From Squalus acanthias (lineage: Eukaryota): DNA of 64,000 bases. A model generated the notes under the pieces. The model was not told the DNA's origin and made no database searches. It was given only the letters and a program-made list of their open reading frames with translations. The first letter of the stretch is position 1. Every line of letters begins with the position of its first letter. Location: the NCBI GenBank assembly GCA_030390025.1, contig CM059432.1, positions 74,464,001 through 74,528,000 on the forward strand, written 5' to 3'. Of the stretch, positions 1 to 64,000 are shown piece after piece. Position numbers and translations under genes: made by a program.

Positions 1-155
1 AGGTCCTCTTCCCTTCCGATGGACGGAAGAGACCTCCCCAACAGACCAAAAGAGCCTGGCTCCAAATAGCAGAGGAGGTCAACAGCAGGGATATGGTGAG
101 GAGGACCTAGGTGCAGTGCCGCAAACGTTTCAATGATCTCATTAGAGCAGGAAAG
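1..155 (+). pseudogene. Harbinger Myb/SANT-like DNA-binding protein, exon 1 remnant
   Basis: Translates VLFPSDGRKRPPQQTKRAWLQIAEEVNSRDMVRRT*VQCRKRFNDLIRAGK, then GTGAGT donor at 156. Acceptor at 492-493 is followed by EKRA, as in the 47045 copy. Confidence 0.8.
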
Positions 156-508
156 GTGAGTACAAAGCCACACTCAACTTCAGCCTGCTATGCCTCTCAT
201 CACAACCCCATCACTCTGCCTTCCCAACCCTACTCCTGCACATCCTTACACCAACATACCTTGCACGTCCACCCATCCCTCTCTCTATCTACATTATCAA
301 ATCCCCATCTGACTAACCACCCCTCACACTCACCCTCACCCTAGTGCAATCATACCAACTAACAACACACGAGGAGGCCACTTGGCATTGGCACTCCACT
401 CCATCATAGTCACCTGCTAAAGATGTAACCCATCCATTCCTTACACTCATTCCATCAGTCTCACTCAACCTTCTCTTCTTTCCCTCCTGGAAGGAAAAGA
501 GAGCCGCT

Positions 509-810
509 CCTCTGGGCTGCAGGTCTTGCTCCAGTAATCTGCAAATGTCTGCGATGACCTGGCGTGATAGCCTGAGCCTCCTTTGGCACTGCTGCTCCAT
601 CATGTTGAGGAAGCTCATCCTCTGCCTCTATACACTGTGTTGGGGGTATAGCCTCTGGCGCGGGGCAGTCCTGCGCTGATGCCCTCTGTCCTGTGCAGCA
701 TCAGGTGGTTGAGGAGAAGGTTGGTGGTGTTGTTGTTGGTGCTGCTGGTGTTGGGGCTCATCGTGGTCCAGTTCTGAGGACCAAGGTGAGACAGTATAAA
801 CGGCACCCAT
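509..810 (-). pseudogene. Harbinger transposase N-terminal remnant
   Basis: MGAVYTVSPW...YPQHSV and [35 protein letters not shown], homologous to the other copies; truncated before the DDE core. Confidence 0.8.
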
Positions 811-1330
811 TATGATGTAATAGATGGCAGGTCAAGTAGAGATGACAGAAGCTATCTGCCAGTGGTGTGATAGGCTCTACCAATGAGGTGACAGTGGATC
901 CCGACTTTGCTGGAAACACTTGCAACCTCTACAAAGTTAAATCTGTGCTGACAAAGCACTCAGCAACAGCATCTGCTTTAGGAAAGTGACCAGCTGTCAG
1001 GTGAGAGTTTTTATTGTACTTTTCATGCTGTGCACTAATGAGGTGTATCAATGGCCACTGAACTTCCACCTCAGGTTCACAGACGTGGTTCCTGTGCTGC
1101 GTGATTCCAGTGCTCATCCAGTGAAATTTGAAAGGTAGGGTTAAAAAGACGTTGAAGGGTCTGACAAGTACCTCATAATGATCTCAATTACTTTATCCGC
1201 TTTTGCCGTTCGGGTCGCTGGCAAACGCGCCCGAGGGAAAGACGCATGGGGGCAGGATAATGGCGGGTTCCCGACCCGCTCCAAGGTTTTTCAAATTTCC
1301 CTCTCGCACAGACCCCAGAAAATTCCGGCC

Positions 1331-1450
1331 ATAATCTAGGCTGAAACTTAAATGCAGTATTGAGGGAATGCTACATTATTGGATGTGCCATCTTTCAGAT
1401 GAGAAATTAACCTGAGGCTCCATCTGTCTGTTCCGCTAAATGCAAAATAT
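1331..1450 (+). mobile_element. Deu-domain SINE fragment (target of the Harbinger insertion)
   Basis: ATAATCTAGGCTGA...GAGGGAATGCT...GATGAGAAATTAACCTGAGG matches the SINE body at 13533-13760. Confidence 0.6.
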
Positions 1451-2386
1451 GTACTGGATCTGGATCATTCAACTGTGATTTGTTCCCACCTTGAGAGTCA
1501 CACGTTGTACTTATTGGTTTTAGAAAAAGCTTGCATTTTTCACAATTCTGTAAAATACAGTGATTTGTCTTCCCAATATATTCCTCTGCTCAGTTTAATC
1601 TCTGGTGATTATAGTGGAAAGATAACTAGCTATTGAATTGCAGCTACCTTGAAGCCCCTAATTAAGACCAGACAATACCTGTTATTTACTAAGATGTAAG
1701 GGGTGCTCTTGCTAATAATCCTCCCCTACTTTGCGATACCATAAACTAATTTAATAATGACTGACTTGTGAGTGACACACAAATTGTTAGTAAGAATGTA
1801 TCAATGGCAGAAATGTTTCATTAAGCAATAATAGTCACAGTGGGATGGATATTCAAGGCGATAATATGGGCAAAGCTAAATGCTAAGCCTGAGATAATAC
1901 TTGGCATATAGATATCCTGAGTGCACCTACCCTGCAGTGATTACTGCTTTCTGAAGCTGGTAGAAACACATCTTCCAAAAGCTTGGCCAGTGTATCAGAA
2001 GATTATATTGAAATAAAACCTGTCTATATTTAAATTACTTCATTGTCTTAGCACTTCATATTAAGATAGTATTACACTGTAATTATTTATCTTAGCTTTG
2101 GTCCTTTCTTTTTTATAGCTTCTCTATATTAGTCGTTCAGGGTTTTTTCATACTTTAGGTTCTGGTTCCTGACCAATATCTGTATAGAACAGTCTGGGAA
2201 CAGCAGGCCCAAGTTATACTGTCACCTTTGGAAATAAAGAAAGAACTTGATAAAATGAAGATCTGTGCACGCTTACCAAAACTATTTCATGTTGATACAA
2301 ACTGTGTAATATGACAATAGTTTCTTATTGCCTTTCTTCACAGAGTTTAAAGTAGTGTTTCTACAGTAAATCAGTATTAATTAGAT

Positions 2387-2496
2387 AGCAAAATACTGCG
2401 GATGCTGGAAATCCGAAATAACAACAGAAAACGCTGGAAAAACTCAGCAGGCCAGGCAGCATCCGTGGAGTTTTTCCAGCGTTTTCTGTTGTTATT
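2387..2496. mobile_element. Penelope-like pLTR fragment with inverted 5' end
   Basis: Homologous to the Penelope terminus at 55140-55193. 16-bp TSD TCAGTATTAATTAGAT (2371-2386, 2497-2512). 31-bp perfect inverted repeat at 2415-2445/2468-2498. Confidence 0.8.
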
Positions 2497-2814
2497 TCAG
2501 TATTAATTAGATTGTTTTCGCAGTCTGATATGAAGAAATAACATCGAAAAAGCCAGAAACACACATCAAGTAACTCAGTTCCTGAAGGAGAAAGAGAAAG
2601 ACAGGTTAATGTTTCAGGTGGAATCTATAATCAGAAGGGGTTTCTGGGAGACTAACAAAACACAGAATGGCGTTGGATATTCAGTTCAACATCAATACAA
2701 TCAAACATCACTGTCACTTTGAAACGGGTTAAGTTGGACCTTGGTAAGAAGAAACCTGTAACTGGTGTGAATTGAGATGTAGATCCTGTAACTGTTCCAC
2801 TTTCTTCACCATTT

Positions 2815-3100
2815 CCAGTTTGAGTTTAAATTAAATTAAAAAGCTGGTGTCCATAAAAGTGACTATGAAGCTGTCGGATTGCTTCAAAAACCCAACTGGT
2901 TCAATAATTTCCTTTAGGGAAGGAACCCTGATGCCCTTGCTTGTTCTGGCTTACATATGACTCCAGTCCCACAACAACCAAGTTGAATCATAACTGTCCT
3001 CTGAAGTGGACAATTTCAACTTCCCTTCTCAGGGAAACTAAGGATGGGCAATAAATGTCAGCCTTGCCAGCAATGCACACATCCCTAGAATGAATAAAAA
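2815..3100 (+). mobile_element. SINE sharing body and 3' tail with the LINE at 6716-9985
   Basis: 2838-3009 aligns to 6831-6999 and 3024-3100 aligns to 9903-9980. A-rich end. 5' boundary approximate. Confidence 0.8.
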
Positions 3101-3106
3101 CACAGT

Positions 3107-4210
3107 GGGCAGGATTTTAACTTGCAGGCAGGTAGGGAGCAGGGGTGGGGCGGGGGGTTGTGGGGGTGGGGGCGGGGGTGGCTGGATTGCGGTTGGGAAA
3201 CTAGGGAGAGTGATTTTCCCTCCAGCCCTGCCGAATTTAGCGGCAGGGACTGATTAAAATTTTTTTGATTGAGAGGCTGGCTGGCTGTCGGCAGGGTGGT
3301 CTGTGGCACCAAGCTGCAGCCAGGGAGCAGAGAAGAGGGAGGGAGGGATCGGAGGCTGGGTTTGGGGGGGGTGGGGGGGGGGGTCGGAAGACTGGGATCA
3401 GAGGGGTTGGAAGCCCATGATCGGTGGGGGAGGTTGGAGATCAAGGGGGTTGGAAAGCCGGGATTGAGGGGTGTTGGAGATTGGGGTGGGGGGGGGTATG
3501 TGTCAGACGGCCGGGATAGGAGGGGGTCAGAGATCGGGGTGGGGGTCAGAAGGCCAGCATTGATGGGCTGGAGGTGGAGGCGGGGACAGGGGATCGGAAG
3601 ACCAGGGGGCGCGGGTAGTTGGAGGCTGGAGATGGGGTTGGGGCTGGGGATCAGATGGCCGGACTGGGGGTCGGAGCCGAGGATCGGAAGGCCGGAGGGG
3701 TGTTGGGGTTGGGGGCCGGGGATCGGAAGGCTGGCGGGGGGTTTGGAGCCCCAGGATCGTAGGCCGGGGAGCAGAATGCCAGAGGGGGGATCGGAGGTCT
3801 CGTTGGGGGGGGTGGTTGGAGGCCTCGGGAGGGGAGGTCAGGGGGAGATTGGAAGGGTTGGGGGGGTGTCCGATCGTGGGGGGTTGGCGAGGCAGGGCGC
3901 TGGATCCAGCAGGTAAGTGGAGAGGCAATTACCTCCTGGATCCAGCAGTCCTCGCCTTCGTTTAGCTCCCGAGACCCGGACACCCAGCCGCCCAGAGTTA
4001 AATTTGAAAGGTAGATTCAAAATGAGGCACATAGCCTCATTATAATATTTAAAGCGCCAACCCACCTCCTGTCTGCCCGCCCCTGTCCCGCGTCCATTAA
4101 AACCGGAAGTAGGCGGGTTGAGGTCGGGATTCAGATTTCTACTTTAACCTCACACCCATCCCAAGCCCGCCCATTTTTTGGGGTTAAAATCCCGCCCCCC
4201 TGCCACCCCC
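3107..4210. mobile_element. Non-autonomous Harbinger-type element (MITE) with G-rich interior
   Basis: TIRs GGGCAGGATTTTAAC and GTTAAAATCCCGCCC (ends 4197). AGT at 3104-3106 and 4211-4213, with a short C-rich extra segment at the right end. Confidence 0.65.
3340..3900 (+). repeat. G-rich degenerate tandem array (GGGATCGGAAG-type units)
   Basis: Repeated GGGGATCGGAAG(N)CCGG-like motifs separated by G runs; strong strand bias. Confidence 0.8.
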
Positions 4211-4300
4211 AGTAGATCAGTTAGCATCTGAAAGAGAAAAGGGTAGTTTAGTATTTCACATAGAAACAATGTCAGGCAGAGGGTCCCTCCCTTAATTGTT

Positions 4301-4826
4301 TAGGGAGGGAATTCCAGAGCTTAGGGCCTTGGCAGCTGAAGGCACGGCCACCAATGGTTGAGTGATTAAAATCAGGGATGCTCAAGACGGCAGAATTAGA
4401 GGAGAGCAGGTATCTCGGGGGGGGGGGGGGCAGGAGGAGATTACAGAGAAAGGGAGGGGCGAGGCCATGGAGGGATTTGAAAACAAGGATGAGAATTTTA
4501 AAATTGAGACGTTGCTTAACTGGGAGCCAATGTAGGTCAGCGAGTACAGGGGCGATGGATGAACGGGACTTGGTGCGAGTTAGGACACGGGCAGCCAAAT
4601 TTTGGATGACCTCAAGTTTATGTAGGGTAGAACGTGGGAGGCCAGCCAAGAGTGCATTGGAATAGTCAAGTCTAGAGGTAACAAAGCCATGGATGGGGGT
4701 TTCAGCAGCGGATGAGCTGAGGCAGGGGCGGAGATGGGCGATGTTATGGTGGTGGAAATAGGTGGTCTTAGTTATGGCGTGGATAACTCATTTCAGGATC
4801 AAATATGACACCAAGGTTGTGAACAC
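4301..4826 (-). mobile_element. L2 LINE 3' fragment
   Basis: LEVIQNLAARVLTRTKSR..PVLADLHWLPVKQRLNFKILILVFKSLHGLAP is a typical L2 ORF2 C-terminus. Confidence 0.85.
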
Positions 4827-4900
4827 AGCACAACACCAACATTGAAATGATGGCGCAACCCCATGCTGCATAACATAAATTGACTTTCTCGTATTTACAG

Positions 4901-4949
4901 CTTCCGTATTCAGTTTATCCGTCTATAAACACACACATCAATTCAATAC
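4901..4949 (+). other. Candidate small host exon
   Basis: Acceptor TGACTTTCTCGTATTTACAG, donor GTAAGT at 4950, two open frames; no recognised homology. Confidence 0.25.
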
Positions 4950-5328
4950 GTAAGTACTTTTCTTATGCTCCAGGAGACCACTATGATAACACTGAGTGAT
5001 TGCGATTGAAATATAGGCTAATGCATGTTTCTAATCTATTAATTAATAGATTTTGATATTGATCTAACAAAAAGGTTCAGGAAAGCCACTGGTGACATTT
5101 GAAAACATTGAATACATAAATAAAGAAATCTCAGTGACATGCCATGAAATCTAGGAAAATGACTTAGAGCCCGAAATTCTGTAATGTTCTTATATAGTGC
5201 AAAAGTGCTTGTAGTTCCAATTTACAAAGCCAGAATTTGGAGTGTAAGTCAGATACACCAGAGTTATATGCTAAAATGCTAAATTCCCGTGGAACTGGGT
5301 GCCAGCAGAAGATGCCTCCAAAGTGATG

Positions 5329-5470
5329 CATAGAAATACAAAGTTGTTACAGCACAGAAACAGGCCATTCGGACCAACTAGTCCATGTTGGCATTTACAC
5401 TCTACCCGAGCAAATAGATCTAATTATATTTACCCAACCTGTTCCCATATCCCTTCAACCCCTTATCCTT
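5329..5470 (-). mobile_element. CR1-type 3' tail fragment
   Basis: CATAGAA...TACAGCACAGAAACAGGCCATTCGG matches the CR1 tail at 30330-30370. Confidence 0.6.
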
Positions 5471-5825
5471 CAGTGTTGCATATTTGCAAATGACAGAATT
5501 ATGAGGGAAAAACCTACTGTCCTAGAAGTTTTGCCATTTATGCCAGAATTGCACATGATTTAACTTAAGCAGGTGGAGAAAAGAGGTAAGTTACAAGCAT
5601 GACTTGTCAAAGCAGGAAGTGGCTGACTTCACAGGCTTTAACCGTTGACAAACTTTGTCTGAAATAACAGCTTTGAATGAAGCAATTTGAAAAATCTTCT
5701 CTGTGCTGCTGAGAAAGGATTCTGCAAACTGCCTTTCAGCAGTTTCAGACAGGGAAATCTTTTTCTTCCCACGCTTCTGTCATGGAGCACTTACCATGGG
5801 GATCAACATAATCATTCCCATAAAT

Positions 5826-6000
5826 GATGGAGCAAGAACAGGAGAAGGAAGAGGAGGAAATGATAGCAGCAAGCAGGGTGAGGCTAACCCAAAGGAGAAG
5901 AAGACCAACGAGGACTCCACCAGAGTCTACAGACCACAACACTCCCTTGTGACTATCAGAAGAAACCTGCACAAGGGGCCAACGATTCATTGAGGAAGCA
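5826..6000 (+). pseudogene. Degenerate Harbinger transposase N-terminus
   Basis: Acidic/Arg-rich stretch then RVYRPQHSL..(S)EETC..RF, resembling the [17 protein letters not shown] start of the other transposases. Confidence 0.4.
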
Positions 6001-6136
6001 CGGAAGGATCTGTGTGTCCCATGGGAAACTGACCTCCAAACATCCTCTCAAACACAAGGTGGTTTTATTGTGCACATAGATATTTACATATCATGTGGGA
6101 AGATACAGTTCCTGATGCCGAAGTACTTGAGGAAGC

Positions 6137-6426
6137 GACAACAATAACGTGTATTTATGCAGCACCTTCAACGTAGTAAAACGTCCCAAGGCGCTTCACA
6201 GGAGTGTTATCAAAGAAAATTTGACACCGAACCACATAACAGGTTATTAGGGCAGAAAATAGGTAGGTTTTCAGGAGGAAAGAGAGGTAGAGAGATGGAG
6301 AGGTTTAGAGAGGGGAATTCCAGAGTTTAGGGCCTCGGCAGCTGAAGGCACAGCCGATATGGTGGAGCAATTAAATCGGGGCTGCGTAAGAGGCCAGAAT
6401 TGGACGAGTACAGATATCTTGGAGGG
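6137..6426 (-). mobile_element. L2 3' terminus
   Basis: Reverse complement of the L2 tail CCTGTGAAGCGCCTTGGGACGTTTTACTACGTT..; overlaps sequence shared with 4301-4420. Confidence 0.8.
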
Positions 6427-6716
6427 CCCCACCATAATATACTTTTTCCCCAGTGAAAACTATTTTAGTTCTCTGCATTTCTCCTCATAACTTAGAGCCT
6501 CAAGACCTAGAACCATTTTTGCTACTCTTGTCCAATATATCAAGGTGGAAAGCACAACATTGCAAGTAATATTTACAGGATTAAAATAATTTGTTTTTAG
6601 CTTTATTTAAATACCTTCGAAACACATCCACATACTTGATAAGCCCTGATACGAGCAGCTTTATAATCACTAGACAATTTCAGTAAATAGTCAATAATCT
6701 CATCCCTCTGGCTTTG

Positions 6717-6787
6717 GGGCATAGTGGTTATGTTACTGGACTAGTAATCCAGAGGCCTGAACTAATGATCCAGAGAGTTCAAATCCC
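6717..6787 (+). promoter_or_regulatory. tRNA-derived Pol III internal promoter (A box, B box)
   Basis: A-box-like GGCATAGTGG; anticodon stem-loop CTGGA-CTAGTAA-TCCAG (6736-6752, AGT anticodon); B box GAGTTCAAATCCC (6775-6787). Confidence 0.75.
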
Positions 6788-7079
6788 ACCATGGGGAATT
6801 TAAATTCAGTTAATTAAATAAATCTGGAATAAAAAGCTAGTATCAGTAATGGTGACCATGAAACTATTGGATTGTCGTAAAAACCCATCTGGTTCACTAA
6901 TGTTCTTTAGGGAAGGAAATCTGCCATCCTTATATCTGGCCTATATGTGACTCCAGACCCACAGCAATGTGGTTGACTCTTAACAGCCCTCTGAAATGGC
7001 CTGGCAAGCCACTCAGTTATATATAACCGCTACGAAAAACAATAATAAGAATAAAACCAGATGACCACCCGGCACGACC

Positions 7080-9869
7080 TTGGCACCAGCTTCGGACACG
7101 ACAACGGTATATCCAGCCCATCGACACTGCAAAGTCCTCCTCACTAACATCTGGGGATTTGTGCCAAAATTGGGAGAGCTGTCCCACAGACTAGTCAAGC
7201 AACAGCCTGACATATTCATACTCACAGAATCATACCTTTCAGTCAATGTCCCAGACTCCTCCATCACCATCCCTAGGTATGTCCTGTCCCACTGGCAGGA
7301 CAGACCCACCAGAGGTAGAGGCACAGTGGTATACAGTCGGGAGGGAGTGGCCCTGGGAGTCCTCAACATTGACTCCGGACCCCATGAAGTCTCTTGGCTT
7401 CAGGTCAAGCATGGGCAAGGAAATCACCTGCTGATTACCACCTACCGCCCTCCCTCAGCTGATGAATTGATATTCCTCCATGTTGAACACCACTTGGAAG
7501 AAGCACTGAAGGTAGCAAGGGCACAGAAGGTGGAGGACTTCAATGTCCATCACCAAGAGTGGCTCGGTAGCACCACTACTGACTGAGCTGGCTAAGTCCT
7601 GAAGGACATAACTGCCAGACTGGGCCTGTGGCAGGTGGTGAGAGAACCAACATGAGGGAAAAACCTTCTTGACCTCGTCCTCACCGCAGATGCATTTGTC
7701 CATGACAGCATTGGTAGCAGTGACCACCGCACAGTCCTTGTGGAGATAAAGTCCTGTCTTCACGCTGAGGACACCGTCCATCGTGTTGTGTGGCACTACC
7801 ATCGTACTAAATGGGATAGATTCTGAACAGATCTGGCAGCTCAAAACTGGGCATCCATGAGGCGCTGTGGGCCATCAGCAGCAGCAGAACTGTATTCCAC
7901 CACAATCTGTAACCTCATGGCCCGGCATAGCCCTCACTCTACCATTATCATCAAGCCAGGGGACCAACCCTGGTTCAATAAGGAGTGTGGAAGAGCATGC
8001 CAGGAGCAGCACCAGGCGTACCTAAAAATGAGGTGCCAACCTGGGGAAGCTGCAACACAGGACTATATGCATGCTAAACAATGGAAGCAGCATACTAAAG
8101 ACAGAGCTAAGCGATCCCACAATCAACGGATCAAATCAAAGCTCTGCAGCCCTGCCACATCCAGTTGTGAATGGTGGTGGACAATTAAACGAGAGGAGGA
8201 GGCTCCATGAATATCGTCATCCTCAATGATGGTGGAGCCCAGCACGTGACTGCAAAAGACAAAGCTGAAGCGTTTGCAACCATCTTCCCCCAAAAGTGCT
8301 AAGTGGATGATCCATATCGGCCTCCTCCTGAGGTCCCCACCATCACAGAAGACAGTCTTCAGCCAATTCAAGTCACTCCACGTGATATCAAGAAACAACT
8401 GAGCGCACTAGATACGGCAAAGGCTATGGGCCCCGACAACATCCCGGCTATCGTGCTGAAGACTTGTGCTCCAGAGCTAGCCGTACCTCTAGCCAAGCTG
8501 TTCCAGTGCATCCACAACACTGGCATCTACCCGACAATGTGGAAAACTACCCAGGTATGTCCTGTCCACAAAAAGCAGGACAAATCTAATCCCACCCACT
8601 ACCGCCCCATCAGTCTACTCTCAATCATCACCAAAGTGATGGAAGGTGTCGTTGACAGTGATATCAAGCGCCACTTACTCACCAATAACCTGCTCACCAA
8701 TGTTCAGTTTGGATTCCGGCAGGGCCACAGGGCTCCAAACCTTATTACAGCGTTGGTCCAAACATGGACAAAAGAGCTAAATTTCAGAGGTGAGGTGAGA
8801 ATGACTGCCCTTAACATCAAGACAGCATATGACCGAGTGTGGCATCAAGGAGCCCTAGTAAAATTGAAGTCAATGGGAATCAGGGGAAAACTCTCCACTG
8901 GCTGGAGTCATACCTAACACAAAGGAAGATGGTTGTGGTTGTTGGAGATCAATCAACTCAACCCCAGGACATCACTGCAGGATTTCCTCAGGGCAGTGTC
9001 CTAGGCCCAACCATCTTCAGCTGCTTCATCAATGACCTTCCCTCCAGCATAAGGTCAGAAGTGGGGATGTTTGCTGATGATGACACAGTGTTGAGTTCCA
9101 TTCGCAACTCCTCAGATAATGAAGCAGTCCATGCCCGCATGCAGCAAGACCTGGACGACATTCGGACTTGGACTGATAAGTGACAAATAACATTCGCGCT
9201 GCACAAGTGCCAGGCAATGACTATCTCCAACAAGCGAGCGCCTAACCACTGCCCCTTGACAGTTAACAGCATTACAATCGCCGAATCCCCCACCATCAAC
9301 ATCCTGGGGGTCGGCATTGACCAGAAACTTAACTGGACCAGCCACATAAATACTGTGGCAACAAGTGCTGGTCAGAGGCTGGGTATTCTGTGGCGAGTGT
9401 CGCGCCTTCTGATTCCCCAAAGCCTTTCCACCATCTAACCATCTACAAGGCACAAGTCAGGAGTGTGATGGAATACTCTCCACTTGCTTGGATGAGTGCA
9501 GCTCCAACAACACTGAAGAAGCTCGACACCATCCAAGACAAAGCAGTCCGCTTGATTGGCACCCCATCCACCACCTTGAAAATTCACTCCCTCCACCACC
9601 AGCGCACCGTGGCTGCAGTGTGTACCATCTACAAGATGCACTGCAGCAACTCGCCAAGGCTTCTTTGGCAGCACCTCCCAAACCCGCGACCTCTACCACC
9701 TAGAAGGATAAGGGCAGCAGACGCATGGGAACACCATCACCTGCAAGTTCCCTTCCATGTTACACACCATCCTGACTTGGAAATATATAGCCGTTCCTTC
9801 ATCGTTGCTGGGTCAAAATCGTGGAACTCCCTGCCTAACAGCACTATGGGAGTACCTTCACCACATTGA
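7080..9869 (+). pseudogene. APE endonuclease-reverse transcriptase (frameshifted)
   Basis: [69 protein letters not shown]; several stops and frameshifts. Confidence 0.92.
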
Positions 9870-10865
9870 CTGCAGGGGTTCAAGAAGGTGGCTCACCACC
9901 ACCTTCTCAAGGGCAATTAGGGATGGGCAATAAATACTGGCCTTCCCAGAGACACCCACATCCCAGGAACGAATAATAAAAAAATAATTTCCTATTATAA
10001 TTGAGAGCAATTCATTGTGTACCTATGTTTCATGCTGCTCCAGTATGTATTACCTCACATTTATCCATACTAAACTCCATCTATTCTGCTTTAGCCTATC
10101 CACTAAATTCATACAGATCCTTTTGCATGCTAGCACATTACACTAGTTACTTGGTCACGTAACTTGATATCATCTTTATATATCATTTATGACTACTATA
10201 ACCAGGAGGACACATTAAGAACCAGAACAGATTTGATGGAATCCATCATCACTGCCCCAGGATGAAATTTCTTTTGTTAATAAATACATATCTAGAGTTT
10301 GCTGAAGAATCATTTCTTTCTGGAGTATGGCCACAGAAAAACTCTCAATGTAATTTGATTTTCATTGTCACCAAATTAAACTACAGGTTTCTTGCAATTG
10401 TGTTTTTTTGCTATCAGTCAACCACATTCTGGAAGTCAAGTTTGTAAATGTTCTGAAGGTTATAGCAGTAAGGAAAAAGTTGATAGGTCTCAGCAATCAG
10501 GCTCAGGAATAAAAATAAATAATTCTTAGAATATTACTTTTGTCTCTCTTCTCACCTTCCTGCCTATTCTCTCTTTAATGCCCCCATTCCTTCTTTCCTA
10601 TACATTTGTTGTTTGCTCAGACTTGTTTGAACAGATGGTTTACTGCAGGTGCAGTGAACCTTTACAAAAAGAAATCACACTTAGGAGTTAGAAACTGTTG
10701 TAGAGATGCTGCAGGATTAAACTGCCCAGCTATCATTTTAATTTATTTTATTTACCAATTTTTTGTACTGTTAGCTTGCAGTTGTAGCAAATGAAATCCT
10801 TATGCAAGGCAGAATGGTTTACTATGATGGTAAAAGGATGCATTTTTCTTGTAAGAAAATTGTAT

Positions 10866-11757
10866 GGGGGAGAAATTCAGTATCGCCCCATTTGGGGCGC
10901 AATTATCGGCCGGGCGCAAAGATTAGCACCTGGCGCTAATTATCGCCACCGACTGCAAACTTGACTTTTATCGCCCCTGGAGGTGATTGCAGCGCTAAAT
11001 CAGGCGCTTCACACCTGTCTTAAGGCGCAAAGGCCGAGGATCGAGGCGCTACCTCAGAGCGCTGGTGAAGCTCATGTAATGTCAGTCAGCAATGGAACAC
11101 ACACACAATGGCACGGGCCAGTTCTTAAAGGGGATGGTTAATCTTGCTTTCCATCCACATCCTGCTCATTGCAGCCTTGAATCTCGGCCTGGAGAGACCT
11201 GCACATCAAATGTGCTGGAAAGAACAATGGAGAGTACCAGGCAAAGAGCTCAGAGTGCAGCCCCCACAGTCTCTGCTAAATCGATACAAGGAATGGCAAA
11301 TCAAAATGAACCTGCAAAGTGCTGCTCAGTACCCAAAACTCCTTCACACAACGTTGAATCTCTCAGAAGTCTCTCCCTCTCTCTCTCAGAATGCGTAGTT
11401 CAAAAATGGCACCAACAATAAAAGGCAGGAAGCGGTCACCTTTAAATAACGCTCCCCCTTTCCCTTCATGACTGCAGAACGCTCCCCTCAACCTGTCGTT
11501 GCTAGCATCAGGCGGTAAGGCAGGGGGCGCCACTCAATATCCGCTCCGGGGCGATACCGGGGCGTTGCGCACTCGAGTGACGTCATGATCTGCTGGCGCA
11601 GGAGATTGTGGCGGTAGTGTTTAGTGCCGCCGCAAAATGTCTAGTTAATTTCGCGAGCGGCGCAAACTTCGCCGCGCCTGGGCGCTAGATGCTTTGCGCC
11701 CCATTAGCGCCCTCTTAAGGCGCTAACGGGAGGCGCAACCAACTGAATTTTCCCCCC
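10866..11757. mobile_element. Non-autonomous Harbinger element
   Basis: 16-bp TIRs GGGGGAGAAATTCAGT / ACTGAATTTTCCCCCC (near-perfect); TSD TAT (10863-65, 11758-60); CpG-rich subterminal GGCGC repeats. Confidence 0.85.
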
Positions 11758-11982
11758 TATGTTTTTTACCTGTTGCTTGAAACAGATGCTGTTACAGCTG
11801 TTGTGTAATCTGTATGGTAATCTTTTAGGTTTAAGGAAGTGAACTAATTTACATTATTTTGCATATTACGCGCACTGTACACCTTTTGAGCTAAATAAAT
11901 AGCTACAGCATAACTTATAATCCTAACAGTTAGTGAGAGTTTACAAATTTACTAGCCAATCTGCCATGGAGTTGCATACAGG

Positions 11983-12168
11983 GGCGGTCATTAAAACTAT
12001 GGACAATGGTGTAAAATGGGCGATATTGCATTGGCCACCTATTATACAGCGTGCCCGTTTTTTCCTTCCATTGACATCAATGGAAAGGAGAATCGGGCAT
12101 GGTGTATAATGGGCAGCTCATTTGATACCGCCAGCTTTACATCATCGCCCATAGTTAAAATTACTGCC
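11983..12168. mobile_element. MITE (Harbinger/Tourist-like)
   Basis: About 40-bp imperfect TIRs GGCGGTCATTAAAACTATGG.. / ..CCATAGTTAAAATTACTGCC; TSD AGG. Confidence 0.7.
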
Positions 12169-12189
12169 AGGGAGTTACGACTAAGTGTA

Positions 12190-12560
12190 GTATTGAGATC
12201 GAGTAGGGCGAGAGGGTGCAGAATAATGGACCAAGGTGAGGAAGGGTGATGGGGAGTGTGAAGAGGTAGCTGGAAGCAGGAGAGGTGAGGGGAGGGTGAG
12301 GGGTTAAATAGACTATCACTGTTCAGTGATGCTGAACCTCGCAAAAGACTGTCAACAGTGTCAGTGTGGGAAAGTTTAGAATCAATAGTCCGGGAACGTA
12401 ATGGGATCTGAGCAAGGGTGGAGGTGATGGAGCATTCTTGATGCAGTGCTGTAATATGTGGTGAGCAAGAGCACATAACAGGTGGGTTTTGTGCGGTGAG
12501 GGGGAGTGAGATATCAAGTTTGGACAATGTAAATAGGTGAAGGAGAATGGGGACATCTAA
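12190..12560 (-). mobile_element. Degenerate LINE (probably L2) fragment
   Basis: Purine-rich + strand typical of antisense L2 ORF2; boundaries approximate. Confidence 0.45.
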
Positions 12561-12574
12561 ATATGGATGACAGA

Positions 12575-12965
12575 AGGTTTTTCTTTTTGCAGAGGGTCAT
12601 TAAACTTTTGAACAAGCTGCTGGCTTGGGCAGTGCAAACATTCAAAAGGGAGCTGCATGAGTTATTGGTTCTGACTGATATTGCAGCGTAAAAAAGGTAG
12701 GTGTCATGTGTCTCATGGTCATTGTGGTCTCCTGGAACTCATTTTGATTGCCTTCGGCGGTCAGAGAGGAATTATCCCAATTTCTTTCCCTGAATTGGTC
12801 TAGCGTTTAAAAAAAAAAATTTTGTGCCTCTCCTAAGAGATTACATGGCTGCTGGTGGGTTGGGAGCTTTGGGAATCATGATGCTCAATTGCACCATGAC
12901 TGTATGGCATAGGCTTGGACCAGCTGGTCTTTTCCTGTCCGTCATTTTGCTATGCTTTTATGTTC
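12575..12965 (+). mobile_element. CR1-like 3' end/UTR fragment
   Basis: FFLQRVIKLLNKL..FKREL-like C-terminus, then GGTCAGAGAGGAATT..CC UTR shared with 21420-21620. Confidence 0.55.
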
Positions 12966-13454
12966 TGCTACAAATTTCATTCTCCATTTCCTTTCCAGTG
13001 TTGGCGGTCTATAATATACTCTTAGTATGTGAACAATCCTTTGCTATTTCTCAGCTCAATCCAAAGGAATTCTGTTTGGACCACTTTTCTGTTTAAATCT
13101 TTATCCTCTAGTGCTATGATAATGTCGCTAATTAATACTGATACACTTCCTCCCCTTCTTTATTCCCTTCTTGAAAGTTTTATACCCAAGTATAGTTAAT
13201 TGCCAATTATGACCCAGCTCCAGCCACACTTTATTTATTGCTGTGATGTCGTGAATTTCTATTTTAATCAATGATTCTAGTTCTCCAATTTAAAATTGGC
13301 TTTTAAAACAGGCACTGATCTAATCGTGTCAATTTCCCACTGGGCAGGCTAGGTTCAAATTACCCCCACAGTCTAATCCTTGTCATTCAAAGTACCTTAA
13401 TTCAAACTTTTAGCACTAAATTTCCACTTTGATGTACTATTTGCATTGCTGTCA

Positions 13455-14051
13455 GTCTTGCCTCAGTGCTAGCACTCTGACCTCTGAGTCATAAGGTCAT
13501 GAGTTCAAGTCCCACTCCAGAGACTTGAGCACATAATCTAGGCTGACACTTCAGTACAATACTGAGGGAGTGCTGCACTGTCGGAGATACTGGCCCCAAA
13601 TTCCCTCAGAACTTGCTCACTCCACTGCTGTAACTGGTAGAAAACCCTGTTCACTTCCGTAAATAGGGTTTCCACCTAAGTTACTGCAACGGAGTGGGAG
13701 CAGCTCTGAGGAAACTGCGAGCTGCTGTTCCATGTGAGATATTAAAACAAGGCCCTATATCCCCTCTCAGGTAGATCTTAAAGGTCTCATGGCAGTATTT
13801 GAAGAAGAGCAGAGGGTTATACCAGTGTCCTGGCAAGCAATTTCCCCTCAACTAACATTTAAAATACAACAGATTATCTGGTCATTTATCCAATTGCTGA
13901 ATTGAGGGATCTTCTGTGCAAATTGTCTACTGCATTTCCCTACATTATAACAATGATTACACTTTAAAAAAAAAGTATTTAATTGGCTGTGAATTGCTTT
14001 TGGGATGTTCTAGTTCATGAAAGGTGCGATATAAATGTAAATTCTTTCTTT
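13455..14051 (+). mobile_element. tRNA-derived Deu-domain SINE with L2-type tail
   Basis: B box GAGTTCAAGTCCC; Deu-like body GAGGGAGTGCTGCACTGTCGGAG..GAGATATTAAAACAAGGCCC; tail AAAGGTGCGATATAAATGTAAATTCTTTC. Confidence 0.8.
13592..13723. mobile_element. Palindromic MITE inserted in the SINE
   Basis: Whole ~130 bp folds back (CCCTCAGAACTTGCTCACTCC..AAACCCTGTT / AATAGGGTTT..GGAGTGGGAGCAGCTCTGAGG) and interrupts the SINE body. Confidence 0.7.
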
Positions 14052-14344
14052 AATTCAAATGATTGTATAATTCTATGTTTAACACAAAAATGGCTTTGGA
14101 TTATCAGGAGTGGACTATATATCTTTTTTGTGGATTTGGATTCCTCTGAATTAGCAATTTTTCTTTTTATTGCCTTCCTCCATCCTGATTTTTTTCTTTT
14201 TTACCATTTGTCCTGTTTAACCTCCAACTTTTCCACCTCCTATATATACCTATAGCTTAATTTCTCTTCCAAGCTGCATATTTTACTCTCTTACTTTTCT
14301 TTCTCCCTAGCAATATTAGTTCAAACCATCTCTTACGGCTCCTT

Positions 14345-14774
14345 CAACCTCCAAATTGTTCAAAATTCTGCTGCAGATGTCCTGTCCAGCACTAAGTCCC
14401 ACTGGCCCATCATCTTCGACCTCGTTGACCTATAGTGGCTATCCGTACGCTAACATCCTTGTCTTCATCTTTAAATCCCTCACTGCCTTGCAGCACCTTA
14501 TCTCCACAATCTCTTCCCGTCATATCTCCCCTTCCAAACACTACATTCCTCTGACTCTGGGCTTCTGTGTATCCCCTTCTAGTTGACCCAACATTGGTGG
14601 CAGAATCTTCAGCCGTCTGGGACTACTCTTTGGAACACTCTTGCTAAACCTTGCTGATTCTCTCCACTTTTAAAAACCTCCTGCAAACCCAACTCTTCAA
14701 CCTAGCCTTTAGTTACCCTTCCTAATCTCTTCCTTCCTAGCCTGGCATTTGTTTTCATTATGCTTATCTATGAA
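14345..14774 (+). mobile_element. L2 3' fragment (continues at 18487-18545)
   Basis: L2 C-terminal and UTR sequence; tail resumes as GTACCTTGGAACGTCTTTATTGTTAAAGGCAATATGTAAATGCAA after the Harbinger. Confidence 0.75.
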
Positions 14775-15059
14775 GGCCTAGAAATTGGATATAGCCACGA
14801 AACGGGCAGTGTTAAGACCCAACAATGTTAAGCTGCACCAGGTCAAAATGGTCTAGGTAGCACGCAAAATTCGTGCTCAGTCCTCATTAACATGCTCATT
14901 GGCTTAATGCTCAACAGGTGGGCCAATATTGGGTCGAGTCTAATTCCCAGTCATGTTTGTCACAGGCTTTATTCAGTATTTAAATGGGAGGGGTGCATTG
15001 ATGCTACAGCAACTCATTGTCATTCCACTCACAACTTCAGCTGGAAGAAGACGGCAGTG

Positions 15060-17100
15060 CAAACCCATAGCGGACCTCAGCACGGGGAGAGCCTGCAGGT
15101 TATCTGACACGGTTCTTGAGTCACTGGTCATGGCTGTGGAGAGGAGGTGGGCTCTCCTCTTCCCACACATTGGCAGGAAGCCCTCACCACACACTCTAGG
15201 AGGCTCTGGCAGGAGATAGCCGCCCATGTCATGGCCAGACTGTGGTCCCAAGGTCGCCCATCCAGTGCCGAAAGAAGTTTAATGACCTCACACGAGTGGT
15301 CATGGTGCGTGAAGGTTTCAGAAAATTCCATATCCTACCATCTGCACCACAAGCCTCATACACTACTCAATTCAACACACCTCCAGGACTCACCTATCAA
15401 CAATCTCTACCTATCACCACTCACACCTCACAATCAGAGCTTCACTTCACCCTCACAACCATACCGCTGCTGCAACACTCACACCCATATCTCACACCTT
15501 GCACACACTGACAGCTATTCAACTATGGCAGGCCCATCACCCAAACACAAATAACACTCACTCACACACTTCTCTTTCTTTTGCAGGCATAATCGGAGGG
15601 AGCAGCGGCAGACAGACAGGCAGGGGGGGGGGGGTGAGGGGCGGGGAAGTGCAGGCTGCCATCCACAACCTCAGCAGCAGGAGGAGAGAGTGCTGGACAT
15701 CATTGGGCGGCGGTTAAAAGAGGCCGTCGCAACGGGCGAGGTTGAAGCCCTTAGGGACTACAACAGTCTGCTCATTCCTAATCCTTCTTCTCACATCCCA
15801 CTTCCCCCTCATCCCACAATCTCTTCTCACTTTCAAGCTGCAGATGCTGTATGCATGCATATCATACTTCCCCCCCACCATCCCCTCACCATAACCCGAC
15901 TCTTGTGCCTTTCTGCTTTCAGATAATCAACAACAAGCACCTGAGCAGTCTTTGCCTGAGGCAATGCACAAGAACGAGGGGGGAGAAGAAGAAGCAGAAG
16001 ACACAGCGTCACTGCATCTGTCACTCGCAGACACCAGCTCAGAAACTGGCACAGCCTGTACTTTAGAGGTTAGTGTAGAAGAGGGGTCTGCACATGGTGA
16101 GGCACCGGGCACGAGTGGACTGCAGCAAGGCCAGGGGGAAAGGGTAGCTCAGGGGCCAGCTGCCCGGAGGGTGAGTTTGCGGGTGAGTTCTGCTGCACAT
16201 GACTCAGATGAGGACATCGATGGGGTGGCCTTCAGAAGAAGAGTGATGGGCATGCACACCGAATTGCTGGGTGCAATGGCAAGCCTGCCAGAGAGCCTCT
16301 CGGCAATGTCAAGGAGCATGGAGGAGTCCGGAACCAACATTGCACGGGGCTTTGCGCAAAGCTTGGAGTCCAGGATTTCCAGGCCCGAAATGATCGAAGA
16401 CTCCCGAAATGACCGTGTCGACCCAGACACGATGGTGCGTGTGATGGGCGATGTCGCGGCTGCCATTGCAGCACAGGCGGAAGCAACCCAACGTCTTAGT
16501 GCTGCAGCGGAAGTGTAGACCGCTCTCATGAAGTCTCAGCTTTGTGCCATCCAAGCTCAGACCACTGTCATGTAGTCACAGCTTGATGTCACCCAAACAC
16601 AGACCGCTCTCATGCAATCTCAGCTTGCTACCGCCCAAGCTCAGACTGTTGCCATCGTGGCTGGGTTTATCACTGCCAACTGGGACTTGCAGGGTATCGC
16701 AGCAGCCAAGCAATCTGTGCTCCAACAGATTGTTAGGAATGCTGAGGCGCCGCCCCGGGGGAGTGGCAGTAGGTCAGTGGAGCAGGACCCTGCTGTCCTC
16801 TCTCAGGATGACAGCATTCCTGTTCCTACCCCTGCCACTCCACTATTGCCATTGCTGCTGCCTGTCAGCCAGCCAGCCCAGACTGCTACCGCCCATGCCA
16901 AGGTGGTGCAGTCTGCAGCCACGCCTTCTAGGGCCAGAGCTGCTCAAAGTCATCTTGCAAGGCCATCTGAAGTCTCCCCATGGAAACTCAGCAGCCTTCC
17001 ACCAGCCATGCTGCAGCCACTGGGGGAGCACTGCGTAGGAGCACTAGGACAGGTAAGGGCACCTGAACAACCGGCACTAAGGGATTGTACAAGGGTAATT
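15060..17100 (+). pseudogene. Spliced Harbinger Myb/SANT protein pseudogene
   Basis: WQEIAAHV..IQCRKKFNDLTRVVM with donor at 15305; acceptors at 15586 and 15922; acidic then coiled-coil region. Start approximate. Confidence 0.75.
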
Positions 17101-17319
17101 AATTCATATCATAAATGTAAATATGTGTGAATTGATTTTGAACAAATTTATTAACTTTGTTTTTAATCTTTGTGGTGGCTCTCATTTCAGATTTGTGCCC
17201 AGGAGGATGCTGTGATATTCCATGACAGAGAGATGGTATGATGGAGGTGTGGTGAGCAACAGTGATCTGGGGTATCATTCATTGGAAGATCTCAGGATTG
17301 TTATACGGTGCCTGCAAAG

Positions 17320-17847
17320 CCATGTGGATGCAGTCATTGGTGCCCTGCATCATAGGGAAGCCACTATCCTGGCAAAGCCACATGCGCCCTTATCCTGCTT
17401 CTCTCTGCTCAGAGAGAAGACAATGCAATCCCTTCTCCTGGTCTAGAGAGCCTCAGTGACCTCCCAGATGCAGCGATGGACGGCGAACTGTGAAATGTTA
17501 GCTATGGCTCCTGCTGCAGACTGGAAGGATCCACTGGCGAAAAGATTGAGGGCCACTGGGAGAGCCGTGGTCACCCTGCTCTCAGGCTGTAGGTCTGGTT
17601 GCAGGAGGTGGCAGAGTTTTGTGACCACCTCCTTGGTGAAGCATAACCTCCTAACACACTGCTCCTTGATTAAGTGAATATAACAGAAGTGCTCTCGGAA
17701 GGCCCTAGGTGGGTAAGGCCTCCTGTTGAGAGCCCTCTTGGTCCTCCTCCTCCTCCCTCTGCGTGCATCTTCTCATCTTCTTCGCTGCCTCCGCTCCCTC
17801 TCCACAAGATACTCGAGCGTAAGGGGGACTGCCAGTAGAGCCCCCAT
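17320..17847 (-). pseudogene. Harbinger transposase 5' half
   Basis: VTKLCHLLQPDLQP..ALNLFASGSFQSAAGAIANISQFAVHRCIWEVTEAL, then GFPMMQGTNDCIH; downstream core deleted. Confidence 0.85.
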
Positions 17848-17966
17848 CACTGTGAGCAAGTGTTGTGAGAAGAAGCCTTTAATAAGAATGAAGGTGTTCT
17901 CCACTTGCCCCAACACTCCCTGTTACCTTAGGACCTTGAAAGAAGTTTATAATGCTGCTGGAGTTT

Positions 17967-18088
17967 ATTTTTATTCGTTTATGGGATGTGGGCGTCGCTG
18001 GCAAGGCCAGCATTTATTGCCCATCCCTAAATGCCCTTGAGAAGGTGGTGGTGAGCCGCCTTCTTGAACCGCTGAAGTCCGTGTGGTG
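17967..18088 (-). mobile_element. 5'-truncated copy of the tRNA-headed LINE tail
   Basis: Reverse complement of 9860-9980. Confidence 0.85.
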
Positions 18089-19634
18089 GATGGGGTTACA
18101 GAAAGTTCCACCGAGCCAGTCAAACTGAACAAACATGTCAGCTGCAAGTAGTTGCTGATGATTCCTTTAAATACTGCTGTTGGAGCCTCCTTCCTGCTTC
18201 TCAATGCTTGCTCAGCTCATCACACTTAAGGCATGCTGGTAAGTTGAATGGCGAACTCCAAACTCACAGATCGGGTGTCAAGTGAACGTTGCATACTCAC
18301 TGACGTCACAATCTGTATCATCTCCATAATTTTAGCGATCGCTGATATTGGCAGTGCTGCCGACCATCCGAAAATGGCGGCCACCGTGGGACCTGCTGGT
18401 AGCTGGCGGAAGAGCGGCGGCCGCCATTTTTCCGCCCAAATCTGGCTATAACGTGTGGTGATAAATCCCCCAATTTCTAGGCTGAAGTACCTTGGAACGT
18501 CTTTATTGTTAAAGGCAATATGTAAATGCAATTTGTTATTGTTAACCTCCCTGTGAGATTGTTGGTTACAGTTCTGTTCAGTTCTGGGCACTCCCATCAG
18601 TACAGCCCAGTCCTACTCCAGAATTGGCTGCAGTGCTCCAGAATTCTGAACCCTTCCCCCATATTGAACTTCAGTTGCTCCTGACCAGCCTAGGTGAAAA
18701 CCTTGTTGTGCTCTCTTTGTTTAATTTTGGCTGCCTCTTCTGAGTCCATAGATTCCCCATGGTTGATGTCATGCATCCTCAGTTTCCCTAAATTGGTGCT
18801 ATTGCTTCGAGACTGTAATTTATGTATACTAGGAGCAGGATGGGTCCCAAATGTTTTAAGAAAAATTAGTTCAAGCTTCTTGGTGGATGTTCTTGCATTC
18901 TTTTGACTATTGCCGCTTATTTATTTACAAAAAGCCAGTTGTATTTCCTTCTGTGTGGAGATAAGATTATGTTTGTTTTGCTTTGAGTTGTGTAGGTTAC
19001 TGTGCCGAAAGCATGACAAGTATCCCTGTGTTTTTGACCCTTCCCACAATCTCACTGAAAATATCAAATATCATTTTGCATTTTCCACGGTAAAATCAAA
19101 GAAAGTTTCCAAAATCCAGCTATGTTTGTAAACCAAATCATGTAAACAACGTTTTAGTATCTAACATTAAAAGAAATATGGGTGAAGATGAGGATGGGAT
19201 TAATTCACTGTGGCCAATAACCTCATGGAAATGAATTTTGATACTTGCCAGCTCTGAGAACATGTCCCCAGAGTGGGGGATGGGCAAGCCATGTGCTCAG
19301 AAACCTGTGTAATGTATGTCTGTACTGACAGGCTGTTAGATCATCCCTATGTTGCAGTTCAGCGTTTAGGTAAAGGACTCTTTAGATTTGCTGTTTACTC
19401 CATTTGGTTAACTTTAAATAGACTATTGTCAATGCAGCATCAAAGATATTGTGGCTGAAGCATGACTAATAGTGGTATTTAAATTAAATATAATTAAAAT
19501 TCAGTTAAAATATACAATTATCCAAATATATAACATTGCTGATAATACTGAGAAGTAATTAGAGAGAGAAAAACAATTTTGGTTTTCAGCTGATGAATTG
19601 ACAGAGCGAGCTTTCTGGTCTTTGTCATCTGAAG

Positions 19635-19718
19635 ATCTACCCCGATTATTACCATACAACACACTGACAGCCATTCGGCGGAAATTGTGTTAACTATCCC
19701 TCCTAAGACTGTAAACAA
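19635..19718 (+). other. Candidate 84-nt frame-preserving host exon
   Basis: Acceptor CTTTCTGGTCTTTGTCATCTGAAG, donor GTAAGG at 19719; phase 2-2 frame STPIITIQHTDSHSAEIVLTIPPKTVN; CpGs retained in AT-rich unique DNA; not recognised. Confidence 0.35.
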
Positions 19719-21419
19719 GTAAGGTCAAATAATCCTATTCTAACTGATTCATATTGAAACCTTAACATACAGGCAACCTGCTGTCATACCAGATTAGGAT
19801 AACAAAATACTACTAGTAGGTCATGGGTCTGTGCCCACCATGGCTTACACGGTGAGGTCCTGATCTTAGCTGGGTCGTCATGGTGGAGGTATTTAGGTTA
19901 GGTGTTATGCCAAAGAAAGAGAAGAAAAGCACAGTGGGTGAGTTGACCGAGGCCACCCTCCAGACCTTCCAACTCATCCTCATGTCAAGGGTGACACCCT
20001 TCTTTCTGAATCGTCACCTACATTTTATAATATACAAACATCTTTCCAGTTACTTGGCTTACTGGCAGATTTTGTATCAAATAAAGTAAATGAAGGGTTG
20101 TAACAACTCAACACTTCTGAGGGGTCTGAAACATCCCCAGCACTTGGCTGAGCCTTCACCTTAATAAACTTTCCCTCAGGTTAGAAGCTCTCTCACATGC
20201 CTCCAAAGAGCCAGTTGTATAGTAGCATTAGCAGAGCACCAGGAGGATACAGCTGATCTGTGGATTGGTCTATAAGACATCAGGTGACTAAAAGATTTTT
20301 TTTGAGAAAAGAATAAAAATGAATTTTAAAAAATGTCAACCTTTGATTCTATTGCTTGTATTAATTCAGAATGAAATGCCTTAGTTCATCCCTTATAATC
20401 AATTACCCTCATTTTCTGTCACTATTTTCTTCAAGAGTAGTTGGCTGATTTGTGGTTTGATATTCAAGGTCACTTCCTAGCATATAGGATTGGACACACG
20501 TGAGTTCTGTCATTCCACTCATTATAGAGTTGTGTCCTGAAGCTCCTGTGGAAGGTCATTAACCTTTTCAGACTATTTTCTCCCAATCCACAATGAATTG
20601 TAACCTTGAATCAGCTTTCTCTTATTTTAAGTTTGAGTTTGTGATTAGTTTGCATAAAACCAAAAGTCTTTCAGATTCCTTTTTCTATTTTGAGTTTCCC
20701 CACTAGAACTACATTGCTAAACATTGCTTTGATGTAAAATTACACTTCCTCCAAGGATTATCAATTTTGTGAGGGTGTAAATAGCACCAAGTCAATGAGG
20801 TAATGAAGGTCAGTGGATAAAACACAGGAAAGCTGCTGCTACAAACTTGCAATGGTTGATTAATGGCTTTCAGTTTTTCTCACTGTACTATCTACATCAA
20901 AGCCTCCACCAGCAACGCCAAGAATGCACAGAGAAGAACGAAGCATAAAAGAACACATACATCATACTGACATACATTAAGCTGTATGAGAAGGAATAAA
21001 AATAGAGACCTCTATTGTATATCTAGTAAAATACAAAAAGCTATGGGCCTTGTGGGTCAGTATTAAGCTTATGCATCATAATTCATTCCATTTTGCATCT
21101 AGTTTAGCAGCTGAGTACATTTCAGACAATACTGTCTAAAGAAATATCCCAGATGGTTTCTATTAATTATCTTCATAATTGAATAGATTAGTTTTATATG
21201 AATATATTATGATGAGGCATCTTCACTCTGTGGAAAACCGGTTGTCTGTTATTGGTTATGAATTATAGCTGATTGTGTAAGTGTGCACTGAGTATGGGTT
21301 TGCAGTGGATTAATTAAGAAACAGGCACTATTTTTGATTCCCAAATAATATAACACAACAAACGACATACACACATTCATGTTTTCACCACCCTGGCCTT
21401 ATGATGTTAAGCAGGGCCA

Positions 21420-21620
21420 GGGTGGTCTTCTGGACTAGTTTTGATCGCCTAAGGGGGTCGGAGAGGAATTTTCCAGATTTTTCCCCCCATAATTGACCTG
21501 GGTTTTTATCTGGTTTTTCACCTCTCGCAGGAGATTACATGGCTCAGGGTGGGGTGGGGAGTGTATATATTGTGATGCAGAAAACATCGCAACTGTATGG
21601 GACAGGCTGGATGGACCTAG
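21420..21620 (+). mobile_element. LINE 3' UTR fragment
   Basis: Homologous to 12725-12930. Confidence 0.5.
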
Positions 21621-24045
21621 GCCTTTGCTGGAATTATAAAGGTGAATTGCTGTGTTTCATTGTGGAATTGGAATTATCAGGGCCTTTGAATCCACAGTGT
21701 ATGCACAAACTAACCCACTTCCACACTAAACTCTTCAATTCCACTAGACCTGCTCACAGTACAGGAAATACTCATCATGCAGCATGCAATACTGTTCCTT
21801 GATTACAAGTCCCCATTGAATAAATTAGGCTGTTGTCTTGATCTTTAATGTAACTCATCAAATTGTACAACAGGTTGTATAAAAAAGATACAGCCCAGGA
21901 GTTATTAGTCTACAGAAAATAAACCACTGAGTGACTCAGCTCTCCACAATTTTGATTATCTTTGGATGTAAATTTTATTTCTATGAACACATCTGCATCA
22001 GAAGAAAATTCAAATAGTTTCCACTTATTCCTGCAATTTATCATCCGCATAGGCTTTATAACACTAACACCTTTACTTGGGATGAAGAACAGAATTTGAA
22101 CAGCTGGGAAAAGAGTGCAGGTAGAAACTCACAAGACAGGTAGTATGGATTAAATAATCAGTTATTTCCAGTCCAGTGGAAGAGTCAATAATCTGGCTGT
22201 CTTTTTTACAATCTCCTTGATAGATGGATTTAGAGGTCCTTCCTGACTTTGCTTCTAGTGTCAGTGGGGAAAGTATATCACTGCCGGATACCCAGGTTGA
22301 ACAATCTGGTGGGTGATATTAACTGTCATCTCTAGGATATGTATATAACAATATTCAAATAACTGCGGAATCAATGTAGTTGAAGAACTGGATATACACT
22401 AAGAATATATCAAGCTCATGCATTGCTGGTAGGTGTTTTTTGCTCAATTTGAATTAAGCTGTTTTTCTTTTGTATTGTTTCCCATGCTTTGTCTTGTACT
22501 ACTTTTAGCATAAACACTCAGACTAGTAATGCAGACTCCTCATTTGCAGCTCTGTAAATTACAAGATGTGTTGAACATAATGTTTAGGTGTCACAGTTTA
22601 TCGCTTCAATACCAAATTACATCTGTTCCAGCTAGAATCAACATCTTGTTCTGCCTATACTTATGGAACTATTTTGGGAATGGACAATCCTATGTTCCTT
22701 GACTGGACATAAAAGGGTGAATTTTCCACTGAGCAATATCCTTACTACTGGCGGGATTTGGGGAAATGCGTTCTAGGATGTAGTGCACGTAGCAGCCCCT
22801 CATGGACCCCACTGAAAATGCTCTCTGCCCATATTTCTATTGGGGTTGTATGTTTGTGACAATCACTGTCACGCCTTTTGAGTAGAAGCCCTCTTAAGCA
22901 TGTGTGCAGCATGTTAATGAAGGCCATGGGTAAAAACTATTGAAAGCATCTGCTAAAAGGTTACCTGCAGCCAATCTGCACCACAGTGTTGGCACTGTTA
23001 GTGGCAGACATTAAGGTACCATGCATCATACAGTACATTGTACTACAATGCTTTTATGAGTGAATCCCTTTGAAGCTGTGAAAATGCCAATACTTCCAAA
23101 TGTAATTTACTGTTGTAATGTATGTCTTATGGGTGTGCATGGTCAGCATTGAAAGAGCTGTAAGGTTATGTGAAGGTATGGAATGGGCCAGCAGTATATG
23201 TGCAGCAGGTTGCCTGACAAAACGTTTTGGCAAGCATACATGGGTCATGTACCGAGTAAATGGAAACGTTGGGCAGGCTGACCTTGACAGATTTATTAAG
23301 GTAAGGTGTGCTATTTTCTTCTGGTCTTGCACACAGCAATGAGTCTGGCTGACACTTCCTATAAGCCATGCTTCTCTGCTATCTTCTGCAGAGGGTGCAA
23401 AGATTAAACTTTGTCTAACCCCTTTTTATACAGCAGTACTTCCGCCTCACCAGATTGAGTGTTGCATCTTTCCAACCCACAAGCCCACATACTGGCCAGA
23501 ATTTTACCGGCGCTAAGACTGTGGGTTTGAAGGCAGGTCTGCTGTCAAAATCACAAAGATTGACAGCGGGTTGGTATCCTGCTGTAAGCCTGCCTCCTTG
23601 TCAGTTTCCCAAGTGTCGGGTCTGTCATTCCTGAACAGACCCGACACCAAGCGGCGGATCAGCCAATTTAGATACTTAAAGGCTTATTAAAAGGTAGTTA
23701 AGAACCATTTTCTCATGCACTTACCATTTTACTAGGTTTTCAATGAGGTTCCCGGAGAGCGGTTATCACATCAGGTAAATATGTCATGTTCTCAATGGCT
23801 GTGGATTGCTGTGAATAAGTGACAGCTGCAAAAGTGGTATAAAACCTACCATTTCACAGCTGTTCACTTCCCAATGTTAGAATCTGTAGCATTAATGATT
23901 TGGAACCCATACTTTTGAGGTTTATGCACTTTTGAAGTGTTTGCAGTAATCTTTCTATGCACTGTCACCTCCTTGGGACAACCTATCTCAACATTGACAG
24001 ATGACTTCTGTCATCTCAACTGCAGTTGCCATATATAACATCACA

Positions 24046-24645
24046 ATGGGCACGATTTATGCTATATCACCTTGGTCCTCCGATTGTGATGACGATCAGC
24101 CGCAGCAGCAGCAGAACCAGTCACAGCAGCAGCAGCAACAACAAGAGCGCCAACCTTCTCCTGAAGCACCTGATGCTGCACATGGCAGGGGGCATCAGCG
24201 CAGGCCTGCACCGTGCCGGAGGCGATACCCACAAAACAGGGTAGACAGGCAGCGGATGAGCTTCATCAACATGATGGAGCACCAGTGCCAAAGGTGGCTC
24301 GGGGATATTATAATCAAAGCCACATCTCCACGAGAAGTGTCATCAAGCAGACAATAGGCTTGCTGAAAATGTGCTTCAGATGCCTGGACATATCTGGAGG
24401 AGCCCTTCAATACTCACCAGCCATGGTCTCCAGATTTGTCGTCGTCTGCTGCGCCCTGCACAACATAGCGCAGCAGTGAGGATTAGCGCTGGATGAAGAA
24501 GATGGCGCACATCGCACATCCTCTGAGGAGGAGGAGCAGCATGACTCTGAAAACGAGGATGAGGAAGACCTGGAGGAGCCGGAGGTGCCATTACGAGCAG
24601 TACGTGACCACATTGCTGCCCTAATCAATGGAACATTTACATAAG
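24046..24645 (+). pseudogene. Harbinger transposase with deleted core
   Basis: MGTIYAISPW..polyQ..MSFINMMEHQCQRWL joined near 24300 to [45 protein letters not shown]. Confidence 0.85.
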
Positions 24646-24919
24646 TTTAAAAGCTCAGAAATGTGTCTGCCACAGGTGTACGCAGGTTGGCATCACCCCA
24701 CACCAACAACATATAGCAGTCCAACAATGACCATGCCGTTATTTTCACTCTCACCACCATTGGTGGATGTGAAAGGAGCCCTGACCATTCACTCTGTCAC
24801 TTCCATTTGAGCACACACATTTGGCAATAACTGCAAATATTGAAAAATATATGGTTTATTACAGCTGCATCATATAATTTCAACATCACATTAATAATGA
24901 AAAACACACCCGTGTGACT

Positions 24920-27328
24920 ACCCTTGTGATTATTTGTGTGGTATCTTTCTTTTCCGAGTGCTTCTACGTGCTGCTAACCCTGCGACTTCAGCAGAGGTAG
25001 CTGCAGCCTCCTCGACTCCCTGCTGCACCTGCTTAGATGCCTTTGGTGGTCGTCCTCTGGGTTTAGGAGCCTGTGAGGGCCCCGCCAAAGTCTGCTACTC
25101 CTGCGACTGTGCAGGGGCAGACTCGGCCATCACTGTCCGGGGAGGCATCTGGGGCTCTGACTGAGGGGTTGGTAAGGGGGTAGAACTGTGAGCGCTTGGA
25201 GATGAGTCCCCACTTCCATGTCCCCTCCCACCATCATCCCTCTCATGGGCCACCCACACGTTCCTGCTAGCAAGGAGCTTGAGAGCACCTTGCTGCACTT
25301 CAGTGGGGCCATGAGGGCCCTCGTCTATACTGACACCCCTTCTAGAAAGGGCATCTATGAGCCTCTGGTTTCGCTCCTCCATAGATGCCCAAATACTTTG
25401 AAGTGAAACCATGTTCTCATGAGACTGGTGCATTACGTCCTCCATGCAGGTGGCCATCCTATCCATGGAGGAACTTATAGCTGCCAGTGAGTGCGTCACA
25501 GTGGTGCTCATGTTAGAACATAAGAAATAGGAGCAGGAGTAGGCCAATCGGCCCTTCGAGCCTGCTCCGCCATTCAATAAGATCATGGCTGATCTGATCC
25601 TCACCTCAAATCTAAAGAACACAAGAAGTAGGAGCAGGACCTGGCCACTCAGCCCCTGGGCCCGCTACGCCACCCACAGGGCCTCGACCGATCCGAACTC
25701 AGCCTCATGTCCATTTTCCTGCCCGCTCCCCGTAACCCCTAATTTCCTTTACTTCTAGGAAACTGTCTATTTTTGTTTTAAATTTATTTAATGATGTAGC
25801 TTTCACAGCTTCCTGGGGCAGCAAATTCCACAGACCTACTACCCTTTGAGTGAAGAAGTTTCTCCTCATCTCAGTTTTGAAAGAGCAGCCCCTTATTCTA
25901 AGATTATGCCCCCTAGTTCTAGTTTCACCCATCCTTGGGAACATCCTTACCGCATCCACCCGATCAAGCCCCTTCACAATCTTATATGTTTCAATAAGAT
26001 CGCCTCTCACTCTTCTGAACTCCAATGAGTAGAGTCCCAATCTACTCAACCTCTCCTCATATGTCCACCCCCTCATCCTGGGGATTAACCGAGTGAACCT
26101 TCTTTGTACTGCCTCGAGAGCAAGTATGTCTTTTCTTAAGTATGGACACCAAAACTGTATGCAGTATTCCAGGTGCGGTCTCACCAATACCTTATATAAC
26201 TGCAGCAATACCTCCCTGTTTTTATAATCTATCCCCCTAGCAATAAAAGCCAACATTCCATTGGCCTTCTTGATCACCTGCTGCACCTGCATACTAACTT
26301 TTTGATTTTCTTGCACTAGGACCCCCAGATCCCTTTGTACTGCAGTACTTTCCAGTTTCTCGCCATTAAGATAATAACTTGCTCTCTGATTTTTCTTGCC
26401 AAAGTGCATAACCTCACATTTTCCAATATTGTATTGCATCTGCCAAATCTCCGCTCACTCACCCAGCCTGTCTATATCCCCTTGTAGGTTTTTTATGTCC
26501 TCCTCACTTTCTACTTTCCCTCCCATCTTTGTATCATCTGCAAACTTTGATATGTTACACTCGGTCCCCTCCTCCAAATCGTTAATATAGATTGTAAAGA
26601 GTTGGGGACCCAGCACCGACCCTTGCGGAACACCACTGGCTACTGGTTGCCAGTCCGAGAATGAACCATTTATCCCAACTCTCTGCTTCCTGTTAGATAA
26701 CCAATAATCCACCCATGCCAGAATATTCCCCCCAATCCAGTGATTTTTTATCTTGAGCAATAATCTTTTATGTGGCACCTTGTCAAATGCCTTCTGGAAG
26801 TCTAAATACACTACGTCCATTGGTTCCCCTTTATCCACCCTGTACGTTATGTCCTCAAAGAACTCAAGCAAATTTGTCAGACATGACTTCCCCTTCATAA
26901 AGCCATGCTGACTTTGTCCTATTAAATTATGTTTATCTAAATGTTCCGTTACTGTCTCCTTAATAATAGACTCCCAAAATTTTACCCACCACAGATGTTA
27001 GGCTAACTGGTCTATAATTTCCAGCCTTCTGCCTACAACCCTTTTTAAATAAGGGTGTTACATTAGCAGTTTTCCAATCTGCCGGGACCTTTGCTGAGTC
27101 CAGGGAATTTTGGAAAATTATTACCAAAAATTATGTTGGAGATGGACTCCTCCATTCTCTGCACACTCGCAGTCACCGCGGTCAAGAAACCTGTCAGAGC
27201 CTCCTGCACTTCTTCCTGCAGCTCCAGGGTCGCCCTCTTCCTGGATGGCCCCCGAGGCACAGCGTCTGCATGCAGCTGAGCAGAGCTGGGAGCGTCCTGC
27301 GCCCTCCGACGAGGAGTCTCCACTGCAG
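24920..27328 (-). pseudogene. Harbinger Myb-protein exon 3 remnant (split by CR1)
   Basis: ETPRRRAQDAPSSAQLHADA.. and MAESAPAQSQE.. match 48418-49100. Confidence 0.75.
25515..27132 (-). mobile_element. 5'-truncated CR1 LINE
   Basis: RT motifs [38 protein letters not shown]1 tail; TSD ATGTT (25510-14, 27133-37). Confidence 0.95.
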
Positions 27329-27941
27329 GGTGGGCTTAACAAGGCCCATTACAGCAAGATATATTTTTCAGCAGGATCAACTCAGCAGCGGGGTCTCCAC
27401 CTGCCACCGGTCTCTCCCGTCATGAAGCTGCCCAGGAAGGTGAAATCGCGGCCACTGTCTCCACATTTATTGTGTATTGCCAGACACTTTTGCTCCAAAC
27501 AGGCTTTGGAAAGATTAAAATGTTTCAAAATATTTCCAACCTTTTTGAAGGCTAACAGAATGTTTGCCCCATATGCCTTTAAGTGGTTACCACCCTTTAA
27601 ATCTTTTGTCAGCAGTTCTTTAAAGTATTACAATTAGACTAATCCTGGATGTTCCTCCAGGGCCATCCCTCTTACAATTCTGTGGTCGCAAATCCCATTG
27701 CACACAGCTCCCACAAAAACCTGTGCTAAGATGCCATATCTATGCACTACGTACTTGGTATAAATGAGTCTGCTACCCTTATTAATGATACACTAGTCCA
27801 TCTATGTTCTAGTTATTGTCCACTAGTAATGGAAAATTGCATCTTCTCAGTCTTATTCTTCTGGTTCTCCAGATTTGAGGGTTGGGGGTTGGATCTGCCT
27901 TTGTAGGCTCTCAAATGGACTGAAACTCTTGCCACAAGTCT

Positions 27942-28108
27942 GGGGCCTTTCAAAAGAGAATTGGATAAATACTTGAAATGGGAAAGAATTGCAGGACTAC
28001 AGGGAAAGAGCAGGGGAGTGGGGCTAATTGGAGAGCTCTTTCAAAGTACTGGCACAGGCACAATGGGCCAAGTGGCCTCCTTCTGTGCTGTTTAATTCTA
28101 TGATTCTA
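27942..28108 (+). mobile_element. CR1 3' tail fragment
   Basis: FKRELDKYL..GERAGEW-like end and CTATGATTCTA terminus. Confidence 0.7.
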
Positions 28109-29107
28109 GTATTCCCAGTCTGCCTACCTATTTTAGCTTGTTAACTTTCTTATGTCTTGGGCTTTTACAGCAAAATGGAAAATTGGGGTTGAGGAGCACC
28201 CTGTTCTCATTTAAGTCTAAGCTTATGTGGGAGTTGTGTGGTGGGGGGGAAGACCTTAGTTTCAAAACCACTTCTTCCTTCTTGTGTGTTCAGAAGGAAT
28301 TGAAGGTATTTAAGCTCCTTGGACTAAAGTGTTGGGCTCTTCTTCCCTTTCTGGTTTGACTAGTTCTTTCTTTCCTCACTGTCTATTTCAAACTCTGTTG
28401 CATATTTCCTGGAGTTTAGAACAGCTCTTCCTCAAGAAAGTAGGCCATTCTCTCCTGCCTGCTGCCTCCAACTGCCATGGCATGTAGTTGATATCTGAGA
28501 GGTGCATGAATATGCAAATACATATATAGTCTGTTCTCATAGATAGTTGTCATAATCCTGACACAATAATATACTAATCTTGGGTATTAATCCTCTTCTA
28601 ATGCATATGATTATTGTTTAATTAATTAACACAAGTTATTACTCTTTTTTAGCTCATTAATATTCACCTAAATACCCAGACAATCACAGCCTAGTAGCAC
28701 CCTAGGGACTCACCTACTGCATGTAGAACATGCCGTGGTGCTTGAGCACATTGCATTAATCTTTATTTATATTAACTTTGTACTGACATTGGTGCAGACT
28801 CAACAGCATTGATTTAATCCTTTCCTGTACTACTGATATTGAAGCCTATTATATTTATCTTCTATAGTTGTCTTGAGGTTAACATTGGATCCCACCTGAT
28901 GCAACCCTATTCAAGTCTTGGCCATAACTTGACAATGGAGCCAAAGTGAAGCTTATTTAATATCAGTAAAACATTAACTGCCATTTTACATTACACGAGT
29001 GTACATCAACTGTCCCAACAATCAACAATTGTGCTGCTTTCAACATAAGAAGGTGATATTGGATCCTTCTGACGTCACCTTCTTAAAATGACCACCATTG
29101 AATCTAT

Positions 29108-29195
29108 GCCACAGATGCTGCCTGACCTGCTGAGTATTTCCAGCACTTTCTGTTTTAATTTCAGATTTCCAGCATCCGCAGTATTTTGCTTTTGT
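29108..29195 (+). mobile_element. Penelope-like pLTR fragment
   Basis: GATGCTGCCTGACCTGCTGAGTATTTCCAGC..CAGCATCCGCAGTATTTTGC; 14-bp TSD ACCATTGAATCTAT (29094-107, 29196-209). Confidence 0.8.
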
Positions 29196-30315
29196 ACCAT
29201 TGAATCTATCTCAGGAATTCTCCAAAAACATTGGTACTAGAATCCTCTGAGTATTGTGCCTACTGCTTCTCCAATAATGGCTGCCAGTGTCAGTGTCCTC
29301 GTGGTGCTAAGTCCTGGCACCTCCAAGGATGGCTGTGCTACCTTTTTTACTTTGCCATATGCTTAGGTTTCCTCAAGCTGCCATGTATATTTCTGATGTG
29401 TACATATTAGGGGCAATATTTCAATGCTGCGCTCCTGGTGGGGATTCTTGCTCTCTGGGAGCATATATTGGAAATTTTAGCATGCACTTCAAATGATTTC
29501 CTGTTGGACAAGTATCAACTGATCAAAGAGAGTCAGCATGGATTTGTGAAGGGTAGGTCATGTCTGACTAACGTAGTTGAATTTTTTGAGGAGGTCACTA
29601 GCATGGGATAGGGGAGTGTCTATGGAAGTTGCTTATATGGACTTGCAGAAGGCATTTGATAAAGTTCCACACAATATTAGCAAAAATGAGACAGCACGGA
29701 TTTTGAGGTGACCTTGTGACATGGGTCAGTAATTGGTTGGGAGGTAGGAAACGGAGAGTAGGGTAAAGGGAACTCTCTCTTATTGGCAGGATGTGACAAG
29801 TGGTGTTCCCCAGGGAACACAACTTTCTGGGGCCTCAGCTTTCACCATATATATATTAATGACTTGGATGAATGAATAAAGCGTTATTTATCCAAGTTTG
29901 TAGGTGACATTAAGTTAGAAGGCACAGTAAGTTGTGCAGATGGGAGCAGGAAGTTACAAAGGGACATAGACAGACTAAGTGAGTGGGCAAAATTATGGCA
30001 GATGGAGTTCCATGTGGGGAAGTGTAAGGTCATCCACTTTTATCCAAGAAAGATAAATCGGAATATTTTCTTAATAATGAGAGACTAGGAGTTGTGGAGG
30101 AGCAAATCACTAACAGCTAGTGCACTGGTACAAAAAATAATCAAAAAGGCTAATGGAATGTTGGCCTTTATTTCAAGGGGGCTGGAATTCCAAAGTGAGA
30201 AGTGATGCTTCAGTTGTACAGAGCTTTGGTCAGACCCCATCTGGAGTACTGTGTTTAGTTTTGGGTACCGAACCTTAGGAAGGATATATTGGTCTTGGAA
30301 GGGCTACAGGGTAGA

Positions 30316-32248
30316 ATAGAATCATAGAATCATAGATTGGTTACAGCACAGAAGGAGGCCATTCGGCCCGTTGAGCCTGTGCCAGCTCTCTGCAAGAACA
30401 CTTCAGCTAGTCCCACTCCCCCGCCCTTTCCCCGTAGCCCTGCAAATTTTTTTCCTTCAGGTACTTATCCAATTCCCTTTTGAAAGCCATGATTGAATCT
30501 GCCTCCACCACCCTCTCAGGCAGTGCATTCCAGATCCTAACCACTCGCTGTGTAAAGAAGTTTTTCCTCATGTCGCCTTTGGTTCTTCTGCCAATCACCT
30601 TAAATCTGCACCCTCTCCAAGGCCTTCACATCCTTCCTAAAATGCGGTGCCCAGAATTGCACACAATACTCCAGTTGAGGCTGAACCAGTGTTTTATAAA
30701 GGTTTCATCATAACTTCCTTGCTTTTGTACTCTATGGGCAGAATTTTCATTGAGCCATGGAGGCGGGTTTGGAGGCGGGACTGGATTGAAAATAGCTGAA
30801 TCGGGGGTCCCGACCTCATCCCGCCCCCAACCCGCCTCCATGCCAGTTTCACTGGAGGCGGGTACCTGACCTGTGCTGGGACCCGCCTCCCCGAGGCGGG
30901 AAAGGGATTAGTGGCAATAAACTGCCTGTTAACAGGTAGTTAACAGGCAGTTTTTTGCCTAATCCCTATTTTTATGCCTGAAATGTGGGCTCTCCGACAG
31001 GTCCCAATCACGCCGTTTCAGCGAGGTGGACCATGGGTCTGCAGGGGTTGGAGGGGTCGATATGTCCGGTGGGCAGGTGAGTGATGGGTGCATGTGTGCA
31101 GAGGTAAGTGTGTAAGGTAAGTGTAAAGTGTGGAAAAAAGTTTTACTTACCTTAACTTCCTCCTGCAGATGTCAGCCCTTCAGGTCTCGGGAGTTAGAAA
31201 TCTCACCGGCACAGAAAGCAGACTGGTCGTTGAGCTGTCAAAAGCTGCAGCCTCTGCTTTTTGTTCTGCAGAGATCTCTAAATCAGCCTGAGAGGAAGGA
31301 ATTAACTTAGAGTACAGATTGTCAGTGTTTGACAGCTTCAAAGAGCTGTCAAATGCTGATATTTCATCTGTCAAAAGCTCTTGACAGATGAAATGTGAAT
31401 CTGTGACTTCACCTGTTACCGGGTGGCCCTTAATTGGCCTGCTGAGCCCACTGGGCAGGCTCAACAAGGTCAATCAAGTGAAAATACAATGAGTTGGCCA
31501 CAACTCGATGGAGGCAGGACTACAACCCAAAAAGTGGGAGTCCCGCCTCCATCCCATCCCCAGTTTCAAAATCCAGCCCTATGCCTCTATTTATGAAGCT
31601 CAGGATCCCGTATGCTTTTTTAACCGCTTTCTCAACCTGCCCTGCCACCTTCAACGATTTGTGCACATATACCCCCAGATCTCTCTGTTCATGCACCCCT
31701 TTTAGGATTGTACCCTTTAGTTTATATTGCCTCTCTTCGTTCTCCCGACCAAAATGTATCACTTCGCACCTTTCTGCGTTAAATTTCATCTGCCACATGT
31801 CTGCCCATTCCACCAGCCTGTCTATGTCCTCTTGAAGCCTATCACTATCCTTCTCACTGTTCACTATACTTCCAAGTTTTGTGTCATTTGCAAATTCTGA
31901 AATTGTGCCCTGTACACCCAAGTGCAAGTCATTAATATATATCAAGAAAAGCAGAGGTCCTAGTACCGACCCCTGGGGAATACCACTGTATACTTTCCTC
32001 CAGTTCGATAAACAACCGTTCACCATTCTCTCACTTAGCCAATTTTGTTTTCATGGTGCCACTGTCCCTTTTATTCCATGGGCTTCAACTTTGCTGGCAA
32101 GCCTATTATGTGGCACTTTGTCGAACGCCTTTTGGAAATCCATGTACACTACGTCAACTGCATTGCCCTCATCAACCCTCTCTGTTACCTCATCAAAAAA
32201 CTCAATCAAGTTAGTTAAACACGATTTGCCTTTAACAAATCTGCGCTG
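30316..32248 (-). mobile_element. 5'-truncated CR1 LINE nested in CR1
   Basis: (ATAGAATC)n tail at the left end; [17 protein letters not shown] and RKNFFTQRVVRIWNALP on the minus strand. Confidence 0.9.
30736..31579. mobile_element. Non-autonomous Harbinger element nested in CR1
   Basis: TIRs GGGCAGAATTTT / AAAATCCAGCCC; TSD TAT; removing it restores the CR1 reading INRGIEYKS. Confidence 0.9.
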
Positions 32249-32793
32249 GATTTACTAGAATTATACCAGAGATTAAAGGGTGAAATTATGGGGACAAGTT
32301 GCATTAACTTGGCTTGTATTCCCTTGAGTTTATAAGGTTGAGGGGTGATATAATTGAGGTGTTTAAAAAGATAAAGGGGTTTAATGGTGTAGATGCAGCG
32401 AAACTACCTCCTCTATTGGGGATTACAGAATAAGAGGGCAAAATCTTAAAATTTGAGCTAGCCCATTTAGGAGAGAAATCTGGAAGCACTTTTACACACA
32501 AAGGATAGTGGAAATCTGTAACTCTCTTCCAAAAAAGGCTGTGGATGCTGAGTCAATTGGAATTTTTATGACTGAAATTGGTAGATATTTGTTAGGTAAG
32601 GGTATCAAGAGATGTGGAGCATAGATGGGTGAATGGAGTTGAGGTACAGATCTAATTGAATGGCTGAACAGGCTGTAAGGACTGAATGGGCTACTCCTAT
32701 TTTTATATTCCTATAAATGGTCGGAAAACTATGCATGAATTTCCAATATGCAAATCTGGCAGTTGAGATTTTCCACTGTGATTGCAAAGTCTG

Positions 32794-33414
32794 GTGCTGC
32801 GAAATTCAGCTCCTTAGCACCCCGCCGCGACCCCTTACCGCCCCACGGCAGAAATTTGGCTGTCCCCACGAGGCTGCCGCAGGTGGTGTCAGTGCCAGCC
32901 TCACAGGTCGCGAGCCGGGCAGACCTCCGCTTGCGGGGCGCTAATTAAAGGGAGGTGCGGCCGCGACCCGCGCTGCCATTTTATTTTTTTTGGCCAACTT
33001 CCAGGTCGGCCCTCCGTGGCAGCCCTTGGCATGGTCCATGGCTGCCATCGCGCAGCCCGGCACTGCGTCTCGGTGCCGGGCTGCAGCCACGGCACCACAC
33101 TGCCCTGGTGGGCTAGTGTGGACCACCGGAGGCCCTGCAGAACTCACAGCGTCCCTCCCCTTTAAGGGAAGGGGCGGGGCACTGAAACACATTAGCACTA
33201 TGCGGAGTGGCCGTGTAGCGCTCCGGTGCTACTGCACTTTGCGCCCCCGACACTGCCCCGAGAGGAAGTGGAACACCCGAGATAGCGCTCCTCTTCCTCG
33301 CCGGGGCGGTAAGCTGAATTTAGCAGCCGGGGCGGTACTTCCATGCTGGGCGCTAAATCTCCGGCGTTAATTCGGTTACCACCCCCAAACAGGGCATAAC
33401 CGAATTTTGCCCCC
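32794..33414. mobile_element. CpG-rich MITE (Harbinger-type)
   Basis: Imperfect TIRs ..GCGAAATTCAG / CCGAATTTTGCCCCC; CTGG on both sides, so the exact TSD phase is ambiguous. Confidence 0.6.
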
Positions 33415-33985
33415 TGGATTTTATCTGTGTGTAATGTTTTAGTCCTAGAAATCATTTGAATTTTAGCTCTAGCCTTGCTCTTACATTTCAAATTAAAATT
33501 TTATTTATGCCCTAGTCATCATAAGAAACTTAGGGTTGGATTTCCCCCCCTTTGGTGATGGTGGCAGAGCAGGACTACAACCCGTGCTTATTAACCAGTA
33601 GCAATTTCCCCCTGAGTCCTTATACATGTTGAGCAGATTTAGAGCAGTAATACCACTCCTGGTAGGGTTACTGCCACTGGGAGGGAGGGAAAAAGGCTGG
33701 AGCCAGTTAAAGGAGATCAGCCATTTTCCAGCAAGAGACAATGCAAAATGTGTCAAGGGTCATCAGGAAAAGGTTTCCTGCTGCATCTGTGGAGTTGTTG
33801 TTGGCTGAAGTCAAGCGAGAAGGGAGACACTCTTGGGCACTGAGGGCAGGAAGCTCCATAAGAAGGTCTCCCACTATCTGTCTTTTCCCCTCTGATTCAT
33901 AATGCACACACAATAACAGAAAGAGATTTTCTGTGCTGGTGCTTGGAAAGGTGAGAGCAAGTGATGGTGCATCTTCGGGTTTTAC

Positions 33986-34192
33986 CTGGGCAGTCCTGGT
34001 GGGTTGTTAAATTTCTTCCAACACTGCAGCCAAGTCCTTGGAACCATGCTGCTGGCATTGACCTGCTCAGCCAATTCTCTCCATTGCTAGTGGCTAATTT
34101 GATGGAGCATTTGTCATTCATCAAAGAGTAAGAGGACATCCTCCCTATTGCTCACTTGCTCTATAAACGCTTCGATGGCTGCATCAGAGAAT
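33986..34192 (-). pseudogene. Harbinger Myb/SANT exon remnant
   Basis: FSDAAIEAFIEQV..WRELAEQVNASSMVPRTWLQCWKKFNN, then a GT donor; possible TIR GAAAATCTCCCCC ending at 34890. Confidence 0.7.
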
Positions 34193-34245
34193 CAGGAGGC
34201 CCAGAGCCACAACTTGCTGCCTGCTGCTTCAATAACTCACTCGCT

Positions 34246-34672
34246 ACATAGAAACATAGAAGATAGGAGCAGGAGTAGGCCATTCGGCCCCTCGAGCCTG
34301 CTCCGCCATTTAATGAGATCATGGCTGATCATCCAAATTCAGTACCCCGTCCCTGCTTTCTCCCCATATCCCTTGATCCCTTTAGCCTTAAGAAATATAT
34401 CTATCTCCTTCTTGAATATATTTAATGAATTGGCCTCAACTGCCTTCTGTGGTAGAGAATTCCACAGGTTCACCACTCTCTGGGTGAAGAAATTCCTCCT
34501 CATCTCAGTCCTAAATGGCTTACCCCTTATCCTTAGACTGTGACCTCTGGTTCTGGACTCCCCCGCCATCGGGAACATCCTTCCTGCATCTAGTCTGTCT
34601 AGTCCTGTTAGAATTTTATAAGTTTCAATGAGATCCCCTCCATTCTTCGAAACTCAAGCGAATATAAGCCTG
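34246..34672 (-). mobile_element. CR1 3' end
   Basis: FRTEMRRNFFTQRVVNLWNSLP; (ACATAGAA)n tail. Confidence 0.9.
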
Positions 34673-35524
34673 AGTACCTTTGAGAAGTGCACCTTTTAGA
34701 AGGTGGCTACCCCGCAAGATTTCTGTCCCTCACAATTCACAAACTGCTTATAATGAGTGTGATTAGTTCACCTTTTCAATGTAACTGAGGTCTGACAACA
34801 AATATTGATTGGGCCTCCCGCCGACTGCAATGGGCAGTTCGATTGGACACTCTGCCCTCTGTCTGCCCAATATAAATGAAAATCTCCCCCAAGTGTGCAG
34901 GGTGCTATAAGGTGTGAGTTTTACAGGTGGAATAACCATTTACTCCTTTTGGACACATGAAGCAGGAGAGGAAGCACATACTTTATGAAGCCTGCAGTAA
35001 TACACCCTTGAAATATAGCTACACATGGCAAGAGATTGCAGTGTGTTATACTGAAAAGCTGTGCCTGTATGTGAGGGAATGAATGAATGGGTAAATAAGG
35101 AGATAAGCAACGAACAGCAAAGGATGCTAGCCATGAGCTTGGGGATGGGGTGTCTCTGAATTCATTCTTGCCATTCTCTTTAATTCCTCCATGCACATTA
35201 TCTCAATGACCCTCCACTCATTTGGAATCATGGCTCATAGCTTTTGTAACCTCCCTTCCTGTCTGCAAGTGCTGCCTCCTGTTATGTGCACCCCTTTCCT
35301 GCAAGCAGACATTAATGGGATATATGCAACAAGGTGAGAGAAGATGAGTTCTACCAAATTGCCCAGGACAGCAGTCTAAGTGTGTGATACTGCAGCTGTA
35401 ACCTTTTGCTGGCATGGTGCTTGATACGTGTCTCATTTAATGGCCAACGCAGGCAGCACTGTGACATGGGAACATGACACAGTAGATCGGAAGAAAATAA
35501 GCATGTCTGTGTATTCATAAAGAT

Positions 35525-38440
35525 CAGCAAGTGACTTCTAAAAGGCCAAAACTAAAGGCTCTGCATCTGAATGCACGTAGCATTCGAAACAAAACAGATG
35601 AACTGATAGCACAAATAGAAATAAATAAATATGATCTGATAGCCATTACAGAAACATGGCTGCAGGATGACACAGATATTGAAGGGTACATGACATTTAG
35701 GAAGGACAGGAAGGTGGGAAAAGGTGGAGGAGTGGCTCTGTTAATTAATGATGGTATTAGCACAATAGAGAGGGATGACCTAAGTTCAGGAAACCAGGAT
35801 GTAGAAGCGGTTTGGGTAGAGATGAGAAATAATAAAGGCAAGAAGTCACTTGTGGGAGTGGTGTACAGGCCCCCTAACAGTAACCACATGGTAGGATGGA
35901 GTATAAAGGAAGAAATAATGGGAGCTTGTCAGAAGGGTACGGCAATAATCATGGGGGATTTTAATCTGCATATAGACTGGAAAAATCAGATGGGCAAAGG
36001 TAGCATAGATGAGGAGTTCATGGAATGTTTTCGGGATAGTTTCTTACAACAGCGCATTCTGGAGCCAACCAGAGAGCAGGCTATACTAGACCTGGTATTG
36101 TGCAACGAGATAGGATTAATTAATGACCTCATAGTGAAGGCGCCCCTAGGTAGCAGTGATCATCATATGATTGAATTTTACATTCAGTTTGAGAGAGAGA
36201 AGATTGGGTCCAAGACTAGTATTTTAAACTTAAATAAGGGCAATTATGAGGGCATGAAAGCAGAGCTAGCTAAAGTGCACTGGCAAATTAGGTTAAGGGA
36301 TAGGTCAATAGAGTTGCAGTGGCAGACATTTAAGGGGATATTTCAAAATACACAGAATATATACATTCCAACAAGAAAGAAAAATTCCAAGGGGAGGACC
36401 CACCATCCGTGGTTAACTAAAAAAGTTAAAGATAGTATTAAACTTAAAGAAAAAGCATATAATTGCGCAAAGATGGGTGGCAGGTCAGAAGATTGGACAG
36501 AATATAAAAAACAGCAAAGAATGTCTAAAAGATTAATAAGGAGAGAAAAATTAGAGTACGAGAGAAAGCTAGCTAGAAACATAAAAACAGATAGTAAGAG
36601 TTTCTATAGATATTTTAAAAAGAAAAGAGTTAACAAAGTGAGCGTTGGTCCTATAAAAAGTGAGTCTGGGGAATTAATAATGGAAAATAAGGAGATGGCA
36701 GTTGAATTGAACAGGTATTTTGCATCGGTCTTCACTATAGAGGATACAAGTAACATCCCAGAAATAGCTGTAAATCAGGAAATGGAAGGGAGGGAGGAAC
36801 TCAAGAAAATTATAATCACCAGGGAAATGGTACTGAGCAAATTGTTGGAGCTGCGGGCTGACAAGTCTCCGAGTCCTGATGGACTTCATCCTAGGGTCTT
36901 AAAAGAAGTGGCTAGTGAGATAGTTGATGCGTTGGTTTTAATTTTCCAAAATTCCCTAGATTCGGGGAAGGTTCCATTAGATTGGAAAATAGCGAATGTA
37001 ACTCCTTTATTCAAAAAGGGAGGAAGACAGAAAGCAGGAAACTACAGGCCAGTTAGCTTAACATCTGTCATAGGGAAGATGTTAGAAGCTATTATTAAAG
37101 ACATTATAGCAGGGCACTTGGAAATGTTCAAAGTAATCAAGCAGAGTCAACATGGTTTTGTGCAAGGGAAATCATGTTTAACCAGTTTATTGGAGTTCTT
37201 TGAGGAAGTAACATGTGCTGTGGATAAAGGGGAACCGGTGGATGTACTGTACTTCGATTTCCAGAAGGCATTTGATAAGGTGCCACATCAAAGGTTATTG
37301 CGGAAAATAAAAGTTCATGGTGTAGGGGGTAACATATTGGCATGGATAGAAGATTGGCTAGCTAACAGGAAACAGAGAGTAGGCATAAATGGGTCATTTT
37401 CTGATTGGCAAGATGTAACGAGTGGTGTGCCACAGGGATCAGTGCTGGGGCCTCAACTTTTTACAATTTATATAAATGACTTGGATGAAGGGACCGAAGG
37501 TATGGTTGCTAAATTTGCTGATGACACAAAGATAGGTAGGAAAGTAAATTGTGAAGAGGACATAAGGAAACTACAAAGGGATATAGATAGGTTAAGTGAG
37601 TGGGCAAAGATCTGGCAAATGGAGTATAATGTGGAAAAATGTGAAGTTGTCCATTTTGGCAGGAAGAATAAAAAAGAAGCATATTATCTAAATGGTGAGA
37701 GATTGCAGAGCTCTGAGATGCATAGGGATCTGGGTGTCCTAGTGCATGAATCGCAAAAGGTTACTATGCAGGTACAGCAAGTAATTAGGAAAGCTAATAG
37801 AATGTTATCGTTTATTGTGAGGGGAATTGAATACAAAAGTAGGGAGGTTATGCTTCAGTTATACAGGGCATTGGTGAGACCACATCTGGAGAACTGTGTA
37901 CAGTATTGGTCTCCTTATTTAGGGAAGGATGTAAATGCATTGGAAGCAGTTCAGAGAAGGTTTACTAGACTAATACCTGGAATGGGCGGGTTGTCTTATG
38001 AGGAAAGGTTGGACAGGCTAGGCTTGTATCTGCTGGAGTTTAGAAGAGTAAGAGGTGACTTGATTGAAACATATAAGATCCTGAGGGGTCTGGACAGGGT
38101 GGATGTGGAGAGAATGTTTCCTCTTGTGGGAGAATCTAGAATTAGGGGTCACTGTTTAAAAATAAGGGGTCGCCCATTTAAGACAGAGATGAGGAGACAT
38201 TTTTTCTCACAGAGGGTCGTGAGTCTTTGGAACTCTCTTCCTCAGAGGGCGGTGGAAGCAGAGTCTTTGAATATTTTTAAGGCAGAGGTAGATAGATTCT
38301 TGGTAAGCAAAGGGGTGAAAAGTTATCGGGGGTAGGCGGGAATGTGGAGTAATCGGATCAGCCATGATCTTATTGAATGGCGGAGCAGGCTCGAAGGGCC
38401 GAGTGGCCTACTCCTGCTCCTAATTCATATGTTCGTATGT
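35525..38440 (+). mobile_element. CR1 LINE, 5'-truncated just upstream of ORF2
   Basis: Full EN-RT frame plus 3' UTR GGAGCAGGCTCGAAGGGCCGAGTGGCCTACTCCTGCTCC and (TATGTTC)-type tail. Confidence 0.95.
35531..38335 (+). CDS. CR1 ORF2: APE endonuclease + reverse transcriptase (uninterrupted 934 codons, GTG start)
   Basis: [50 protein letters not shown]; no stops. Confidence 0.9.
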   Translation: MTSKRPKLKALHLNARSIRNKTDELIAQIEINKYDLIAITETWLQDDTDIEGYMTFRKDRKVGKGGGVALLINDGISTIERDDLSSGNQDVEAVWVEMRNNKGKKSLVGVVYRPPNSNHMVGWSIKEEIMGACQKGTAIIMGDFNLHIDWKNQMGKGSIDEEFMECFRDSFLQQRILEPTREQAILDLVLCNEIGLINDLIVKAPLGSSDHHMIEFYIQFEREKIGSKTSILNLNKGNYEGMKAELAKVHWQIRLRDRSIELQWQTFKGIFQNTQNIYIPTRKKNSKGRTHHPWLTKKVKDSIKLKEKAYNCAKMGGRSEDWTEYKKQQRMSKRLIRREKLEYERKLARNIKTDSKSFYRYFKKKRVNKVSVGPIKSESGELIMENKEMAVELNRYFASVFTIEDTSNIPEIAVNQEMEGREELKKIIITREMVLSKLLELRADKSPSPDGLHPRVLKEVASEIVDALVLIFQNSLDSGKVPLDWKIANVTPLFKKGGRQKAGNYRPVSLTSVIGKMLEAIIKDIIAGHLEMFKVIKQSQHGFVQGKSCLTSLLEFFEEVTCAVDKGEPVDVLYFDFQKAFDKVPHQRLLRKIKVHGVGGNILAWIEDWLANRKQRVGINGSFSDWQDVTSGVPQGSVLGPQLFTIYINDLDEGTEGMVAKFADDTKIGRKVNCEEDIRKLQRDIDRLSEWAKIWQMEYNVEKCEVVHFGRKNKKEAYYLNGERLQSSEMHRDLGVLVHESQKVTMQVQQVIRKANRMLSFIVRGIEYKSREVMLQLYRALVRPHLENCVQYWSPYLGKDVNALEAVQRRFTRLIPGMGGLSYEERLDRLGLYLLEFRRVRGDLIETYKILRGLDRVDVERMFPLVGESRIRGHCLKIRGRPFKTEMRRHFFSQRVVSLWNSLPQRAVEAESLNIFKAEVDRFLVSKGVKSYRG

Positions 38441-38742
38441 AGCAGTTAGCTTAACTCTGAGGGGCAATATACAATCTTGACAAAGGTAATGTTTTAAAAT
38501 GCTTTCAGATGCTTCCACACTTATCTTGGCAGTCGTGCATAGGCCAAAACAATTTCTTCCTCACCTGCTCCCAAGCTTCTGACACTGCATTGATGTACTC
38601 TGTCACCCCATTCATGCTGCTCTTTATTGCAAACTGGTCCTCTCTTCCAAACAGAACTACTCTTTCCTACAGTACCTCCAAAGTCTGGCTACTGAATGGG
38701 GCTACTCTGCCTCCAAACATTTTTGCAGCCTTAAAAGATGTA

Positions 38743-41056
38743 GGCCTAGAAATCCGATCAGGCCCGGAAATGGCCGGTGCCACCGCGGGCCGAGGTAAAT
38801 GGCTGCCCACAAAATGAGCGCAGGCAGCACTAGTATTTTGGTGCTGCCTGCTGATTTAAATGATCGGAGCGCAAAACCTACTGTGTAACGTGCTGTTTCT
38901 GGCGGTAGTCTCAGCAGAAGGCCCAATGTAGCGTGGCCATAGCGTCCCTGGAGCGAGGCAGCATTGTCTTAAAGCTAGACTGTCATTTTAGAAAGCACTG
39001 TCAAGCCCTTAAAGGGGAACTACCTTCTAAAATAAATAAATAAAAATCATTTAAAGATAGGCAGTCTCTAGCCCTTAGAGCTCAACTGTGTAATGAAAAT
39101 AAACCTTTATAAATGAAGCTGAACTGCTTCTGCACGTAAAAAAATGGTAAAAGTGCTTCTGCACGAACAAAAATGGCTCAATAGCCAGGGAAGGGGCACC
39201 CAAGATCTCGCAGACAGCCCTCCAGCTTTGTGCAGGGGGTCAACACTGCAAGAGAGGTCCTCTACCCACAGGAGGCCCTCCAGAAAAAATGATGTGGAAC
39301 CACATCACCAAGGCTGTCACTGCCAGCAGTGTCACCACCCCAGGACCTAGCTGTAGTGCCCAAAGAAGTTTCATGACCTCAGACCTGTGATCAAGGTCAG
39401 TGAATGCATCTTCAAAAGCCATCTCCTACCAACTGCACCACTAGCTTCATACACTGCTCAATGTATGACTCCCCCCGTGCCCCCCCATCACTCACCTACC
39501 AACAATCTGTACCAAACACGAGGCACACCTCACATTCCTAACTTCATCTCACCCCCTTGGCGGAGACGGTACTGGCCATTCTTGGCAGGGGCATGGCTGA
39601 GCCCTTGACCAGTGATGGGGCTGGAAGAATACAATATGCCGGTATCCTCATATGTTATCCTCCTTCTCCCATCCCACTTCCCCCTCATCCCACATTATCT
39701 TCTGATTTACAAGGTGCGCATGGAGTAAGGATGCACCTCTTGCTTTCCTGCCCTCCCCTCACCACAACCCTACCCTTGAGCCTTCCTCTTTTCAGACATC
39801 TAAGAAATGCAGCCTGCCCAGCCAGTGGTTGACCAAGAAGAGGGAGAGAGAGTGAAGAAGAAGAAGAAACACCATCACTCAATTTGACACTCCCAGCCAC
39901 CAGCTTCTTGACGTCGTCCTGCAAGGCCATCTGCAGTGTCCCCCACTGAAAGTCAGCAGCCTTCCAACAGCCATGCTACAGCCACTGGGGTAGCACTGCG
40001 TTACATCACTAGGATAGGCAAAGGCAGACACAAGACAGTCACTAAGGGAATGCACAAGGCTTATTAGTTGATTTCATGATGCATCTATGGATAAAGTTGG
40101 ATTGGGAAGTTTGCTTTGTGGTGGCTTTTATTTCAGCATTGTGGCCAAGAGGACACTGTGATGGTCAGTAACAGAGGGAAGGTAAGGTGTGGGACAAATG
40201 TTGAAAGAGGAATTGGGGTTGTGGTCACTGATACCATAGGCAGATGATTCATCCCAGATTTCCTGGCCAGAAAGGGGCTGTCTGGGTTACATCCTTCCTC
40301 CTGTGTCTTCCTCTTCTGCTTCCTCCTCTTCCCTCTGCTTGTCCCCTTTGCTGCCTCTGCTTCATCTCCATGTCCCTCCCAGGACTGTGAGCAAGTGGTC
40401 TTCTCAGAGGCAAAATACTACGGATACTGGAAACCTGAAATAAAAGCAGAAAATGCTGGAAATACTCAGCAGGTCAGCAGCATCTCACCCTGAGATGTGA
40501 ACTCTGTTTCTCTCTCCACAGATGCTGCCTGACCTGCTGAGTATTTGCAGCATTTTCTGTCTTCTCAGAGGTCTTCCTTTACCATCCAAAGCCTTGAAAG
40601 CATCCAGCAGAACTCCCAGCACTCCCTGCACACTTTAAAACCTTTTTAACTCTATTGCACCAAGTCACAACTTCAATAAAATATATAAAAAACAGTCCAA
40701 AAGCTGAAATCTAAATTTACCTGAAAGATGTGTGTGTCCCTTTAAGAAGCACTGACAGCGTCTCTGCAGGACTGCTTCACGCAGGCTATTCTATCCATAT
40801 TCAGGACACAGTGTTATGGAGAGCGAGAACGTCCAAATTAGCAGTCGTGGCATCAAATCAGGCGTTGCACGCCAATTGACATCACGATCTGCTTATTTAA
40901 ATTTGAGAGGTCAGCACTGTCAACGGCAGCGCTATGACCCTCACCAAAATGGCGGCCACCTTGTTCCGCGCCGAAAGTGGGCGGAAGCGAGGCGGCTGCA
41001 TTTTTACTACAAAATCGGCCTTAATGGCCGCTGTTAAAGCATTGATTTTTTAAGCC
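38743..41056. mobile_element. PIF/Harbinger transposon (family 2-related), heavily deleted
   Basis: TIRs GGCCTAGAAATC / GATTTTTTAAGCC; TSD GTA; Myb remnant CPKKFHDLRPVIK with donor at 39396; 39940-40150 homologous to 16980-17210. Confidence 0.8.
40411..40558. mobile_element. Penelope-like pLTR inverted pair
   Basis: Two pLTR pieces in inverted orientation; 13-bp TSD GTCTTCTCAGAGG (40398-410, 40559-571). Confidence 0.8.
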
Positions 41057-42426
41057 GTAGATGTTTAAGGGCAGGCAGCAGCCCTTTAAGATCTGCTGGT
41101 GAAGGAAATCCCACCTCACAATCTCAGTGCAGTCCCAGAGCATCATATGCTATGTGTGGGGTGCACCGGTAAAATATGTTAATGAGCTGACCTTGCATTA
41201 TTGGGTGAGGTCAGTCTCTTAAGATGTAGGCATTATAAGCCCACATTGCACTGATGAGACTGCATTTCAAAGCTCAGTTACTTACTAACTTTCTTGTTCA
41301 TGAATTTCTAAAATTTTAAGTCCAAACCATGTGGATGCACTTCATGAAGATACTTACAGATTTAGACCTGTTCTCAATCACAGTGATATCCCTGAACATG
41401 TGACTGGTTTGAGCAGTCTGCTCTTGAATGTCGCTAATAAGTTTATATTTATTTTGATTTTTCAGGAGAGCAAATATACTGGATAAACAGATTGAAATCA
41501 AAATGTAAAAATCATGGGCACTGCAGCTTTAAAAAGAAGACAGTTGTTGCATAGTCAAATCCTGGAAACCATGGAGACTAACAGACTGAAATGACTTGAA
41601 AAGCCCAGTGGGAGCCTGACAGTGACAAATGAATCATTAACAATACCTACAATAACCGAAAAAGAGTCAGTAGATCCATATGGGAGCTAGACACAGCATG
41701 CCTCATCAGCCTCTCAACAATTTCCCCACAACTGATGTCCAGATATTCTCTGACAGCCATTTTTCATGTCTGTCCCCTTTTAGTTGCCTCACTGCACTTC
41801 CTCCTTCAGCCAGAAAGTCAGGATGGTTGGAGGCGCGACTTTCTCCACAGCTGCCATCAATAAAGCTTTTTAATTGACCAACAAGAAGTGCACTTTTAAG
41901 GGCAGTGGCAGGAGCGGGCAGTTTTTCTTCCTGTTTGACATCTGTGCTGCGGCTGTTGCTGCTGAGTGACCCATCCAATGGCCTTGATGAAAGTTGTGAA
42001 ACTCACTAAAACAGGGTTACTGACTCTGGGTATCAGTTTAATCTGAGATTTGAACTTTAGCCTTCTGGTTGGGAATCTAACGCTTTACCATTGGAACAAC
42101 TGGTTCTGCTACTGGGTTGGTAAATGGAGCACTGACAAAACAAATATAGTCTGGAAATGAAATGTACAACAGCAACAAATGCACTAAAGGCACAGTAAAT
42201 ATTTATATTGGACTAAGCAGATCTAGTTTGCTACCTTCGCAATTATAATATTAAAAATAACAATTCTGAATGTTTTAGATTCGTGGAAGAACAGCTCCTG
42301 AGCCTGTCATTTTCTTTTACTTAATTGTATAGGACCTGCAAAAGGTAATTTTACTAGGTTGATTATTAATATTTCAATACATATAGTAAAACAAGAATTA
42401 ACAATAAAAGTTATAATAATTCTATA

Positions 42427-43145
42427 GGGCAGAAAATTGGACATTGTTGTGTCCATTTTACAAGTGTAAGACGGGCGGTATAAGGCCCAATTTTGGGGAC
42501 AAATATCCTGTGTCCCAAAGACACCTGAAAAACGTCCGAACTGAAATTGGGCCAGGCCATTTTTCAGGTGTTCCTGGCGGCCACCTAAAACGGAGCCTAA
42601 CGCCTGTAAATCACTGAATTGGTCTGTGATAAGCAGGGAAGGAGTCAGGTCTGCCCTACCCAGGATTCTGCTGCGGTGAGTTTTTAAAACAAAATTTATT
42701 TTAAATATTCTTGTGGAACCAGGAGGAGCAGGAGTACTCCTTCTGGCTCCATAGCCCTCCTGAGGGCGCTGCCGGCCTGCGATTAGCCCGCTCCCGATCT
42801 TCTTCCCTCCCCCGGTACTTACCTGAGGGCCGTTGCTGGTGAGTCAGGTGGCCCGAAATTTGAACCAGCAGAAGAGCAAGCTGCTTGTGGAGACGTCAAA
42901 GGCACCAGCAACTTGCTCAGATTATTTAGATCAGGCCCAAGGCCCAATTTCGCTTCAGGTTCAGGCACATGTCGTGGCTCCATCAATGCCATTGTGCTCA
43001 AGACTGGATGGCGAAGAAATTCAACTGGTATATCTCTTAATAGTTTATTGTACTCTTTAGGGGGGATTTTCAACATCCAGCTGCCTATTTCTCACCTGAA
43101 AAACAGGCGGCCAGCCACTAAAAATTGGGGAGGGCAATTGTAGGC
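42427..43145. mobile_element. Probable Harbinger-type non-autonomous element
   Basis: Left end GGGCAGAAAATTGG resembles the other TIRs; CpG-richer interior; right end and TSD uncertain. Confidence 0.45.
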
Positions 43146-43149
43146 AGAG

Positions 43150-44555
43150 CATCTCCAGCATTAGCTTCTCTTCCTGCCCCCATACCATTACCTCTGGAGA
43201 CCCACAAGGATCTATTTTTGGCCCCCTCCTATTTCTCATCTACATGCTACCCCTTGGCAACATAATCTGAAGACATGGGTTCAGCTTCCACATGTACGCT
43301 GATGATACCCAGCTTTATCCCTCCATCACCTCTCTCGACCCTTCAACTGCCACTGTATTGTCAGCCTACTTGTCTGACATCCAGTCCTGGATGAGCTGCA
43401 ATTTCCTCCAGTTAAACACTGGGAAGACCAAAGCCATCGTCTTTGGCCCCCACCACAAACTCTGTACCCATGCCACTGATTCTATCCCCCCCTCCCCGGC
43501 CACTGTCTTGGATTCAACCCTTGGTGTCCCATTTGACCCTAAGCTGAGATTCCAACTCCCTTATCTCCTCCATCACAAAGGTCGCTACTTCCACCTCAGT
43601 AACATTAAAAAAATGAATTCTCGGGATATGGGTGTCAATAGCAAGGCCAGCATTTATTGCCCATCCCTATTTTCCCTTGAGAAGGTGATGGTGAGTTTTC
43701 TTCTTGAACCGCTGCAGTCCGTGTGGTGAAGGTATTTCCAAAGTGCTGGTAGGTAGGGGTTCCAGGATTTTGACCAGCGACGATGAAGGATCGATGATAT
43801 ATGTTCAAGTCGGGATGGTGTGAATGGACAGGAACTTGAAGGTGATGGTGTTCCCATGGACCTTCTTCCCTTCTCCTTTTAGGTAGTGTAGGACACAGGT
43901 TTGATAGGTGCTGTCAAAGAAGCCTTGATGAGTTGCTACCATGCATCCTGTGGATTGTACACACTGCAGCCATGGTCTGCTGGTAGTGGAGGGAGCGGAT
44001 GTTTCAGGTGGTGGATGGGCTGCCGATTGCCCACCTGTCTCTGCCTGAGCCCAGCTGCTACTGAAACTCTCATCTATGCCTTTGTCATCTCCAGACGCGA
44101 CTATTCCAATGCTCTCCTGGCCGGCCTCCCATCCTCTGTACTCCGTAAACTTTAGCTTATTCAAAATTGTGCTGCCTGTATTCTATCCCGCACCAAGTCC
44201 TGCTCACTTATCCTTGCTGACCTATATTGTCTCTCGGACCCCCAATGCTTCCAATATAAAATTCTCATCCTCATGTTTAAATCCCTTCATGGCCTTGGCC
44301 CCCTCCTTTCACTCAACCAGTGGCAGCAGTGCCTTCAGCTGTCTTGGTTCCACGTGTTGTAATTCCCTCACTAAACCCCTCCATTTATCCACCCCTCTCT
44401 CCTCTTTTAGGACCCTCCTTAAAACCCACCTCTTTCACCAAGCTTTTGGCCACACCTCCAAATACCTCCTTCTTTGGCTTGTTGTCCATTTTTGTGAAGT
44501 GTCTTGGAATGTTTTTCTCCGTTAAAGGTGCCAAATGAATGCAAATTATTGTTGT
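43150..44555 (+). mobile_element. L2 LINE fragment (RT to 3' tail)
   Basis: PQGSIFGPLLFLIY, YADDTQLY, ETLIYAFVISRRDYSNALLAG; L2 tail ..GTTAAAGGTGC..AATGCAAATTATTGTTG. Confidence 0.9.
43606..44035 (-). mobile_element. 5'-truncated copy of the tRNA-headed LINE inside L2
   Basis: Reverse complement of ~9545-9975. Confidence 0.85.
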
Positions 44556-44879
44556 AAATATTTTGCATAAGTTTTTGCAAACGATGGTGAAAGTGAGAAT
44601 GTAGATTTACTAGAGGAGGATAATAGAACAATTCTGAGAGAAAACTAGAAAAGGAATTGATAAGCAAAGAGAGGGCATGAAAAAATATTGGCAAGTAAAA
44701 TCAAGGAAAACCTGAAGGTATTTTATAAATACATAAAGAGCAAGAGGATGACTAAGGAAAGAGTAGGGCCTATGAGAAACCAAAAAGGTAATCTGTGTGT
44801 GGAGGCGGAAGACATGGCTATGGTTCTTAATGAATACTTTGTGTCTGTCTTCACAAAAGAGGGGGACGATGCAGACATT

Positions 44880-45637
44880 GGCCTGTATTTTCCGATCGCA
44901 GGCCTCCCGCGAGTGGAGGGCCTGCGATCTGGAAAAATCTGCGCCCTTACCTGAGGGCTCCCGGGAGGCGCAGAGTTACGATGCTGGGCCTCTCCAAACT
45001 GCCGGTGTGCAGGGCCCACGTATCCCAGAGGCGCAGGTAGTTCACAGCGTCCCTAGGATCACGTGGGCCATGGGGAGCCAATCAAAGAAGGGACTCTCCC
45101 TTCATACATTTGACAGGTCTTCCTGTCAAATATATGAATGGAGATCACCCCCAAAACATAGTAAAACTTTAAATACATTTTAAAAAGAACATCACATTTT
45201 TAAAATGACTTGAAAGTACAATAAATTAACTATTTTAAACAAAACTTTAAATTTTTCAAAAAAATAATTAAAGTTTTTTACGGGTCTAAAAATAAACGTA
45301 CCTTTTCTTTAAAGTATTTTAAATGATAAATCAGTGGAAATTAAAAAAAAAAATTTTTCAACTCTTATCCTGGTAAAAGCAGGCCTTACGCCTGCTTTTA
45401 CCAGGCGCAAGAATTGTAAGGGTTTTCTGCGGGCGGAGGGTCTCCAAAAAGCGGAACTCTCTGCCCGCAGAGGCCCTTCGCCCGGGCAGCCGGAGGATCT
45501 GTCAAGAGCTTGCTTGACAGATCGGAAATGCCGGTTTCCAGCGCATGCGCAGTGCATGCCTGAAACTGGCATTTCCGATGTCCCTATGGGTGGGTACACA
45601 GCGCGTACACACCCATAGGGATAGGAATATCCGGCCC
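44880..45637. mobile_element. Non-autonomous Harbinger element nested in CR1
   Basis: Imperfect TIRs GGCCTGTATTTTCC / GGAATATCCGGCCC; TSD ATT; removing it restores DADIVVKEEE. Confidence 0.85.
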
Positions 45638-47315
45638 ATTGTAGTTAAGGAGGAGGAGTGTGAAATATTAGATGAGATAAACATAGTGAGAGAGGGTTTA
45701 GCATCTTTGAAAGTAGATAAATTGCCACGCCCGGGTGAAATGTATCCCAGGCTGTGAAGAGAAGCAAGGGAGGAAATAGCGGAAGCTCTTACCATCATTT
45801 TCCAATCCTCTCTGACTACAAGCATGGTGCTGGAGGACTGGAGGACTGCTAACGTTGTACCGTTATTTAAGAAGGGAGAAGGGATAGACCGAGTAATTAC
45901 ACGCAAGTCAGTCTAACCTTGATGGTGGGCAAATTATTGGAAAAATTTTGAGGGTCTGTATTAATCGTCATTTAGAAAGGCACAGATTAATCAAGGACAG
46001 TCAGCATAGATTGGTTAAGGGAAGGTTGTGTCTGACTAACTTGATTGAATTTTTTGAGGAGGTAACAAGGAGGGTCGATGGGGGTAGGGCATTTGATGTA
46101 GTCTACATGGATTTTAGCAAGGCTTTTGACAAGGTCCCACATGGCAGACTGGTCAGAAAAGTAAAAGCCCATGGGATCCAAGGGAAAGTGGCAAGTTGGA
46201 TCTAAAATTGCCTCAGTGGCAGGAAACAAAGGGTAATGGTCGACGGATGTTTTTGTTACTGGAAGGCTGTTTCCAGTGGGGTTCCGTAGGACTTAGTACT
46301 AGGTCCCTTGTTTTTTGTGGTATATATCAATGATTTAGATAGGGGGCATGATTAAGAAGTTTGCAGATGATACAAAAATTGTCTGTGTGGTTGATAGTGA
46401 AGAAGAAAGCTGTATACTGCAGGAAGATATCGATGGAATGTTCAAGTGGGCAGAAAAGTGGCAAATGGAATTCAATTTGGAGAAGTGTGAGGTAATGCAT
46501 TTGGGGAGGGCTAACAAGACAAGGGAATACACAATAAATACTGAAAAGTGCAGAGGAACAGAGATACCTTGGAGTTCATGTACACAGATCCCTGAAGGTG
46601 GCAGAACTGGTAGATAAGGAGGTTAAGAAAGCATATGGCATGTTTCCCTTTATTAGTTGAGGCATAGAACAGAAGAGCATGAGGAAATTCCCAGCGAGTA
46701 TTCCCTGAAAGTCTGTGAGTGCAGGTAGATAAAGCAATAAAAAGGCCAATAGATATTTGGGTTTTATAAATAGGGGCATAGAATACAAGAGAAAGCAGAA
46801 ATCAATGCGAGGATAGTCAGGCAGGGTCTACAACTGATGGGTGATCAGCAAGATTACTGCCGATGCGGTGTAGTTGAAAAATACCCCTGATTGATTAGGA
46901 CACAGTTAGAGTACTGCATGCAGTTTTGGGTGCCCTATTATAGAAAGGACATTAAAGCAGTACAACATAGATTTAGCAAGATGATGCCATGGTTGGCCTT
47001 GCCCTAAACTGCAACCCACTGACCCAGCCCTACACAGACACTATGGCCGGAAATTTTACCTGAACATTGGGGCGGGTGCGTGCGGGCCGCATAGTGGGTC
47101 CCCATCCTGAACTTTTTAATAGCGCATTTAACTCAATTACGTCAATTGAAACAGTCATGCGAGTTTCCCGGCCCAATTAAATGGAGCGGGTCTGCTGATG
47201 TCACTGATGACTCGTTTTCAGCACAGATATTTGTCGGTATAAGGTTGTTGTAGGAGAGAAAAAGGTATTTGGGAGAGGTAGAAATTGCTGGATATCACTG
47301 AGATTTGTGTGGGTC

Positions 47316-49140
47316 ATGGAGTCACACCGACAGAAGGCTGTGCCCACTTCACTGGTGCCTCCCTGGAAGTGCTGGTCCAGGGAGTCAGAACACGCAAGGA
47401 GGTCCTGTTCCCTGCGGATGGGCTCAAAAGAGCAGTCAGAGACACCAAGAGGGCATGGCTGGAGATCACGGAGGAGGTCCGTAGCAGATATGTCATAAAA
47501 CGGTCCTGAATCCTGTGCCGAAAACGATTCAGTGATCTCATGAGGTCAGGAAAGGTGAATGCAATGTCACATTCAACTACATCCTGAAGTGCCTGTCACC
47601 CCAACCCCATCACTCTGCCTTCCCAAGCCTACTCCTGCACATCACTCCTCACACCAACCTACCTTGCTAGGTGCACCTATCCCTCACTCTCTATGCACCT
47701 ACTCACATCCCCATCTGACTAACCACCACTGACACTCACCCTCATCCTAATGCAATCATAGGAAGTAACACCACAGAAAGAGGCCATTTGGCAATGTCAC
47801 TCCACTCCTTCATAGTCACCCTCTACAGCTGTAGCCCATCCATCACTCTCACTCAAAGTTCTTTTCTTTCCCTCCTTGCAGGAGAAGAGAGCCCGGAACA
47901 ACAGGGAGAGGCAACGAACCGGAGGTGACCCTCCAATGTTCACCAACTTGACTCCAGCAGAGGAGGAGGTACTTGAAATCACAGGAGTTGCAGAGCTGCT
48001 GGCAGTGGGAGACGGAGAGAGGGGGACCTCCCAGCAACCTGGTGACAGACTTAAATCTCATACATCACATGGCATACAGCAGTCACTCATGGTGACTTGA
48101 TGTCAACAGCCAGTGAAATGTCATCATGTGCATAATGGTAACTTTACACATTCTTATCATAAGATTTCTAATTCATCTCTTTACTCTCCCACAGCTCCAT
48201 CAAGCGCCCCCGCCCACCCCACTGTCTGGAGGAGGAAGATGACTCCTCAGAAGAGCCTCCAGTCTATGAGAGTGCACCGTCACCAGACCCATGCGCACCC
48301 AGCACCAGCGCAGATACTTGCACCTCTGTGGGTACAGCGAGACATAGAGTAGTGTTGTCACCTGGTGTCTCACAGATCACAAGTGAGCAAGAGCAGTTGG
48401 TGTTGACAGGGACAGCAGTGGAGACTCCTCGCCGGAGGGCGCAGGATGCTCCCAGCTCTGCCCAGCTGCATGCAGATGCTGAACCTCGGGTGCCATCGAT
48501 AAAGAGGGTGATCTTGGAGGAGCAGCAACAATTGCATGAGGCTCTGACAGCTTTTGGAGCCGCGATGTCTGCAAATGTGTAGAGAATGGAGGCATCCACC
48601 ATGTCGCAGGCGATGGCAACAATGTGCTGTTCCATGGAAAAGATGGCCACCTGCATGGAGCAGCAAATGCACCAGTCGAATGAGAACATGCTTGCGGTGG
48701 ACAACAGATGGGAGACGCTCACTACCCTCATCTCTAGAAGGGATACCAACCTAGACTTGGCCATTCATCACACCACTGATGTGCAGCAGGGTGCTCTCTA
48801 GCTCTTTGCTAGCAGGGAATTGCGGGTGGCCCATGAGAGGGATGATGATGAGATGGGACATGTAAGTAGGCCTCTTCTCAAAGCGCTCCCACTTCTCCCC
48901 CGTTGCCTCCCCCTCAGTCAGAGCCCCTCATGCTGCTTCGCATCACGATGGCCGAGTCTGCCCCGGCACAGTTGCAGGAGGAGCAGTCTTTGGCGGGTCC
49001 CTCACAGGCTCCAAAACCCAGAGGACGTCCACCAAAAGTGTCAAAGCAGTCGCAGCAGGGAAGTGAGCAGCCTGCCTCTACCTCTGCTGAAGCCACAGCA
49101 CCTCATAGAAGCACGCAGAAATGAAAAAAGACACAATCGT
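47316..49140 (+). pseudogene. Three-exon Harbinger Myb/SANT protein (exons 47316-47554, 47882-48041, 48195-~49140)
   Basis: FTGASLEVLVQGV..WLEITEEV..CRKRFSDLMRSGK | EKRARNNRERQRTGG; canonical GT-AG introns; stops and frameshifts. Confidence 0.85.
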
Positions 49141-49429
49141 AGATGCACAAGGGTATGCACGTGGGTATTTGACAAAATGTTAATGTTAAGTTTCAGTTAT
49201 ATTTATGATGCACATAAATGTATTGCTTTGCAGTACTTTCCCGCCATCTCCTGACTGCTACCTGGGAAGTGGCTTTGTCACTTGAAGTGAATGGTGAGAC
49301 ATTACTTAATCTCGAGCAATGGGGGTTTGGGTGACAGGTCATTGTAGGACTGCTTTGTGATGTTGTTGGGGGTGGGGGAAGTTAGTACAGCGTCTGGCAT
49401 TCATATGGGTGCACTGGTGCAAGTTAAGT

Positions 49430-50574
49430 AAATCTGGCCATTGTGAGGCCATCCCGGGCCTCCCAGGTAGCAATGTGCGATGCTGCTGGTGCCATCTCCA
49501 CATCAGATTCATCCTCCTCCTGCTCGTGTTCCACCTGTTCGTCTTCCTCCTAAGAGGCTGTACGCTCTGCGCCTTGCTCCTCCTGCAGCTCTAATCCTCA
49601 CTGCTGTGCTATGTTGTGCAGGGCGCAGCATATGACAATGATTCTGGAGACCCTGGCTGGTGCGTACTGAAGGGCTCCTCCAGATCTGTCAAAGCATCTG
49701 AAGCGCATCTTCAGCATGCCAATTACTTGCTGTATGACATATCTGGTGGACATGTGACTCTCATTATAGCACTCCTTGGCCTCATTGCTTGGCCTCCTCA
49801 AGGGTGTCATCAACCACATCTTCAGTGGATAGCCCTTGTCTCCAAGCAGCCCTGTCTGTTTGGTGGTGCAAAGAGCTGAGGGAGGGTGGACTGGCGCAGC
49901 ACAAAAGAGTCATGACAGCTGCCAGGGAATCTGGTGCACACATGCATGATGATCTTTTTATGGTTGCAGACAAGCTGCACATTAAGGGATGCCGCCCTGC
50001 ACCTGTGGGAAGCCAACCAGAACCGCAAAGCCGAGTGCCCGCTCAGTAACGCTGGCTTCATCAGTGGCAAAGTTTACATAATTGGCTGACTTGTGAAACA
50101 TGGCATCAATCAGCTGGGTGATACATCTGTGGGCGGCCGATTGCCAGATCCTGCAAATATCTGCTGCAGATCCCTGGAAGGAGCCTGTGGTGAAGGTGTT
50201 GAGGGCTGTGGTGACTTTGACCAGCACATGGTAAGGTGTGTTTACCAGGTCCTCTGGGCAGCAGGTCTTGTTCCAGCAAGCTGCAAATGTCTGCAACAAG
50301 CTGGCGCAGTAGCCTGAGCCTCCTGAAACACTGCTGCTCAGTCATGTCCAGGAAGCTCATCCTCTGCCTGTATGCCCTGTGTTGGGGGTATTGCCTCTGG
50401 CGCGGTGCAGCCCTGTGCTGACCCCCCTCTCTCTGTGGAGCATCAGGTCGGCGAGGAGAAGGCTGCTGGTGTTGCTGCTGCAGTTGCTGGTGTGGCTGGT
50501 GTTGTTGGTGCTGGGACTGATCTTGGTCCGATTCTGAGGTCCAAGGTGAGACAGCATAAGTGGCACCCTTGCTG
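49430..50574 (-). pseudogene. Harbinger DDE transposase (HARBI1-like family)
   Basis: [85 protein letters not shown]; first-Asp segment deleted near 49985. Confidence 0.92.
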
Positions 50575-51100
50575 ATCTAATAGATGGCAGGTAGAGTGGA
50601 GATCAGAGGCACAATCTTTCAATGTACTGAGAGTGACTAGCAATGTGGTGAGAGTGGCTTCAGAGGTTGCAGAAATCACCTGCAAACTCCTGAAAGCTAA
50701 ATCTCCGCACAAAATGGTGTCAGCAATAGCCATTCTCTTAGGCAAGGAAGCAGGTGTATGGTGTGACTATGTATGTGATTTTTCCAGCTGTCACTTAATG
50801 AACTCACACAATGGCCACTGAGCTTCCGCCTCCATTTCACACGTGAGGTTCCCGAGGTGCGTGAATCCAGTGCGCTACCAGTTAAAGTCCAAACCTGATG
50901 TTAAAAAGGCAGTTAAGGGTCTGTAAACGAGCAGTTAATTCCTCAATGAGGTTTCCCACCTCTCCCGAGCTGGTCCATGGCGCGCCTCGACCCACACCCC
51001 AGTGAAAGGCAGAAGTCAGCGGGACGACGGCTGGTTCCCGACGCGCTGTCAATTTCTGCGCTTTTAACCGCCGACCCACCCCCAAACCCGCACGCTTCCA

Positions 51101-51375
51101 TAGAAACATAGAAACATAGAATCTAGGAGCAGGAGTAGGCCATTCGGCCCGTCGAGCCTGCTCCACCATTCAATACGATCATGGCTGATCATCCAAATCC
51201 AGTACCCTGTCCCTGCTTTAATCCCCACAGTACACATATCCCACCCTACCCCCGTAACCCCACGTATTTAATTCACCCTAACATATCCCATCCTATCCCC
51301 ATAACCCCACATATTTAATCCCCCCCTAACACTAATGGTCAATTTATCATAGCCAAATCAACCTAATCCGCACAT
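51101..51375 (-). mobile_element. HE1-like SINE (5'-truncated) with CR1-type tail
   Basis: ATGTGCGGATTAGGTTGATTTGGCTATGATAAATTGACC body on minus; tail matches 34246-34360; TSD TTCCA; absent from the sister copy at 62938. Confidence 0.75.
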
Positions 51376-51857
51376 TTCCAATGTGAAAATTCCGGCCTAT
51401 AGTTATGAGGAGAGACTTGAAATACTAGAACTATTTCTACTCCAAAATAGAAGGCTAAGAGAAGATTTAATATAGTTTTTTTTAAATTCTGAAGGCTTTT
51501 GATGGAGATATTTGGGAAAGACTATTTCCTTTGGTTAGGGAAGCAGCGATGATCAATTTATAATTATCACAAGGAGAGTGAGGGGACAGGTTTGGAGAAA
51601 GTCCATTCCGCAGAGGTTGGAGCATGGAAAGCTTTGGCACAAGAAATAGTTGAGGCAGTAACCATTGCATCTTTTAAGGTAAAATTAGATAAATATTTGA
51701 AATCGAGAAAGATACAAGGCTATAGGGAATGAACAGAGTAGTTGGATTAGCTTTGGGTTGCCTTATCAGCGAGCCAGCTGAATGGCTTTCAGTGTTGTAA
51801 ACTTCTATAATTCTATATAATTAATAATTCAAACTGGTATAATTTGGGTCACAATCT

Positions 51858-52065
51858 CCCAGTGTGTTGGCCAACATTAACCCTCAATCAACACCATTAA
51901 AACTGATTATCTGGTCACTTATCCCATTGCTGTTTGTGGGACCTTACTGTGTACAGATTGGTTGCCACATTTCCTTACATTACAACAGTAATTAATTAAT
52001 TGACTGCAAAGTGCTTTGTGATGTCCTGTGGGCATGAAAGGCACTATATAAATGCAAGTTCTTTT
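51858..52065 (+). mobile_element. Deu-SINE 3' part
   Basis: Homologous to 13820-14050. Confidence 0.7.
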
Positions 52066-53765
52066 GTTTTTTTAATGTCTTTGCTATTGGGTTGTCTCTT
52101 TAACTTCCACACAGATAGAGTGAAGTGCTGGTACAGCCTTAGTGGTTAAACATCACCACCAGCTCTATTTTAATTATTAAAACAGCTATCTCAGAGAGCT
52201 GCAATTAAAATCAACTGCGTAGCCTCGACAGACTCCCCCCGCCATGCAGCACAGGAGTCCTGCCCACCAGACATCCACTGTTCTCTTGCAAAATACATAG
52301 GAATACAAACAACCCATTAAAACTCTCAAATAGTTGCAAGTTAAATAAAGTGAAGAAAAACAGACAAAGGCTTCCTATCTTCCAGACATCTGCAGTCTAT
52401 AGCAATTAGACTAATAACAGTGACACTTCCTCTGGAGTCGTGGTTGGGACCACATCATGTGATATAGAGTAAAGCCTAGCTAAGATTATTTAAAGGGGCA
52501 TGTGAAGTCAGGCGAGCTTTTTTTTCTAAACAGACAACGCATTATGTTATAATAATGGAATTTGTGTCAAAATGTCATCATATTGCAAAAGCATTCTTGT
52601 GTCACTTGTGCATGAAAGGATTGTGACAAATAAGATGCAAAGCTTTTCAATGTTCTTTCCTTCCCTAAAAACCGACAGTATCTAAAATTATGATTTTGTA
52701 GAAAGTTTAAAAGGGACAGATGGTGGAATTAGAACATATGATAATTCTTGCTTGGAATTTACATAAGAACATAGAAAAGATAGAAGGATAAGCCATTCCA
52801 TCCACTGGCTATTTCTTCCAATGCATCATGTACAATTTGCAGTGCCATGACCTCACTAACTTATTTATTGTCCTGTTGAACTGAGTAACCACAGATAAAA
52901 TCTCCATGAAGAGGAGACTGTTAAGATCTCCCTGACCATCAAAGGAATCAAACAAAACTCAAGAATATTGGGCTAACAGTATAACATACATTATTCAATC
53001 TGACCAGAAATGACAGTTCAATAGTCCCAGTAGGACTGAAGCTACTGGTGGAAAGATTTCCTCCGTGCTGTCTGTGTAGCAAAATGGTAAATGCATTCTT
53101 TATGATTCCGCTAAACACAGTACACTAAAGACACCTTTCTCTTCCATACAGTTTCTAACCATCTGTGCTACACTTCTGTTTATAACCTTCAATGCCTTTC
53201 CTTGTGATGTTCTGGCCACTGACAGATATCTGCTCACATTGTGCGTGCTTTTCAATATTTAAAGACCTGGGTCGTGTCTCTTTCCAGTCTTGTAAGGGTT
53301 GTTCGATTACCACTCTTTTTGAAAGGTTGTACGCCTATTATGTCATTTTTTAAGTATATACTCAAAGCAACTGTAAAATTTTACTTCTCCTGTAGCTATT
53401 TTATGTGGAGCGGGTGGAGGCCAATAGTAATCTTAATGTGTCAGTAATGTACAGGTTTCAGCCAGTGTAAATTTCACATAGAACCTTTAAAGAATGTTGA
53501 GTTCCTCACTAAACATGAACAAAGTAAAGGGAAATGTGTGCAATGTGATGAAATCAATCGTACTTATCGAGGGGAGTTCCTAGGTTATTAAAGGGGAAGC
53601 ACACCCTACTGTGTCACCCATAATCCTCAAAGTATTAAAAAATAATCTGTACAAACAGATTCTGGTATTTTCAAAGACGTCTTGTTCTGTTTTATATTTT
53701 AAAGCTGCTGGTTAGAGTCTGGAAGCTCACATTTTATAATTTCTGTGACATCATATAGTCATAAA

Positions 53766-54056
53766 ATTGGTGAAATTGATCTTTGGCTGTAGTGCAAAAT
53801 GGCCGATAATGAATCGACAGCCCGATATCCCCCCCCCCCCCGCACATCGATTTACACCACGCTCGATTTACACCACGCTCGATTTACACCACGCTCGATT
53901 TACACCACGCTCGATTTACACCACGCTCGATTTACACCACGCTCGATTTTCTTTCCGATTGACTTAATTGGAAAAGATTATCGGGCGAGGTATAAAATGT
54001 GCTGCCGACTCGCTGTCGCCCATTTTGCATTGCCATTTAAGCCCAAATTCACCGCC
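53766..54056. mobile_element. MITE with internal tandem expansion
   Basis: About 50-bp imperfect TIRs GGTGAAATTG..GTGCAAAATGGCCGA / TCGCCCATTTTGCA..AAATTCACCGCC. Confidence 0.65.
53847..53949 (+). repeat. 16-bp tandem repeat TCGATTTACACCACGC x6.4
   Basis: Six perfect copies plus 7 bp. Confidence 0.95.
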
Positions 54057-54444
54057 AATTAATTAATGCTCATTCAACAGAGCCAACATCCCAGCAACAG
54101 AAAATGTTCAAAAAACACAGGAGGAAGACATTTCTATGGTAGGAAAAGGTGCAGAGTATCATCAGGGTACCTGAAAGAGAGGAACAGATACATTTACCAG
54201 CAGAGACAGCTGGAAATAAGTAGTGTCCTTGGGATTCAGGGTATTGAATGGATAGCAAGGTGGCTGCAAAACACAAAACAGAGAGTAGGTGTTAAAGGTA
54301 GTTAATCAAACTGGCAAAAGGTGGGAAGTGGTGTTCCACAAGGATCAGTGCTGGGACCACTATTGTTCACCATTTACATAAATGATTTGGACTCAGGAAT
54401 TGGAAGTACAATTTCAAAATTTACGGACAACACTAATTTGGGGG

Positions 54445-54816
54445 TTTTCTCTTCCCACTGTCCAGGGCCCCAAACACCCCTTCCAGGTGAAACAGCGATT
54501 TACTTGTACTTCCTGCAATTTAGTATACTGTATTCGCTGCTCACGATGTGGTCTCCTCTACATTGGGGAGACCAAACGCAGATTGGGTGACCGCTTTGCG
54601 GAACACCTCCGTTCAGTCCGTAAGGGGGACCCTGAGCTCCCGGTCGCCTGTCACTTTAATTCACCGCTTCACTCCCACTCTGACCTCACTGTCCTCGGCC
54701 TATTACACTGTTCCACGGAAGCGCAGCGTAAGCTCGAGGAACAGCACCTCACCTTTCGTTTAGGCACGCTACAGCCCTCTGGACTCAATATCGAGTTCAA
54801 CAATTTTAGATCATAA
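54445..54816 (+). pseudogene. Penelope GIY-YIG endonuclease domain (open, 5'-truncated)
   Basis: [53 protein letters not shown], with the CCHH motif typical of PLE endonucleases. Confidence 0.92.
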
Positions 54817-55092
54817 CCTCAGCTCCAATCACATTTATATTTTATTTTTTCCACCCTTTTATTTGCCCCCCCCACCTTTTTTTTCCTCCTAGAAGCTGGC
54901 AGCTGTCCTTCATTCTGCCAGTGGATTTCACACTTCTTTCAGCCTTAATCTGTCACATTAACACCACCTCTAGCCTTGCATATCTCTTAATGTCTCTTAA
55001 TGTCTCTTCATCTCCCCCTTTGTTCTTTTATCCCCTCCCCCTTTTCCCAGCTTTACCCTGGCCTTAAATCTATTTGATTTCCGGCTCTTCCC

Positions 55093-55129
55093 AGTTCTGA
55101 CGAAAGGTCATCGACCTGAAACGTTAACT
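55093..55129 (+). ncRNA. Minimal type I hammerhead ribozyme in Penelope pLTR
   Basis: AGTT-CTGACGA-A-AGGTC(ATC)GACCT-GAAAC-GTT-AACT: helix I AGTT/AACT, helix II AGGTC/GACCT, palindromic AACGTT helix III, GUU triplet. Confidence 0.8.
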
Positions 55130-55351
55130 CTCTTTCTCTCTCCACGGATGCTGCCTGGCCTGCTGAGTTTTTCCAGCATTTTCTGTTGTTATTACTAATT
55201 TGGGGGGTGTAGTTAATACACTGAAGGACTGCGACAAAATATAGGAAGACATTAATAAACTTTCAGAATGGCGTGTAATCGCCAAATGAACTTCAATATA
55301 GATAAATGTGAGGTGGTACAATTTGATAGGAAGAATAAGGAGGTCACATTT

Positions 55352-55591
55352 GGGCGCGATTTTAATCCTACTCACTCAGCAGAAACCTGGCGGGTGGGCA
55401 GTTAAAATCGCCCTGGCTCTTACCTGTTCGAAAGCTGCCATGATCGCAACATCGGCAATTTTAACCTGCTCTCCTGAGCAGGCAGCAAGGACACTCGCCT
55501 GGAGCCAACAGGTTCCTTCTTTACATATGCATGTTGCGGCCCGATGACATTATTGAGATCCGACTGTACACCTGGAGTTAAAATTGGGGCC
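55352..55591. mobile_element. MITE in CR1
   Basis: TIRs GGGCGCGATTTTAA / TTAAAATTGGGGCC; interrupts the CR1 reading; TSD imperfect. Confidence 0.7.
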
Positions 55592-57545
55592 ATATGTCTA
55601 AATGGGGTAGAGGAGCAGGGGGATCTGGGGATACAGATACACAAATCACTAAAAGTAGCGATGTAGGTTAACAAGGCCATAAAAAAAGCAAACAAATCAC
55701 TGGGGTTCATTTCCAGAGGGATAGAATTGAAAAGCAGAGAAGTTACGTTAAACTTGTATCGAACCTTGGTTAGACCACACTTGGAGTACTGTGAACAATT
55801 CTGGTCTCTATATTATAGAAAGGATATAGAGGCACTGGAGATGGTGCAAAAAAGATTTACAAGAATGATACCAGAACTGAGAGGTTATACCTATCAAGAA
55901 AGATTGAACAGGCTGGGGCTCTTTACTCTAGAAAAGAGAGGACTGAGGGGTGACCTATTAGAGGTCTTTAAGATTATGAAAGGGTTTGATAGGGTAGACA
56001 TAGAGAAGATATTTCCACTTGTGGGCGAGACCAGAACTAGAAGCCATAAATATAAAGAGTCACTAATAAATCCAATTGGGAATTCAGGAGAAACTGCTTT
56101 ACCCAGAGAGTGGTTAGAATGTGGAACTCGCTACCACAAGGAGTACTTGAGGCAACTAGCATAGATGCATTTAAGGGGAAGCTACATAAACACATGAGGG
56201 AGAAAGGAATGGAAGGATATGTTGATGGGGCTAGATGAAGGGTGGGAGGGCTCATGTGGAGCATAAACACCATCATAGACCTGTTGGGCCAAATGGCCTA
56301 TTTCTAATACTATGTTTTACTGTGCATACTGTTTTTCCACCATTCTTTCTTCCTTTTCAGAAACCTTGCTGGGGTTTGGTTCCATGAGTGCCAGTCATCC
56401 TCACCTAATATCACTCTTCTTCCTTTACGGCATTCGACTGGGAGTGTTGACAGGCTATCATGGCGGATAACACAACTGAGCCCAATCCTATCCTCGCATG
56501 TTAACTTTCAGTGATTCGTGTACAAGGACACCAGGTCCCTCCAAACACCAACATTTCCCAATCTCTCACCATTTAAAAAATACTCTGCTTTTCTATTTTT
56601 CGTACCAAAGTGGATAACTTCACATTTCTCCACATTATATTCCATTTGCCATGTTCTTGCCCACTCACTTAGCCTGTCTATATCCCCTTGAAGCTTCCTT
56701 GCATCCTCCTCACAACTTACATTCCCACCCAGCTTTGTATCATCAGCAAACTTGGATATATTACATTTGGTCCCCTCATCCAAATCATTGATGTAGATTG
56801 TGAATAGCAGAGGCCCAAGCACTGATTCTTGTGGTACCCCACTAGTTACAGCCTGCCAACCCGAAAATGACCCGTTTATTCCTACTCTCTGTTTTCTGTC
56901 CGTTAACCAATCCTCAATCCATGCTAATATATTACCCCCAATCCCATGAGGCCTAATTTTGTTTAATAACCTCTTGTGTGGCACCTTATCGAATGCCTTC
57001 TGAAAATCCAAATACACCACATCCATTGGTTCCCCCTTATCTATTCTGCTAGTTACAACCTCAAAAACCTCCAACAGATTTGTCAAACACGATTTCCCTT
57101 GCATAAATCCGTGTTGACTCTGCTCTATCCTATTATTATTTTCTAAGTGCCCTGTTACCACATCCTTAATAATAGATTCTAGCATTTTCCCTACTACTGA
57201 TGTCAGGCTAACTGGTCTGTAGTTCCCCGTTTTCTCTCTCCCTTCTTTCTTAAATAGTGGGGTTACATTTGCTACCATCCAATCCGCGGGAACCATTCTA
57301 GAATCTAAGGAATTTTGGAAAATGACAACCAATGCATCCACTATCTTGATAGCCACCTTTTTCAAAACCCTAAGATGTAGGCCATCAGGTCCAGGGGATT
57401 TATTAGCTTTCAGTCCCATTATTTTCTCTAGTACTATTTTTTTACTAATACTAATTTCTTTCTGTTCCTCATTCTCGCTAGACCCTTGGTTCTCCACTAT
57501 TTCCGGGAAGTTTTTTGCATCTTCTTCCGTGAAGACAGACACAAA

Positions 57546-58021
57546 GGGCTGGATTTTCATTGACCCATGGAGGCGGGTTTGGAGGCGTGTGGGGGGTTAA
57601 AATTGCGAAAAGTGGCGGGTGGGCACAAGTCCGCCTCCATCCCGCCTCCACGCAATTTTCATTAAATCATGTCTGCTGGTCCCGACTCTGTCCCGCCTTT
57701 AAGAGGTGGGATAGGCTGTTAAGGCCCTTAACAAGCACTAAATTGGCTCTATAATGCCATTTTGAAAGGCCTTTGTGATTTTAACTCTTGCTCTACGTGA
57801 AGCACGCCTGTTCTGAACCACAAATGTGAAACCTGGCGGTAACACATTTTGAAAGCTGACTATCAGCTGCAGGTCCACTATTACAACGGAGTAGTAGTAG
57901 TAGGAGGAAAAATGTCTGGGAGCAGACCTAGGGCAGCTGCTGCTGCTGCTCATTTTGCCTTCAGGTCCTCTCACAGCAAAGGCAAGTCTCTCTCTCTCTC
58001 TCTCTCTCTCACAGCAAAGGC

Positions 58022-58059
<38 letters not shown>

Positions 58060-58290
58060 GTAAAGGTCAGGCAGTCTCTGAAGACCTTCAATGCAGCAGT
58101 AATGATGACATCATCAGAGGCGACTTTCAGACTGAAAACATTCATTAGTTCATGGGTTCCCACATGCTGGAACTCAATTGCCCAATTAGGTGAAAATCGC
58201 ATCAATCTCCCACATCCAATTGCAGTCGGGTGGATAACACGGAAAGTGGATGACACGACCCCAACCCGCCCCAGTATCAAAATCCAGCCC
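57546..58290. mobile_element. Non-autonomous Harbinger element nested in CR1
   Basis: Perfect 12-bp TIRs GGGCTGGATTTT / AAAATCCAGCCC; TSD AAA; removing it restores NKYFVSVFT; internal (CT)n at 57987-58056. Confidence 0.92.
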
Positions 58291-59699
58291 AAAGTATTTG
58301 TTTAATTTCTCTGCCATTTTCTTATTCCCCATTATAATTTCTCCTGTCTCAGCCTGTAAGGGACCCACATTTAGTTTTGCTAATCTTTTCCTTTTTACAT
58401 ACCTATAGAAGCTTTTACAGTTTGTTTTTATGTCTCTCGCTAGTTTACTCTCATACTCCATTTTCCCTTTCTTTATCAATTTCTTGGCCCTCCTTTGCTG
58501 AATTCTAAAATCCTCCCAATCCTCAGGCTTACTACTCTTTTTGGCAATATTATAAGCCTCTTCCTTTGATCTAATACTATCTTTAACTTCTATTGTTAGC
58601 CACGGTTGGACCACTTTTCCTGTGGGGTTTTTGTGCCTTAAAGGAATGTATATTTGTTGTAAATTATGTATTAATTCTTTAAATGCTAGCCATTGCTTGT
58701 CTACTGTCATACCTTTTAATGTAGTTTCCCAATCTACCTTAGCCAACTCGCCCCTCATACCTACGTAGTTTGCTTTGTTTAGATTTAAGACCCTAGTTTT
58801 GGATTTAACAAAATCACTTTCAAACTCAATATAAAATTCTATCATATTATGGTCACTCCTCCCTAAAGGCACCTTTACTACAAGGTTATTAATTAACCCT
58901 TTCTCATTGCACAATACTACATCTAAAATAACCTGTTCCCTAGTTGATTCCTCAACATACTGATCTAGAAAACTATCTTTCATACATTCCATGAGTTCGT
59001 CCTCCACACTATTACTGCAAATTTGGTTTGCCCAGTCTATGTGTAGATTAAAGTCCCCCATGATTACTGTATTACCCTTGTTATATGCACCTCTAATTTC
59101 CTGATTTATACTCTGCCCTACATTACAACTACTGTTTGGGGGCATTGGTGGGAGTTGTTTATAGAAACAACTCCCACCAATGTTTTCTGCCCTTTGCTGT
59201 TTCTTAGCTCCACCCAAACGGATTCTACTTGATTTTCGGAGCTACGATCCTTTCTCTCTACTGTCTTTATCCCATCCTTTATTATCAGGGCTACCCCTCC
59301 TCCTTTTCCATTTTGCCTATCTCTTCTAAAAGTTAAGTATCCTGGAATATTTAGTTCCCAACCTTGGCCACTTTGCAACCACATCTCCGTTATGGCTATT
59401 AAATCAAACCTGTTAATTTCTATCTGCGCTATGAATTCATCTATTTTGTTGCGAATGCTTCGCGCAGTCAGATATAGTGCCTTTAGCTTTGACTTATTTC
59501 TATTTTTCCCTGATGTCACCTTAGTCACAGATGCCTTATTACCTTTGTTACTCTCTCTGTCCCTTCCTGACCCACTCTGCTTATTTTTACCCAAAACTCT
59601 ACTCTGCTCTAGAGCCTTGACATTTCCCTCGCTGCTTTTAAATTTACTCTTTCCTGAATCCTCCCACCCCCCCTTCATTTGTTTAAAGCCTTGTATACT

Positions 59700-60308
59700 G
59701 CCCTAGTTATTTGGTTTGCCAGGACACTGGTCCCAGCCCGGTTTAAGTGGAGCCCGTCCCAACAGAACAGCTCCCTCTTTCCCCAGTACTGGTGCCAGTG
59801 CCCCATGAACTGAAACCCCTTCTTCCCACACCACTCTTTGAGCCATGCATTTAAACCTCTAATCTGTTTGTCCTTATGTCAATTTGCACGTGGCTCAGGT
59901 AACATGGTCAGCTTGCTCATCCATCCTGCAGGCTTTTCCCTCATTCACACAGGCAGCAAGAACCTCATACCTGTTGGACAAGGGCAAAGGCTGAGGCTCC
60001 TGCAGCATTGCACCTGGGGTCCCCTTACCTGCCTGAGTTGCAGTCACCCCCTCCTGTCCCTGACCACTAACCAGACCTGTACCACTACCTAACCTAAAGT
60101 GTGTGGCTGCGTCCTGGATCAAAGTGTCCCGGTAACTCTCCCCATCCCTGATGCCCTGCAATGTCTGCACCTCAGACTCCAGCTCAAAAACTCTGAGCTG
60201 AAGTTCCTCACGATGCAGGCACTTACTGCAAACGTGGTTTTCCGGGATCACAATGCTCTCCACAGACTCCCACATGCTGCAGTTGCGGCACACCACCTGC
60301 ACTGCCAT
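59700..60308 (-). pseudogene. CR1 ORF1 (zinc finger/leucine zipper + partial SGNH esterase)
   Basis: CRNCSMW..CSKC..LQLRVFELESEVQTL, LSNRYEVL; downstream HWHQYW..DGLHLNRAGT esterase end; middle deleted. Confidence 0.8.
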
Positions 60309-62377
60309 CCCTATATGACCTTGTTTTATTTAATTAAATGTAATTAAATTTGTCATTAGGTAACTTAGTTTACAGTGTAGTTTCTTGACTACTTACTAGA
60401 TTAAGTTAAGGGTACTGAAATTATATATCTACCTGTAACACACAGCACTACAAGCAGTGTAGGCAAAAAGCAGCAACTCCTTCCCCCTCTTCTCCGAATT
60501 CCCACTCTTTCCAAATTCCCAAATAAAACACTCTGTTCAAGTCCACTCTGTTTAATCCTGTTCTGTGCAGACCGGGACTGAGGTACTAAAGCCAAACGTA
60601 GTGTCCTTACCACAACCCAACTGAGTTCAGTTAATTCATCATAGATCAAACTTGGTACTTTTCCTGGTTTGTATGTATGACTCAATTCCTCACTGCCTGA
60701 GAAATGTAAGTAATCAGTGAAACATACAATCTGTTTTTCACCATCTTATTATGACTTTCCTTTGTGTCGCAGAATGTATCTAATCTGGGTCCAGTTAGCC
60801 ATGAGCTTGGCTCCATGTTCAAGTCATTGACTACAATGGTGCTCAGTCATCCACTCTTCTATGCAGAGTTCAGGAATGTAAACAGTTAAAGTTCTTTTGA
60901 GTCTAGTGCGGGGGATTGAGAGTATAACCTCAAGTGCCACTGTTGATGTGTCACGTTCCTCTCGGGCTGACTTTGTGGAAAGAATGTTTTTAATATACTA
61001 TTTGTTCAGGAAGTCAATTACTATGCTTTTCTTCTCTTTGCTATAATGTGAACCAAAATTGATGTAATTTATTTTAAATTCTTGTCATTAAAGAACTTAA
61101 ATAAAGTATGATTTATCTTTTACCACTTACACCTCCAGGCATTGTGTAAATTCAGTGAAGGTAACCAGTTGCCATTTCATAATAAAAAGGTGGAGTGGTG
61201 AGAATTGCTAGGTAGCATACATCAGACAAATTCCTCCCCCTCCCCCACCTCTAATCCAGCACTTTCAATTTCTGGAATGTTTTGACACTTGCTGTGGATA
61301 TTATCCTTCGCTTCTGATTTTCTTAATTTATGGCTTGTTTGGTGCCAGTAAACTTAGTATAGAATGCTTATATATTACCGTGTTAAAAACGAAAACACGT
61401 TAATATTATTATTGCTATTTTCAATCAAGTATCAGTATAAGAATGTAAGGATTATTAAACCTACTTCTAATTTGATTTAGATAGCACATTTAAACAATAA
61501 AATGTAGATTAATTCTTCAGCTACTGGATTACATGTAGTAGTAACCCCTGATAAATGTGCAGTAACATTTCCTCACAGTAGCTGAATGCACTGTCCTTTG
61601 TAATATATTGCATAATTCAATGACACTAATCACCTTCTAACTATAATAATTACAGTCGGAGGACATTCATTATTTTCAATATTATTACAAGCATACAGAT
61701 GATACTGCAATATTAATTTTGAAACTAAATTATTTTTCAATTTTCTCCCCTTTTCAGCTTGTGGCTCTTGTTGGGATAGAGTTTCACAGGCTCTGGAAGT
61801 TGCCTGATACTTCATCCTAAATGCCTATTCTACATATGTGAGCATTTGTAGGCTATTCCATCATGAAGGTCATCATAGATGACCCCAATCTTGCCTTTCA
61901 TGTAATGTTCAGTTTCCTGCAGGGTTTGTGAGATAATAATTAGGAGCAGGAACTCTGGCTGATTTCCCCCCCCCCCCCCCTCTCTTCTTCCTGGCCCAGG
62001 GAAGCTGAGCCTAATTGTAGCACCCAAACTGCCATGCCAACCGAAAACAACAAACACAACACAGACTGGGAATTGGCCCTTTCAACTTCTGGTCTATTTT
62101 TGGCTTAGTGTTGCACTAGGCAGTGCCTTTGCCCAATAAGCCAAGATGTCTAGTTTTAAAACTTAAGTTACTCGTAGTTACCTACCAGTGCTAGCTTACA
62201 GTGTTGTTACAAATTAGGTGTGCCGTAGATACTTTCTCAGGTTCAGTGGCTCTCATAAACAGATCTGTAGTCCCTTACCTTCCAGAGTTGACTCATGCAG
62301 CTCAATGTCTACTTATACAACAGTGTAATCTGGGGTTGTAACAATTTGCTCTGCTTGACATACAAACTGGATATCAA

Positions 62378-62486
62378 GCGAGTGAATCTTCGCGGGGGTT
62401 CTTCCGAATGTTCATATAACTTTGGTAGAAGAGCTATGGAAAGTTACAATGGAAAAGCGGGAGAACTCATGGAAATTTACCCCCCC
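62378..62486. mobile_element. Small MITE
   Basis: GTGAATCTTCGCGGGGGTTCTTCCG .. CGGGAGAACTCATGGAAATTTACCCC fold-back. Confidence 0.5.
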
Positions 62487-62937
62487 ATGTCTTTTGCGCT
62501 TTCCCTCATGCGCTCTTCTTCAATATTTCAGTAGGGGGACTATTTATACTTTAGTGAGTTAAGACAACAACAAAATATTAATTTGTTTTATTCCTCGAAC
62601 AGTAAGTGAACATATAGAGCAATAGTTATGATCTGACTCACTTAATTCAAATCAGTACAACTTGTCTTTGCACAGTAACACAATATAATGAACATTACCC
62701 ATCCTCACATCAGTGGTACATCTTGTCTGGCTTAAACAAAGTAATTTCAAGTTACCCTCCTATGACCTTATCTTATGAATTTGGGCAAAAGCCTGCCCTA
62801 GCAATTTTCTGCTTAAAAACCACACTGTCAGAGTGTGTTTCTGTACTTATTTGATCTCCCTGTGTTTATAATCGGAGGAGGGTCTATGCCAGGCAATCCC
62901 TGCCAAGCACCTGGAACCAGGAATTTTCCAACACAAT

Positions 62938-64000
62938 GGCCGGAATTTTCACATTGGAGAGCGTGCGGGTTTGGGGGTGGGTTGGCAGTTAAAAGTGCAG
63001 AAATTGACAGCGCGTTGAGAACCCGCTGTCATCCCACCGACTTCCGCCTTTCACTGGGGCGCGTTTCGAGGTGTGCCACGGACCCGCTCGGGAGAGGTGG
63101 GCAACCACATTGAGGTTGTTAACTGCTCATTTACAGACTCTTAACTACCTTTTAAATGTCAGGTTTGAACTTTAACTGGTTGTGCATGGGATTCACGCAC
63201 CTCGGGAACCTCGCCTGTGAAGGGGAGGCAGAAGCTCAGTGGCCATTGTGCGAGTTCATTAAGTGACAGCTGGAAAAAAACACATAAACCATACACCTGC
63301 TTCCTTGCCTAAGGGAATGGCTGTTGCTGACACAATTTTGTGCAGAGATTTAGCTTTCAGGAGTTTGCAGGTGATTTCTGCAACCTCTGAAGCCACTCTC
63401 ACCACATTGCTAGTCACTCTCAGTACATTGAAGGATTGTGCCTCTGATCTCCACTTGACCTGGCATCTATTACATCAGCATGGGTGCCGCTTATGCTGTC
63501 TCACCTTGGACCTCAGAATCGGACCAAGATGAGCCCCAGCACCAACAACACCAGCCACACCAGCAGCAGCAGCCATAACAGCAGCCTTCTCCTCAAAGAC
63601 CTGATGCTGCAGAGGAGAGAGGGGGTCAGCACAAAGGTGCATCGTGCCGGAGGTGATACCCCCAACACAGGGTATACAGGCAGAGGATGAGCTTCCTGGA
63701 CATGACTGAGCAGCAGTGCTTCAGGAGGCTCACATTATTGCGCCAGGTCGTCGCAGATGTTTGTAGCTTGCTGGAACAAGACCTGCTGCCCAGAGGACCT
63801 GGTGGTCAAAGTCACCACCACCCTCAACTTCTTCGCCTCAGGCTCCTTCCAGGGATCTGCAGCAGACATTTGCAGGATCTCGCAGTCGGCCGCCCACAAG
63901 CATCACCCATGTTTTGACAAGTCAGCCAATTATGCCAACTTTGCCAATGATGAAGCCAGTTTTACTGAGTGGGCGCTCGGCTTTGCGGCTCTGGCTGGAT
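62938..64000. mobile_element. PIF/Harbinger transposon (family 1), runs off window
   Basis: TIR GGCCGGAATTTTCAC; inverted near-copy of 50020-51397. Confidence 0.92.
63480..64000 (+). pseudogene. Harbinger transposase N-terminal part
   Basis: [55 protein letters not shown]; in-frame TAA and TGA. Confidence 0.88.

Follow-up and report, generated by a model that had tools for sequence, protein, structure and literature searches.

A tRNA-headed Zenon LINE of sharks and rays: a possible protein-coding retrotransposon transcribed by RNA polymerase III

The window analysed here, a 64,000-nucleotide stretch of Squalus acanthias DNA, contains at 6719..9985 (+) a decayed, near-full-length copy of an elasmobranch Zenon LINE, whose features are collected in Table 1. 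The family is approximately 3,314 nt long and its first 10 nt are missing from this copy, so that the element begins at 6719 and not at 6716, as originally predicted, and its A box is clipped; the anticodon-like arm and the B box of the predicted tRNA-derived head are both present. The copy is dead, with 7 in-frame stops, 11 indels and 6.8% divergence from a 38-copy consensus. No clear target-site duplication flanks it, and none is consistent across family copies, the longest matches being mostly 0-5 nt. In Pfam searches only the RT passes in this copy, and better copies yield both EN and RT domains (PF03372, PF14529, PF00078). The Rfam tRNA match is weak here (16.5 bits, E 1.8) and stronger in another copy, L099 (22.3 bits, E 0.04), and ARAGORN calls no tRNA gene at the head of the element. 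Comparison with other copies and the consensus reveals, moreover, that the stop at 7062-7064, from which the absence of an ATG had first been reckoned, is a mutation private to the window copy and not a family trait.

Table 1. Features of the Zenon copy in the window (positions in the 64,000-nt stretch)
Feature	Position	Strand	Remarks
A box	6717..6727	+	First two bases clipped here; family form fits TRGCNNAGTGG
tRNA anticodon-like arm	6736..6752	+	5-bp stem, 7-nt loop
Extra arm (tRNA variable region)	6757..6773	+	Near-duplicate of anticodon arm, period 21
B box / T-loop	6775..6786	+	
Conserved non-coding body	6790..7018	+	Several predicted hairpins; common to short head+tail derivatives
Terminal body hairpin	6991..7016	+	7-nt anticodon-like loop; family loop centre AGC, A->G in this copy
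In-frame ATG within terminal hairpin	6996-6998	+	In the family, TAG one codon later
In-frame GCT codon, complementary to loop centre	7029..7031	+	Candidate P-site codon of a putative IRES-like start
Single ORF, no ATG before endonuclease	7032..9920	+	7 stops and several frameshifts in this copy
ORF layout	APE endonuclease ~7135-7750; RT ~8570-9180	+	Arg-rich leader, endonuclease, RT, C-terminal region
AATAAA polyadenylation signal	9929..9934	+	Short 3' UTR
3' end	9971..9985	+	GAA, T-run (1 T here; 1-11 elsewhere in the family), short A-tail

Does the head belong to the family, or is it a chance neighbour? Among 29 loci picked by the head alone, 25 run on into the ORF and the remaining 4 are head+tail forms, while the head-EN junction is spanned by 39/39 other top matches (which were selected for that span). 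Of the near-full copies, 20/38 begin at consensus base 1-2 with unrelated flanks, and the A box pattern is found in 27/32 and the B box in 24/32 of the copies reaching them. What is more, the same head, with an A box, opens all five published elasmobranch Zenon consensuses (SquAca, CarCar, RhiTyp, ScyCan and HypSab_Zenon; Stuart et al. 2026, PMC13343379), the B box being clear in 4/5, as read in the first 400 nt given in Suppl. Table 2 of that paper. At the place of the extra arm, by eye, the consensuses of the other elasmobranchs, in the portion seen, have a hairpin of unlike sequence. The shared junction at dozens of loci and in five species, together with the sharp common 5' end, shows at the level of genomic copies that the head, the body, the EN-RT frame without an AUG and the A-tail are mobilised together.

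The family itself is not new. Namely, Zenon without an ORF1, with an A-tail and with a single APE-RT ORF has already been published (PMC13343379), and the preprint on the whale shark genome (10.1101/443036) names a CR1-Zenon-like LINE. Our consensus and SquAca_Zenon-1 are both 3,314 nt long and, by eye, near letter-for-letter the same over the first 400 nt, the part compared. Neither tRNA nor polymerase III, however, is mentioned in the text or searchable supplement of PMC13343379. Nor did we find a description of a Pol III-driven autonomous LINE or of a tRNA head on Zenon in a literature search that had Repbase, Dfam and most subscription papers outside its range. Unlike the elasmobranch elements, Zenon of hagfish and coelacanth has, by eye, starts that are not tRNA-like where these are visible in the published material, lepidopteran Zenon/Persaeus has no tRNA homology (PMC6740152), and several invertebrate relatives have an ATG before EN, which the elasmobranch consensus lacks. 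The nearest protein matches (proteins of ~935 aa, 35-47% identical) include amphioxus, sponge and shrimp among the named ones. In the 27 loci of distant relatives, out of 160 fetched, that were given to ARAGORN it found no tRNA head, a weak test, as it also misses the Zenon head. Viral contigs contained no relative of the ORF and no body motif, and four matches to a short pattern were judged to be chance, as they extended over 15 nt only.

The consensus EN-RT frame is intact over 973 codons and follows a 5' UTR of approximately 330 nt. The original claim that there is neither an ORF1 nor an in-frame ATG holds in the consensus, where no such ATG exists from the upstream stop to well past EN. 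Among non-CpG variants, N/S is 22/38 for those shared by 8 or more copies vs. 993/381 for singletons (Fisher p=3.8e-8), a pattern which shows that the frame has been under purifying selection in head-bearing source elements. The element is therefore autonomous, as first proposed. A SINE standing by chance ahead of a 5'-truncated LINE, or a non-autonomous passenger of another LINE, might be suspected from the fact that head and body are far commoner than the junction in Logan contigs and that short forms are common. However, these short head+tail forms have many different junctions and several of them keep the first ORF codons, as expected of deletion products, which shows from their structure that they come from the full element by internal deletion; the shared junction and the selection on an intact consensus ORF refute this highly improbable reading. 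The full element has the tRNA-derived 5' head with A and B boxes of a SINE2 but, with its 3.3 kb and selected ORF, is not short, non-coding and trans-mobilised like one, as the short derivatives are.

We turn to the signals at which Pol III would stop. In agreement with the original prediction, there are no sense-strand runs of four or more Ts (T4) across 6716-9985, the next TTTT lying at 10121, 18 sense-strand runs of at least four As (17 excluding the tail), and 14 sense T4 runs in the CR1 at 35531-38335. No other T4-free stretch in the window matches the one around the element (~3.5 kb), the runner-up measuring 1.6 kb; the decayed copy has 7 weak terminator motifs. The chance of zero T4 in the window copy is 0.006 if its bases are shuffled, 0.06 with a dinucleotide model and 0.31 with a trinucleotide one. 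For the consensus ORF it is 0.11 under protein-preserving codon shuffles, so that this statistic is weaker than first implied, and we dropped it as stand-alone proof. The same shuffles become significant once weak terminators are included: canonical and weak motifs (list from PMC3141230) number 1 vs. 5.2 expected (P=0.015), the sole one being of the weakest type, so that the majority consensus on which these statistics are based has no strong internal terminator. T3 runs number 5 vs. 11.1 expected (P=0.006), and a third-position T stands ahead of a T-starting codon in 3/44 cases vs. 74/313. In contrast, no depletion is seen in the two control LINE families of the same genome. CR1 ORF2 has 31 motifs and 13 T4; the other control ORF, comparable in T content, has 21 motifs and 9 T4 and belongs to a family we take to be L1/Tx1-like, whose copies L376, L377, L379 and L380 were counted as a single control. 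L378, a rearranged copy of the Zenon family itself (3 T4, 7 motifs), was excluded.

Across 105 related ORFs, each represented by one contig of another host, most of these hosts being AT-rich, the TTT odds ratio has a median of 1.12 and a minimum of 0.51, vs. 0.25 in the consensus; the T4 z-score is equal or lower in 11 of them and the T3 z-score in 4. One relative, L241, whose 5' end lies outside view, has 20% T, one T4 in the ORF and T-runs in the 3' UTR. Phe makes up 1.8% of the Zenon ORF studied here vs. a median of 3.3% and a minimum of 2.1% in close proteins. We rejected Phe loss as a sign of selection, because at columns that are mostly Phe in relatives 9/19 are kept, like other residues. 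In sum, T-runs and weak terminators are depleted beyond codon usage, but the original claim of selection over the whole EN-RT region, though likely, is partly confounded by the T-poor, Phe-poor ancestry of the clade.

Nearly all of the 114 family 3' ends end in a short A-tail. In the 92 that could be parsed (22 were left out), a T-run sits at one fixed place before it, with at least two Ts in 39/92, at least four in 15/92 and a single T in 51/92. At least four Ts occur at the 3' end in 10/38 copies, vs. 21 interior runs in 122,740 nt. This order of AATAAA, variable T-run and A-tail, which may correspond to that of polyadenylated Pol III SINEs, is new here. It should be noted that tail T-runs can lengthen by slippage after insertion (PMC8466645). 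An element that starts, ends and avoids stop signals like a Pol III transcript may be a Pol III-made protein-coding retrotransposon, and we infer that its source copies were probably transcribed by Pol III. In favour of this, Pol III can yield translatable RNA, and removal of a TTTT boosted reporter output (PMC8223928). Against it, the usual Pol III mobile elements measure 100-1,263 nt (PMC10886601), and Zenon at 3.3 kb is far longer. The element is covered by Logan contigs in four runs guessed to be RNA, contigs being uninformative on start, strand and cap, and family copies show no misincorporation at the T-loop A58 position that would mark a tRNA-like modification.

Our preferred reading, to which we give a probability of about 0.6, is that this Zenon element of sharks and rays, an autonomous CR1-group LINE, has a 5' UTR made up of a tRNA-derived internal Pol III promoter and a structured body. 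Transcription of source copies by Pol III would begin at the first G, pass through 3.3 kb cleared of terminators, strong and weak alike, and end at the T-run at the extreme 3' end; the RNA would be polyadenylated via AAUAAA, as in T+ SINEs. Uncapped, it would be translated with no need of an AUG. The start would lie no more than a few codons beyond the body and most likely be fixed by the RNA structure of the latter, and the protein would bind the 3' tail and insert copies by target-primed reverse transcription. A somewhat unlikely alternative is a Pol II element that captured a SINE as its 5' UTR, with a promoter in head or body or with host read-through, and inherited its T-poverty; short derivatives or recombination would then maintain the A and B boxes. 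LINEs are generally transcribed by Pol II (PMC10886601), the LINE promoter of lepidopteran Zenon is presumed to lie in its 5' UTR, which has no tRNA similarity (PMC6740152), AATAAA with an A-tail is also compatible with Pol II, and the lack of significance of T4 absence alone and the T-poor L241 point the same way. However, the 5' ends sit at the base where a tRNA-type promoter would initiate, the boxes are retained across sharks and a ray in the consensus portions seen, weak terminators and TT at codon junctions are depleted beyond codon usage where control LINEs show no such effect, and a capped RNA would hit several upstream ATGs, yet there is no in-frame start.

How, then, would the protein be made? 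The ORF starts without an AUG straight after the body structure, a trait of type 6 IRESs, and the predicted start adjoins a hairpin with an anticodon-like loop that could pair with a GCT codon in frame, which, as an observation new here, hints weakly at an IRES-like mechanism. The GCT codon is conserved in the 5 published elasmobranch consensuses and the frame is kept from it onward in the four other species, by eye and in the published portions seen. Loop-GCT pairs are possible and mostly conserved, with no compensatory change in the three pairs. The terminal hairpin shows no gain in stability over shuffled sequences (z 0.41), and Rfam gives no ribozyme match and no IRES family at E<=5 or E<=10, newer subtypes perhaps being absent from Rfam. 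The PKI of the dicistrovirus type 6 IGR IRES (PMC13273307, PMC3517527) resembles this arrangement in its anticodon-like hairpin, A-rich variable linker, complementary codon before an AUG-less ORF and similar-sized structure. Zenon differs in having only 3-4 candidate pairs (five in CrPV) and a linker of 11-12 nt, against 6-10 nt reported; it has neither covariation nor an Rfam match, and no recognised PKII or L1.1 motifs. By this analogy an anticodon-loop/codon pseudoknot like PKI is our leading guess for the start, though a tentative one.

Another possibility, which we consider quite unlikely, is a division of labour in which the Pol III RNA is copied and the protein comes from another RNA, capped and made at the same source loci by host read-through or Pol II, with reinitiation, read-through of the TAG that follows the in-frame ATG, or a -1 shift out of an overlapping upstream ORF. 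In the published consensuses of three other species, by eye and where seen, only the TAG stands between the in-frame hairpin ATG, which is in good context, and the ORF. However, most Squalus acanthias copies have a second in-frame stop (TAA), and the joint counts (both stops in 35/96, both absent with ATG intact in ~11) are as expected from independence, which disfavours ATG-GCC-TAG read-through as a rule. Similarly, an out-of-frame ATG just before EN, present in 30/75 copies and in four other species, was rejected as an obligatory start because lineages without it are under purifying selection of their own (N/S 31/42, p=2.4e-7).

Several known systems share parts of the architecture that we favour. 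The T+ SINEs known as B2, Dip and Ves (SINE2) likewise have a tRNA-derived head that contains A and B boxes, and their AATAAA, variable T-run and A-tail may match the 3' end of Zenon. They are, however, short elements that encode no protein and, according to PMC8466645, have been reported from mammals only, whereas Zenon has 3.3 kb and its own EN-RT. Bov-tA and SINE2-1_ACar (PMC5786205, PMC4494074) combine a tRNA head with 5' and 3' LINE parts and, together with SIDEs such as Persaeus (PMC6740152), parallel the short head+tail forms in arising by internal LINE deletion. There the head is joined to a non-autonomous deletion product, while in elasmobranchs the autonomous Zenon itself bears it, and therefore a single deletion yields a SINE in one step. 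Cassandra, Helenus and Ajax (TRIMp3) are also non-SINE retroelements with small-RNA-derived Pol III promoters, but these are non-autonomous LTR elements of 311-1,263 nt whose autonomous partners are expected by the author to use Pol II (PMC10886601). R2 is, like Zenon, a LINE with a single ORF, and its RNA differs from an ordinary Pol II mRNA, as that of Zenon probably would. The RNA of R2 is uncapped and its translation is non-AUG. R2 is co-transcribed with 28S rRNA (PMC4494074). It depends on the promoter of the rDNA and on a ribozyme, whereas Zenon would have an internal Pol III promoter of its own.

The divide between LINEs and SINEs is usually drawn by polymerase, with coding LINEs made by Pol II and short non-coding SINEs by Pol III, whose processivity is cited as the reason (PMC10886601). 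If our reading is true, this rule would be broken by a coding LINE, abundant and long-lived, that is driven by a tRNA promoter. It would be a natural case of an mRNA made by Pol III, and SINEs whose tails match those of their LINE could arise from it in one step. The full combination, a SINE-LINE hybrid of sharks and rays with a 3.3-kb coding Pol III RNA that has its own T-run end, is polyadenylated, is translated independently of cap and AUG via a tRNA-mimicking pseudoknot and spawns tRNA-SINEs by internal deletion, is by itself unlikely. The origin of type 6 IRESs is called obscure in the part seen of PMC13273307, and neither there nor in the portion seen of PMC3517527 did we find a report of such an IRES in retrotransposons. 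Should the AUG-less start of Zenon work through a pseudoknot between anticodon and codon, these IRESs would have a counterpart encoded in a genome.

The tRNA-headed architecture of the Zenon element in the window is real, family-wide and conserved across elasmobranchs. In particular, a head-only query of the 3.7 Gb assembly containing the window led to 29 fetched loci, 25 of which run into the ORF while 4 skip to the 3' tail, so that the head-ORF junction recurs in copies selected by the head. A query of head and EN was spanned across the junction in 39 of 39 other scored matches, although these, belonging to the 40 scored of 12,422 candidates, form a set selected for the junction. The consensus of the near-full copies (38 of 70 loci examined, most of them fetched through a head match) is 3,314 nt long and holds a single 973-codon stop-to-stop frame with EN and RT, its first ATG lying only well 3' of EN, which bears out the predicted lack of an ORF1 and of an in-frame ATG before EN. 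Twenty of these copies, whose flanks are unrelated, begin at base 1 or 2, and target-site duplications are absent or very short among the 38. Short forms join the head and body, up to consensus 332-355, to a tail from 3172-3230; since the junctions are many and several forms retain the first ORF codons, they are mostly deletion products. An older short family, about 78% identical, is also present. Contigs from four public runs contain head-to-tail joints and cover the body at about 10-20 times the depth of the junction bin. In the copies L009, L012, L032, L046, L047 and L060 the 5' part is inverted, in the manner of twin priming.

Coordinates of the features discussed, in window numbering
Feature	Position	Strand	Remark
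Older short element	2780-3100		About 78% identical to the young family, with body and tail; belongs to a large older family
Zenon copy	6719-9985	+	5' end ten bases inside the family sequence
Extra arm	6757-6773		tRNA variable region; hairpin in the Squalus acanthias genome
Body	6790-7018		Conserved, non-coding
Family position 309	7002		Base 2 of the 7-nt loop; also supplies the T of the TAG that follows an in-frame ATG
Stop codon	7062-7064		
Next sense TTTT	10121		
Zenon LINE fragment	17964-18088	-	5'-truncated 3' fragment, 89% to the window copy
Control CR1	35531-38335		Young, canonical; copies 94-97% alike
Zenon LINE fragment	43623-44027	-	5'-truncated 3' fragment, 82% to the window copy

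Whether this architecture had already been described can be answered in part. Judged by its sequence, the element belongs to Zenon, and PMC13343379 presents Zenon elements of five elasmobranchs, all without ORF1, with poly-A tails and absent so far from repeat databases. Its SquAca_Zenon-1 (Supplementary Table 2) is, by eye, nearly identical to our consensus over the first 400 nt and of equal length, and over the same stretch the white shark, whale shark, catshark and stingray consensuses start with the same type of head, an A box being visible in 5/5 elasmobranch consensuses and a clear B box in 4/5. The term tRNA is found nowhere in the text or searchable supplement of that paper; consequently, the family and its missing ORF1 were already known, while the head appears to have been passed over without remark. 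In contrast, the 5' starts of hagfish and coelacanth Zenon are, by eye, not tRNA-like, and lepidopteran Zenon derivatives are reported without tRNA homology (PMC6740152). The nearest proteins, at 35-47% identity, are often about 935 aa long, and lie on 3-4 kb contigs; those with a named host come from amphioxus, a sponge and a shrimp. Intact animal-type LINE ORFs in many prokaryote MAG records (L241-L320) are host contamination.

The head of the window copy comprises an anticodon-like arm, a second arm and a B box, and to this extent the predicted tRNA-type head is present, but its match to the Rfam tRNA model is weak (E 1.8, and E 0.04 in family copy L099). Three other sharks' consensuses also have, by eye, a hairpin at the position of the extra arm with a different stem sequence, hinting that RNA shape, besides the DNA promoter, may matter there. 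The window copy itself is dead (7 stops, 11 indels, 6.8% divergence from the consensus), and the stop ahead of EN, the upstream limit of the original search for an in-frame ATG, is a private mutation.

As predicted, the sense strand of the copy contains no TTTT and has 18 AAAA runs (about 17 having been claimed), the next TTTT lies where it was placed, and the neighbouring CR1 has 14. The zero has P=0.006 under base shuffling, 0.06 under a first-order and 0.31 under a second-order Markov model. The original prediction went further, holding the whole EN-RT region to be selected for transcribability by Pol III. Codon shuffles of the consensus ORF give the absence of TTTT alone P=0.11, but TTT runs number 5 against 11.1 expected (P=0.006), a depletion beyond codon usage. 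Phenylalanine is encoded by 15 TTC and 3 TTT, and four-fold sites avoid T ahead of T (3/44 versus 74/313). When the weak terminators of PMC3141230 are also counted, the expectation is 5.2 (P=0.015) or 8.7 (P<0.001) and the ORF contains a single one, of a weak type; 38 such motifs lie on the element's antisense strand. Neither the CR1 ORF2 nor an L1/Tx1-like ORF (20.8% T) of the Squalus acanthias genome exhibits the depletion. The TTT odds ratio is 0.25 in the Zenon ORF, the lowest value in 105 related ORFs of other hosts being 0.51, while the codon-shuffle z-score is as low in 4/105 of them for TTT and 11/105 for TTTT; the relative L241 is T-poor with one TTTT. On these counts we take the depletion to be real and polymerase-III-shaped, part of which may be inherited. 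As to the controls, in the CR1 family a 320-aa ORF1 precedes an ORF2 of 1,001 codons, and the GC-rich family L376-L380 (genome G000), presumably L1/Tx1-like, has intact ORFs of up to 1,306 codons, some matches being paired about 7 kb apart as if in tandem. Two LINE ORFs of unrelated hosts, each about 29% T, have 1 TTTT versus 8.5 expected (L311) and 4 versus 11.7 (L292); both may represent additional candidates for Pol III transcription.

Non-CpG variants common to at least 8 of the 38 copies comprise 22 non-synonymous and 38 synonymous changes, against 993 and 381 among singletons (Fisher p=3.8e-8), a shift indicating that head-bearing source elements needed their own protein. How its translation would begin is a separate question. 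The start region of the family has no conserved near-cognate start codon, and an out-of-frame ATG before EN, considered as a needed start, is dispensable, since lineages without it keep purifying selection of their own (31/42, p=2.4e-7). The last body hairpin reads, in the ORF frame, ATG GCC TAG, usually with a TAA three codons 5' of a GCT, and at the centre of its 7-nt loop is AGC, the complement of that GCT, which lies 11-12 nt further 3'. Among 72 copies, 17/22 GCT-to-EN length differences are multiples of three, in an A-rich spacer whose AAT repeat favours such steps. By eye, four other species keep the frame despite differing spacer sequences, whereas in whale shark the consensus differs by 1 nt 5' of GCT. 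The SquAca consensuses of PMC13343379 are out of frame near the start, probably from mixed subfamilies; real copies are in frame. The geometry matches that of PKI, the anticodon:codon pseudoknot of dicistrovirus IGR IRESs (PMC13273307), and the AGC loop might similarly set the ORF start by pairing with GCT, a mechanism we regard as less likely than not. Against it, the complementarity was noticed only in hindsight and is expected about 4 times in 64 by chance, the copies compared show no covariation of the pseudoknot pairs, the stability of the hairpin is not unusual, and no IRES family in Rfam matched. The element does not qualify as a type 6 IRES. In IGR IRESs, three pairs combined with an authentic anticodon loop are reported to give weak activity (PMC3517527). 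At one stem pair of the hairpin, older copies have G-C, most young copies A-C and the ray A-U. Position 309, a non-CpG T, varies in 27/103 copies (C 14, G 8, A 5) against a median of 2.7%, independently of subfamily markers, a pattern that resembles either the misreading of a modified base by reverse transcriptase or a mutation hotspot in the hairpin.

Past AATAAA, 92 of 114 3' ends (which may include a few duplicate loci) parse as a GAA-type stem, a T-run and an A-tail, the T-run length being 0 in 2, 1 in 51, 2 in 13, 3 in 11 and at least 4 in 15. The sole recurrent TTTT site is the last position before the tail (10/38 copies), and the 21 interior runs are scattered over 122,740 nt. T+ SINEs share this layout of AATAAA, T-run and A-tail; their Pol III transcripts are reported to end inside the T-run and to be polyadenylated (PMC8466645). 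The layout thus supports termination by Pol III without proving it, since T-runs of T+ SINEs also grow with age (PMC8466645).

In the standard view, as put in PMC10886601, non-LTR retrotransposons depend on Pol II and elements transcribed by Pol III remain short, and tRNA heads are described as added only to non-autonomous LINE derivatives (PMC5786205, PMC4494074). Translatable RNA from Pol III is possible (PMC8223928, citing Gunnery and Mathews 1995). Other shark SINE/LINE pairs are treated, or CR1-Zenon merely named, in PMC3747384, PMC1845163 and 10.1101/443036, and the literature searched, with Repbase and Dfam outside that search, yielded no description of a tRNA-headed autonomous LINE. 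From its sequence features, we give autonomy driven by Pol III a probability of roughly 0.6. Being coding and autonomous, the Zenon element is not a SINE; by inference, it would operate as a T+ SINE does, but with an enzyme of its own.
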